A stretch of DNA of 64,000 nucleotides, taken from assembly GCA_047495785.1 (NCBI GenBank), contig JBLDXI010000015.1, forward strand, positions 5,084,001 through 5,148,000, written 5' to 3'. Shown piece by piece: positions 1 through 64,000 of this stretch. The notes beneath the pieces are model-generated. The model made no database searches, was not told the origin of the DNA, and worked only from the letters and a program-made list of their open reading frames with translations. The stretch comes from Lepidodermella squamata. Lineage: Eukaryota; Animalia; Gastrotricha. How positions within the stretch are numbered: the first letter of the stretch is position 1; each line of letters begins with the position of its first letter. A program made the position numbers and the translations under genes.

Positions 1-3000
1 ACCTGAGGGAATGAAACCGTGTCAAACAGAGTATGGACGAACAGACGGCTCAGCCGAGGCAATGCCAACTTAGCCATCAAAGCGACAACTTCGCTATATA
101 GGCAGCCATCACTTGCCAAGTGGCGATTGTTCGCGAAATGACTAAACAAAAGCACTGAAATTCAGCAAAACAAAACACATGAGCTTCTATGTTACCTCTG
201 AAGCAACTTAGGCGTTCGGTTCGCCCAAACTTGAAGGGAAACAATCAACCATAAAACTTGCTGCCAGTCATCCTTAACCGCTACTTTCGCTTCATTGTTA
301 GTGATGCAACAAATCAAGCATTGCGAAGAATTATGTTCTTTAATGATATTGGCGCCCTGACCAGGAGGAAACGACTGCTCATCGCTCGCCATTTTCGCCA
401 AACTAGCCGAGAGTGCCATCGACATTTTTCGAGGCAATGGAGCGGCATCAGTCAAGCTGGGCTGAAATCCGGGAATATTGCTCAGGGTGTCTTGAAGCAG
501 GTCGGACACGCTGGGAGGCAAGAAAACCCCAACAGCAGCTTTGCCTATAACCGACAGGTCCTCCATTGGTAAGTAAAAGGTTGATGCTGGTAGGGCGAAA
601 TCGTCAAGCTCAGAAGTAGCGTGGAAAAACGACTTTTCCAAGACCGGTTGAAACTCCTCAGAGTTGAGTTTCCCTCTGAATGAGGAAGCCCTTAACATAA
701 GGGGTATGTTTGGATCGCCATTGTCACTCAATTGGCTCAAACTGGGAGCAGTTGGCAAGCCCAGATGCGGAGAGCCGTGTTTGAATGGCGAACCAGAGAC
801 AGAGTTACCAGAACTTGCTCTGGAACCGGAACGACCATCGCCCAGCTCTATACTCTTCGATTTATCTCTCGAAACAGGTAAAGAAGCCATAGGAGTTTGC
901 GCGTGGTCTTTAATCGACCCTTCGGTCGAGGTTCTCGCTTTCGAATCAGACGGAAAAAATGCATTATCATCGCTTTGGTCGTACGTAACACTCGTCGTTT
1001 TAAAACGCGAAGGTTTGAACATACTACTCAGTCGGCTGCCAATCGACGATATTGAACTCATTTGACGTCGAACGATTGGTCGGGCAACTTTCGATTCCTC
1101 AACAGTAGAATTGCCTCTTGTTACTGGGAGAGACGGTCGCTGGCCCAGCATAGGCCGAGCTGGCGCGGAGTGACCGTTATTTCTTGCGAGTTCCGAGGCG
1201 ATATCTATGCTTTCAGCTGAAGATGTCGAAGAGGAGGAGTATGTATCAAAGAGGACAGGTGGCAGCTCGTTTGTGCTAAACCTGCGCATTTTAGTTGAAG
1301 ACATCGAACTGCGGCTTTCGTGCGGAGAGTCGACGATGTTGATGTCGGGAATAGCGGAAGCGACTCTGTGAATACCAGGCGATCCATCCACGTCAATCAC
1401 AGGCAATGACAAGGCGCTATGATTGGCTCTATTCAAGGTCGACTTTCGCCTTCGATCAACCCATTCGCATTCTTTCAACATGTCGGGATCGACGGAATTA
1501 GCAACACTGCTGAGAGCGATCAAAGCTGTTCCTCGAATCGAAAAAACCGGTGAAGATCGCGACAACGAATGAAAAGCTGCGATCATGTTGAACCCGTTGA
1601 AATGGGGGCTTGAAGTTAGCCAATCCGATCCCAAAGGGGATGAGCCTATATTCGCCAATATGCAAATTGAGCTGCGAATGGAAGCAACAACCGAACTGCT
1701 GTAAGGTGACTGGTCAACTTTCAAATCGCAGAAAGCGTAATAGGTAACGATTTCACAGCATCGGCGAACGAATTCAACTGTGTTTTGATTAAGCAGCATA
1801 ATGCCCAGCTGCGAACGAGCCATCATGCTGAAAATGGAAGACGGGAAGTGGCGTCCGGGTAATTTCAGCCGTTGATGACTTCGCACGTTTGAATAGTGCT
1901 CAGCTGTACCGGGCTGGCGTGAAAACGAGCTCGAAAACGACTCCGTGAAAATTTCATCGTAAAATTGCGAATACGTTACTTGCAATGATTCGTTAGCCCA
2001 TGATTCAAGCTCTTTTAGAACAATTTCTCTTGCTCCTTGAACTTGCCACGCTCCCGGTGAGACTAAAATGCACCCATGAAGCAGGCGATGAGCAATATCA
2101 GACAAACGGAAAGGTGGCTTCAACGAACGCATCACAGTTCCCGCTATCGGGCATCTTGGCAGAAGTTCCAAGAGAGCTAGAGCCGTGCTATCGCTAACCT
2201 TCCAAACATCATCTGATATCAGCGGGGTGATTAAAGGCACGGCCCATTTCGAAAACGAAAATTGATCGTCGATTTTTAACCACAACCCCGTGATTAAACG
2301 AACTGCATATAATCGATTTTCCTCTTCGTCACTTTTCAGTGCCAATTCGAGTAAATTTCTCGAACTCTCGGAAGTAGCGAAGTTGAGGAAAGAGAGCGCA
2401 AGGCGGAAGGTTTCGGAAGACTGGGCGTTATTAATAAACGATCGGAGGACTTCAAACGCATTTGAACGATGCTCGATCAGCAGTGTTTGGCGGTGGGCGG
2501 AACTGGTACAAACGCCAAGGATGGCGAACCAAAATTGAGCACCAGCTCGTGGTAATGACCCGATCGATATGTAGCCGGAGCCATTTTCGCCAACTTGGCA
2601 CTGAGGATTCGCAACGACGGAATTCAGAGTACGGCTAAAAATTTACATTTAGACAGCACATGTTTAAAAGGTTCATCTAAACTCTTACCAGATATCACTG
2701 ATCAAGTCGCCAGCAATTTTGAAATATTCGGCTTTTCCAGAACTTGTCACACTAAGCGATGAGCCTGGAGCAGGTCCAGCTTCTTGTGTATTCGCCTCGA
2801 GTAAAAATTCCATTAAACTGATGCCGCAATGAGCTATGTCAGCTAATCGACTTTTTGATTTGTTGTTGCTCGTTCTGCCGCCATTACGTAACGCTGCTGA
2901 AATGTCTGCATGGCAGAAGCTGCCTGTTGATTTATAAAATGCGGCCAAGTTACGAAAAGCCGTAATGAGATCGCTATCAGAAACTGCCCGGCGAATTTCG

Positions 3001-5096
3001 TTGTGGGTCAGACTTAGTAACATGCGAATCGACGGCCAAACAACCGAATCCATGTGAGGAATTGCCAGCAAGAGCCCCGTGTTTTCAAGAAGCTGCCTGC
3101 AACATATAATCAAGTTATAAATGATCAGACCTATGAATATCTTTTCGACTTACTTGGCAAATGAAGAACTTTGGCTGCGAGGTCTATTAGCAACAGGCTG
3201 AGGCGGTATGAAAGAATCATTGCCGAGTTGGGAAGCAGGTTTCGGACAGTAGCGCAAAATCAGCTCTAAATGGAGACTAGACGGCTTATTATCGGCGGCT
3301 GATAATAACGACTCCGTATGATTGGTAATATCGAAAATCTTCTGAACGACATCTTGTCGCTCAGCTGTAACCATGTCACTCTGAAACGCTGCGATACATT
3401 TCTCAACCTCGTCCCAAGCGAGCGAACTGTTGCTCAGCAGGCGCTTGGACTGGTAGAAAACATGGGCCAGAATTACGGCAGCTTGTACGCCCAAGCACTC
3501 AACCTCGGCTAGATGCGGATCCGCCTGGATAATGCCAGCTTTCAACGTAGGTTTCGTGCCTCGAAGAGCGTAATGAAGGCAAGACATCGAAAACGTAATC
3601 AAAGCACTGACTAGTTGAGCCTCGATGAACGCGGAAAGAATCAGAGCAACTAGCGTGGAAACCGGGTCAGGAGGTGGTGCTATATAGGCGAAACGTTGCG
3701 AAAATTGAAAATAAAGCAACTCCTCAGCTTCCGCGGCAACAAATCCTTCGGTTATCGACCAACCTTCCTCAAATTTTCTAGGATCCGTGCTGAGTATAGC
3801 CTTTGGTATTTCCGTCGTCCACTCAGGTGTTTGAATGTTGAAAATAGCGGCGAGCAACGCTAACAGTTCCCGCTGGCGTTTGATACGCTTCTGGGAGACG
3901 CGGCTTGTTATGAAATAACCGCTATTGTCAGCGCCTGGTTCGAATCCCATAGGAGGAGCAAGGCCGTTTAATAATTCACGGCAATAATTGCCGCCACCCA
4001 AAAGCGCAAATGCCCCGGGGACTGAGTGAATGATTTTCATGAGTGTGAATCTCGCAGCCTGCCATTGAAATGTTGGCGTTTTATCTTCACCCTGATTCGG
4101 ATGCGGTTGAGGAATATCGGGAGAGACAGTGTCATCTGAAAATCGAGCTATGAGCAATTCCAAACAGCCACTTGAATAGACTGCACGTCGCGTGTGAGGA
4201 AAATTCAGCAAATGAACGAAAACCCCGGCGATTGCTTCGTTAACAGACATATAGAAAGTTTCCGATAAAGCAACTGTCATCAAAGCGTGTAACATAGGCG
4301 GAGTTGGAAGGTCAGGCGCCACGCTCGAAGCTAAACACGCCTCTGAGATGATTTCGGCAGTCAATTTTCGGGGAATAACAGTTTGATGCTTCGGAGACTT
4401 GCTTTGATTTTGCTGCCAGGCAGTTGCATTTCCCTCATTTAATATGGCAGCGCAACACGATGAAACTATCACACCAAAAAAATCCGAAACATCTTTGGTT
4501 GGGCAATGAAGAACAGCTAGTCTATACAGCTTCGAAACCAATCGAATGGTTTGAAAATAATCAGAATTTGATTGCGCAGCAGTATCCAAGCATCTGAAAC
4601 AACATTTTGTAAAATAATTTTATACCGGTTTTTTAGTTTCTAAGCACCTTGCGATTGGTATATTAGTGTTCAAACGAAATAGTATTGCCAATTCACGCGG
4701 AGATGAAACCACAAGGCGGATAGCTCTAGCCGAAGCAGCGCGAAGTGAAGTGGAATTTGATAGCAGACCAAGATGGAACCCTTGCAAAACACGCTGCTCG
4801 AACTGATTTTCAGAGATTGTCGCAGCATCTCGGGAAACACCACGTTGAGGAGCAATGCTTTTCGCAAGGGCATTCAACGTTTCCACGTTTTTACGCACAT
4901 CAGCTGGAGTCGCATTACTTGAGTAACAACTCGATATGCCATTCAAAAATCTTTCAACTAAAGTTGCAGTGCTCTCCTCGACGAAATCCTCACGCAAAAA
5001 GCTATTGCCCCGATCCCTTTGATAACCTTGAAAACAACATAAAACTCAGATCATTGATTTCCGAATCAACCGTTTCTTACCCCTGCGAGTGTTCAT
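1..5096 (-). CDS. RICTOR: Rapamycin-insensitive companion of mTOR (mTORC2 subunit), multi-exon, 3' end runs off the window
   Basis: Spliced ORFs 4620-4997, 3150-4589, 2685-3113, 192-2345 carry RICTOR-like motifs LRAASARAIRLVV..IARCL, WSITEGFVAAEAEELL, HNSSQCLICC and CLYSEVVALMAKLALPRLSRLFVHTLF. ATG at 5096 in a short first exon (MNTRRG|gtaaga). The last visible exon ends CAG|GT at the window edge. Confidence 0.88.
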
Positions 5097-5408
5097 TCAG
5101 GTCATTTTTATCAATTCAAATAAAATTCAGCTAACAGTAATAATAACAAACGATTAGTACAAGAGGACAAAATATATTGCAAATTCGAATATTTTTCAAC
5201 AACACCGACTAACAATATAATGGACTAGAACCGGCGAAACTCGACTAAAATGACAAGCAGTTTGTGAGAAAATACGAGGTTCAAAATTCTGCAACACTAT
5301 CTCAGATCCAAAACATCGAAGAAGAACCACGGGAAATTCATATAAATCGTAAGCACAATGGGGTAAATCTCGGCTTAGTTAATTATAAGCATGAGTCGAT
5401 TTTGGCAG

Positions 5409-5867
5409 TCAAGGGCAGTATTTCTGAAAGAAAATAAGATATTTTAAAAGATCAAAGATGATGTAATCTTTACCTCCATTCGGCTTTTGAGCTCGTCGAC
5501 ATTGGCTCCAATGAACATGTCTACTTTCTCCTTCTTGTGATAAAAGAAAAATGTTGGCATTGCAGAGACAGATAATTCCATTGCAAGATCTTCTACTTCG
5601 TCGACATCACATTTGTACAGCGCAATGTTATTTTTGAATTTGTCGTTGGTTGACCATAAATTCTGTAGCGCGGAGAAATCATCGAGATGTATATTCCATT
5701 CAGTAGATGGGTGAACTAAATCTCACCTCAACTTTTGGAGCGATAATTTTGCATGGCCCACACCAAGTAGCATAAAAATCAATCACGACAAGCTTGTCGA
5801 TCGAAACTTCCAAAACTTGATCAAATTCTTCCTTTGAGTGGATAGCAATAAACGAATCTCCGCCCAT
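5409..5867 (-). CDS. TXN: Thioredoxin (3 exons)
   Basis: VVIDFYATWCGPCKIIAP active site, then YKCDVDE..VSAMPTFFFY..GAN; two GT-AG introns; stop TGA at 5409-5411. Confidence 0.93.
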
Positions 5868-6867
5868 TTCAAAATTAGGAATGTCTAAATACAAATTTGC
5901 CTAAATTAATGTAACGAGAGAATCAGAATATTTGTAAAAAAAACCTATGCGCAACGAATAGAACGACGCAGCCCATCACATAAAATTTGGAAAGCAGATG
6001 CACTGTCGAGACTAATATATATTTAGAGGATCGATCGCATAGGTAATCACGCATAGAACACTCGAATTTCGCATTAAAATTCAATCCAGTTGTCGAAATG
6101 ACATTAATTGTTTATGAATAGTCTCACTCCAACTAAAATGAATCGATTAAAATCACGTTGAGTGGGAACGCAGGTGTGAGGTGAAATAAAATAAAACTGA
6201 ACCGTTCAAGACTATCCATACTTATGTATGATGTTAAAATTGAGATGCCCGTGGAAAAATAAATCAAGGACAAAACACACGAATATATATGTACAGAGCA
6301 GGGTATTAGCTCGTATCACTCCGTTATTTTTATATGTTAGGCTGAAAGGATCTTCAACTGTAACTGCAACTGTCGTAAATTTCACTTAGCACATTATTTT
6401 TAAGGAATTTCAGGCAGTGAAACCCAATGTTTAGAAAATTAATATTAGCGATGTAAACAGGCAAAACCAAGATGTTCGAGATTTGGTAAAACAACACCAG
6501 TCATTAAAGTCTGGAGTACCGTGTGTTCGTATGCGCGATTGCAGCCTGATCATAATTACTGTTGTTTGTTTTATTGCAGGTTTTTTCGCAATAATCCCCG
6601 TTCCGGTACCGTGCCTTTATGCAACTGCGATGGACATTACCGTTCGATTAATGGAATCGAATTCGCGCGAAGGATTGATGTACCGGGCGCATTTTTTTCC
6701 AGTAGTGCTGTTTTACCAGATCACGAACGAAGAGAGAAAGTCATGATTCGCAGAGTTGAATTTGACTGTTATAATCGATCATCCAATCAATAAAATAGAA
6801 CCTTACAAGAGCTATGAAAAATAACCTGCCCATGTAAACTACAGATATCTAACAGATATACAGATAC

Positions 6868-6888
6868 ATATATATATATATATATATA
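6868..6888. repeat. (AT)n microsatellite
   Basis: atatatatatatatatatata seen directly. Confidence 0.9.
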
Positions 6889-7390
6889 CAGATTACAGAT
6901 ATATAACGTTGAATGCAGTGCGTTAATATTTATGAGCTTCCAGCATGGGAAGAAGGATAAATCGAGCGCATAAAGTGTGACGATAAATAAGTACAATTAT
7001 TAGCAGTCCGCCGCCCAACTATGATGTAAGTAACCCTACAACCTTAATCTGACCACTGGCCAGAATCAAATCCAGTAATCCGCAAATTAAACGTGCTAGG
7101 TCGAATCTTCCCTAAATACAGGAAAATCCAAATAGTTGGATCAAAGTACCGGTTACAATAAGCCAGACCGAAATCCGATGAATGCAAGATCTTGGTGCAT
7201 TAACAGCTGTGATTAGATCGCTGGGAATACAAATTATTACTATTGGGCGTAACAGGCGAACCAGCAGGCGAATGACTCAAAATTAGCTTGCAGCTGCATC
7301 GATCCTTTCCGATGGAACAAAATTCGGCTATGACGCACCGGCAGGGGTTACATTTTCGGTTTGAAAGAGAAAGACCATGTTTAGCTTTAT

Positions 7391-7440
7391 GGTTAGGTTA
7401 AGGTTAAGATTAGGGTTAGGAGAGGCTTTAAGGTTAAGTT
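7391..7440 (+). repeat. Degenerate telomere-like repeat (TTAGG/TTAGGG/TTAAGG units)
   Basis: ggttaggttaaggttaagattagggttaggagaggctttaaggttaagtt. Confidence 0.55.
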
Positions 7441-8566
7441 GTGGGTTTTTCCTAGAAGTTGACCCATACTAATAGAGCAAGAGAAAGCAAGAGATAGCAA
7501 GAATGCAAATGCTGGAACGGTTTCTTATGCACAATCAGGGAATATCAAACAGGGAAACAACGATGTACGACGTGCGACGTTCCTCATTCCGAATTAAAGG
7601 AGCGTTAAACCAGAGCAGTTTGAATATTTGATTTCTCCAGCTTCTTCGTCTTTTGGGGTGCTCTTGTAGCTCGGGAGTTTCGCATCTCCGTTATGAAGGC
7701 TTAACAGTTTTGGGGTCACCTCGGCTTAACAGTTGGATTTTCAACTAAAATATACGGCTGCTCTGTTAGCGGGTTAACTTCATAAAATTCTCGCCGATAA
7801 TTTATTAAAAATCTTATATAAGCAACGAATGCAACAAACTAATGACTAAATTGTCAGTACTCAAAATAATTTAATGGAAATTTTTTTGCGCGCAATTTTT
7901 GAAAAGTTTCGGTTTGGGATGTTGCGCGACGCGCGATGCTCCACTTTTGAACCTCGGGTTGGACACGGCGTGTGAGGGCTTGATCGAAGATTGGGCTCTA
8001 AGCATTGAGCATTGTCCAAGAACCGTGCGAATTCAGCCGACAGGCTCCTGTCGCGTTGTTTCTCGCTGACTTGAGTTTAACAATTAACTGCCTGTTGCCT
8101 GTCAGATTGCAGAATTTAGCCATCTTTCTATTAGCTCAAAGCTTGCGCGAGCGCAAAAGACTGCCGACAAATAGTCTACGAACACTTCTTAAATTGTTGA
8201 TTATTTTTACTACATTCGTTGTATTGCTGTGTACTGATTGTTGCGACTTATGAAACGTAGTTTAGTTTAGCGAATAATTATATGTTATATGGTTTCATAT
8301 GCAGGTTTCAGTTCCTATCTTAGCTTAAATGAATGTTGCCAATAGCCCGTAATACATAATGCTTTGACTAGGGATTTGGGCTGTGGCAGCGATATGAAAG
8401 CTAGATACTAGGTACTCCACATCACTAGGCTTCTAAGGCGAAAGTATGTCCAATTTTCAATTTTCTAGCGCTGCCTCGTTTCAATAAATATATGCCGTTT
8501 CAGCTTCACAATGCGGGAAAGAGCTTTTTTATGTCTAATTTCAAATGATCCTATAGACTTTTGAAT

Positions 8567-10292
8567 ATGCAAAACAGTTTTCATAACAATATTGCAGTCA
8601 TCAAACCCAGTAATGTCGCCGCATCCCCGGATGAAAATGTTGGTCATACAAGTGGTGAGTGCATTCTATGTAACCAGCTATTTAATATCTTCCAATCTTC
8701 ATTAGAGACAGGGAAACCTGTTTATGGTGGTTATGGCGATTTCTCGTCATCTCAAAAGAGCATGATGATGAGAACTGTGTTCAGTACTGTTCCTGACGGA
8801 GGCTCACAGCAGGCAGTGGTTGATATGATTGCAGAACGAGATCGAACTATTGAGAACCTGATGAGTCAACTATCGCTTGCCAATAGGGAACGCGCAATCC
8901 TCGAGGGCACATACAATGCATCGCTTAATCGTCTAAGGCAATCCGTCGTCAGTCAAGGCGACAGCTCTGCAGCTGAGGCTGCTCTTGAAGCCCGTTTGGC
9001 GGCTCGAGATTTCGAGTTCTCTAGGGCTCAAGAACAGTGGCTAGATGAGCGAGAAAAACTATTGGTTGACCTGGAGGATGCTATTCACCAGAGAGATGAT
9101 TCACTGAGACGGCAGCGCGAGTTGGAGCAGCGACTCGCTGCCACAGATCAAAAGACTCGAGAAAGAAGCGTCAAACTAGCTCAAGTGAAAGAAAAATATG
9201 AGCGTTATAAGGAACGTTACCGTGAATTGTTCGAAGTCAAGAAGCAAATGGAAGAATATTTGGCTAAATTACCGACTGAATATGAACTTAATAAAGCTAA
9301 TAGCGAAATTGCTCGTCTGGAAAGAGAAGGCTCAGCTCTCAAGGAAAAATGCAACTCGATCGATAGTGAGCTAACGAGTGTTCGCCAACAAAAACTCGAC
9401 TTGGAAAATGTGGTTTCTCAGCAAGCTGCAGAACTCGTCGAAATGAAGTCGGAAATTGAACGGCTTCAAAGTGAATTGAAACCGGTATTACAGCTATCAA
9501 ATGACAGGTCTGGCTTAGCTAGTAAGCCGTTGGAATATCAGATCGGCGTTTATAAGAAGATTGTGGCTGACCTGGAGAAAGAGGTTGATAAGCAGAAGCA
9601 AGTAAGCTTTAAATGGTTGAAAGTGTTCATTTTATTGCGATTGCTTTTCTAGATTGGTCAGCTTTACTATAACCAGGTGCAAATTCAAAAGAAAGCGACG
9701 GAGGATTTGCGCAAAGAACTCTCGGAGAAAATATCGAAAAACGAAGCGGATATCCGCGTTCTCCAAACGGAACTCGACTCAAAAGAGTTGGAAAATAACC
9801 GTTTACTAATCGACTTGCGAAAACTGCAATCAGCAAATCAAGATCACTTGGTGCTAATCGAAGATTTGAAGCAGAAGTGAGCTCGAAGTCGATTTTTATT
9901 TTATTTGTTTACGTTATATAAATTTCAGAGTTCGAAATTTTGACTCGATTGCTTCCGGCGATGCGGGGGCTCTGCACGAAGATCTGGTCGAGAAAATGTA
10001 TCGATGTGTTGATAAGTGCACTCGCTTAGAATCAGCCTTGACTCGTCTCATTCAAGTCGCCGTTGAATACGAAGACAAACGGATATGCACGAGAATGGCA
10101 AGCTCTGTTGACGTGACCAAGTTGCTGTCGACTACGATACCTGTTGTGGTTTTCGAAGATGATCTTGATACCTCAACCAAACTAATCGCTCTTTTAAAAC
10201 ACTCGGATACGATTGCTGAAAGCCTGGATCAAACTCACGAACGTTTGATGCGCGCAGTTGCGACCGTACAGGCTGAAGCGTTCCCTTGGTGA
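8567..10292 (+). CDS. Long coiled-coil protein, CEP85/CEP85L-like centrosomal protein
   Basis: Spliced ORFs 8561-9652, 9677-9880, 9996-10292. Heptad-rich; MEEYLAKLPT resembles the CEP85 motif LE(K/R)YLADLPT. Start position uncertain. Confidence 0.5.
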
Positions 10293-10654
10293 ATTTCCTC
10301 TAGTCATGATTTTTTTATATTGTGGATTTCCTTGTCTTATTGTTATTGTTTTAACATCAATCCTCGATCGTTCACGCTGTCACCTTATTATCAAAAAATA
10401 CACCATTGCATGTTTCTTAACCATTTAAATTCACCGGATTGTGACGATTAATTGTTTTTCGAACAAAAATAAACTCAGAGACTGAATATTTTTATTGAGA
10501 TTTTGTAATGTGAAGAGCAAAAACAAAACTGGTCGGTGCGTCTTATTAGAAAGCAAAATTACTTCGGCAAGTGCACTTTGATAAAACAAAATGAGCATCA
10601 AATTAAAAACAAAAGATCAATTCTATTGCAGTCACCGATTCACAGATATACTAT

Positions 10655-12648
10655 TCAGATTTTCGAAGAATGCTGATGAGCAAAGTGGACCTTCTTAGGA
10701 TCGTTGAGATCAACCGGGCGGCCCTTTGACGATGGGGAGCTAGGCGGGATACGTCTACTCACAACCGGCTGTTCTGGTATTCTTCCAGTCGACGAATGCG
10801 AACGAACAGGCTCACGCGCAATCATGTGAGCACGTATCACTCGTTGTTGAGGCTGAGTATTTTCGGTGCCTGATTTGCGGCCAGTGAATGAACCGGATTT
10901 CAACGTAGACTGAGAGACCGAACTATTTTCACGTGTAACTGTATAAACTGGTGCCGCGTTTCCAGCTGCCGAGCCTCCGGGTGCAAAAAATGGTAAAATT
11001 GGGACTTGATTGCCAGGAGGAGCAGCTGTATAACCTTCATTTTCCGATTGCTGATCGGCGGTTTCTTCAAGCTCGTTATCTGAAATGAATTTTATATGAA
11101 CCCAGTAACTTCAAATTTGTTAAATAATTACCGTTGTCATGCGGCCTGAACATGCCCAGGGCTTCCATGTTCAATGCACAGACACCTCGCATAAACGCCT
11201 TCTTCATGTTTTCTTCGTACCACTCGCGCTCTTTGTGCAAGCGTTGAACTTCAACTCTCGAGGCTTCGAGCGCTTCATTAGCTGATGCCAATTTAGCCTC
11301 ATAGTCATTCGTCAGCTGCAGGCAAACTTCTTGAGCTTTGGCTTGACAAGCGCGCTCTACTCGATGGCGCCATTTTCCAACCAGCAACGAATGCCAAGCG
11401 TTCCAAACCTGGCGGTAAAGCGTTCTTTCGTAATGCTGAGCGGCCAATTTTGAACAGAAAGCTTCCCGCCGCTTGTCCGCATGTTGATGCCGCCATTCAG
11501 AAAAGCGTCGCTGCATTTCTAGCCGGTCACGATGCCTGTGAAGCGACTGAGTCAAATTCGAAATGACCTGGTCTTTACGAGAGAGTGATAGCTCGTAAGT
11601 CGCCAAGAGCTCGCGAACGGAATCGACCTCTTCACGCAGCGAACGCAGCTCAGAGTTGTGGCGATCTTTCTCTTTATTTAAAAGGTGATGGAAATTTCCG
11701 GCAATTCGACATTTTGCCTGCCCGAACTCAGCGAGAATATTGCGTTTCAGCTCGCCGCTCCATTGATCGAGTAAATTTTCAGTTCGAAGCAGATCGCCAT
11801 CCCCGCCTGTATTCGCCAGCTGCTCCAGCGCACTGGCTTCACTCACATTAGCCAGATTATTAGCCGTTGGCCGTGAATTTGCAGAGTACATCAAACCCTT
11901 CGTCAAACGGCCGGTTGGCTTCTTCTGAGGGGATCTTTTCACTGACTGCTTGACGGGTGATTCCTTCTCAGGAACAAATCTATTCTTAGGCAAGGCTCCG
12001 TTTCGAAATACTGAAATTGAAATATTCAAACTGTGCACTCGAGTTACTATATTTACTTACATGACTCAAATTCTGAAGTTGATGCTTCTGATTGCAGGTG
12101 ATTGTTCGAACCAAAATAGGGACGTGAATGACTTGATCTCGTTTCGAAACCACTAAGATCGTGCTTATCCTTCTCTTTCCGCGAGATTTCTTCTTGAGTA
12201 GAAGCAGACGAAGCTGATAGTTCTTTGCCGATAATATCTACGATGTCGCCAGTTGGATCTGATGATTCCAGTAAATTCTTTGGAGGATCTTTGCGGACCT
12301 GAGTTGGCTTGACCGGGCGAGGATTTTCATCGTCCGATACATCAACCAGCCGTGCTGAAGAGAAGGCGTGCCCTTGTGGGTACGTGTCTACCTCGCGCGC
12401 TACTTGCCCCAAAAATTGCTCGACAATCGCTGGGATACTCTCGACGTTCGGCATTAAAACAGCAGATTTTAGAACTGATTCGTACTCATCCTGTTAAATT
12501 ATTTCGAATGAAAATAGGCTGGCATGGATTAAGCTGAACACACCTGAAGACGAGACGAAACTGAGCTGCCTCGGGACTCCAGGCCGTCATTGTTAGGGGG
12601 TGCTTCCCCGTAGGCATCATCAGGTGATGCTGATCGAGCAGAAGCCAT
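10655..12648 (-). CDS. POC5: Centrosomal protein POC5
   Basis: SRGSSVSSRLQ|DEYESVLKSAVLMP N-terminal motif, Sfi1-like W-containing repeats (FSEWR, VWNAWH) and YEENMKKAFMRGVCALNMEA. Confidence 0.88.
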
Positions 12649-12790
12649 GGTTAATATTACCTAATTTGAAATAAATGAGTTGCTGTATTTTAAAATATAC
12701 TCAATAACGGGTCGCAGATCAAACAAAATATCATCATAATTTCTTAGCTCTAAACAACTTCGGATGAGAATAATTTTTAAGTCATGCAGT

Positions 12791-14177
12791 TCATTTGAGA
12801 AGATCGCGGGAGATAATTATGCGCATGACTTCATTCGTGCCCTCCAAAATTTGATGAACTCTTGAATCTCTCATATACTGCTGCACCGGGTAGTCCTTGA
12901 GATAGCCATAACCTCCATGAAGTTGAAGAGCTTGGTTGCAAATCTGAAGCAAGAATAACACGATGTAAAGGCAAATAGAAATGAAATTTAACAAACATCG
13001 AAACAAGCGTCAGTTGCAAAGAGTTTGGCCATAGCGCAGGCAACTGCCGTATCTGATCTTTTTTCTTGCAGAGCACGTGCTGCATTCCGAACCCTAGATT
13101 GCTAAGTTTTAGATAGTACTTCGAAGCATAACGTAACATTTACATCAGCCGAGCTGCGTTTAAATTCGTAGCCATTTCCGCCAATTTGAATTGAGTATTT
13201 TGAAACTCTGACAGGGTTTGTCCGAACAATTTCCGCACCCGCACGTGGTCAATCGTATGCTCGATTGCAGCTTGGGCAGCTCCTAAGCTGCTGGAAGCGA
13301 TCGAAGTTCTACCACCATTCAAACCATTCATCGCGATTGAGAAACCTTGTCCGACTTGACCGAGTAAATTAGATTTCGGGACTTTGCAATCTTCAAGAAT
13401 TACTGCCCGAGTTGGTTGCGAATTCCAGCCAACTTTTCGCTCTTTCTTGCCAAATGACAGACCCGGGATTCCATCTTCGACCAAAATGCATGATATTCCC
13501 TTAGGACCTTGTCCTCCAGTTCGGCACATTATTAGATAGACATCAGAACGGCCTGAGATGAACGCTTTAGTACCGTTCAAGACATAATGATCACCCTTAT
13601 CCACGGCTTTAGTTGATAATGCCGCAGCATCACTACCACTTCCGGGTTCAGTCAAACAATACGAACCCATTTTTTCCATGGTTGCCATCTCAGGAATCCA
13701 CCTCTTGCGTTGTTCGGGAGTTCCGTACTCATCGATCATCCACGCGCACATGCTGGACAAAAGCAAGTTAAAACATGAGATTCACCGAGAAAGAACGAAC
13801 TTGTGAATTGACAAATATGCTGTGGTGCTAACACATCCGGTGGCTAAAGCTTCAATGATCAGAGAAACTTCCAGCCTCCCAAGCCCAGATCCTCCGTGTT
13901 CTTCCTTACAATACATAGCTCCGAAACCGAGACCTGCGGCTTGCTGTAGAACTTCGGTTGGGAAGATTTCCTCTAAATCCCATTTCTGCATGTGCGGCGC
14001 CATCTCTTTTCGCGCGAAGTCACGAGCGACTTTGTAAATCTCTTTCTGCTCATCGGATAGACCAACAGTGGGGTCAATGCAGAGCGGCGGGTGTTCGCAG
14101 GCGCTGGTCGCATTTGCCCTCGATAAAATTGGACGAATAGTCGGTAAGAATTTTAGAGCTTTCCGTAAGGCTATCAT
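12791..14177 (-). CDS. ACAD8: Isobutyryl-CoA dehydrogenase, mitochondrial (4 exons)
   Basis: Basic N-terminal targeting peptide; [55 protein letters not shown]. Confidence 0.93.
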
Positions 14178-14234
14178 TGTAAAATCTAAGCAGAAATAAA
14201 TAGGAATCGCATAAACTTTATGAGGATCGAGCGA

Positions 14235-15458
14235 TTAAAATTTTTCAGCTTTCAAGGGTTTTCGCGCGATGAAAAAAGCGCATTGATACTCATAGAGCAA
14301 CATTGAATTCGGATTCTGAATGTAAGAACAAGAGATGCGCTTTTCCTCCTCCACATGGAAGCCAACTTGCGATATTACAGATCGAATCTGCCCGTAATTT
14401 AGCTCAACAGAGTCTGCCCCACTGACGTCAGCAAAATGGTACAAAAGAGGACCTGCAATAAATGTTGAAAATATCGTTCTGATGAATACTCCGTTCTGTT
14501 ACCTAAATTAATCCAATAGCCGCCGGGTTTCAGAATGTGATAAATACGTTCGATATACTCGATAACATTGTGAGCAGTGTCGATGAAAAATACGGTCGGA
14601 ACACAGTCCCATTGATTTTCGCTTGTATAAACGTCAAGAAAATCCCCAGCAGACATGGAAAAGCTAACGCCTTCGGGAATATTGCCATGAGGTGAGACAT
14701 CTGGAAACTTCGCTGCCTTCGTCTGGTCGATGAAAGAGAAATTATTCGACCAAGAGTGAATCCAAGGGTACAGAATTAAGGAGTTTGGTTCAATCAAGCG
14801 ATTCAGTACGAAATTTGATGCGAATAGCATGTAAGCGGAAAATTCGCAACCTTGGCTGTTATAACCCAGCCGAGCTATTTCAAACACCAATCGGGCTAGT
14901 CCAGCACCGGGCACAAGGACATCGTATTTCCCGAACGACTCCGCTTCTAATGGCAGTAAACGCTTTATGGCATCCAAGACAGGTCCGTAACACTGTTCAC
15001 GCTCCATGGCACCATCAGAGCTCCAATCTCTTACAAATTGCTTGATAGTGGTTCGAACTTTATCCATATCATCCAATCTGAGACGGCAGAAGCTCTCATC
15101 GTCAGCCGTATCTTTTAACGAGTAGGAAACATTTTGAAAAACATGGCATGCATTGCGAACGATGAGTTTGAGAACTTCGGCATTATGCTCAATACAGCAC
15201 CTTGCAGTTCCAAGTTCTTCCGATAAATTTGGTAGCATGGCTTTGTGTCGTGCTGGTAACCTAGAAAAATCATGCGCTCTGGCAGCCAGCTGTTCTAGGG
15301 AATATTCCCTTTATCAGAAAAATCTCTTTAAAATCTCGGTACTGTCATTTTCGGGATACTCACTTGTAATAAAGAAAAGCATTTAAGACGTGTTGAAAAT
15401 GGCGACGCTCCTCTTCCTCCTCTGAAATTTTCTTAGAGCAGCAATCTCCGTTATCCAT
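14235..15458 (-). CDS. CARNMT1: Carnosine N-methyltransferase (N2227-like)
   Basis: EEEEERRHFQHVLNAFLYY, TIKQFVRDWS, VLVPGAGLARL, AGDFLDVY, FFIDTAHN, LKPGGYWINLG|PLLYHF. Confidence 0.92.
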
Positions 15459-16223
15459 TTAAGTCAACCAAGCTCTTCTAAATTCCGGAAAAATTAATTT
15501 ATTTTTCCTCCCAACTGCAAATAGCAAAAAGCAGGTTGATACGCCAGAGTAAAAGTAACAGAGTAAAAGTTCAGTCAATATACAGAGGGGAGAGAGAGAG
15601 AGAGAGTTGATAATTAAGCAGTACCGATAGGATAGTTTGGAATTTGCAATTACACTCAAAATTAAACTCAGCACAACTCATAGGACCCAACCGATTTTTC
15701 TGACAATGATGAACCCGTTACTTATTAGTTGGGAATGTAGAATGTAGCAACTAAAATCGACCGAGCAACGAGCAACAACCGGCTAAATATCGTAAACGTT
15801 CACCGGAGTTCCACAACGGGTCAGTAGCTGTCAGAAGCTTCTCTTACTCATAAGAGAAAGGGCATTATTCCCAGGTATCGGTTATATCGTCAGACGACAG
15901 ACGACAACATCCAACGGCGATGAGGCGATGGGACACATTTTTTGCGTTTTCAGAGGCTTGAGGGTTGGGGATTGCGCGGTGACCCCAAGATTCGCGCGCG
16001 CGTAATTTGAATTTTTTTTAGATCTCAGCAAAATCATTTTAACATTTCTAACAATATTCAAACCGAAAAAATATATATACGTTATTATAGATCATAAAAT
16101 AAAAACCACATCTTTCGAGAGTTTCTCGTCTGCATCCACGAGACCACTCTTCTTTCAACACAAAACGTGGTGAATTGAACATTCGTATATTTCGATTTTG
16201 GAGTCGACTTAGCAGCGACTAAA
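15459..16223. promoter_or_regulatory. Divergent (probably bidirectional) promoter region between CARNMT1 and RPL24, with a possible 5'TOP tract at 16147-16156
   Basis: Head-to-head genes; CG-rich patch cgcgcgcgcg plus T-tracts near 15990-16020; ctcttctttc upstream of a ribosomal protein gene. Confidence 0.45.
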
Positions 16224-16887
16224 ATGAAGTAAGTTATCTTGTTTAACCTTTAAATGCTTAGATATGCTGAGCTCTGCCCCATCAGAACCTTAGAGAGCTA
16301 AATGCTTTGAATCAGAAATGACTGCAACTTGATGTTTTTTTTATTAAATCACAGGACCGAGCTATGTTCCTTCAGTGGTATGAAAATCTACCCCGGCCGT
16401 GGGCGCCGCATCGTCAAGGTAGATGGCCGTCTGTTCATTTTCCTCAACAGCAAATGCGAGAGTAACTTCATGATGAGGCGAAACCCTCGTAAGATTTGCT
16501 GGACTGTTCTGTACCGCCGCAAGCACAAGAAGGGTCAGCAGGAAGAAGAAAAGAAGAAAAAGCTGACTCGCCGCATCGTCAAGACTCAGCGCGCTATCAA
16601 TGGCGCTTCGCTTGCCGATATTCTTAAGAAGAGGTCCCAGCCCGCTGAAATCAGAGCTCAACAACGTGAGCAGGCTATCAAGGTTGCGAAGGATAAGCAA
16701 CGCCAGAAGGATGCTGCGAAGAAGGCCGCCAAGGTAATTTATTGATGCATTTTATTTGTGAATCCTGTAAATCGTCTTCTTGTCTTAGCTCAAGGAGCTG
16801 AAGACCGCTCAGCAATCGCAACAGAAGCAGCAGAAGGTTACCAAGCCCATGCAAAAGGGTCGTCCTCATGTTGGCATTCCTCGCTAA
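16224..16887 (+). CDS. RPL24: 60S ribosomal protein L24 (3 coding exons)
   Basis: ATGAA|gtaagt first exon; [36 protein letters not shown]; stop TAA 16885-16887; AATAAA follows at about 16953. Confidence 0.95.
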
Positions 16888-17046
16888 TTCGTATCTGCTG
16901 AATAAGTCGAACTTAGGTGCATCTATTGGCCGAGTTTTGTGAAGAGAGAAGAAATAAATGCTAATTTTCATTCGAATGATCTTATTTTTATTACTTTCAG
17001 TTTATATTGATGTATATTGTTTAGTTGTTAAGCATCAATTACTGTT

Positions 17047-17678
17047 ATGGATAAAGCCAAGAAGATGCTCAACAATTTGGGCTGGAAGGAAGGCACTTCT
17101 CTTGGTAAGAATGGCGATGGCATTACCTCGGCGATCAAGGTTCCTCTTAAAATGAATACAAGTGGGGTATGACTGATTGGATGAGTACGTGGATGTATCT
17201 TACTTACAAAGTCATTTTAGCTTGGATATCAATTCGGCAAAGAACTTACCCACGATTGGTGGGCTAGTGCTTACAATGACGCGGCAAACAGCGTGAAAAT
17301 TTCCAAAGACGATAAGGGCATTCGCGTGCAACTCCCGGAGACATCTGCGAAGAAACGTGCAAGGAAAGCCTATAAAGATAGCTTTAAACAAAGTAATGGC
17401 TCAGAAGAGACGGATGAAGAGGAGGAGAAGTCTAAACCTGTTTTCGAAAACCCTATCAAAAAGATCAAAGGAATCACTTGTCATAAGTAAGTTTTTGACG
17501 CTGTTTGAACTTCAAACTCATGCGTAATGAATTTAGAGCTGCGAGACACGGTATTGGGATGAATGGAAAGTTGGAGCGTGTGGAGAGACAAGAGAGGCTA
17601 CATCTTTCCCGCGAAGAGGCCGAAAAAGCTGATTCTGCAACTGCCACTCCTTCCAAGAAATCTAAACGGGGCGAATAG
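17047..17678 (+). CDS. GPATCH4: G-patch domain-containing protein 4 (3 exons)
   Basis: MDKAKKMLNNLGWKEGTSLGKNGDGI..GLG, then DWWASAYNDAA and GITCHKAARHGIGMNGKLERVERQE. Confidence 0.82.
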
Positions 17679-18304
17679 TTGTGATGAAATGATGCTAGTT
17701 TTAACCTCTGCTCATAATTTAATATTTTTATTGGAATAAATGATGCGCTTTTGTTGCGTTGGACTGAAAATACCATTTATTTGATTGAGATGTACTCGAC
17801 AATTCAAGCTTCACTTGAAATTTTCGATATTTTCGGTTATCTTCAACCTGAGACTTCTGGCGAAACTTCCGGGCTCATGGAAAAATGAGCTGATTTCGAC
17901 ATATTGTTGTACACGTGTCGAGGTTGCAGTTCATTTCGTAACGCCTTGAAGACTCAGTTTCAGTTCCTCATATCGAATTGGACACCCTTTGTTCAAGTAC
18001 TGTTCGATTATTGTCCGAATTATTATTCAGAGCCACTAACTTTAGACATCTGCGTAACTTCCCGGCAGCAAAGTTGACATTTCCCATCAGTCGAATCGGA
18101 CAAATACAAATTTCATCAAACCCTATCAAATTATACCAAAATTAGCCACTCACCAGTAAAGCGAGCTTTAGTTGACGGTATTATTTCCTGTTTTGTTCCG
18201 GCGATGGCCTAAAAATGCTTACCCGAAAATTTCCCTCTGGCTCCACATTTCCCGGCAGCTACTGCTGCCCGGATCAGTAGATTCAACACCTCTGCTACGA
18301 AGTA

Positions 18305-18745
18305 CTGTCAACTGGGTTGACTTTGTGCAGTGGGGTCACTTCGACGTACCAAAATGGGGTGACTTTGGCGTAAAAAAAAAATCAAAGATGCGTAAATACC
18401 TCGCGTAAATACCTCGCGAGTTGGGTACCGATGGATAGCCTGGAGGAAATCCAGTCTGAAAATGGCATAAGATTTCAATTCCGATCAGACGGCTTCAGTT
18501 GGGCAGTCACCAAAGTTTAAATCAAACAAATAAATTTTTCGAAATTTTCCCAAAACGTCACCTGCGATTATATGTCCTTAGATGGGGTGCATTGTACACA
18601 TCCAGGCTGGCCTTTCCTTGGGCTATCCAACGATACCCCACTCGCGAGGTATTTACCTTACCATCTTTGATTTTGGGTACGCCAAAGTCAACCCATTATG
18701 GTACGTCGAAGTGACCCCACTGCCCAAAGTCACCCCAGTTGACGG
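18305..18745. mobile_element. Non-autonomous Tc1/mariner-pogo-type MITE (441 bp)
   Basis: About 150-bp imperfect TIRs (CTGTCAACTGGGTTGACTTTG... / ...CAAAGTCACCCCAGTTGACGG) flanked by TA at 18303-18304 and 18746-18747. Confidence 0.85.
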
Positions 18746-19734
18746 TATGTGAAGGGTTTGAAGATCGATGTCTTCCTGGTCTGGATCGACAACTCGCCTG
18801 AACGAAAAACGTACGTAGTGGCCGGAGAGATTTTTCTCAATTCCAGCTTTCGACAATGCGTTATTCACCAAAACATCGATGGAATGATCGCCTAACCTCA
18901 CCCGCTTGTGGAAGCGCTCTTTTGATCCTATTCGCAATTCCGATTTGAACAGTTTAGATAGAAGGGATCGGTGTATCTTCAACAAACTCATTTATATAAA
19001 AAGCAAAAGTAAACTGGTTAGAAAAATGTGTGTTCTTTTGGCTTTTTCAGCCATGTAACAACAACATCCATCTTGTTACACCCGCAGATGCATGTAAAAA
19101 CCGCTCCTTTACATGTCAAAATGTCGTCTCTACACTTTATTACACTCAGTTTTTTCTGTGCGGGTATTATTGTCAGTCTTCCAAACGCCGCGATGTAGAT
19201 GCATTGATTTCTGCGCGAACCCAGCTGGCAGGCGACCGATTTGAGTGGCGTCATGGAGGCAACGATTTGTTCGTTTCCAGACTCGATCGAACCAAGGCAA
19301 CTGATGATCTTGGGGCTTGATATCGGCGCTCTGTTCCATGAGCCTTGACCACCGATGCTTCGGCCAGCCGGAGAGCAGCAAGATTTTGATGACGAATGAC
19401 GGTTGACCAAAAATCCAGTTGCAAACAAGAACAAACTCGCCGAATGAAAAGTGTCTTTCTTTTTCAAACGAAGAATTGTTTTCGTGAAATTTTAAGTTGG
19501 ATGTTTCATTTTCTCGAAATGATTATCCTGAAATCATCCCTATGTACCCATTGCACCCTTTTAGAGAGCCTAAAGGTGTCGTGCGCATATGTATGATCAT
19601 GTATGAATATTCTCTTTGCACCGGGCAATAACCTGCGCTATGTACTCCTTCGAATCCACTATATACTATTATGAATTGAGATTGACAGTTCAATTTTATT
19701 CACCGTTTACTGAATTCGCAATAAATTATAAAGT

Positions 19735-20796
19735 TTACGGGCCATCATTTTCTGAGGCTACCTTTCGGATAAAATTAATGAGAGCCAGAACGCAAATTAT
19801 GAATGAGACTTGTTCAGTATGTACAATAAGGTCGTCAATGTAACAGTGGTGAGACAAAATCATTGAGAAACAACTCGAGTGTAGGCCTTTAATTGGTCGC
19901 TTTTCCAATAGATCTCGGAGGTCCGAAACGTAGTGCGCGAATTCGTGTGAACCAAGCGTGAGCACAGGTAACGCTACCAGCCATAAGGTTCGAAGATATA
20001 GAAATCGGCATTTAGCAGTCGAGCAATACCATACATCCACGCTCCATCGGATGCAAATAAGGAGAATGCTGACGAGAAGTATGCTGTTGCATGCAGTTAA
20101 AATACTCGCGAAAAGAATGGATAAAGCTGGGAAGTCGATGTAGCTGATACTGTCGCGAGAACGCATGACCTCGTAGAAAAACGTGTAACTGCTCGAATAA
20201 CTACGACAGACTGTACATTCGTAATTTAAAACACTGGCCAGGTTCAGTGATGCCGCTAGGATGCAAAATACCCCAACGGCAAATGACGAGGCTGTGATGC
20301 GCATGCGTGGTTTTAAAATCCCTTGCCGTGCCCGGTCTAAGTAAAATCTCGAGATGGCCGTTTCAAAACTTGCGGCAGCCAGGTAAATTTCCACAAAGGT
20401 TCGCAAGGTCCGTTGAGCGAATACAGATACGAATAACGCAGAGTAACACATTATCAGTCCAGCGTCGCCTTCGAAATGATAGCGAACAACTTGCCCTTCA
20501 GGTTTCAGAAAATCTAAACAGGATATCGCCGAATTAGCAGCCAGCGCTCGCAACAACACGCGAACAATGAAAACCAGCTGGTTGGATCTATAGTAATGGT
20601 TTCGAGATGCCAGTCGAGCCTCTCGATAACGCTTCGCCTCCATCTTCTCCAGAGACTTCAGAGCAACGATAACCGCGCACAGTTGTATGAAGGCAAGGAG
20701 GGGGCGGATTATGCCGTGAGTAAAAATTCGCAACGGCCAGTCTTGACATTCGTCGCCAAAACATGGGCAAGTTACAACATTTGTATCAATCGTCAT
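19735..20796 (-). CDS. Intronless divergent 7TM (rhodopsin-like/chemoreceptor-type) protein
   Basis: 353-aa ORF with about 7 hydrophobic segments; Cys at the top of TM3; IYLAAASFETAISRF sits where the DRY/ERY motif would be. Confidence 0.55.
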   Translation of the reverse strand: MTIDTNVVTCPCFGDECQDWPLRIFTHGIIRPLLAFIQLCAVIVALKSLEKMEAKRYREARLASRNHYYRSNQLVFIVRVLLRALAANSAISCLDFLKPEGQVVRYHFEGDAGLIMCYSALFVSVFAQRTLRTFVEIYLAAASFETAISRFYLDRARQGILKPRMRITASSFAVGVFCILAASLNLASVLNYECTVCRSYSSSYTFFYEVMRSRDSISYIDFPALSILFASILTACNSILLVSILLICIRWSVDVWYCSTAKCRFLYLRTLWLVALPVLTLGSHEFAHYVSDLRDLLEKRPIKGLHSSCFSMILSHHCYIDDLIVHTEQVSFIICVLALINFIRKVASENDGP

Positions 20797-21410
20797 CTTA
20801 TAAGCAACGAACTCGTTAATTTACCGTGACTTCGTTCGAAAGGACATTTTTAATCAGGGTACAACAGACGGGCAGGTTTTTCGCCTTATCATCAATTTAT
20901 TATTTTCAATATCAATTTCGTTCACTCAAAATTCAAAGTCTTATACGTCAAAACGTAAAATCATTTCCGAAGAATAGCGTTACGTGGCGATTTCATCGCA
21001 GCGATAAGTGTCGCTTTATAATATACCAATATAAATTTCAAAACAAATAATAAGCTGGAATTATTTCTTGCTTGCCGCCTTATCAGCTGCGCGCGTATCG
21101 TCGCGTCGAAAAACAATAACAGACTGCGAAAGCATCGAAGAGAACAGTAAAATCACAACATCACATTAAAATCATAATAGTTGTTAGCTACGACACGTTT
21201 GAGGAATAGCGCGATTGCTGGGAACTCTAACTGCTTTAGCAAAAAACAAAACGGCGAAACATGCACTCTCAAATAATGGGGTTGTAGAAGAGGTTGTAAA
21301 TGATGATGCCATGTAAAAAATGCAAATTTTTTGAGCAGTTATTGTAAAAATGACAAAATAAACGCTGTAGTAAATATTTCGATCCTTTATGACTCAAAAA
21401 TGAAAAACCA

Positions 21411-21465
21411 GTCGCCTAATCCGACATGTTTCAGCTTTTATTCAGCCATCTTCAGGGTCTGACAA
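21411..21465 (-). ncRNA. Mirror copy of the hammerhead ribozyme-like motif
   Basis: Exact reverse complement of 22171-22225 in the left palindrome arm. Confidence 0.7.
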
Positions 21466-22170
21466 CAAGTAAGGAAATCAACAATCAAGTTTCGAGACTA
21501 ATATTAAAACAAGTTTACCAATTTTGTCACCAATCGTTTTTTCGTGTAATTATCAAAAATTAATCAAAAGAATCAAAAACAGAAATCATGATCTATTAAA
21601 ATAAATTGTATGAGTAATTATTTGTTACAGTAGTTATTAAGGCTAGGGTTAAGAGCTTGGATAAATAGTTTTTCAGTACGAAGTAAACGATAAGGTAATT
21701 TACAATGATGTAGGATCTGAGTAGAGAATGGCGGATCAGATTTAGTACAGGTTTTGAAGTGTTCCCCAATGGTGCCATCTTTAGTTTTATTAGAAGCGTA
21801 ACAGTGTTGTGTAGTACGGTACTACACAACACTGTTACGCTTCTAATAAAACTAAAGATGGCACCATTGGGGAACACTTCAAAACCTGTACTAAATCTGA
21901 TCCGCCATTCTCTACTCAGATCCTACATCATTGTAAATTACCTTATCGTTTACTTCGTACTGAAAAACTATTTATCCAAGCTCTTAACCCTAGCCTTAAT
22001 AACTACTGTAACAAATAATTACTCATACAATTTATTTTAATAGATCATGATTTCTGTTTTTGATTCTTTTGATTAATTTTTGATAATTACACGAAAAAAC
22101 GATTGGTGACAAAATTGGTAAACTTGTTTTAATATTAGTCTCGAAACTTGATTGTTGATTTCCTTACTTG

Positions 22171-22225
22171 TTGTCAGACCCTGAAGATGGCTGAATAAAA
22201 GCTGAAACATGTCGGATTAGGCGAC
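22171..22225 (+). ncRNA. Minimal type I hammerhead ribozyme-like motif (PLE type)
   Basis: agacc CTGAAGA t ggct gaataaa agct GAAAC at GTC ggatt: CUGANGA and GAAA cores, 4-bp stem II, palindromic ACATGT stem III, GUC site at 22211-22213. Confidence 0.72.
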
Positions 22226-22423
22226 TGGTTTTTCATTTTTGAGTCATAATTATGATATCGCTTTTCCATCAAATCCTACGACTAAAAATTTCGATCCTTC
22301 TCCGTTTTCGAACATGCGAAATCTCGTGCACTGCATGTCAGTAAAGGTTGAATCGTGAGGAGGCACAACATACATATAAGGAAGCGCATTTAAATCCTAG
22401 GAAACCGAGAGAGGTAGCATTTG

Positions 22424-23784
22424 TTAGAAGCGGTTTGCGTACAACTTGTTCGGATAGTAGAATTCCTCTTCATCCGAGTACGACGGCGACTGCGAATGAT
22501 TCAGCTGCCAGTCGTTTTGTACTACAGCCTGCACATGCCGGCGATGATGGCGTCTTGACGAAGATGACCCGGAAGACCGTCCCCGAGACCGTTCCAGATC
22601 GATAAGCAATGTACCGGAAACTATTGCTACAGCTAAAGTATAAAATAAGGACGTAATGCACCCGCATATTATTTGAGATGGAACTTACTTAAAATTACGA
22701 CCAAAATGGAAGCGGACGCCGTTAATCCAATAGCAACTTTTTGCCCCAAGTCCTCAATCAAGGCTTGATGGCAACCGATTGTGTTCCAATTCATAGCTTT
22801 GTAATTTCTTTGCGATGCGTCCTTGAAAGTAAATGGGATTCACGTAATAAATAATGTAAGATTACAAAACATACAGTTCGACATGCATCTATTCTGACAG
22901 TAGATGAATTCACGTCAGCACAGCAAACCAGAGGCATTGTTGTAGTTGGCTGAAAGGTATGTTTCAAGTTTTAATACCATGCAATGTGTAATTTTTTCAA
23001 AATTACATTCAACCGAGTCCATAGTTTTGCAGCACCAGCAGGGTAGTCGCGATAGCTGGTGAACCCGCAGCATGAATATGAACGCTGTATGTAGTTAATG
23101 AGCAAAGTAAAGCTGAAGATTTCAGGCGAGACATTGCGGTAGTCTGAGGCCGTGTCACCGGCGTACATTTCGCCGAACGCAAAGTTGTTCATGAACTCGA
23201 TGGCAGCGAGGGTGGCGTCGTCGCGGAACGCGTAGTACAGCACGACAAGAATAATGAGGGCGAGATCGTAGACGGCGAACACGGTCATGCAGAGACCCAG
23301 GCAGAAGAGCCAGAACGAGTTGAGGCAACTCGCTGGGGAGTTGCGCGAAGGTCGCTGCCGCAAGATAGGCATAAGAATAGACGCAACTGCACAGCCGGCT
23401 AGTACCCAGCCCAAAATCAAGAAGATTGAGTCGAGGTACCAGCGGCCGAAAATGATTGTAAAATCAATTTGATCTGTTCTGTTGTTGAGCTCTGAAAAAG
23501 GTTCAGAATTAAACGAAAATTAGAATGTGTATAAAGACATTTCTCTCACTGGTATCGATTGGGGAAAGGAGAGCATACAGCCGATCGCCGTACAGACCGT
23601 ATAGCCGGCTTGTGCTTGAAATGCTTCGCACCGAGTCATTGAGGTTAACTGCTGTGTCGTTTTCGCCCGACAAATGCATGAGGGCGCCGAGAGTTCCGAC
23701 GAAGACGCCGACAAGAGCGAGGAGGGCTGACGACAGCACGAGCCAAATGGCCATGCAAAACCGTCGCGAAGACGACGAGGCCAT
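22424..23784 (-). CDS. Divergent tetraspanin A
   Basis: Four TM segments; large loop with YSCCG, MPLVCC and IGCH; GT-AG introns; tail ends YPNKLYANRF*. Confidence 0.82.
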
Positions 23785-24102
23785 AAAAACAGCCTAGGTC
23801 AACTTTCAAATTAAATTTTGTCTAAATAAATGAAGAAATTATAGGTAATATCAAAATATTCATTGTTAGATTTTTTTGATAAAACAAAAATTTCGACGAT
23901 TGTAAACGGTGAATTGACATAAATTAGGCTTCACTTTCTCATGTGGCAACAAATGAATAGTGGCTTCTGTGTATAAATGGCGAAGACAGAGAAGGAAAAC
24001 AAGTGAGGGACTCGAATCACCTGTCGAATCGTAATCTGAGACCAGCGATTTAAACGGGCATGCGATTGAAATAGCATTTCTCTTTAGAAAAATGTCTCCG
24101 CA

Positions 24103-25908
24103 TCATCGGCGCGGCGGCACCGCCGGTGCCATTGGCCGATTGACATTGCCGTTGCTGCTACGGCGATGGCCGCTGTCGGCGTAAGACTTTACAATTTGAT
24201 CATGATAAAACCTATTCGGAAAACATGTTCAGCTATCGAATGGTTAGAGGTGAACCTAAGCGTACCTAGATCCGAATTGGCTATGCCATTTCGACACGGC
24301 GTCTTCAACAAATATTGGACCCTGATGGCCGATGTTGGCCGGCCGTTCGGGCAGGCGGTTCGGGGGCGGCGGAGCGAGAGAGTGATGATACTGTTGCTCG
24401 TAGCCTGGCGAAGAATCGGCCGTGATCGTAGCTGTCACCGGGGCCTTGTAATCATCCGGGCTTCGGCGCTTAGCCGCTAATATCGGCGTACAGATGATGA
24501 AGGCGAGTGTGATGGAGAAAGCTGAACATTGTCGGATGAGCAAAAGCCCGAAAGCAAAAGACTACGCGATGAGCTATCCCATAGAATAGAAACTAAAATA
24601 CCTAGGAAGATTGTGAAGATGGAAAGAGCTATCGCGAGGTACTTGGCGACAACTTCGGCATTCGACGCCAGTTCGCCTTCGAAGCAGCCGAGCATGACCC
24701 ATGAGCTGGAGAGGCGGCTGGCTTTGACGTCGGAGACACAGTCGCGCATTTGGTCCCGCATGCAGCAACTCATGGGCAGGCGCGGCATGGTCAGGATAAT
24801 TTCTGGCGAGCCATCAGCAGTCGGCACCGTGTATCTGTGTATCAAGTCCAATTAATCAGAAGCTTGGATCAAAATCTCAACGACTTACTCTCTATTCCAC
24901 TTTTGAGCGTATTGAAATGTTGGGAGGCCATCTATACCACAGCAGTTGTATCTATGCAAAAGGCAACCATCATATCAAGTTTTCGCCAAATTCTTTGACA
25001 GTCTTACCTTCGATTGATGTAGTTGACAAATCTCGTAAAATCATCGAAGCTATCATCACCTTCATAACGTTGAATAAAGGTTTCGTTCAATTTGTCCCTC
25101 ACATAATCCGTGGCGTTCTATTGAGAGAAAAGGCCAATTCAAAGGCGGTTGGAAGCAAGTGAAATATCAAAAGTCAAAATTTACATATTTATTGGAGACA
25201 TCCATTGCGATGAAGTACATAATGAGCACGGTGGTGAGCACGATAACGTAAATCGCGATGACGGCAATGTAGAGACCGAGGGCGCCGGCACGTGGCCAAA
25301 CAGCACAGGCAACAGCGAAGAGCCCGAAGAAAAATAGAACACAGCCAAATACGATAACTGTCGCTTTTGCTTCCCAGCCGAGTATTTTTCCGAAATCGAT
25401 GCATTGCGACGCCAGGTCAGGTGTGTAGATCTCAGCAAACGCGGCTCGCATGTCATTTCTGTACAAGAAGCACAGTCCCTGAGGCGAGAAAACGACTAAG
25501 AAGCCGAAAATTGCCACACCGGCGCCGACGAGCATCAACACTAGTATTTTAGGGACATCAGTGAGTTCGACACCAACAACATTTTAAAATACTCGCATAC
25601 CTAAATTGACCAGGATCCATGTAATGGCAATGCCAAACTGGCTCTGAATAATGTGAGAGAAGCGATAAAATTTAAATTTGAGCAATAACCAAATCGCAAA
25701 TTGTATTTACCTGTTTGACGGTGACCATTACGGTGTATTTGCACAGGCCAAAAATTAAACGCAAAGCCGCAGCAATGCGCGTCGGCTCAACAAATTTTGC
25801 GGCTGTTAAAAACCTACACCTAGAAACCCGGAAATGCATGATTGATGGGGTCATCATCAAACAATAAATGAATGAGGACATGAAACAAGTATTTTCGCCG
25901 CTGTCCAT
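24103..25908 (-). CDS. Divergent tetraspanin B (start uncertain)
   Basis: Four TM segments; YNCCG, LPMSCC, LGCF; Pro-rich cytoplasmic tail ending PAVPPRR*. Confidence 0.82.
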
Positions 25909-27979
25909 GAAACGTGAAGCGGCGAAGGCTTCACCTTGTTAAGACGGAAGTGGCGTCTTGGGAAAATCAAGTGAAGCCTAAAATTAGGCTCATTTCGAGG
26001 TGACAATGGCGCAACAAAGATACGATGACTTGATTATAAGTGGGATTCATCATTGCCGTCGAGTGGCATACACATTCGCAGTGAGTATTTGTGCTCTTGT
26101 CTTGCAATAGCGGCAATAAAAACGAGCTCTTCTTGGCAGTGGTCGCAATAACAATGGCGGTCGGTAGTAAGTTCTTCTTCTCTTCTTCTTCTGCGTTGCG
26201 TACTCTATCAGGCTTGTTTGTTGGCGAGTGAGCGAGCGCGCGCGCAGAAAGAAACGAAGCGCGATGGGATATAATTTTTATACTTACCTTTTATGAATAA
26301 TTTACACGCGCGGGATGCGTACAATTAATGCTGCGCTGTTGCCTGCTGTCAACAACGAATTTCGGGCCATTGTCACATGTTCAGTGGCTTACTTCGTGCC
26401 TACTCCTTTGCGTTCGCGTCGTTGCGGCTCGCTCGTCCTTGCTCGAACGCGCGTAAAATGCAGAAATAACGTATGAAGGCACTTTTTACATCGTCGTCGT
26501 CGTCATCGTTTAGGCATACGAACCAAGTTGCAGTGGTTGCACGTTGCTTGCGACAAACCAGCGGCAGCACACCTGTGTGTGTGCTCCGGTGTTGTGAGTG
26601 GGCTCATTCACGTTCGCGAGCATGCATTGGTGGGCATTATAAGTACTACAAAACCGCGCTGCCAGAACTACACATCGCAGAAAGACTAAACGTCGTAGGC
26701 ATAGACCAAAAATGTTGCATTTATAATTCCATAGTCTCGCCTCTGTTTTTCGTATAATACGCCGGTAATTTCCACCTCGTCGAGTATTATTGTTGTTTTA
26801 GCCGCAGATGATTGTGAAAACAATACCTTGTCGGCGTTAATTAATTAGCGACTACTTCAGATACATAATAAAATACTCATAAGCTAACGTTATTGTCTCG
26901 TGTTCTCCCGGCAGGGATCGACGCCAAAATGTACACCTCTTGAATTATATACCTGAAGACCATTTCAGTAGCGCAATAAAAGTGAGGCTAAACAAATAAA
27001 TGCAAGGTCTCTTAAATCAAGAACGGGCAGCCCAGAGTTCCTGTAGTTCAAAATATCAGAATTTATAATGCTATAATGCCCAGACGTAAGTAAAACGGCC
27101 TCGATATAGACTCGATAGCATCTTGCCTCAGGGCTGACACAAAGGAATGGCGGGATGAAAAGAGAAATGAAAGCTTAAACTTAGCATCATTTCGCGACGA
27201 TATTTTGCTGTTATCTATAATGTTTCGGCGGAAATTGGCGCCAAAATAACGATAAAGCAAATAATTAAAACGATACCTCTCCGCCAGCATTGCAACGCGG
27301 CGATTTTGACTGACTGACGACCGACGACACGTCAGTGGATTGCACTTGTCCCACAGTGACATGGGTCGTAAATAAAAATAATAACAATAACGATTTCGAA
27401 GCTAATGCAGTACATGTGTGTGGCTGCGACGCGCATTTGTCGTCGCGCCTTTCTCACATCACCGGCATAGTCTCGCTGAAGTGGCGCGGAAAATTGGCCG
27501 GCGCTGAAAAAGGTCAGCCTTTTGTGAATAATTGCTACAAAAACAGTTTTTACGAACATCACACGCGCGTCAAAACGGCGCGCGCGCATGTTCGCAATTT
27601 GGCTATGCGGTGGTAACAAAGCACCACGTCCACTTGTTTACGTGATGCGATTAACTCGGCTGAAATCACAATAAAAAGTGAAGCGATGAAAAGGTACACT
27701 CACGCGTATTTTTCAAGATATGATTATTGTATTTATTCGTAAACATGTGTTCTTTTTTCTCGCGTTCGATTCCGGTTATTCATGATATTATATAACAACA
27801 ATGGAAGAAACAAAACGCAACAACGGCGTCACCTATAGAAATAATGAGAAAAATATCAAGTGCTGCATATTCACTTTTTTGTAGCGAAAAAGATGGTCTT
27901 TCACAAAATAGTAAGCTGCGTATATCACAGATGGCTAATTTTTTAATACCTATGAAATAATGTCTCTGGTTAGCAAATT

Positions 27980-30900
27980 TTATTTCTTCTTTTTTGGAGC
28001 TGCTTTCGGACTCCCTTTGCCCTTGCCCTTGGCTGCTGCGGCTTCGGCGGCCGCGAGCTGCTCTTTCGCCTGTTGTTCAGCGAGCGCTTGGGCCAGGGCC
28101 TCCTGCCGCAGTCGTTCCTCCTCGAGAAGCTGAAATGAGGGCATCTCGTTATTTCGGAAAATTTCAGGTCGCAACTGACTTACCCTCGTGCGGATGGCTT
28201 CCCGCCGTGCTACTAGCGTTTGCCAAGTGCGATCCGTTTCCGCCTGTTCGCAAAAAACAGGTAATTCATCATTTGAAGATTCAAATAGAAAATCAAAATC
28301 AAAATCGATAAAATAAAGTGATTGCTCCCGGCATAACACGGTAGTGCGATTTTTGCGCGTTGCGGTGAGGATTATAACCGATATTTAACCAAGTGATATA
28401 ATATGATGAATAAAAGACAACAATGACAAAACTGGACGGCTATAATGCGGACCTGTCGCCGTGTTCATGGTATTTGCCGTCTCCAATTTCGAATGCTTGT
28501 TGTGTTCTCGACCAGTTTGCAGCTTCGCCGTTTGTGCTGCCGCTGCTGCAGCTGCAGCCGCGGCAGCCGCTCGTTCCTGCTCTTCAATTTCTCGCCGCCT
28601 GTGTTCTGCGATTGCTCGCATGCTCTCGATATATTTATTGAGAGCAAACTCTTTCATACCCTTGGAGAATTGCGAAATTTAAGCATAACAAAAACACAGA
28701 GTTATAAGCAGTAGAAGCATAGAGAAAGCCATTTCACGCGTTTTCCATTAAAAATTAAAGATATTCCTCACCTGGATGCGTTCATACTCAGCCAGTTGTT
28801 GGTTTTTCAAGAACTGCCGAATCTGCTTATCGGTTTCAAGAAAAGCCAACGCATCGCGTTCGGCTGCCGCGAATTCGGCGACAACTTGCGGCCGAGTTTC
28901 GGGGTCGAGGGCGCGCCGCTCCTCCGGCGTAAGGTCTTTCCAGCAGCGCATGAACGGCGAAAAATCAACGTCGGGAAGTGTGACTTTAGCCAAGGCCTTG
29001 TCGATCGCATCAGCCGAAGCACTTGGACCACCGACTGAGACCAGCAACTCGTCGACAGGCACCCCACGGGATCTCAGGTAGTTCAGCCGACTCTGACGGG
29101 CCTTGGCAGCTCGGCCGGGTTCTGCTTCTTCCCAAGCTCGCTTCATTGCCCGAATTTCATCAGCCTTAGTAGTATCGCGATAAATTTCGATTTCATCCTA
29201 AGTCATCGTCAAGGTCTATTATAAGTTAAACAACTCGGCAGCATGTTGAAACTTACGGCCGCGTTGTAGTCTGAAATGAATTTTACGATGGAGTGCGGCT
29301 TTTGTTCGTCGAAGCCAACCGAGGGCGGTCGCGAGGCCAATGCTTTTGATTCACGCTGCAAAATAGAAACCGTTAGAAACTGCCAGGCATAAAAAGCAAA
29401 GCTGTTCAAGCCAGATAAAATCATAAAATCCACCGTAGAAAACTCTAAAAAATATAGCTATATCTTGAAATTAATTCAGCGAAACTTCAAGAACGTAAGC
29501 GATCAAATAACACAAGCAGTATGATGCGCGTTAAATCTGCACACCTGCTCTTTCGCTCTCAATTCAGCTTCTTTATCCTTGCCCTAAACGCGATTGTTAA
29601 CGATGAAACAAAATGTAAACGATCTTTCGCACAGTTAGTGAATTTTTACATGCTGAATGAAACGCTTTCCAGGTAATAATTCATGCAATTACTTTCCGAT
29701 TGATCAACATTCATTTTACGTAATCAATTTAAAACCTACTCCAGTTGTTATCGTAGGACTTTCCGGCTTATCATCATCATGTCAATTCACGCATTTTTCT
29801 CATCAATTACTTTTAATAAAGCGTTACCTTGGGAACACCTTTCGATGCCGGTGGAGGTTTTGCGGTTTTCGAGTCCTTAGAATCTTTTTGCGAACCAGTT
29901 GCACTAGCAGCAGTCTTCTCGGGACCAGTCGCGCCACCAGCTCGCGGCGTCATTTCCATTTTGATCGAAGTTGTACCATGATTCGTCTCACTGAAACATA
30001 AATTACCGTTTATAGGCATTGTCTCATAAATATATTAAAAACACGTGAAAACTTGAAAATCGGAGCAACCCTCCGAAAAAAATCTCACGAAATGAATGCA
30101 AAAATCACTCAATCCTCACCTTAAATATCTGTTTTAAACGTTGGTAAATATGGTAAAGTAAATAATAACTAAAGCTGAAAATAAATTTACCTGTCGTATG
30201 ACAGCTTCATTTCCTGCTTTGCTTGATCGCGGAGATTTTCGAACCTAGGGCACGAATCAGAGTATTTGAAGTAATTGAAGCTAATTTTAATATAAATCTA
30301 CTAACCACGCTTCCAAGTCGGAAGACAATGGCCACGATGCAGGGGTCATTAGAGTGCACTGAACAATCCATCGATGAGTTATCGGTTCGGCGCCTGGCGA
30401 CGCGGTTCGAGAGCTTGGTCGAGAACTACGATGCGTCTAAAATCAAAATAATGGTCCCTCTCCAAACACATGATATCGTTGATTTACCGCTTTTGGCGAT
30501 GGGCTTCGACCGCCAGCACCACCTCGTGAAGCTGGACGGTTTGTCGAATTCGAAACTGTTGACGCCGTTTTCCCGACTGGTTTGGCAGCGGGAACAGGAG
30601 GCGGCGGTGGCGCAACTTCTTCGGTTTCGGTGCTCTCCGAGTCAGGCATGAAGATAAACGCCGGTATTAACACGGCACCTCGGCCGCGTGCGGTGTGAAT
30701 AAGCTTGTCCTTGTCGAAAATCTGAAGCGCAATATCGGCATTCGGTTCATTGGCCGCAGCGTACAGGGTGGCAAGATGCGGCGCTGCGACCTTGACCGTG
30801 TATCGGCATATAATGTTGCGATCGTTAGGGAGGAAGTAGTCGCGCAGCTCGCGGATGCAGAACGACGACACAAGCTCGGCGTGGGCGGGAGCGGGCAGGT

Positions 30901-33900
30901 TGGCGTGTGACCCAATCAGTCGCATGCGCCACTTGCCCGAAACGGCATTCGAAGTGTCCCCGCTGCGGGCCTCGCCCAATATCGTATAACCACGCTTGTT
31001 CGGCGCGTAACTGTAAGGCGCGACTCGGCAGAACACGCGTTCCAGTTCTTCACCAGTGTCATTGTCGACGACGCGCAAGAAAGCAGGGGCTAACGAGCAT
31101 GTCAAGCGAGGCACGACCAGGTTCGTTTGTTTTGCGTGGAAAACGTCGCGGAACAGCAGGAACCACGTGTTGGGTGGCTGTTCCGGGTACGAGCCGGCGT
31201 AGTCGCAGTACGCGATGCGGTTCCACTCATCATCGTAGAACGGGTAGAAGCGCAGAAGGTCGGGATCTTCGCCGAACATGCCGCGGAACAAATTGGCGGC
31301 GATTACCGACGTGTGCGGCTGCAGGGCCTCGGCCATTTTCAGAAGGGCAGCGCTGACCTTGTCGAAGTTCGAAGTACCTGGCTTGTCAGCTTTAAAAATC
31401 TTGCGACTAGCAGCGCCGCGTTGGCACTTCTGGATCTTGACGATGGCTTGGACTTCTTCGGCGGTCGGTTCACGGTCGTTGAATATGTAATTTGCGGGGA
31501 CTCCAGGGGTGGAAGAACTCGCCGCTGTGGGCGCAGCGTTCTGTGACGCCTGCAGCGACGATGACTCCTTGCTCTTGCTCTTACCCCCGCCGCCACCTTC
31601 TTCGTCCTTCTTCGCCTTCCCGCCCCCGCCGCCAGCGGTTTTCTCAACAGAACTCTTCTCTTTGCCATGTTCCGACTTTTCTTTAGTCTGGCCCGGGGCG
31701 GTTGCCGACGCTGCCGGGGCGTCCTTTTCCTTAGTTGTCGCCGATGCTCTTTTTCCGCCTGCTGCGGTGCCGCCAATTGAAGTACCCGGCCGGCTGGATG
31801 TCGAAGATCCGACAACGGACGGGGCATTCGGGTCTTGGAACATTACTCGCCACGCAAATGCCATTTCAGGGGTTGCAGCTTCGCCGAGTACAGCTCGGGT
31901 GGCGGTGGCGAGGCTGGACACAAAGTTGCCGTGTGCACGGCGACGAGACACGCTGCCTTCACTCGGTAACGCCAGTCTCATCTGTGAAATAGATTTGAGT
32001 TACGGCAAATCGATAATTAATAAAAAATAAGGAAAAACTAACCATTTCGTTCAAAGATTTGGTATAATTGGCCTTGTTGCTGAAAGAGCAAAGGCATGCG
32101 ATGAAGTTGGTGACGATGCGAACGGCTGTGTCCGTGTATCGCAGCGACTCCTTTGTCAAGTTCTGCATCACGAAGTCCTCGTCCCCGAGTGCGAAATTGG
32201 CCATCGAAGCAACGGTCAGATGGTATGCCAAGGGCGCGCCAACGACCAGGCGCAGCACGTGCCGCCCGGCTGGTAGGATCAGCGCAGTTGCGCGAATGGT
32301 ATTGGTGTGCAGTCGCAGAATCGTCGAGCCGCTAGCTAGCGACTTCCAGCTGTGCCGTTCGACTAACAATTCGCCACTGCCGGTGAACAGGGATTGCTGC
32401 TGCGCACCACCGGCACTTCCCGACGGCTCGACGGCCGTTGCTAGCCCGGCCTGCGCGGCGACGCCCTGTCCTGTCACCGACTGTGCGTCACTCACAGAAT
32501 CGGCGTCGCGAGGTCTTGCTTGCTGCTGTCCGGTAAGCTCGGGCCATTTGCAAATAGAGCTAACGCAAAAAACCAGTTCGATCGGATCGAGACTGTCGAC
32601 GGTTAGAAAATACACGGCCTTATCCTCAGACTGCAATCCTTGCTGTAAATGAAAACCATACAGCACCATTTAGAGGATTGGTTGATTCAAAAGATGGTGA
32701 AATGAATAAATGAGGCAAAAATCAAGTGTTCAAATAAAATTTAACAAACCGTGAGGCCGGATGGCGAAATTCGCCGATCCCTAGATACGATCTGGCCTTT
32801 CACGTCGGTGAACGTCTTAACGTGCGGGTAGGTGTTGGTCTTGTGGAAAATCACAACATATCTAGATAAGAAAACGTATATGATTTGTATTTTTGTCTGC
32901 CAGCTCTATCCGAGTAGTTTTTACTTGAAACAAGCGATGAAGTCATCGAAATCTAGCCAGGTGTTTTTCATTTGATCGGCCATCGTTGGCTCCGTAACAA
33001 CTACACTGGCAGCCTCATCGGCGAGCTGAGCTGGAACTTGACCAGGAATAACTGACGCAGATCCGATCGAAGGAGCTGGACCTTCGGCAGCACCTAATTA
33101 AACCAAAACGGAAAAGAAAATTAGCCAAGATTTTATAGCTTCATCTTTCATTGGAAGAAAAGATACAACTGAATATTTTGCAGTAGCTAGACGTATTTCT
33201 CAATTAAATATAGTGCAAGTGTAGTATGAAAAATCGGACAAGACTATTGGACGGACAAAGCACTGGACAGGTCAGAAACCTAATAAACCGTCGTCGGCTG
33301 TAACGGGAATGTCAACGGACCGCAACCAATGCGTTATACGCTCCGCATTGTTCTCGTGAACAACTGTTTCAGGCTCGTCGAACACAGGGTTCTCCTCGTG
33401 AAATGTTTCAATTACAGGAACAGTGGGGTGCTCGTTGCTATGACCTGTGTCCTTCGCATGATTACTAGCTATTATAGCAAGCGCAACGTACAATCATTCA
33501 AGTAAAAGCATGAAAAATCAAGCAATCTAACGGCGCATTGAAAAACTGAATGTTTACTAACCTGCTACTTTTGATGGAGCTGCGCTTGCAGTTTCAATTT
33601 TCGAACCCGAATCTTGACGTGTTGGTTGTAGGCGCTTATCATTCGGCGCAGTCGGCGGTTTATTAGCTGCAGCTTTGTTTGCTGAAAGCTGATTTCCGAG
33701 TGGGAGCTTGGTCTTCGGATCAATCGCTGTCACTGTACTCGCAGCATCAACAACCGGTGTAGCAATCACTGGTGGTTCAGGGGGCTTAACCACTTGCTGA
33801 TTCGCCTCGAGATCGTCGCCTTCCTCGGCAATAGTCACCTTGGCTGCCCTGCGTTCCAATTCAAGCCGCTCCTGTTCGTAAGTCCAGAACGGTGTGCCGA

Positions 33901-36591
33901 TGTAAGGAGAAGCTACTTCCAAACACTGGATAGGTTTATTGGCGTCGGCGATAGATGAGCATTTGTCACTAGGCATGTCAGACGGGATCACGCGAGGCTT
34001 TCGCGGGCGGATCATTTTCCATGCGGGAACTACTTCGGGCGGCGGTGGGGGCTCCAAAGGACAAGCTCTGCACTGTTTTAGCCAGACTATAAGCATCCTT
34101 TAAGTGATAAATCATCTTCATTAAATTGGTTTTCTTACCCATATGAGTACCCATTTGCGACAGACCCTTCTTGCGGAGTGTTTCGCTCTCTTCAGCCATT
34201 TTCCTCAGCATGCCAACAGGTAGGGCTCCCTTCGGGTACGAATTGTAATAGGCGAAAATAACGACTTCCCGGTTTTCTGGTAAGGCCTCTTCGTTTTTAG
34301 CCACTGCAAAAATACAATAGAAATGTTTCAAGGAACGATTCTTCACATTACCCGAGGGTGAATGCGCATGCTTTTTCAAATTCAAAAGTAAATCTCAATA
34401 AATGCATGCAACATTCCTGATATCAGCGTTTCATGCGAATAAAACTTATCAATCATACTTGCAGCAGGCATATAAATATCTTTAACACACAGGCGTGGTT
34501 GAAAATGTAATAAAAAGCAGCTCCAACGCAACAACCGAAGCCATTAAAATGTCACACAATCGGCATTTACGCAAATAAATCGTTTTTTGGCAATCGAATC
34601 AAAAATCAATTAAGAATAAATATAACGCTCACTATCAAGTCCGTGATGATCTCCGTGGCCTATACGTAACAAGATTGTTTTTCAAACATTAGTAGTGTTA
34701 ATTTATGTTATTACTACACAACGGTAAAGCAGCGACTTGGTAATATTTCTAGCCTTCTAGGTTTGCCACAAATTGCTAAATTTGATTATGTAGCGTATTT
34801 TGAACTAATGTACGAAACATGGTTGATAAGCGAATGAAGCAAAGCCACTAAACATGCAAACATGGAGTACCTTTGTCCCTATCCTTTGAGGGCTTCGAGT
34901 CTTTGGCTGTGGCAACAAAGTCATCAATTATTATGTTACAGATAGCTCAACGCAAATTTAAAATAAGTGTGTCAACTGAAAATGCATTACCTTTGACGTC
35001 TGCCTTGTTTGCTTGTTTTTCAACTTTATCGTTACGAGCTTTTCCTGGTGCAGTATCCATTTTTCCTCTTTGATCCTGGGTGGCACCTTTTGCTCCAGGA
35101 GCCAACCCCGCGACGGCGGGATCCTAGGACAAAAGGAGATTATGAAACTATGACATGTAAAGCGCAATTCTCACCAGAGGATTGGGTTGGGCTAGTGCGG
35201 GATCTGGTGGCTGCTCGCTGGGCGGGGGCTGTGAGCTTGGCGGCGGCGGTAGCTTGAATTCTGGTAAAAACTGCTTGAGCATCGACCAAATATCAGGTCC
35301 AATAGTTGGATGGAGAGGTACCAACTCAGGAAGCCAGCCAGTAAGCATATGTATTACACTGTTGTCGCCAAGCTCCAGATTTCCTTCGGAACCATCCACG
35401 CTACATTAGGGTGTCAATCATTTTGACAGTTCATCTACTACATTTAACTTTTTTACTTACTCTAGAGTAATAATTTTTAATATAGCCTTCGTGATCAACA
35501 TAGGCCACAGCTCGTGTACATTCGTTGTCGCAGGAAGCAGCATTTGATCTTTCTCGTCAAATGGAATCTGATCGTCTACAACCAATTTCCTCCAACAACC
35601 CTTGTAAGTTAATAAAGATGAAGAACATATCTTATCTGAGGTTCCTTTGTATCTTACCATCCAAAAGAGTCGAACGACGTATTTACCAAAAGGGTTATAG
35701 GCTGGCATATATGGTCCCTTTTCTTTCGCAATTTTGTTGATAGCGTAAATATGCTCCCAAGGTCGCCATGAATATATCACCTCCTCCCAATTAGGATCAA
35801 CAGGTTCTCCTGCGGCTGGAGGAGTCTGCTTAATCTGCTTGATCTGCCAAAGCGCATTTATTTGGCTGATAATGAATCGCATCACCTACGTACATTCCTT
35901 AGCATCACAAGCTAAAAAGTATTTAAATAAAGCGCTTACTTCACTATGCATAATGTGCTTGTTTGGAGTGATCAAATCGAACTTTGATAGATATTCGAGA
36001 TCAACAACTGTTGGGGTCTGTGTGGAGTGGGAAAACATAAAAGCCGAGTTCCTACTCATCAATATGCAAACCTTTTCAACTGATACATCAAATGGTCTCT
36101 TCCAATTTGATGGGCGCAAACTGGGAGGCATTTCTGGACGACCCTCGGGATCTTCGAACAAATTGTGACCCTACATAGATGAAAAATGTAGTAGTTGCAT
36201 AAGGCGAATATCAAATTTGACAAACCAGAGGCGACTTTCCCTTCTCCTTTTCCTTAGTAGTCGCTTTGTGTGCGATTTCCTGTGTGTTTTGATGGTGAAA
36301 TAAACTGTAAAATGTCCATCTTAAAAAGTGAGGAATTTACCCATTTTTCACCATTGATATCAGCTTCGTTGAATTCGGGCCATATCGTTATCTTCACCTT
36401 TCTAATATCGCCGGCTCCTCCAGGAATCACCGAGCTGGCCCTTAATAAGAGTTCAGACAACAGAAAATCAGACAGCTTGAAGTTAGGCAAAACTAATTAT
36501 GTGCTTAACAACATTCAAACAAGCCGTGAAAGCCTCGACAAGAAACAAGATAAAAGATAACATACTCTCGGCCTCCAGGAGAATTAGCCAT
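27980..36591 (-). CDS. ADGB: Androglobin (calpain-like domain, circularly permuted globin, IQ motif), many exons
   Basis: IWPEFNEADINGEKW, FEDPEGRPEMPPSL..WKRP, YNPFGKYVVRLFWMGCWRK, ELWPMLITKA, IQ motif AIVKIQKCQRG near 31400-31450, EQPPNTWFLLFRD, MKRAWEEAEPGRAAKA. Confidence 0.92.
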
Positions 36592-37780
36592 ACGGCTCGC
36601 CGCGCGGCGAACTGAACCCATATTTAAGTTTCAGTTAAACGATACTAAGCAGCTATCGCAGAGTAACTAAACGCGACAGAACACCTTTGCCTAATTCTTC
36701 CCTCTCCGTTGCTGCTAGAACTCTCCCAAGGATCGCCAATTTAGCGCGTCATCAACATCAAGGTTGTTGCTAGCTACTTAATAATTTATGAAATTCGAAA
36801 ATGAAATGTTTTGAAAAATATTATTTAAAAATTCAATAATTAATTATATGATATATTTGCTGCAACATAAAACAGAAAGATATCGCCATACGCCAGCCGC
36901 TAACCGACCGCTGCGGCTGCATCTGCGGCTGAGGAATCGCTGTCCACGCCCAACCGCGGGTTTCATAATCGCTCATGGGATTTGCTCCCAAGCAACACTA
37001 AAATATTACTCCTGAATTGTCACAGAAACGGACTTCATTACCAATTTTATGGCAGATCCATTTTTTCATGCGAGTCATCTATCGATTTCCTCATAGAAAT
37101 CATGTCGTGCTCGTAACTTCAATCGTTAAGCGCGTAATGAATAGACAAATGCAGGTGTAAACAATGTATTGGGCAGCGCGCAGTGTAGGTACCACTCAAT
37201 TTGAGTTGCATGATTAAGTTGGAAATTTGCTGGTTTAGTCTAATCAGTTAAATGGAAAAACGAACTAGACTATTTGAAAATCTGCTAACACCTCCGCAAC
37301 GTTTCATTCTCGATATGACTTCGTCAGAAAAAAAGTCATCTTTACTCAATAGGTCAAGGAGAGTAAAATATGCTTAGCTTGAAATTGGAAACTTCTTGGA
37401 ATTGTAATTGTGAGTAGAGAGAAGTTGAGTTTCAATTGGAAAAGCTAAATGAACTTGATACTTCCAAGCTTTCCGCTCCTTCAAAAGGTTTCGTCGCATT
37501 CAGCTGGAATCCGAACGCGAACATAAACTATAAGCTTTAGCGCATGCAAGCTACTGAGCCCAGGCTACATTAGGGGCTCTAAATCTTAAAAGAACACGAA
37601 GATCAGGAATCTCACATAGTATGATTACTCTGGGCTTTGAATATACATAATATAGGTAACTCTTTGGTACTAATCCGGTGTAGCGGTAATCGAAACTAGG
37701 CTGCAATGACTACTAACCGCGCCTATATATATATATCTTGAAATTCGAAGTAGTCTTTCCAACTCCGTGCTATCTGTTTT

Positions 37781-37946
37781 CAGGGTGCGAAGTACAGGGG
37801 TGCTGGGGTGTCGCAACACCCCAGCTCCGGGACTTCAATCAGAGGAAGGCTGAAAAAATCACACAGGGGACCCTTTGGTTTCTTCGGCTGGGTCCTGGAA
37901 AACAATTAGAAAACACCTCAGCTCCCGGATCCTACTTCGCACACTG
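37781..37946. mobile_element. hAT-type MITE (166 bp)
   Basis: 14-bp TIRs CAGGGTGCGAAGTA / TACTTCGCACACTG (1 mismatch) flanked by the perfect 8-bp TSD TCTGTTTT (37773-37780, 37947-37954). Confidence 0.85.
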
Positions 37947-40395
37947 TCTGTTTTAAACGGCATCGAATGTAAAAAGCGAAGTTGCCAGTGGGTTCGAAAG
38001 TTGCATACTTAATGTTTCCATAATGTTCGCTGTACAGCACAAATGTGAATGCATTGTTTAATGCGCATTTTTAAGCTGACGTGTTGCTCTCAGGCTTTAG
38101 ATGGATCGATAGATTCTAGAAGACAGATTAATACCATTGCGAACTCAAATATAAACTTGTGACGTATACGTGACAGCGCCATTATCATTCTCAAACCAGC
38201 TTCACGAAGCAGTAAACAAAAGCGCGAATAAAGCGAATTCCCATGCCAAAATATGTAATCTGTGAAAACGATATCTTACTCATCATTTGTTCCTCCGGAA
38301 TCGCCTTTTTTCGAAACAAAAGGAGAAGTGGCCCGTTTGGCCGCGTCATCATCGTGATGCCCAACCGTACCACCGACGTTACCTTGCGAATTACGCAACT
38401 CCTCTACCACTGCATTGCGGCGTTTCACACCCGTCGTGCCCATCGTAGCTGTAGCTGTACCCCCATCATCGTCTATATGATGAAGGGGCCGTGTCGCGCT
38501 TATCATTACATCTTCGAGAATGGGTGCCCCTCGTGCGCCGCCAAACACTACATTTTGCGTGAATGAAAATGAGGATGAGAATAACGCGTTAAAATGAATT
38601 TGGAAAAACGAACGTCGCATGGTTTGATGAACGATATCGTCTGGTAACGTGGCCACTTCGCTTGGGTTTCCCATACGGCCCCCTGTGCCCTTGGTGGGCG
38701 ATAGAGTAGCGTTTCCAGCGCCGAGATGTTTGCCTCCTTTTCGCGCATCTTTCCCAGTATTCTGTGGCTGTGACATGCGTTGATTTTATGAATTTCAATC
38801 TATGCAATCTTATTGTTGAAAATTGCTAGTACTAATTTCCTTCATGTATTACTAAATATAAATGGGTGTGTAGAATTTATCTAGCGCCGTATTTCTCGCC
38901 TTAGGTATATTGTATTTTATTTTTCTTCTCACATCCTTCGATTTTTGGTAGTTGCTTGGAGACATAACTGCGCTGCTGGGTTTAAGGTGAATAAATGAAT
39001 AATTAAGAGGCGCGATGGACCTTCTTTCCGCTTTTCGCTCTGATCTCGCTGCAACTACGACAGAACAGCGCGCGCACGCCCAGCGCTGATCTTTTGTACA
39101 TCGCAAACAGCCGTCAAGGTCAAAGCAATACAACTCTTTTTATAATAATGTTTATATCCTGTTGAGCGGGTAAACAACATCACTTCAGATAGATTATTAC
39201 CAGCCGTGAACTGCTATGATTACAATTTATGGACTGGTTTCTAGTTGTAAATTACGCCATGCTATCCAATATATATATATATACAGCTACTGTTACTACA
39301 ACTGTCACATAAATCAGTCGCTTCCTTGAGAGCTCGCTAGTGCATCTCGAGTCAACTGCTATGATATAGTGAATATGCTCATAAACATACCGGTTAGCCA
39401 TTTACAGTCGTTGAGGTGAGTCGTCAAATAGACAGCAGCTGAGTATATATGTTCTGCCTCGTTGATATATTGCCCGCGCTAGAGCAACACGGGCAACGCC
39501 AACTCGCTTAGTTGGCAAGCAAATTAATAGCGATGAATTTGAGAAATGCGAAATTCTCAGAGGTAACTTGCTGCTATATCGAAAAATCGATAGCGCCAAA
39601 CTCAGCTGTTATTGTTCTCTTCGTCACTTCAAGGAAGCAACGCCCGACATTCGGACAAAGGCTGTTTGTCATGGGCTATTATGAACAGGCGAGTAATTAA
39701 AATTGAGGGTTGAATGACCCCTTTCAGCGTCGCGTAAAAATAAAAAATTCAGCCACAACCAGTTTATTTGCCATTAATACATCATAACAAGGTCTCAAAA
39801 ATTGTGTTTCCGGCAATTTCATGAACAATGTTTACCGAAAAAATTCAAGTCAGCAGTTTGCACAAGTGATTAAGATATTGCATACTTGACAATAGTCAAT
39901 AAGTAATGGAAGCAGTATATAGTTGCCCAAGAAGAAACCAGCGAGTCAGTCAAGTGTATAAATTGACCACCGAATGATATCATACGAAAATTAGCACAAC
40001 GCACCTGTGGAAGCTGCAATAAACTCAGCCGTTATACCATAAAGCTCGTCCATCACATTGAATAAAGTACAAGCGCAATGCGTAAAAAATTATGCGCACC
40101 AAACGTCACAGTAGCGAAGCAAACCATCACAGTATATAGAGAAGTAAAAAGATCTTGGATAAGCGAACCGAGAAAAATAGTAATAATAATAGAACATACA
40201 CCTGAGGGAGAAAATAACTCGAAAAAATGGGATCTTTGACGCTTGAATAAAATATTGGTCACTAGAGGAAGACTAACAGGAAATATTTCCGACTATTTTC
40301 GACGGGGACGTGAGATCACATATATGCTCCGTGTGTACTGTTTGGTTCAAGTTTTATTGCATCAACAAATTTTGACGGCGACCAGTTTGAAGGTG

Positions 40396-42322
40396 TCACT
40401 TCTTGAAATTGAGGGCTTTAACGGGTCTATCTACGCTCGTGGCCAAGGGCGCGTACTTGTGCTGACGATGTTTGCCTTTCAAACTACTAAGAAGGTAGTA
40501 ACGAGTAATTACAGTGCTCAAAAATGGGTTGCCTGGTCAGTGCCAAGCCCAACTTACTCCTCGTACACAATTTCTTCATCAGAATCATCGTTGTCCTCCG
40601 ACGCCAGTACAAGTGGCTTCGAGTCTTTGCGACCGACAGCCGTCTTGCTGACAGCCGGGCCGTATAAAATGGCGCTCAGAGCGGCGTGGGCATTGATCAG
40701 AACCGGAAAACCGAGACCGATGAATGGACTAGAATACAGGAACAGGATCGGGTCCAACAGCATGACTCGCCACTCGTAAACAGCGCTAGTCGCAAACACC
40801 ATACCACCCCACCTGCAGAGAGTCAAATATTTACGTTCATTGAAAAGAAAAAACAATGCTAAAAACAATAAGACATACAAAAATAGGAGGCCGAAACACA
40901 AACATGCAGCGTAAGAAAGTCGCACGTTCAAATATGACATGCGGCAAACTTCGATGCATGATCGCAAGAAGCTGTAGAGCAGAGCCAAGGTGTACAGGCC
41001 GAGAAATACTGGTATCGTGATCAAAATCGGCTTGAGCGTTTGAACAACCTTAATAGGATCTGATGAAAAAAATATTAAAAATAATGAAAAATGGAAAGTA
41101 AAGCAACAAACCTATTTCAGGCGATTTTGTGTAAATTAACATGGCCCAAGCGTATGCGGCTATGGACAGAAACCAAACAGGAAGAACAAGGGCGTACTTG
41201 AGGGCGTAAAAACGACAGCAGCCACGTGACGTCTCCCTAATACCATGCATAGTCGAGAGCCAGAAAATTCCGAGAATCGCGACGTAGAAAGAACGGAAAG
41301 CAAACGATACAATATCAGCAACGGGGTAGTGAATATTATCCGCGGTTGGTTTGAGCAGCAAGATGCCGAAAATTGGGTCGTTGTAGAAAATCAAAGCACA
41401 TAAGCAGATAGCTTGCCACATTTGCTCCAAATTCCACTCATCCGTGGACCATTTGCGCATGGAATGCATAAACCAACACACAAATACGAAGGCAAAGAAA
41501 ACCAGCGCGACGCGGAGCCATAGTTCAAAGCTCGTGAACTCCGGATTGAAAGTATGGAAAGTCAGCCGCATAAATTTGAACGCTGTTTTCGTTAGAACCG
41601 TAACGTCGACAGCAAAGGGGCCGTCTGGCAGTTGAACGAAACGAATGACATCGAAGGGATCGCAAGAGCCCTGGAATATCAGAAAAAAATCGATTTTATA
41701 TGTTTGAGAGCTAGAAATTTTCTTACATCACCGGAGCACGAAAGAACACGATCCGTGAAAAGTTGTCGCCCTGCATTTTCGCTGCTGTTCGTAGAAAGCG
41801 GTCTTAGCAGAAGCGAGATATTGATCGGCACACTCATCGCCGCATCTCTTGCATCTTGGAGCTCAACAAGGGCCTTGAACAACAATTGCCGATTGTAGCG
41901 ACCGAATTGTGGCGAATAAATTGTTTGCGTGTAGGCAAACTAAAAAGATCAGTTCTTAGTGCTGGATTATATAAACATTCATATCTCGTTACTTGATCGT
42001 CAATATTTGTTTTCGCAGAAGAATTAGCATCAGCTATCTTTGTCATGAATATTGGAGGTCCTGGACGATCGGGGATAAATAAGGACGTGATCAAATGCAA
42101 TTAAGATCAAATAGGCGGCCATACCTAAAAATCCGACGATTACCACGGTAATTCCTAGACAAAGACCAATGATGGATATCAGGCAGCAGCGCCCTTTTGA
42201 CAGCGAGTATAGATTCATGGGCACAGTGCTGTTAAAAAAAAAGATAAAGAGAAGTCCAATAACAAACAAATTCCCCATGCTTACCGCTCGATTTCAAACG
42301 TTCCAATATTGGTCACGGCCAT
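40396..42322 (-). CDS. TMEM181: Transmembrane protein 181 (Wntless-related)
   Basis: MNLYSLSKGR, FNPEFTSFELWLR, WNLEQMWQAICLCALIFYNDP, DNDDSDEEIVY; first exon MAVTNIGTFEIER and last exon ending NFKK* inferred from splice sites. Confidence 0.88.
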
Positions 42323-43009
42323 TTCTCTCACTAACAAAAAAATTCACTATTGACTATTGAGGAGCGAATAGCATTATTTATAAATAGAAGATAAATGCAC
42401 AAATAAGAGATGCGATATGCGAAAGAGGAATGATGAAATGCTGTTTGGTATAACACATTTACCGCCTTAAAATTACAGCGCGCGCACCAAACGTAATCGA
42501 GCGAAGTGATAACGATCACGCGCCTCCTATTGATTGATAAACATCTTTCCCAGACTTGTGAACGATTCGATAAGAAAAGAAAGAACGAGCCCGATAATGC
42601 GCGCAATAATTGTTTCAAATTATGCAATACGAATCCTTTGCTCGCAAACCAACCTAAAAATAGCTTCGCAAGCGATTAAATCCAAGTTCACAAAGATTAT
42701 AACTATTGAGAGTGTTATTAAAGAAGGGCAGCTCGCCACTAATTGTAATTTCATATGGCGCCCTGAAATCACATCTGTTTGATGAGACATTTTCCTATAC
42801 GAAGTTTTAACGAGAATTCAAACGATAGGAACATCGGGAGAATAAAAACCAAGTAAATCAGAGGACTTTCTAAAATTATATCGCGCAATATCCTAGATAT
42901 ATGGTGGAAAAACGAGCCGCTGATTTTAACGCTATTGATGGCGCTCTTAGCGGGTAACTTCTCAGAGATCAGATGAAAGCCATTCTATGATCATTCATCT
43001 CAGGTGGCT

Positions 43010-43170
43010 CTCTCGCTTCTCGTTCCTCTGAAGGCTTCACTGAAGGTTAGGAGCTAGGAGGCCACAGCGGCTATAGCCGCTTTCCACTGCTCACGGTCGC
43101 CCGTGACTTCCTTCTGGCGAGTCATATCAGCGAGGCAATTGAAACCAGATGGTAAATCGGCATTCGGATG
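43010..43170 (-). mobile_element. Possible 3' remnant of an RTE-type non-LTR retrotransposon
   Basis: Minus frame LADMTRQKEVTGDREQWKAAIAAVAS* resembles the DRxxW ORF terminus of RTE elements, followed by a short GA-rich tail. Confidence 0.35.
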
Positions 43171-44523
43171 ACTCCTGAGTCCTGCACCATTACTTCATTC
43201 AATGGGCAATAATTGAACTAGCTATTCTCTGGTTCCTGCGAAACAATGACAGCATTAAAATTGCTATCTGCTACATGCGAAAACAAGGCAGCTTGGAATA
43301 TGAACTATAAGTGCACATCATGTAAGGTGTCGAATAGCTGAAAGACACCTGTTAGATGCAAACATATAGCTTTGAATGCGGAAGCTGCGAGATTGTAATA
43401 TATAAGGAATTAAAAATACGTAGAACATGACTACGAAAAGAGCGGAGACAGCAAGTCTGACGCTAAAAGCACCTGTATAAAACCCAGCCCCAGAACTATA
43501 AGAACTAAGCATAAAAACGATAAAGCACCGAGTAACGCATCTGAAAACTGAAAATCGCATATTTAGCGCTGGGCAATTCCCAACTTTGAATCCCCATAAA
43601 GCGCTGAAAACTCGTGAAAATAGAATATACAAATTCCAGAATGATTGTACACATATTAAGATTCTATTTTCGGAAATTAATTTGTGACCTTGACTGCGCT
43701 TGTCCCATTTTATTATACCACTTGTGTGTGTTATTTGCGTTTTATTTATCGCTACATACCCTCCTGGTCTTCTAACTTATGCCAACTTCCAACTTGTGCT
43801 ATCTTTCTGCGAGTTTTCAGTTGCCGCATCGCATCCTTTGCACAACCCATTAAATGCGCAAAAAGGACTGGACCCTGCCTGCAATACTCGCGTCTTTTGC
43901 AAAAATTAACCATGTAAACCATTGTTGATCCCTGAACTTGTTGTTTGTCTTTACTTCAAGCATACTTCTTGGATTATGCATGAAGCAAAGAAGTAAAGAA
44001 GCTTGTAAATTTTTATACAGTTGTACCGCAGATTCATCATTCTCCGTGAAAATTGATAACGATTTTCGGTTTGATGCTTGTCTGATCAAGCACGTCTATA
44101 TTGTTTTATTCTGGTATGGTTACCCATCATCAATCTCTAAGGTCCATCCATGTCGTGTAAATTGCTATCATCAAGTATGGTGACTGGTTTCCGCTATCAG
44201 ACATGCGACTCGGATCGTAAATTTGAACTGTAACCTGTAACCTAGTTATAAATGTGGAAAGTTTGCCAGTGATTCATTCTTAATCATATTTCATAAGTGT
44301 CCAAACAGGTTGTAGATTTATCTTATTTCACCCATGATGGGTTAGTCATCATGTTTTATAACCTGAGTGTCTACTCAAGTTAGCAATTGGCGAATCTGAA
44401 TTTTTACCATTATAAATTACTTATTTACTTTCCCGTTTTGATGATAGGTGTTTTAGTTTTGTAGTGCCCTGATATGATATGGTCCTGTGTGCATTTTATT
44501 TGACACCAGACAGTAGCTGAACA

Positions 44524-47500
44524 ATGCTCATGTCTAATGGGAATGCAATGAAAACATTGCCTAGAAATTACGACATCGAATCATTCGAAGCTTCCTCGTT
44601 ACACTCTGGAGAAAATACACCCCTGTCAGACGAGTGCCCCTATGAGAGTCACACCGTTGTGCTCTCTCGTTCGCCAGGATTTGGTTTCGGATTCGCGCTG
44701 AGTGGCGGTGTCGATGAGCCTCCCATTGAAAATGGTGGTGATCGATCTGTGTATGTCAGCGATGTGTTAAGATCTGGGCCTGCTGACGGTCGGCTCCGTT
44801 TATTTGATCGGATCGTGTCGGTTAATGGCATACAGTTGGCAGGTGTGGATAATGCCACCGCTGTTGGAATACTGCGCGACGCTGGTAACTTGGCGACTAT
44901 TGTAGTACGACGTCGTCAAACTGCGTCAGGTGATACGCGAAGTTTCGCTTCTTATCCCACGGTAAAGACGGTGTCACTCAGCCGGAAAAGTAAAAATCAC
45001 GATTTCGGCTTGGTTCTTGGCGTTCGACTTTACATTAAGGGTATTATGCCAAACAGCCCTGCTGCTGTCACCAAGAACCCTGTAAAGTTGCAAGAAGGTG
45101 ATATTATCCTCAAACTAAATGATATTTCGACGGAGGACCTCACTCTTGGAGAGGCAAGGAAAGTATTGGAAAAGGCGAAAGAGAGAATAGATCTTACGGT
45201 TCTTCCAGTTATGGGCTTGAATGTGCCGAATTCGGGCGAAATTCTTTCTGGTGATAATACCAGCGTTAGCAACGACGGAATACAGTTTGACAACAATTCT
45301 ATAGCTTCATGGTCGCTGTCTTCGTTAAATGCTCGAACTAATCAAGCGAATGGTCATGGAAATGGCTCTGTTCCTAATGGAAATGGCTATAATGGAAATA
45401 CCTTGACAGGTTACAATCGCCCAGCCAACAACAACAATAACAATAATTTTAATAACCTGCTGGAAAAAGTTGGCTCGGAAAACGGTGTGTCTTCAGTCAA
45501 CAAGCAGCTGAATGATCTTAACATATCGCCTGGCAGCGATAACGCTAGAATGATTTCGTTTTGTAAAGATGGCAGTGTGGGCATTCGGTTGGTGGGCGGA
45601 AACCGTTCAGGCATTTACATTGCCGACGTTCAACCTGGCTCTGTTGCGGCTAGCGCTGGACTGTTGAGTGGCGACCACATTTTACAAGTTAACGATTTTG
45701 ATTACCGACAGCTGACTCGAGAAGAAGCGGTTATGCATCTTCTTCAAGCCGGAAAAACAATAACTATGATGGTGGAGCATTTGCCAAACAACATGAAAGC
45801 ATTGCTGGGTGACAGCTCAGCTGAAGGCCCAGGCGCTGCTGGCGGGGACTCGTTTTATGTCAGGGCAAATTTTGATTTTCCTGCGGGAACCTCAAATGAG
45901 CCAGGGCAACTGATGTTCCGGCATGGTGATATTCTTCATGTTACCGATACTTTATTCAACGGGACGATCGGTTGCTGGTTTGCTGCAAGGCTTTCGCAAA
46001 ATAATATGGAGGTTGACAGAGGTGTGATACCAAATCTAACCCGTGGTGAGCAGATGCGCTTGGTTCAGAAACGCCAAATGGCCAATTCTGCATCGAATGA
46101 ATCTCCACCTAGCCATGGCGGAGCATTCGGCACACTGGACCGGGCTAGCGCTAAACTTTTTGGACGATCGAAACCTCGGCGAGCGAAATCATTATCTCGT
46201 GATTACTGGGAGTCGGTTTCTAACGGTGGCAAGCCGACGGCGAACGGAAATGAAGAAGATCCAACTTCAGTCGGAGGTTTGGCAGATAAGCGGCCTGCTT
46301 ACGAACGCGTGCGGTTAGTTGAACCCGGCAGTGATTTCCGTCGGCCAGTGGTTGTTTACGGCCCTGTTGGTGATTTAGCGAGACATCGATTGACAACTGA
46401 GTTTCCGGCTGTTTTCGAATGTCCGGTCGGCGAGTCTCAACAGCCGACGGTCAATAGCAACGGTCAAACATCTTCGAACAAAGTAATACGGTTGCGTGCC
46501 ATTCGACAAGTCATGGAACGTGGTCGCCATGCTGTGCTCGACATTACACCGAACAGTGTCGATAAACTCACCGATGCCGGTTTTCATCCGATAGTTGTTT
46601 TTATCAAGTCAACAGTCGATCAGCGGCAGTTCATCAAGGATGCTCAACAGCGATCCGGCTGGCACTCGAACAAAACGACGAAAAAATTGTTGAGTGAAGC
46701 TGCTCGGCTCGAAGCAGCATTCGCGCATACATTTTCGGCTGTTGTAAATTTGACGGCGAGTGACCAGTGGTTTGTGCGACTGCGACAAGCCATTGAACTG
46801 TCGCAAAACACGGCGATATGGGTCCCGGAAATGGCACCTGCCGTCAGCGTCAGCAACAACAACGCCTTCATTATGCCCAACTGCAACAACAGCATGGCTG
46901 GAGAAGGCGAGTTCGACGATGACGGCGGTGATGCGGACGATGGCCAGAACGGCGTCGCCGGTAATGGGTGGAAGCAACAGCACCCGTTTGCAACGATTCG
47001 ACACATGCGGAATAATCACAGGCCAGCGACTTCACAGCCGAAAACGAATGGCCTGGTTCGAGAGAACCCGGCCACTGTTTCGTCCTCTGCGATCATGAGC
47101 TCGTTAGATACGCCTGGTTCCTACGCGACTCTGCCATCTCGTCGCGCTTTACCCCCGCCTCCTCCACCACCACCGACGAATACCGGCAATCATTCGAATA
47201 TGTCGCAAACTAACACTCCGTTCCAGTCAAAGCAACCGCAACAACAACCGAGAACACCCTCAGAGTACGCGAATTTCGCGACTTTGCGTTCACCTCCGTC
47301 CGTCGGAGCTGTGGCTGTGGCTCCTGTTGTTCCGATGGCGCAAATGGACTCAAGTCCGGAGATGCCAAGTGTTGAGATGAATATGATGACATCGACAGCG
47401 ACGACTGTTATCGAACACGGTGTGTCGTCTCAGTCGAACGTGCTCGTTCAAGAGCATTACAGGACTCTATCGATGCAAGCTGCTCAGCAACAACAACAGC

Positions 47501-48812
47501 AGCAGCAGCAGCAACAACAACAACAGCCAAGCTCGCCTCCCGGTAACGCGTCGCCGCCTGGTCAAGAAAACCGGGTCTATCCGTCGTTTTACGCTGATGA
47601 GCAGTTGAGTAGCGACCAGCGACAGACTATCAATACTTACGGTACTCTCAGCCGACCGCGGTCTGGCAAAGTTTCGCGATCCAGTTTAATGGCTCAGACC
47701 GATTTTCGATCGCCGATTGTCGAAGCTAAAGAAGGTGACATGAATGGTGGAGCCATAAACGATCCTAATTTTACCAATGACCTCGAGCGCCCTGCTCCTG
47801 TTATAAACAAACCAGCTCAAAACGGGAATTACGCTCCCCTCAATATCGCCCAAAATTGTAAGAAATTACTATAATATAAATTCTTCGTGCATGAATCTAA
47901 CTGTTTTAATTTTAGCGTCACCTTATGCGGAACATGTGCAACGGCAGATGCAGCCTGACCAGGTACAAAAGCAACAATTAAATTCGCCTGACCACTATGC
48001 AATGAGCAACCACCCCGAGGCGAACGTGCACTACCAAACACCGCCATCTCCAGCGACCGCGAACCGTTACGCCTCATTGCACTTGATGCCCCGGCCGTAC
48101 CGCAAGATCCCGAACCAATTCCAAATGCTGCATGGAGCACCCGGCGAGGCCGAGCAGCAAGAGCAGCAAGTTGCTCAACCTCAGCTTGCCACGCCCGAAA
48201 AGCCTGACAATAGACTATCTTCAACGTCGCTACGTCAACACAGTCAACAGCGCTCTATGTAAGTTTTTTTGTTTAACAGTTTTTTGTATTCACATTGTTT
48301 TTCGCTTGAACGATAGGTGGCAAAATGTCGAGCGAACACAATCAAAACCGCCACACCCGCCTCAACAACAGACCCCGCCCGCTGCTCAGCAAAGCCAGCA
48401 ACAGCCTGTTGGCCATCCCGCCGTCTCTACTGACCCGTTGGTTCTCGACACAATTCGCGCGTCCGTAGACTATGCCGGCGGAACTCTCGAGTCGAAAGCG
48501 ACTGGCGTTTCCCTCAACATCCCTCGTGGTGCGCTGCCACCGGTCGTGCGCCAGGAAGTCTACTTTCGCGTGTGCTCAGAGCCGGGCGCAATCGCTGCTC
48601 TTCAGCAACAGCCGAACGCGGCAAACTCTGAGCACGGCATCACGCCGGTGGTGATGTGTGGCCCACCGGGACTGGTCTTCCGGCGCCAGGTCGAGCTGCG
48701 TCTACCGCGGGCCGTGCGATTACGCTTGCCTGCGTCGGCGCAGCAGCCGCCGATCTGCTACGGCCCTGTTGACGTCGACCAAATCATGAGCGTTTTCATC
48801 GACCATTTTTGA
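44524..48812 (+). CDS. TJP1: Tight junction protein ZO-1 / Polychaetoid-like MAGUK
   Basis: Three PDZ domains (GFGFALSGG, DFGLVLG, SVGIRLVGGN), SH3 (DSFYVRANFD), GuK (RPVVVYGP), Pro/Gln-rich region, ZU5 and C-terminal VFIDHF. Confidence 0.93.
47485..47526 (+). repeat. CAG/CAA repeat encoding Q14 in ZO-1
   Basis: 14 consecutive CAG/CAA codons. Confidence 0.9.
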
Positions 48813-49755
48813 TCAATCAAAATAATCTAAACGAATTTTCTTCCTACTGCGAAATCTGCCTCAAATTAATTTTTTCCAGACTGTTCGCGACCTCTTCCGC
48901 AGCTAGCGTTGTTAACATGTACAAACAAACGTGTAAAAAAACTTTTGCTTTTTTGTTTTCCTTCTCGGTGTTGTTGTTGTGCTGTTGTCAGAGGTAAATA
49001 ACTATGAATCTAAAGTTGTCTCTATTTCGTTCATCTCGCTGGTTTTCGTAGTTGTTGTGTCTGTGTACATCTTCATACAAGCAGTAATCTCGTTACGCCT
49101 TGAATAATGCATGCGGTGCTTACCAGTGCAACGTTTTCTTTACCTTCTCCGCCTTTGTCTTCTTCGAATCAAATCAAACTGATTGCTCCTAACTAATGTT
49201 GCTCTCATCAGCGCATTGTGCTGCTTGTCACTGAGAATAGCTCACGTGTTTTTTTTACCGCTGCTAATCCTTTTTTACGTCTTCGACTTTTTGACTGATG
49301 AAAAGACGGCTAACTTTATAGATTGGTTTCGGTTGTTCATCGGCGTATTTTCCCGCGTCGCGATCCTTTGCTCACTTTTCTTATCAGAATCATCAACATA
49401 ATCATCGCCATAATTGAGAAAGCGAAAATTAAAATGATATTATATCGCCATGTTATTATTAAACGACACCATTGTATTGCCGACCCGTTATCCATCACAA
49501 TTGACCTCTTATCCATCGATTGGTGATGCAAATTTTGAGCTCTACTTCAATGAAAGCATATTCTAGTAGATAGTAGATCTAAATTAACAATAAAGTGAGT
49601 GCTGTCCGTTTCCTAATTTTTGATGTTTGTTTTTTATTTGTTTTAGATTTTATTTTATATTAAAGAGATCGCAACAATTCTCGGATTTTTACCCATTTGC
49701 ACCTGCCTACAGACCTTTCATTTGCGGGCATGTTTTTCAAGAGATAGCTGCTGAA

Positions 49756-51401
49756 ATGCCGAGAATCGTGGCAGTAACAAGAAGTAACGGATCGCCCGGT
49801 GCGAGCAATAAAGGATTGGCTGCTGCGGTGCTGAAACAGCAAGCTGCCAAGAATCATGCTTCGAACGAACCAAAAATATATCTACAGAGCCTTAATTCAT
49901 TGCTCACTTGCCCACTTTGTACTGGCTATCTTATTAACGCCCATACTCTGACCGAATGCAGCCATACTTGTAAGTCTTTCGATATTGGCCTATTCGGCAT
50001 TATTTTTATTTTACGCTGTTGCAGTTTGCAAGTCATGCCTCTTCGCATATTGCCGAAAAATGCTGAAAGACCAACCGCTGGCGTGTCCAATTTGCCAGAC
50101 CACTCAAAATCTATTTGTGACGAAAAAGTGGGATGGATGCAAGCCAGACCATGTTCTGCAAAGCTTGGTCTATAAATTGGTGCCTGGTTTGTTGCAGAGA
50201 GAAATGCAACGAAGACGTGATTTCATCGAAAAACAGCGCCAGTCGCTTGGAGCGAGTGAAAACGGCGGTCCTCAGAACTGCGCGTCGAAGAGCATTTCAA
50301 TTTCATTGGAATTCGCTGACAGGTACCTCGCAGCTGCCTGCCGCTCAGAATCTCCCATAACGCCTAATGTATATTCATCTTAATTTAAAGCAGGAGCGTT
50401 TTTGATTTTGTTCTATTTTTCCCACAGACTTCCATTTTGAACGAATCAGTTGCATCTGGGGTCGATCCGATGGCAGCGGCATCGGCTCGGTTTGGTCGAA
50501 TCTTCCTACGATGTCCACCTCAAATGACCATATTTCAGCTCAAGAAGTTTATTACCGTGCGATTTTCACTCAGCCTTACTAGTGATGTAAGCTATAATAT
50601 ACTTGAATCAGTGTTATTAATTATGACTTCTGATTCCTTTTTTAGATAAACGTGATGGCTTCGGCTGAGGAGGAGTATATGCAAGACAGTCTTTCACTCG
50701 GCGACGTTGCGTTTTTAATGAATTACTGCGAAGAAGTAAGTGTATGAAGAGATAAATTTATAAATTTATTCGATCAATATTTATGATAGCCACTGCTATT
50801 TTGCATGTTTCGATTTTCGGAATTCAGCCGAGATTGTTTCAGGATTAAGTAACTAATGCCCTGTACTTTGTTTCAGCGTGCTCCTCTTCGCTTGTTTTTT
50901 TCAATAACGGAATATTTGGTGCAGCCCAGGCGCAAAACTCGAAACTCTTCCGGCGGACGCCAGTCACCTCTTGCTCAAGCAGGCAGCAGCAGTTCTCCGG
51001 CTAGACGCCGGCCTCGACTTGTTGTTGTCGAAAAAGAGGCAAGCTCGGAAAGCACCGACGACGCAGAGGAAGAGGACGAAAATGGATCTGCGCCCAGCTC
51101 TGAGATGGACGACGAAGGCTCCGTGGAGGGCGCACGCGATCGCTCGGCTGCCGAATTGACGGAAACTCCAGATAAAGCCGCCAACAACAAACCCTCGCCC
51201 AGTTCATCATCGAGTGCTTCCTCGGCGCTGCTCGCCTCCTTCCAAACCAGTTGCCCTGACCCTGACCGGCCAAAATTGGTGTTACGGCGCGTTTCGACCC
51301 CTCTCGACCCGCCGCCAATGAGTCAGCCAGCGGTCGACGACCGGCCCGCCTCGCCTGTCGCCGATGCGCCACCTGAGGCTTCCGAGGCGGTGAATACTTG
51401 A
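49756..51401 (+). CDS. Polycomb group RING finger protein (PCGF/BMI1/Psc-like)
   Basis: [54 protein letters not shown], RAWUL-like FLRCPPQMTIFQLKKFI and PLRLFFSI. Confidence 0.9.
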
Positions 51402-52250
51402 TCATATAATATTGTATTGTAACACATCAAAACGTGAATAATGCAAGTAACATTCTCATCTCGATTTTATAAATCATTAAATGCGCCTTGGACTGCAAGA
51501 AAATTGATTGTACCATTGGATGTCTAGAAATGAATATATAAAAATATATCCGTAAAAATTAATATATGCGCCATGCGATTATTCACGTCCATATTTTGGT
51601 TATAGTAGTCTTGTTGTTTTTGGAAGGCCTTTCTGGTTCTTGCTAAAATTCTGTCGATCGCGCTTCAAGTGCGTGGCTTTGTCTAATGATATTTCCTTGT
51701 TTTGACTCGGGTCGAAATTCTGTTCGAAATTATTACATATGGGCTTATTATTACAATTATTCCATGTTGTGTTGCCGTCATTCGTTTCGAAATACATCGT
51801 ATATATACGCATCCGAGTTTTGAGCGTAATTGCTTTATTATCATTATTATCATGTTCATCAAATTGGTTTTGGGTCAGTAGCGACACGGCGTTTTCGAAG
51901 TTTCCCGCTGTTGACAAGGCCATCTGCCTTGTGTAGTATGTATTAAGAGGCCGCGAGTTCCTTCATCATCATCATCTCAGGAGAGAGCGAAAAAATAATG
52001 CTATTGCTATTATTACTATTGCAACTATTGTTGTTATATCAAAACAAAGGAGCGCTCAATCCGAATAACAAGAAATCGGACAGCATTTGTAGCAACATAA
52101 TATCATGATGATTAGAGCACACACAGACAATGTGGACGTAAATAAAACTGCGAGACCTGATAAAACAATCGGGCTATTGATACACCGGCAATTGACGACG
52201 AGAGACAGACGTATAGAAGAAGTGCGCACAAATCGGCATCACGTCTCACT

Positions 52251-55200
52251 CTAGCTGTCGGGGTCTTCACCGGGCACGGCCTGGCAGTCCAGCACAGCTT
52301 TTACAAAAACATCTATGGAGGCTGGCAGGCGCGCGTCGGCGCTCTTTTTGCGCTGCTGCGCATCGTTAAGGTGGATCAGGCCGGCCACAGCACAGGTGTG
52401 AATTAGAGCCTCAAATGTTGACAATATGCTAGAGTTGACGGTAAACACCAGACAGAAAGTAAGCGACAAGGGCACGGCGTACAAGTGTGGCCAGCCGTCA
52501 GAGGCCGGCGCGAGCCACGGCGATGACAAATAGGCGCGGCCGAGCGGGATGCTGAGCGCGCACAGGGCCAGCATCAAAACATACGTGAAGCACGACACCG
52601 TCCAGATGAAGTGCAACAACCGATGTGTGATTATCCGCTTGTCTCGCAGCGCCTTCTCGGCATCAACCGCACCGTTATCCTATTTTACAGAATTACGAAG
52701 GGGCTAAAAATTGATTCTACGCAAAAATCTATACACGACAAACCTGTTCGAAACTGATCACAGGTTCGGGAGGACCCTTAAGCTTGGCTTCCTGGACCAG
52801 CCTTTCGAAAGATACCTTATCAATACTGAGATTATCCTCCTCGGCTCGCATTGCTTCGAGCTGCTTTCTCAACCGCTGAGTCTGTAAGCGTGTAGCAGCA
52901 ATCATCGCATCTTGCTCCGCCACTTGACGTTTCATATCTGATAATTTTTCATAAAGACCGCAACAGATTACAAATAATAAAATGGTATAAATTATACCTA
53001 GATCTTCTGTGCGAAGTTTTTCAAGCTCGGCGCTAAAGTAACAAAAAAATATTATAGTGCAAGGAATAATGCGAAACGTTTGATTGGCTTACGTGAGGCC
53101 GTCCACTTCTGTTAGCAGCGGCTTGATGCGATTTCTTTCGAGAGCGAATGCGGTAAGAGCATCCAACTGAAAATGAGAAAACAACGATTATGATGAATCC
53201 CATTGAAGCAAATTGGTTTTTTACCCAACGATACAGTAAAGCACACGTTTTTGATGCATGATTGACTTTTTCATAGCTGAACTGCGGTTTCGAAAAGAAT
53301 TTTTCTCGAATTTGGCGGCACTGTTCTACGCTGACTGTCTCGGCATCAAGGCGGAACAATGACGGCAAAAACGAATCCTTGACGATGAATACGCGCAGCT
53401 TTTCCCAATCACCCTTGGCATCCTTTTCACCGGCCAGACTCGCCACAGCCTCAATTGTCATCTTCACAGCATCAGGCGGGTTGGTCATTTTCTTCAGCTC
53501 GAAGACGCGCTGTTTATCAAGAGAGTCCTTCATCTCACGCTTCGACTTCTCGAAGTCGGCTAGAAGCGTATTCAGCAGGTAACGAACTTGCGATTGCTTC
53601 TCAGAAAGGCTCTTCTCTTTGAGCGCTGCCATGTCGCGAATGACCTTTAATTGCGTCTTCTTCTCTCGCTGCTGTTCTTCCAGTCGCTGTAGTTCGAGAA
53701 TCTTACGCTCCAGCTCTTGAATTTTGCCCTGGACGTCCTGCAACTGTTTCTCAGTTCGCTGCAGCTTCTCGTGACTTTCGTCGACGGCCGAACAGATCGA
53801 GTATCGGACGCTCTGCGAGCTGGTCGCCGTGATCACCGAGTAATTACTGACACTCTCCGTATCATCGCACTGAATATTTCTGTCGCTGAGCTGTTCGAAT
53901 ATGCTGCGAGCGCGAGAAAATCCCATTGAGCCGTAATAAGTAGCCACGCTGAGGACAGCCTCTGACAACTGACTACCGCCACAGCAACCACAGCAGCACG
54001 CACCGAACGTGGAACAAGAGAAGCCGATCAGACGGCCCATTCGGCTGAATAGTCGCAAAGCTCCATGGAAAGCGACGCCGAAGAAGCCGGCGTTGAAGCA
54101 AGAACGTGAATCGCACGCGTGCTCGCGGTAAGATACCTGCTGCGATTGCTGGAAGTTGAACGCGAAAAACTGGTGCCAAATATGAGCGGCTGTGCTCAAA
54201 TAATGTTGAGCGACAATTGCTTCACCTATTATAAGCCATAGGATGGTCCAAAGGGCGATCAAAATGATCGCTAGAACTTGAAATCCGTAACTGGCATCAC
54301 CGTTTGAGAACAAGCCTATTGATAAATATTCATCTACAACAATAATAATGTTGCAAAGTTATAAACAATGTGCTTGAAAGAACACGTTACCGAGAAATAC
54401 AGCTATGTAGTAACCCAGGAATAGCATGAATAACTGGAACACGACAAGAGCCTAGAAAAGAAGAATAAAAATAAAACTTGACTTCCATGTCATATTCGAA
54501 CCAAGCTATTGATGAACGTGAAGACTTGCAGTTTCGCCAGCGTACTCCGACTGACTAAAAGATGAATTTTGATAGCTTCAAAGATCTCTGAACATCCCGC
54601 AAACGATTTGAGGACGGCAGCCCAAATGAAGAAAGCTGCTGGAGTCTATTGGAAATAAATAACCTATTAGCTGCCGGAAGATACCACAAGGCAAAACTAA
54701 CGATGATAAAAGCGACAACGGCAATCAAACCCCACGTTGCAACTGTGTCGACAGCAATGAACATCGGAGGAATATTGGGCAAGGTTTTCGTGACATTTTC
54801 GACTATTCGGTTCCGACCGCTCACATTGAAAGCAGTCGAGTTGATATTGCGCTGAATTCCGTTGGGAGTCGAATTCTCAAAAAATCCCAAAACTGCAAGT
54901 GAAGCGATAGCACCAGCTTACAATGAAGAACACGTTCGTAAGTCATTTCGCAAAGGCTTGGAGCAAAATTATTTTACCGAAAATTAAAGCCACGAATACA
55001 GTCCAAAGACCCCAATGGGCCCTTCGACAATGAAGAAGAATCGCCAGTACCAAATTAGCGATAACTAATTAGAAAAATTAGAATTTTGATGCGTGTGTTC
55101 AAGAATTATTACCAGTCACTGTTAGGATGGCTATTATCACGACACCGATGTACCAATAGTTGACAAGAAGGGTGACCTGCCTTGGCGTCATAACCGCCGC

Positions 55201-55968
55201 CATCCATTTTAAGCCCTGTGAGACGTTAAGATTCGTTTGTCCAATGCAAACGCCGTACATTTGACTGAAACTGTCCAGTGATCCAGAAAATATATAATGG
55301 CTATTTATGGCTTGAAGCTTGAACTCACGAATTGGAAGGTGCCGAGCTGTTTGCTGGTCTCGAAAAACAGCTCGTGGATACCCTTCCGCTCGAATTAGAC
55401 GACGTGCAAAACCAGCCGGCTTTGGGCGGGCAGTTATCGACGCATGACTTGGTGTACGTCCCAGTTGGAGAGAACGATAAGAGCATGTACCTAATAATAT
55501 TTAGCCCCCATAAATAGCGTTACACTTGGTTGCGAAGAAGCCCACCTTGACCACGTTAAATCGACCTGTGAAGTTACGGTTTTCGAAAATTGCGATAATG
55601 CTTTGCCACGATTTCCGCAAACAAAGCCATGGTCGTCGATTCCCACAAGTAACGCATTCAAATCGCCAATGAATATCGTCGCGATGCCAATAGTTAACTA
55701 TTGAAATGTATGATGATGTGAGTGGGGATTTCTATGAAGAGAAGGTTAAATTATAACAATTATTACTTACCGCCAAAACTAGAACAACTCCAAAGGCCGA
55801 AAAACAAGTAACATCGCCAATTTTGCTGTCTGGATTTTCAAGGTCCTTGCTCCCGAGTTTGCTGAGTGCTTCATCGCTGCTCGACTTGGAACAGGCAATG
55901 CTGGAGGGTGAGCGCTTGAGTAGGGGAAAGTCCTCCTTCAATTGCTGTTGTTTACACCAAAAAATCAT
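52251..55968 (-). CDS. SLC44/choline transporter-like protein with an internal dynein heavy-chain stalk and microtubule-binding domain
   Basis: CTL motifs in order: GDVTCFSAF, GDLNALLVGIDDHGFVCGN, CVDNCP, CCCGCC..ATYYGSMGFSRARSIFEQLSDRNI, and the final two TMs ending STFEALIHT. The dynein-like segment (about 52770-53775) is in frame across GT-AG introns. Confidence 0.82.
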
Positions 55969-56601
55969 ATTGGCTTTGGTTTAGACTAAATTGCGTTCTT
56001 ACTGAATTGTTATTTATCATAATGTGTCTTTCGGCTATTTATGATCGGTTTATTGCGATGAGAACGCCGGGACACATTGTCCGCGACGTTGTTGCTGACA
56101 AAAAGAATTAAAAATCTACGTTTGACACATGCTGACGAGAAGAAAACAATTTTATAGCCATCGACAATGCAGCGCGGTGATAGCTCATTAGCAATGACAA
56201 AATAATTTTTGCCCGCAGACTGCACCACATGGTAAGTACTGCGCATGATAGCAAAGCATTAGGCGCATCCAGCAACTACGCCTGCAGCTGAATAATCGTA
56301 CGCGAACCCGCGCTCTCTAATATATTGTAGCATACCGACCTGCGTTATCATCCGTGAGATCCGTGACAAAGAAACATGTTAGCCCAAGTCGATCATCACT
56401 AAGCGTGTGAATCTTTGTGCGAACATCGCGTTTTTTAAGCGGTTTTTTACCAGCGCACGAACATCTGCGTCTATCCTCATCGATTTTTCGCCGTAAAATA
56501 AAGCGGTAGTAACTAGCGGTAGTAACTAGCTTACTAGCGCCGCAACAGCGCTAGTAAGCAAGAGTTAAAGTGTGCTTCGAACGCCGGTGAGTCACATTTT
56601 C

Positions 56602-56627
56602 CATGTGACGTAGATCTACGTCACATG
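56602..56627. promoter_or_regulatory. Perfect 26-bp palindrome with paired E-box/CRE-like sites
   Basis: CATGTGACGTAGATCTACGTCACATG; regulatory role is inferred only. Confidence 0.4.
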
Positions 56628-57732
56628 ACCTTTTCAATCAATTAAAACCCTGCCGGTTGCAAATCATAATTCTAGGATTGACCAATGACCAATGGCGCTT
56701 CGTGTAAATGCTCGCAAAATGACTGAAAATGGCTCATCATCGAGTGAAAATCAGATGTTAAGGTTGTTCAAAGTTACAGTAGTAATACTGGTTCTTGAAA
56801 TAATCGTTTGTTTCAATGCAAAGCATATAACAGAAATCCGCCCGCCTTCAGACGAATCTTGACGAATCTTTTACAGTTAAAAATAAATGAGCGGCATGGA
56901 TCCTACGAGATTGCCTAAACATGGACGGGAGGCTAATCTTTGTTGACAATATCGCGAATGTATCGAAATACACCTTACGATCTCGTGAACTCTTCCAAGA
57001 GAATTTCAAATGACATATTTCGATCAGTATGAATACCGCTTTAAATCGCCTAAATAGCGCTAACACCTGCATATGATATTTTATATTGTTGCATAAGTGA
57101 CACGTTACATGTTGTGGCTAAGTGATCGCGCCGAGAGCGTCATAAAAGATAAAATCAGAATACGATGCAACTAAACAAAAGCGTGTTTTCAATTAGCGTT
57201 GGTTATAGTTCAGATGTTCTGATTTCGTATTTAAAAAGGTAAGGCAAATTCTCATTAGCATAAAAGCAAGTTCGTACGCAAAACTTGCGCTGAGTTCGAG
57301 TAGCAGCTGCGACTATTTGTTTCGAGTTATTTCTGTCATCAAAATTAATGACCCATCAAGAACGCATTGATGGCATCTTTAATGGTTTCTCAAGGAATAA
57401 TTTTCTGAGAAAGAATCGGGCGTTCGTACTCTTGGAACAGCAGAACGCAGGTGCAAGTATGTAAATCTCTCTTCTCGACAAATAACCAGCAACCAAGCAG
57501 ATAAAATATTATTTGAAATACTTAAGATTAACAAGTGATCAACCTTCAACGCGAAAGGCCATGACTCGAGAAAATTTTGTATTATACGAAAATTTTATTA
57601 CTTTTTTCAATTAGATTTGCTATCAGCGGTAGACAATTGAAAATGACGAGTGGTACGAACTTGACCACAAGTTTGATAAGAAAGAAACTGTATCACGAGT
57701 CAGCAAATATTGCAGCATTCCAATTATTTATG

Positions 57733-58900
57733 TCACTTCTTTTGGGCGATGAGCACAGCAGATGGAGACAAGCCGAGGTCGGCCAGACTTCGTTCCATGT
57801 CTTCTTCCGAATAAACTTTCCGTCCCTGAAACGGGCACATGAGTTGAATGGCTGTTGGATCGGAACCCATGGCAGGTTCTTTTACTAGAACGAGACATCT
57901 CACGGCGGCCAGCGGTTCTGAGCTCTTGAAAACTTGGGAAAACTGTCCCCCAGAGGCAAATCGAATCTGCAGAGATTGCATTTAAGAAAAACAGAGCGAA
58001 ATAGAGAAAATATTTCTTGCCTGTAGCCTAGCTTCTGCAGCGTTGGATTTGACGGGCTGAGCAGCAGGGGCTGGGACGGTTTCAGGAACAGGAGCTGCTG
58101 CTGCTCCGTTTTTCTCACGCTCCAGACGAGCTTTGCGATCAGCTTTATCGCGCTCGATCTGCTCCAAAATGCGCTGTTTTGCCAAGGCGTCCTCACGCTT
58201 TTCTCGCTTTTTATCTTCTTGAGCCTTTTTAATCTCAGTCTCGAGCATTTGCTGCTTGATATTGCTCAGGTTCTTCGCAGCGGCACGGCGCTGAATCCTA
58301 AATAATAGGAAATAATTAGCAAATATCCTAATGCCAAAAGAATATGTAATTAATGCCGGCGAGTGCGATGTTATGTTTTTACATATGTGTGCTTAGTGTC
58401 GCAGTGATAGGTATATACTGTCTTCCTATCTATTTGGGATTGAACGAATCGGATCGGAAAACTCACTCTCGCTCTCGTTCAGACTCTTCTTCCTCTTGTA
58501 GTCGCTTCGTTCGGCGTTCGACTAGTAGCTGTTGGATACGATCGGCTTGCTGTTTCTTCTCCTCGGCAGAAAGCGGTTTTATTTCCTCAGTACATTCGGC
58601 AAAATTTTCATGTTGCGTCTTTAAACCGTGCAACTCAGCAGCCGCAATGCTCTTAAACAGTTTACCGCAGTCTTCACACTTGAGAGACTTGGCGGCACCT
58701 CCTTCTTCCATTACCGTATCATTGTCGTAGTCGTCTACTTCGGCCTTCTTATCAGTGGCATTCGAATCGCCGTTCTTCCTTTCAAGAGCCCAGTTTATAG
58801 CAGCTTCCAAATTGTTGGAGGTGGCAGAGAGGGCCGATTTCGAGACATCCTCCGAGAACCCCATTTGCACCATGAAGCTTACACTCTCCGCGTCAGCCAT
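57733..58900 (-). CDS. UBXN1: UBX domain protein 1 (UBA, C2H2 zinc finger, coiled coil, UBX)
   Basis: MVQMGFSE..ALSATSNNLEAAINW, CEDCGKLFKSIAAAELHGLKTQH, RILEQIERDKADRK, LADLGLSPSAVLI. Confidence 0.88.
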
Positions 58901-61424
58901 ATTATTATTGGATTAAGATAATCGCGCAAAGCATATAAGGTACCTACAATCGTAGAAATCAGCATTTAGAGCAAGAATTAAAGTTATTTGCGATTATCAT
59001 GGCGGCTTGAAAGAGAACCATAGTGAGGGGAGATCTTTCATTCATCGCATTCCCTGACGGTTTTTTCACATTACAGAACTTGCCAGCGTGTCTTCGAACA
59101 GCTTGTCGTACCTTAGCAAGGCTGAAAAGCATGCTATTCCGCTTGTTAAAGCTGAAATTAAGGTACTGAGTTAGCCTGGAATAATTTTCTGAGACAAAAC
59201 CATGTACCGCTAGCCAACAAACTTATCTCTGTTCAAGAATTCCTAATAAATTGGAAGAAGTCAACAAGCAATCTACAGTTACTTAATAACTAACACGAAG
59301 CTTGTGATACAAAGGGCAAAAGGGGCGCTAACACACAGGAATCGGCCCAAAGCGGGGGCGTTAAGTGCGCCTGATTGCACCTTCAGTGATTTGATAAAAA
59401 ATCGAATTGCCTCAAGACGACTCACATGCGGCTGATTACTAATACGGCCTTTCTCGCTGCCCGCCTAATTCAACTCGGCCTACGGCTATTCTCATGCTGA
59501 GCCTGTGGGATTCCATGCACAATATGCAACAAGATCATTCAGAACCAACGGATGGAACGAGTAAACAAAATGATTCAGAGGAAGAACGAAATCTCGAGAG
59601 AATGCATCCCAGCCAATTGGGACTAGACAATTGCTGAAAGCAGATGAATTGCCAAACGTTGTCATAAGGACCATATGTGCGCGACGGAAACCTTATCACG
59701 CCTATTACGCCCGAATCATTAAGGATTCGCTGTTCTGGTGTGACAATCCCAGCAACCCGTTTGTCGCCAATACTTGAATGGAACCGGCGTGTGGATTACA
59801 CGGAACCTGCCCGCATTCGTTTCCGATAGTCTCTAGTCTCCTGTCCCCTGTCATGTATCATTCTCAGCTGCTTTCGTACATGAGCGTAAAAAAACTGTTA
59901 TCTCCGCAACCTCCTCTAATTGTGGGGGCACGGTCGTGCCCTCCCGAAGAATGGAGAGAGGGTTGGGAAAGAACAGCGGCGAAAAGAGAAATGGCCAGGG
60001 AAGAGGAAAAAAGGCACACCGTCAGCCCCCTATATAATAAGGTCTACGCAGAATAGAAGAAAATTGGCAAAAGTGTACCTACTTTGGGTACTTATTACAA
60101 GGCCTTAGCAGAAGATATTTTCGAAAAGAATTATACCAGCATGTAGCTAATATCCCCAGCTGTGTAATGGTATAATTTATTTGCAAAGATTCTACAGGTA
60201 ACTTGTTGTTTTGTGTCACCGCGCGAAGTCAATTTTTACGTGGTTCCTTAAAAAGTGTGGACCCCCCCCCCCTCAGTGTGTAAACGCAAAGACCGAGCTA
60301 TAGCGGTTGAGTGAGGGGACGGATTTCACACCGACGAAAAATTTAAAATTTTGGATTTATAATTAAAATATAAAAATATAAATACTTCCATAAATTAATT
60401 TTTGTTTTGGCGCTATTTTATTCAAACTTGCAACTTGCGCGCGCGCTTCGAAACTTGCAACTCCTTGTCAACTCAGACACAGTTCCAGGTTCGTTCTTTG
60501 AGGGAACCGCTGGTTTTCCATCGAGTTTCTCGCAAACAGACATTAAACCTTACGTCATAAGAGGCAACTTTGCTTCGTATAACAACAAAATACCTATTCA
60601 TCAATTTCGTAATAAGTCATCAAGTCCTATTTTGCATGCGACGGCATCATGGGGACCGACGAAGCCTGCACTACGGACTTTAACTTCTTCAAGAACTTAC
60701 GTAATAGGTACTCACTTATGTGCATATGAATGGTTTGATAAAATTGAAATATGGAGTTTCTGTGAAGAATTATCGAAATGTGGAAGAAAGAAGTGAAACA
60801 CAGTGATGTCGCCGGTTTATCGAGGGTTGAATTCTGAACCCCTCTCAATTATTATCACATGCAAGATAGCGCAGCATTATTCCTGATGTAATTAATGTCG
60901 AATAAGCCGGGGATGTCAGGGATCATCGCTGCTTCAACGAAGGGGCGTCGTCCATCCAGGGGGTATCGCTCTCCTATCTGTTCCTTGTATCGGATATCGG
61001 AAGGAGCTACTGTGCCTTGATATCATAGGTTGTATCCAATATCCAAATTTGTGAGAATCTTAGACCATCTTCAGACTGATTATCGTGAAAATACCTTCAA
61101 CTAAGCTCGCATCACAAGCTATTAACTGGGTATATTCGAAGAAATATGGTTCATTGAGCACCAAAACCGACCCGAGAAGCAAATAATACACAACCCAGCG
61201 AGCGTGCGCAGCACGCGAGCGCTAAATTCGAGATCGCCCTCTCTGCAAAAAGTCGTTCTTCGACACTAAAAATGTAAGGTTTCGCTTGAGTTCGCATACC
61301 TTGATCTCGATTTGTCATGCTCAAATTCGCGACAGCGAAATTGTAACACAGACAGCTTCAAGATGAGAAGAAAATGCGGACAGCTGCAAATAGCAAGGCA
61401 ACTAGCTTCATGAAACTGCATCAA

Positions 61425-62756
61425 ATTCCCTACAAAAAAGCTCCGCGTTGACTGTAGAGCCGAAGAATGAAGAGTCCCGATACCATTCTGCCACAACTAG
61501 CAAACTGCATCAAATCCCGAGATGGCGCTTGCGCGCCATCTTTTTATCACTCGCCATTCTGAGCGGCGCTTCTTGTTCATTAACCTCGTCAGCCTTTACA
61601 CTTTTTTTATGAGGCCAGATGTTGAAACTAAAAGCAAGAGTTTGCTGGTGCCCAGTAAACACTGTAGCTACTATATTTTTTCCGAATTATATCAAGCTGA
61701 TAATTGAAATAACTGCAGCTCCTCGGATTGTAACAAAAACCGTAATAACCAATTGTCACAACTTCATGATCCGATGGCATATATCCTGAATCACGTTTTA
61801 TTTGCAGCTCAAGTAAATATTTCCCAGTGCTAGTGATTAGCGAGACGCACATGAGAGCTGTTAATGAGCTGAAATGAGCTGAAATGCCTGAACGCATTAA
61901 TGAATTGAGAGTAATCCAATATTTTTGATGTTCTGCGGTAAAGCTATATGTCGCCACTTCAGCTGCTAAACCTTGCCAATGTCGCTGATGTCGATAGGGT
62001 TTACTAGTTAATGATTGAAATTTTGCTAGCGCTAGCCTTAGCCGCATTGCAATTGCAGATCGAAATGTTGTGCTTCATTGATCAAAGATCGTCATGAACA
62101 TCAACTTCCAAACAGAAACTTGAGGTTTACTCAAACACAATACATACCTATTGATCAAACGCCAAATCAATTCATTAGAAGTTCTTTATTTATATCATGC
62201 ATTTTCAGTGGTTAATATTGTTACTTAATATTTTCGGATCAATCCTATGGTCACGCGTGCGCTATAGTGAAATATGAGGATGTGGAAATGTGCATGTGGA
62301 AAATGCAAACTGATCGGCTCTTAATTGTCAACATCAATTACAATACATTAACGGGGACGGAATCATCTCTTCATATTAATTCCGATAACATCTTACTGAA
62401 ATGCGATGAGACATATCATGCGGTTTCTCCTGAACTCTGATTAATGCATATCATCCTTCCCACAAGGTGTACAACATCCATCAGTGTAATATCGGAAGGA
62501 GTTACTGTGCCTTAGGAATATTTGGAATTAAAGGAAAAAGGGAAAGATCAACATGGCATGTTTATTTTTGTATTTCTTTCTTTATACTGTAATGACTCCG
62601 TGTCATGAGAAGCGCCGCTCAGAATGGCGAGTGATAAAAAGATGGCGCGCAAGCGCCATCTCGGGATTTGATGCAGTTTGCTAGTTGTGGCAGAATGGTA
62701 TCGGGACTCTTCATTCTTCGGCTCTACAGTCAACGCGGAGCTTTTTTGTAGGGAAT
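61425..62756. repeat. Perfect 149-bp inverted repeat pair (61425-61573 and 62608-62756) around a 1034-bp spacer
   Basis: Reverse-complement identity read along the arms; each arm contains the hairpin AGATGGCGC-N4-GCGCCATCT. Confidence 0.9.
61628..62047 (-). CDS. Uncharacterised ORF, possibly a claudin/PMP22-like fragment
   Basis: 139-aa ATG ORF with a hydrophobic stretch followed by IGYYGFC..SC, similar to the claudin-superfamily GLW..C..C loop; later TMs are absent. Confidence 0.25.
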   Translation of the reverse strand: MRLRLALAKFQSLTSKPYRHQRHWQGLAAEVATYSFTAEHQKYWITLNSLMRSGISAHFSSLTALMCVSLITSTGKYLLELQIKRDSGYMPSDHEVVTIGYYGFCYNPRSCSYFNYQLDIIRKKYSSYSVYWAPANSCF

Positions 62757-62917
62757 GGTCCTACTGCTCCTCATCGCTAAGTGAACTCAGGTTTCCGGGT
62801 TGTGCATTTTTCGCGCAAAAACTTGAACAAAAATTATCTTTATATGTATTAAAGACAATCATATTTTTGATTATTATAATATAAAATACTCTGTTGTCAT
62901 AGTAACAACGCTATAAA

Positions 62918-63103
62918 ATGCCATCATTGATATGTCACGCGCGAACAGTCCTACGCGTCCTACGCGAACAGGCCAAACACGACGCCATCATCAAGGCGAA
63001 TAGCGAACGAAAGAAAAAGGAACTCAACGCCTCTCTGCAGCCGCAGGTCGCGTTCAATCCGTACTCCAAAGCCGCCTTCGTCTACAACTACGTGCCGAAC
63101 TAA
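62918..63103 (+). CDS. Small uncharacterised protein (61 aa)
   Basis: ataaaATG context, upstream acceptor-like ctctgttgtcatag, strong C/G third-position bias inside AT-rich flanks. Confidence 0.55.
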   Translation: MPSLICHARTVLRVLREQAKHDAIIKANSERKKKELNASLQPQVAFNPYSKAAFVYNYVPN

Positions 63104-63513
63104 ATGAGTTTTCAAAAATTCTATTTATATTTTTCAAAGCCTATACTCAACCAAATGTAATATACTTTATTTTCTTTATAGCTCCGTCATTAAATTATCT
63201 TATATTGGCTCCGTGAATTACCTCTTGTAAATTATCTCTACTCTTGTAAATATTCCTCCAAACTAGTCTTTTGGTAGCTTTCTTGCTACGACGGCGTTTG
63301 TAGGCTTCGCTGAGTGAGTGGAAAAGCCACCTGGGCACTAATGCCTGGGCCCTGGAGAAACAGTCTGCAATAACTGGAGTACCAGGGGTAGGGATTTCAA
63401 TTATGTAGTTATTAAACCAGTTCAAACTTTCCTAGAGCGTAAGCTCGCGATTTTCTCACAAGCTCCGCCTTATGGTGAAAGCTTGAGTCCGTCAGGGCGA
63501 GGAGAAATCGTAA

Positions 63514-63543
63514 ATCCTGATCCTGATCCTGATCCTGATCCTG
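63514..63543. repeat. (ATCCTG)5 hexanucleotide repeat
   Basis: Five perfect units seen directly. Confidence 0.9.
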
Positions 63544-63864
63544 TCATCTGTAACGGGTGAACGTGATTATCGTGAGCCCGTTGCGGTTTCGCCTTGAGGC
63601 TAGGGAAGAGCAGGTTGCTTAGTATTCAATCGACTCGCCTGACGAAATGTGTAAATAAAACATAACACAATCCCTCTCAGATTCGGTGATCAAAAAGGAG
63701 TTGAGCTCAAGATCATCCTCTTCTCTGTTCTTTTCTCTTTTCTCCTTCAGACTAACCATTTGTTACTTGGAAAACCTTATGGTGAAATTTTATCAAATTA
63801 GGATTGAATCACCAGGTTACTAGCCAATTCTAGCTTGCAAACTGGCGCTGCTCGGCGGATTGGT

Positions 63865-64000
63865 ATGAAGAAAAGTGCTGCAACGCAATTCACGGAGGAA
63901 GAACTTGATGAGGTAGAAATCTCGGATGTGAGACGGCCACCACATTCCCATCTTAATGAAGTCGACGATCTACAACTCTTGCGTTCAAGGATCGATGAGC
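63865..64000 (+). CDS. 5' part of a probable coiled-coil protein (possibly CCDC89-like), truncated by the window
   Basis: MKKSAATQFTEEELDEVE..LQLLRSRIDE is open to the window end; LRSRIDE resembles the CCDC89 motif LRSRIEEQ. Confidence 0.35.
   Translation, partial: MKKSAATQFTEEELDEVEISDVRRPPHSHLNEVDDLQLLRSRIDE

Follow-up and report, generated by a model that had tools for sequence, protein, structure and literature searches.

A single spliced gene encodes membrane helices and a dynein-type stalk

The DNA analyzed here is a 64,000-nucleotide window from the genome of Lepidodermella squamata (Gastrotricha; assembly GCA_047495785.1, contig JBLDXI010000015.1, positions 5,084,001 to 5,148,000), and all coordinates below are those of the window. 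Its minus strand carries, from 56020 to 52251, a single-copy gene of 14 exons, whose spliced model reads across 13 introns and 1003 codons plus stop without an internal stop and specifies a protein of 1003 amino acids. A 5046-nt cDNA contig from a public sequencing run (X1) spans the gene from exon 3 to past the stop codon with 11 GT-AG introns removed, and a second contig from this run lacks intron 1, joining position 56003 to 55944, so that 12 of the 13 introns are removed in cDNA; the RNA status of the run can only be guessed from its record, and its cDNA nature is shown by the intron-less contigs. We placed the 13th intron (55698 to 55770) from the matching intron position in an orthologue (below) and from the CTL homology that spans the junction. 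Translation likely starts at the ATG at 56020 to 56018, downstream of an in-frame TAA at 56041 to 56039, which leaves exon 1 with a short coding part (56003 to 56020, MINNNS). The ATG at 55968, where the initial annotation had put the 5′ end of the gene, falls inside intron 1, because the cDNA splices 56003 to 55944, and that gene start was therefore abandoned. The upstream neighbor is a UBX-domain gene (57727 to 58840, minus strand), located by tblastx of an orthologue contig (L013) against the window.

The initial annotation had described a membrane protein that runs into a dynein stalk within one open reading frame, and this description held. The frame at 53033 to 54313 (minus strand) is present and reads CCCGCCGG..ATYYGSMGFSRARSIFEQLSDRNI, continues as a coiled coil, and then reaches KMTNPPDAVKMTIEAV..DWEKLR..ASKTCALLYRW; the exon concerned, 54333 to 53225, leads from membrane helices through the coiled coil into a dynein microtubule-binding domain (MTBD) uninterrupted by a stop. 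The intron proposed at 53167 to 53224 is exactly the one removed in the cDNA contig, which also lacks the introns at 53033 to 53092, 52938 to 52997, and 52680 to 52743. After these four introns the frame reads RIITHRLLHFIWTV..STFEALIHT and ends at the stop codon at 52251 to 52253. The transcript thus crosses both junctions, with the CTL-like part, the stalk insert, and the last two membrane helices in frame. Since the point at which the membrane part gives way to the stalk sits within a single exon, mis-assembly can hardly account for it; the region is also spanned by an independent DNA run (X2), with differences of about 0.4%.

The membrane part is very distantly related to CTL proteins

The protein is an integral membrane protein whose membrane part, with ten predicted passes, is very distantly related to the CTL/SLC44/Pns1 family. 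Exon 2 (55771 to 55944) encodes a cytoplasmic N-terminal tail and the first half of TM1, and hhalign matches amino acids 5 to 136 to canonical CTLs with a probability of 94.8% (E 5.4e-8). Exons 3 to 9 (54391 to 55697) encode a Cys-rich ectodomain rich in N-glycosylation sites, followed by TM2 to TM5, as delimited by splice joints, hydropathy, N-x-S/T sites, and a CTL HMM. The N-terminal CTL signature of cytoplasmic tail, M1, and Cys-rich ectodomain (GD/N..L..G.D..G..CG ... C..CP) is present, the ectodomain motifs here being GD..L..G.D..GFVCG and CVDNCP. An HMM built from five CTLs of the same genome matched amino acids 45 to 141 with an E value of 4.7e-9 (orthologue, 2e-6; reversed controls, 6), tblastn gave an N-terminal CTL match at E 1.6e-4, and in the corresponding Atlas test 83 of the 100 nearest clusters carried PF04515. 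The first part of exon 10 (53885 to 54333, amino acids 391 to 540) encodes TM6, the M7/M8 region, which is only weakly hydrophobic, and the CCCGCCGG..EAVLSVATYYGSMGFSRARSIFEQLSDRNI segment, which aligned to M8/AH3 of CTLs. M9, M10, a cytoplasmic C-terminal tail, and the stop codon (52251 to 52622, amino acids 881 to 1003) were assigned from hydropathy and a weak collinear CTL M9/M10 match. In the hydropathy profile as a whole, six strong TMs and the M7/M8 region are followed, directly after the insert in the spliced model, by two further TMs, which places the insert where the initial annotation had put it.

Beyond the N terminus, the kinship fades. A global hhalign comparison with the insert left out was collinear from end to end (96.7%, E 4.3e-10; reversed control, E 0.009) and put the insertion point at the canonical ‘..SLIASNSVR|LVILD..’. 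Over 62 columns, the C-terminal half (M5 to M10) gave a local hhalign E value of 0.016, outscoring every one of 60 block-shuffled controls, and the only other match of the last exon in its own genome was the M9 exon of a canonical CTL (E 0.46). PF04515 found no match at E ≤10 on pieces of either the window protein or its orthologue, a six-frame PF04515 search of the genome recovered three other CTL loci and not this one, and a language-model feature search of the Atlas returned nothing for the middle and C-terminal pieces, the Atlas models of the pieces being poor (pLDDT 0.49 to 0.62) with only two sequences per piece. The expectation that PF04515 would be found split by PF12777 was thus borne out for PF12777 only (below), and the SLC44/CTL identity, which stands for the N-terminal 130 amino acids, proved weaker than first assumed: judged from these alignments, only that stretch is clearly CTL-like, while the remainder is collinear but weak.

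Compared with solved family members (CTL1/SLC44A1, 7WWB and 9QU3; Pns1, 9F63; PF04515), the window protein shares the N-terminal tail, M1, the Cys-rich glycosylated ectodomain, about ten hydrophobic segments in matching order, and a Cys-rich stretch followed by ‘A.(L/I)..(V/I)A...G..F..(A/S)R..F’ at the M8/AH3 position. Unlike them, it has a 340-amino-acid insert between AH3 and M9, and its identity to the genome's own CTLs, of which at least three ordinary loci lie elsewhere, is only about 17 to 24% in hhalign alignments. CTL1 and Pns1 have ten TMs, with AH3 linking M8 and M9 in a loop on the cytoplasmic side (PMC13160678). From homology to this topology, and since the N-x-S/T sites cluster in alternate loops (M1-M2 and M3-M4), we infer a cytoplasmic location for the insert, between the amphipathic helix AH3 and M9, as the initial annotation had supposed for its loop; this placement depends on a CTL fold of the C-terminal half, which draws on the weak collinear matches and on hydropathy.

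The insert corresponds to a complete cytoplasmic dynein-1 stalk

By homology, amino acids ~565 to 845 make up a complete cytoplasmic dynein-1 stalk, with an outgoing coiled coil (CC1), a six-helix MTBD, and a return coiled coil (CC2) of ~85 to 95 residues. The insert begins with linker 1 (53813 to 53884, amino acids 541 to 564), in which alignment to the orthologue reveals a conserved S.YSVI..S.QS motif. CC1 (53522 to 53812, amino acids ~565 to 661, ~97 residues) was delimited by phmmer against dynein-1 stalks and by an AF2 model of the orthologous piece, and the MTBD (53225 to 53521, amino acids 662 to 760, helices H1 to H6) by Pfam PF12777, PDB, and Foldseek matches; the latter ends at the exon border after ..LLYRW. 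Splice joints and dynein alignment define CC2 (52792 to 53166, amino acids 761 to 845), which is spread over exons 11, 12, and 13 around the introns at 53033 to 53092 and 52938 to 52997. Linker 2 (52623 to 52791, amino acids 846 to 880), known from the cDNA and the orthologue alignment, contains a Pro-rich ‘GPPEP’ and is split by the intron at 52680 to 52743.

The dynein-1-type MTBD recognized in the initial annotation was recovered by profile, PDB, and full-length dynein comparisons. PF12777 reached 31.4 bits on the single-exon frame, exceeding its gathering cut-off of 24 (E 1.3e-7, profile positions 9 to 205 of 344); P0001, the orthologous piece, had no Pfam match of its own at E ≤0.01. In phmmer searches of the PDB, matches at E below ~0.03 were exclusively to dyneins: the dynein-1 entries from mouse, human, yeast, and Dictyostelium ranged from 3.8e-19, for the mouse stalk 5AYH, to 2e-12, axonemal dyneins reached 1.5e-8 at best, and dynein-2 was absent among the matches listed. 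Against full-length dyneins, positions 32 to 294 of the spliced insert (~260 amino acids; 294 is amino acid 834) reached a best E value of 2.5e-30. At the level of sequence, the likeness to dynein is far beyond chance, and the stalk insert is closest to cytoplasmic dynein-1.

Structural predictions are consistent with this assignment. In the AF2 model of the orthologous CC1 plus MTBD piece (pLDDT 95.2), H1 to H6 lie between two long helices and CC1 forms a single 98-residue helix (pLDDT >90); Foldseek ranked 3ERR, 5AYH, and 6RZB (TM 0.82 by target) as its top matches, a fold match that is partly circular because the model was built with a dynein alignment. A CC2 fragment docked on CC1 plus MTBD with a score of 0.45, against 0.16 for the best control, which the tool grades as weak support and which has to be read against a calibration in which 5 of 78 solved complexes and all four mismatches that passed reached the mark at ≤0.60; contact agreement between the runs was at least 76%, and partner pLDDT at least 74. 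None of the exon-sized pieces tested matched an AAA or DHC family, and no dynein AAA+ module, linker, or tail was detected in the protein, in which one transcript bounds the insert by membrane helices on either side. An antiparallel stalk, CC1-MTBD-CC2 in frame, in a membrane protein with no recognizable AAA ring is thus what the gene encodes, in line with the original proposal.

To compare individual residues, we mapped landmarks from the phmmer/PDB alignment, taking the aligned positions to be equivalent to mouse dynein-1 numbering. The window protein keeps the NPP motif, a Lys at the K3299 equivalent (Lys in both species), E3378, the CC2 Pro, and the Trp at the end of H6, which matches the Trp closing the dynein-1 H6 motif ‘..GPMVKW’. 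The R3382 equivalent is His in the window protein and Arg in the orthologue, the K3298 equivalent is Asp in both species, and the dynein-1 CC1 proline is replaced by Ala/Thr. K3299 and R3382 have been named as microtubule-facing in dynein-1 (PMC6629372, PMC4987762). Given the changes at K3298 and R3382 and the loss of the CC1 proline, microtubule affinity could be altered.

Relative to the dynein-1 heavy chain (DYNC1H1; 5AYH, 3WUQ, 3ERR, 6RZB), the window protein shares ~260 collinear amino acids of CC1, MTBD, and CC2 and a similar stalk length, at an identity of ~30 to 39% and with the residue changes just described. In contrast to the heavy chain, the analysis recovered neither an AAA+ ring nor a linker, buttress, or tail, and the stalk base sits on membrane helices instead of AAA4 and AAA5. 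Identity to dynein-1 MTBDs among the Foldseek matches is 29 to 32%, and the genome's own dynein-1 gene, which sits on another contig, has an MTBD only 39% identical to that of the insert, so the fusion appears to be old.

The chimera is conserved in a second species

The search for orthologues uncovered a second species, represented by two metagenome contigs (L009 and L013), with unchanged architecture and 46% identity. The two genes have three intron positions in common, and upstream of both lies a UBX gene in the same orientation (PF00789 on the L009/L013 gene). Identity to the orthologue is 63% in the MTBD, 49% in CC1, 48% in CC2, 31 to 45% in the membrane parts, and 27 to 35% in the linkers; the signature STFEA..HTCAVAGL is kept. 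Twelve of 15 coding polymorphisms are synonymous, including all eight in the stalk/MTBD. As judged from this conservation, the MTBD is the most constrained part of the protein, and an orthologue of matching architecture together with purifying selection centered on the MTBD indicates a working gene. Among billions of database proteins, no carriers were found beyond the two species, and a literature search turned up no paper on a CTL-like membrane protein with a dynein stalk, matching the initial remark that no such architecture had been described.

A candidate membrane-microtubule tether

Taken together, the architecture suggests a motor-less tether that holds its membrane against microtubules, a reading to which we assign a probability of roughly 0.6. 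From the cytoplasmic placement of the insert it would follow that the hairpin extends ~15 nm into the cytoplasm, where it would offer an MTBD capable of binding the tubulin lattice; the membrane held in this way could be the plasma membrane, an organelle, or a vesicle. Because linkers of 25 to 35 residues, one of them Pro-rich, join both stalk ends, a mostly passive tether is more likely than tight allosteric coupling, and its affinity would be set by the stalk's own registry.

Two kinds of known system invite comparison. In seryl-tRNA-synthetase–MTBD chimeras, the module folds and binds microtubules without a motor. These constructs (3ERR, 3J1T, 3J1U) likewise place an MTBD and partial stalk on an unrelated helix-clamping protein, but they are laboratory products whose registry is locked and whose base is soluble, whereas the window protein is natural and carries a whole stalk on flexible linkers and a membrane base. 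Membrane-anchored proteins with a cytoplasmic microtubule-binding element are represented by CLIMP-63, REEP1, p180, and STIM1 with EB1, which rely on EB1-binding motifs or on short segments that are basic or disordered. By analogy, the window protein would probably work like such membrane-microtubule linkers, although they have no sequence relation to it and lack a folded MTBD on a 15-nm coiled coil. Stalk/MTBD modules outside the heavy chain also occur in tandem-MTBD proteins (P0002, P0003, P0051, P0012, and P0049 of Gefionella okellyi), but these hold two to six copies, look soluble, and in no case have a CTL-like membrane part. Apart from the P0049 transcript, they come from metagenomes or public assemblies and are unnamed or labeled ‘hypothetical protein’.

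The dynein fold may alternatively have been kept while microtubule binding was lost, leaving a rigid spacer, an oligomerization element, or a partner dock. The changes in proposed dynein-1 microtubule contacts (Asp for K3298 in window protein and orthologue alike, His for R3382 in the former only; PMC4987762), the identity of only 29 to 32% to dynein-1 MTBDs, and the reuse of the module in motor-less proteins with two to six tandem copies would fit such a loss. However, conservation is highest in the globular MTBD and not in the coiled coil, which a spacer would not demand, seven of the eight synonymous stalk/MTBD polymorphisms fall in the MTBD, and the K3299 equivalent, NPP, E3378, the CC2 Pro, and the H6 Trp are kept, as is R3382 in the orthologue; we consider this reading unlikely. 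An artifact, whether from mis-assembly, from a transcript that joins two genes, or from a pseudogene in decay, could be suspected from a run that is not recorded as RNA and whose contig extends 2 kb beyond the 3′ end of the gene, and from a 37-nt frame-breaking deletion in M9 on orthologue contig L013. Yet the single-exon junction is seen in the window, the independent DNA run, the cDNA, and a second species, the frame stays open through all 1003 codons and across 13 introns, polymorphisms are overwhelmingly synonymous, and intron positions and synteny are held in common with the orthologue, so that we regard an artifact as close to refuted and scarcely credible.

It is tempting to speculate about a regulated or two-way device, in which movements of M8/AH3 against M9 drive the registry of the stalk and give ligand- or lipid-controlled attachment, or in which a pull on the microtubule alters the membrane domain, as in a mechanosensor. 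The whole stalk and not just the MTBD was captured and conserved (CC1 49%, CC2 48%), CC1 and CC2 join two different, neighboring elements of the membrane domain (PMC13160678), linker 1 holds a conserved motif, and registry control of affinity is established in dynein (PMC7042235), with 3ERR, 3J1T, and 3J1U among the matches. Still, a half-heptad shift would be dissipated in the linkers at both stalk ends, which are 25 to 35 residues long, poorly conserved (27 to 35% identity), and in one case Pro-rich. The CC1 proline, a mark of the hinge in dynein, is lost, and CTLs are not known to pass through a conformational cycle, transport itself being doubted by the structure paper (PMC13160678). We therefore hold such a device to be distinctly improbable, and at longer odds still its specific form as a natural motor-less transducer, with half-heptad sliding of CC1 against CC2 wired to AH3 and M9, two neighboring elements of a CTL-type bowl. 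In that case, whether lipid or ligand occupies the bowl would decide if the protein attaches to microtubules, or else the membrane domain would read out tension from the microtubule; if true, this would be the first mechanistic read-out for CTL proteins, a family whose role in transport has come into doubt.

The papers searched treat the dynein stalk and MTBD solely as part of a motor, and the behavior of AAA-free stalks has so far been studied via engineered chimeras. Here, evolution has built such a chimera and placed it in a membrane protein, where selection has maintained it in at least two species. Counting the tandem-MTBD proteins, this suggests that the microtubule-binding module of dynein was reused outside motors more than once. 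As a candidate tether, the protein would offer a natural test of what stalk and MTBD do on their own, namely their default registry, their affinity, and their competition with motors for the tubulin site, and would extend the known membrane-microtubule linkers by a type of defined structure whose reach is fixed at ~15 nm. At a time when a recent structural study questions choline transport by CTL proteins (PMC13160678), it may also provide a handle on the function of this family.

One cDNA joins the membrane helices to a dynein stalk

The open reading frame at 53033-54313 on the minus strand is present as the initial annotation described it, and its translation leads from membrane segments and a Cys-rich stretch, 'GACCCGCCGGSQLSEAVLSVATYYGSMGFSRARSIFEQLSDRNI', into a heptad-rich helix and on to 'LDKQRVFELKKMTNPPDAVKMTIEAVASLAGEKDAKGDWEKLRVFIVKDSF..FSYEKVNHASKTCALLYRW'. 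The membrane part, the outward coiled coil (CC1) and the microtubule-binding domain (MTBD) are encoded by a single exon (54333-53225, minus strand), after which three small exons of the same transcript continue in frame to the final two membrane helices. Two public sequencing runs contain this stretch of the window. One of them, X2, carries the label of another organism and consists of genomic DNA, covering the region with ~0.4% differences. The other, X1, provides a 5046-nt contig that maps to window positions 52000 to about 55629 with 11 segments excised, all of them starting with GT and ending in AG when read on the minus strand (52680-52743, 52938-52997, 53033-53092, 53167-53224, 54334-54390, 54452-54501, 54646-54701, 54917-54977, 55065-55112, 55271-55328 and 55491-55545). 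Since its introns are precisely removed, we take X1 to be cDNA, an RNA status at which its record only guesses. The intron predicted at 53167-53224 is exactly one of these 11, and across the junctions of the insert the contig keeps the stalk and reads in frame to the last two transmembrane helices (TMs). Intron 1 (55945-56002, minus strand) is excised in a second, small X1 contig, while the intron between exons 2 and 3 (55698-55770, minus strand) was placed by its position, shared with the orthologue, and by homology across the junction. The resulting 14 exons form an unbroken ORF of 1003 codons from the ATG at 56020 to the stop at 52251-52253, preceded by an in-frame TAA at 56041-56039; the gene start previously proposed at 55968 falls within intron 1. 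The possibility that two separate genes had been joined is ruled out by the single exon and the single cDNA contig, and the gene is present in one copy in the 121-Mb genome.

Two further features of the transcript were observed. At 55264-55272 (minus strand) a pair of acceptors lies 6 nt apart, both in frame (..GGACAG/TTTCAG/); the cDNA contig takes the first, and use of the second would remove two residues. The X1 contig also extends ~2 kb past 52000, ~2.3 kb beyond the stop codon at 52251-52253 (window 49950-52250), representing either a long 3' UTR or overlap with the transcript of a convergent neighbor (plus-strand ORF 50856-51401).

The insert is a dynein-1-type stalk

As had been predicted, the single ORF matches the Pfam family of the dynein microtubule-binding stalk, PF12777, with 31.4 bits against a gathering cut-off of 24. 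Searched against PDB sequences, the exon-encoded residues 560-760 retrieve the dynein-1 stalk 5AYH (E 3.8e-19), followed by mouse, human, yeast and Dictyostelium dynein-1 down to 2e-12; the top axonemal dynein reaches 1.5e-8, and dynein-2 is absent from the list. The spliced insert (aa 541-880) is collinear with full-length dynein heavy chains over ~260 residues, with E values of up to 2.5e-30, in an alignment that spans CC1, the MTBD and at least 75 residues of the return coiled coil (CC2). An AlphaFold2 model of the CC1+MTBD piece of the orthologue, computed from a 47-row dynein alignment, has a mean pLDDT of 95.2, and in it a helix of 98 residues is followed by six short ones and by the beginning of the return helix; in Foldseek its leading matches are the dynein-1 MTBD/stalk structures 3ERR, 5AYH and 6RZB, a match that is confirmatory and partly circular, as dynein sequences served as the input alignment. 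Folded as a separate chain against CC1+MTBD, the remainder of CC2 obtains a score of 0.45 (best control 0.16), which the tool grades as 'weak support'; by its own counts, such a score is wrong more often than right for a pairing that was not already likely. Contacts agree between runs to at least 76%, with a partner pLDDT of at least 74. In a phmmer alignment to mouse dynein-1, CC1 is short by exactly seven residues, that is, one heptad (window 53700-53760, minus strand); the placement of gaps in CC2 varies between alignments, so that this missing heptad does not fix the CC1/CC2 register.

Neither AAA nor other dynein modules were found in any piece of the gene tested, in line with the absence of an AAA ring proposed at the outset. 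Together with the membrane helices on both sides of the insert, this rules out a mis-annotated fragment of a dynein gene. The true dynein-1 heavy chain of this genome (E 1e-236 to human DYNC1H1) is encoded on a different contig, and its MTBD is only 39% identical to that of the insert. Identity this low rules out that the stalk was recently duplicated from the host's own dynein, and argues that the fusion is old.

We then mapped the landmarks of microtubule binding through the PDB-search alignment (human numbering 3212-3395; mouse equals human minus 2), an offset under which mouse R3382, E3378, E3289, K3298 and K3299 land on the correct residue types. Both the window protein and its orthologue keep the NPP motif, the lysine at K3299, the glutamate at E3378, the CC2 proline and the tryptophan ending the H6 '..GPMVKW' motif (residues in mouse dynein-1 numbering). 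K3299 is adjacent to β-tubulin D427 (PMC6629372). Of the proposed tubulin contacts K3298 and R3382 (PMC4987762), the former is Asp in both proteins, and the latter is His in the window protein and Arg in the orthologue; the CC1 proline P3285 is replaced by Ala and Thr, respectively. Judged from these residues, the module looks competent, yet not identical to that of dynein-1.

The membrane part is probably a divergent choline-transporter-like protein

Kinship with the choline-transporter-like (CTL; SLC44/Pns1) family is the weakest element of the initial annotation, which had expected PF04515 split by PF12777. The stalk half of this expectation was borne out, whereas PF04515 has no match on any piece of the window protein or the orthologue at E values up to 10, and on these tests, which used pieces, the protein is not a member of the Pfam family. 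Searched in six frames with PF04515, the genome yielded three ordinary CTL loci, the stalk gene not among them; at these loci (C26, C54, C74; L010-L012) there are at least five ordinary CTL genes, arranged as tandem pairs at two of the loci, and PF04515 detects every one of them well, unlike the stalk-gene protein. Likewise, phmmer of the membrane pieces against PDB did not recover CTL1, a database search with the part of the long exon that encodes membrane segments gave zero candidates at E ≤10, and a language-model (Atlas feature) search with the middle and C-terminal pieces returned nothing usable.

Signals of kinship emerged when a two-species profile of the new family was compared with the approximate proteins of five canonical CTL paralogues from the same genome. 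Residues 5-136, spanning the N-tail, M1 and the ectodomain motifs GD..L..G.D..GFVCG and CVDNCP, align to the canonical profile in hhalign with a probability of 94.8% (E 5.4e-8), and with the insert removed a global alignment is collinear from end to end (96.7%, E 4.3e-10; reversed control, E 0.009). An HMM of the five paralogues detects aa 45-141 (E 4.7e-9) as well as the orthologue (E 2e-6), with reversed controls at E 6. The C-terminal half alone, scored locally against shuffles as global hhalign there collapsed to one column, reaches only E 0.016, yet this is better than 60 of 60 block-shuffled controls. Searched across the genome, the last exon has a single further match, to the exon encoding M9 in a canonical CTL (E 0.46), and 83 of the 100 Atlas clusters nearest to the N-terminal piece carry PF04515. 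On these sequence comparisons, we consider the whole membrane domain to be probably (roughly 0.8) a very divergent CTL-like protein.

The CCCGCC run of the window protein is not kept in the orthologue (KLCRGGRSG). A match of 'GGSQLSEAVLSVATYYGSMGFSRA' (aa ~500-537; window 53900-54010, minus strand) to the BurrH repeat protein (PDB 4CJ9) was judged to be chance, because its E value of 1.2e-11 is summed over 14 repeats, each 33 residues long in BurrH, and no stretch is significant by itself.

In the global alignment, the stalk is inserted between canonical '..KAFSLIASNSVR' and 'LVILDSISS..', past the helix behind the conserved NAY..G.NFC.SA motif and ahead of the next TM. Human CTL1 and yeast Pns1, solved by cryo-EM and crystallography, have ten TMs, an extracellular domain between M1 and M2, and three membrane-parallel amphipathic helices joining M4-M5, M6-M7 and M8-M9 (PMC13160678). 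Since the ectodomain lies outside, these three links are cytoplasmic. This placement is consistent with hydropathy, with the clusters of N-x-S/T found in loops M1-M2 and M3-M4, and with the requirement that the helices behind the insert be even in number. The stalk would therefore most probably exit the cytoplasmic face between the M8-M9 amphipathic helix (AH3) and M9.

The gene has an orthologue of the same architecture and is under selection

The search for orthologues that had been suggested yielded P0001, which has 46-47% identity (E 1e-101) and the same architecture; of 5.8 billion clustered proteins and 1.84 billion representatives searched, it alone matches the long exon in both halves. 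Its gene is on the 6.1-kb metagenome contig L009, to which a 9.7-kb contig from a different sample, L013, is 99.3% identical. Assembled with three introns, all at positions common to the window gene, the L009 gene codes for 968 aa or more, its parts in the same order. In both species a UBX-domain gene adjoins upstream in the same orientation (window 57727-58840, minus strand), and the microsynteny is thus conserved; the UBX genes are 53-70% identical by tblastx to those on L009/L013. Relative to L009, L013 lacks 37 nt within the M9 coding region (L013:6600-6625 vs L009:5400-5450), which breaks the frame into ORFs of 117 and 85 aa in place of one of 223 and may reflect either misassembly or a broken allele. 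A scan of JGI metagenomes with the two-sequence alignment found no relatives, and a C-terminal alignment search returned solely the orthologue's own species.

Between the two proteins, identity is highest in the MTBD (63%), followed by CC1 (49%), CC2 (48%) and M9-M10 (45%), with 31-40% in the other membrane parts and 27-35% in the linkers. Selection acts on the MTBD; comparison of the window with runs X1 and X2 shows 15 coding differences, of which 12 are synonymous, including all eight that fall within the stalk/MTBD.

A putative passive tether between membrane and microtubules

The architecture, expression and conservation of the stalk protein are established. We infer that an antiparallel coiled coil of ~97 residues (about 15 nm) would hold a dynein-type MTBD off the cytoplasmic side of a protein with ten TMs, which may in this way link its own membrane to microtubules, generating no force. 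A registry-coupled switch or a mechanosensor, in which stalk and membrane domain would be tightly coupled, appears unlikely. The linkers from the stalk ends to AH3 and M9 are long (25-35 residues) and poorly conserved, and one is Pro-rich, which speaks for a tether that is passive rather than tightly coupled by allostery.

The two domains have each been described before, and microtubule linkers that are integral to a membrane form a known class of protein. Full-text literature searches on membrane architectures combining CTL with a dynein MTBD or stalk found no such or similar description, as the initial annotation had supposed, and to our knowledge this is the first natural protein to use the dynein stalk/MTBD as a module outside the motor and inside a membrane protein. 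Tandem dynein MTBD/stalk copies (2-6), with no AAA modules, were also observed in proteins of 405-937 aa from metagenomes and public assemblies (P0002, P0003, P0051 and P0012) and from a Gefionella okellyi transcript (P0049), P0003 bearing an additional CFAP97/Hemingway domain. The dynein microtubule-binding module thus seems to have been reused outside motors on multiple occasions.
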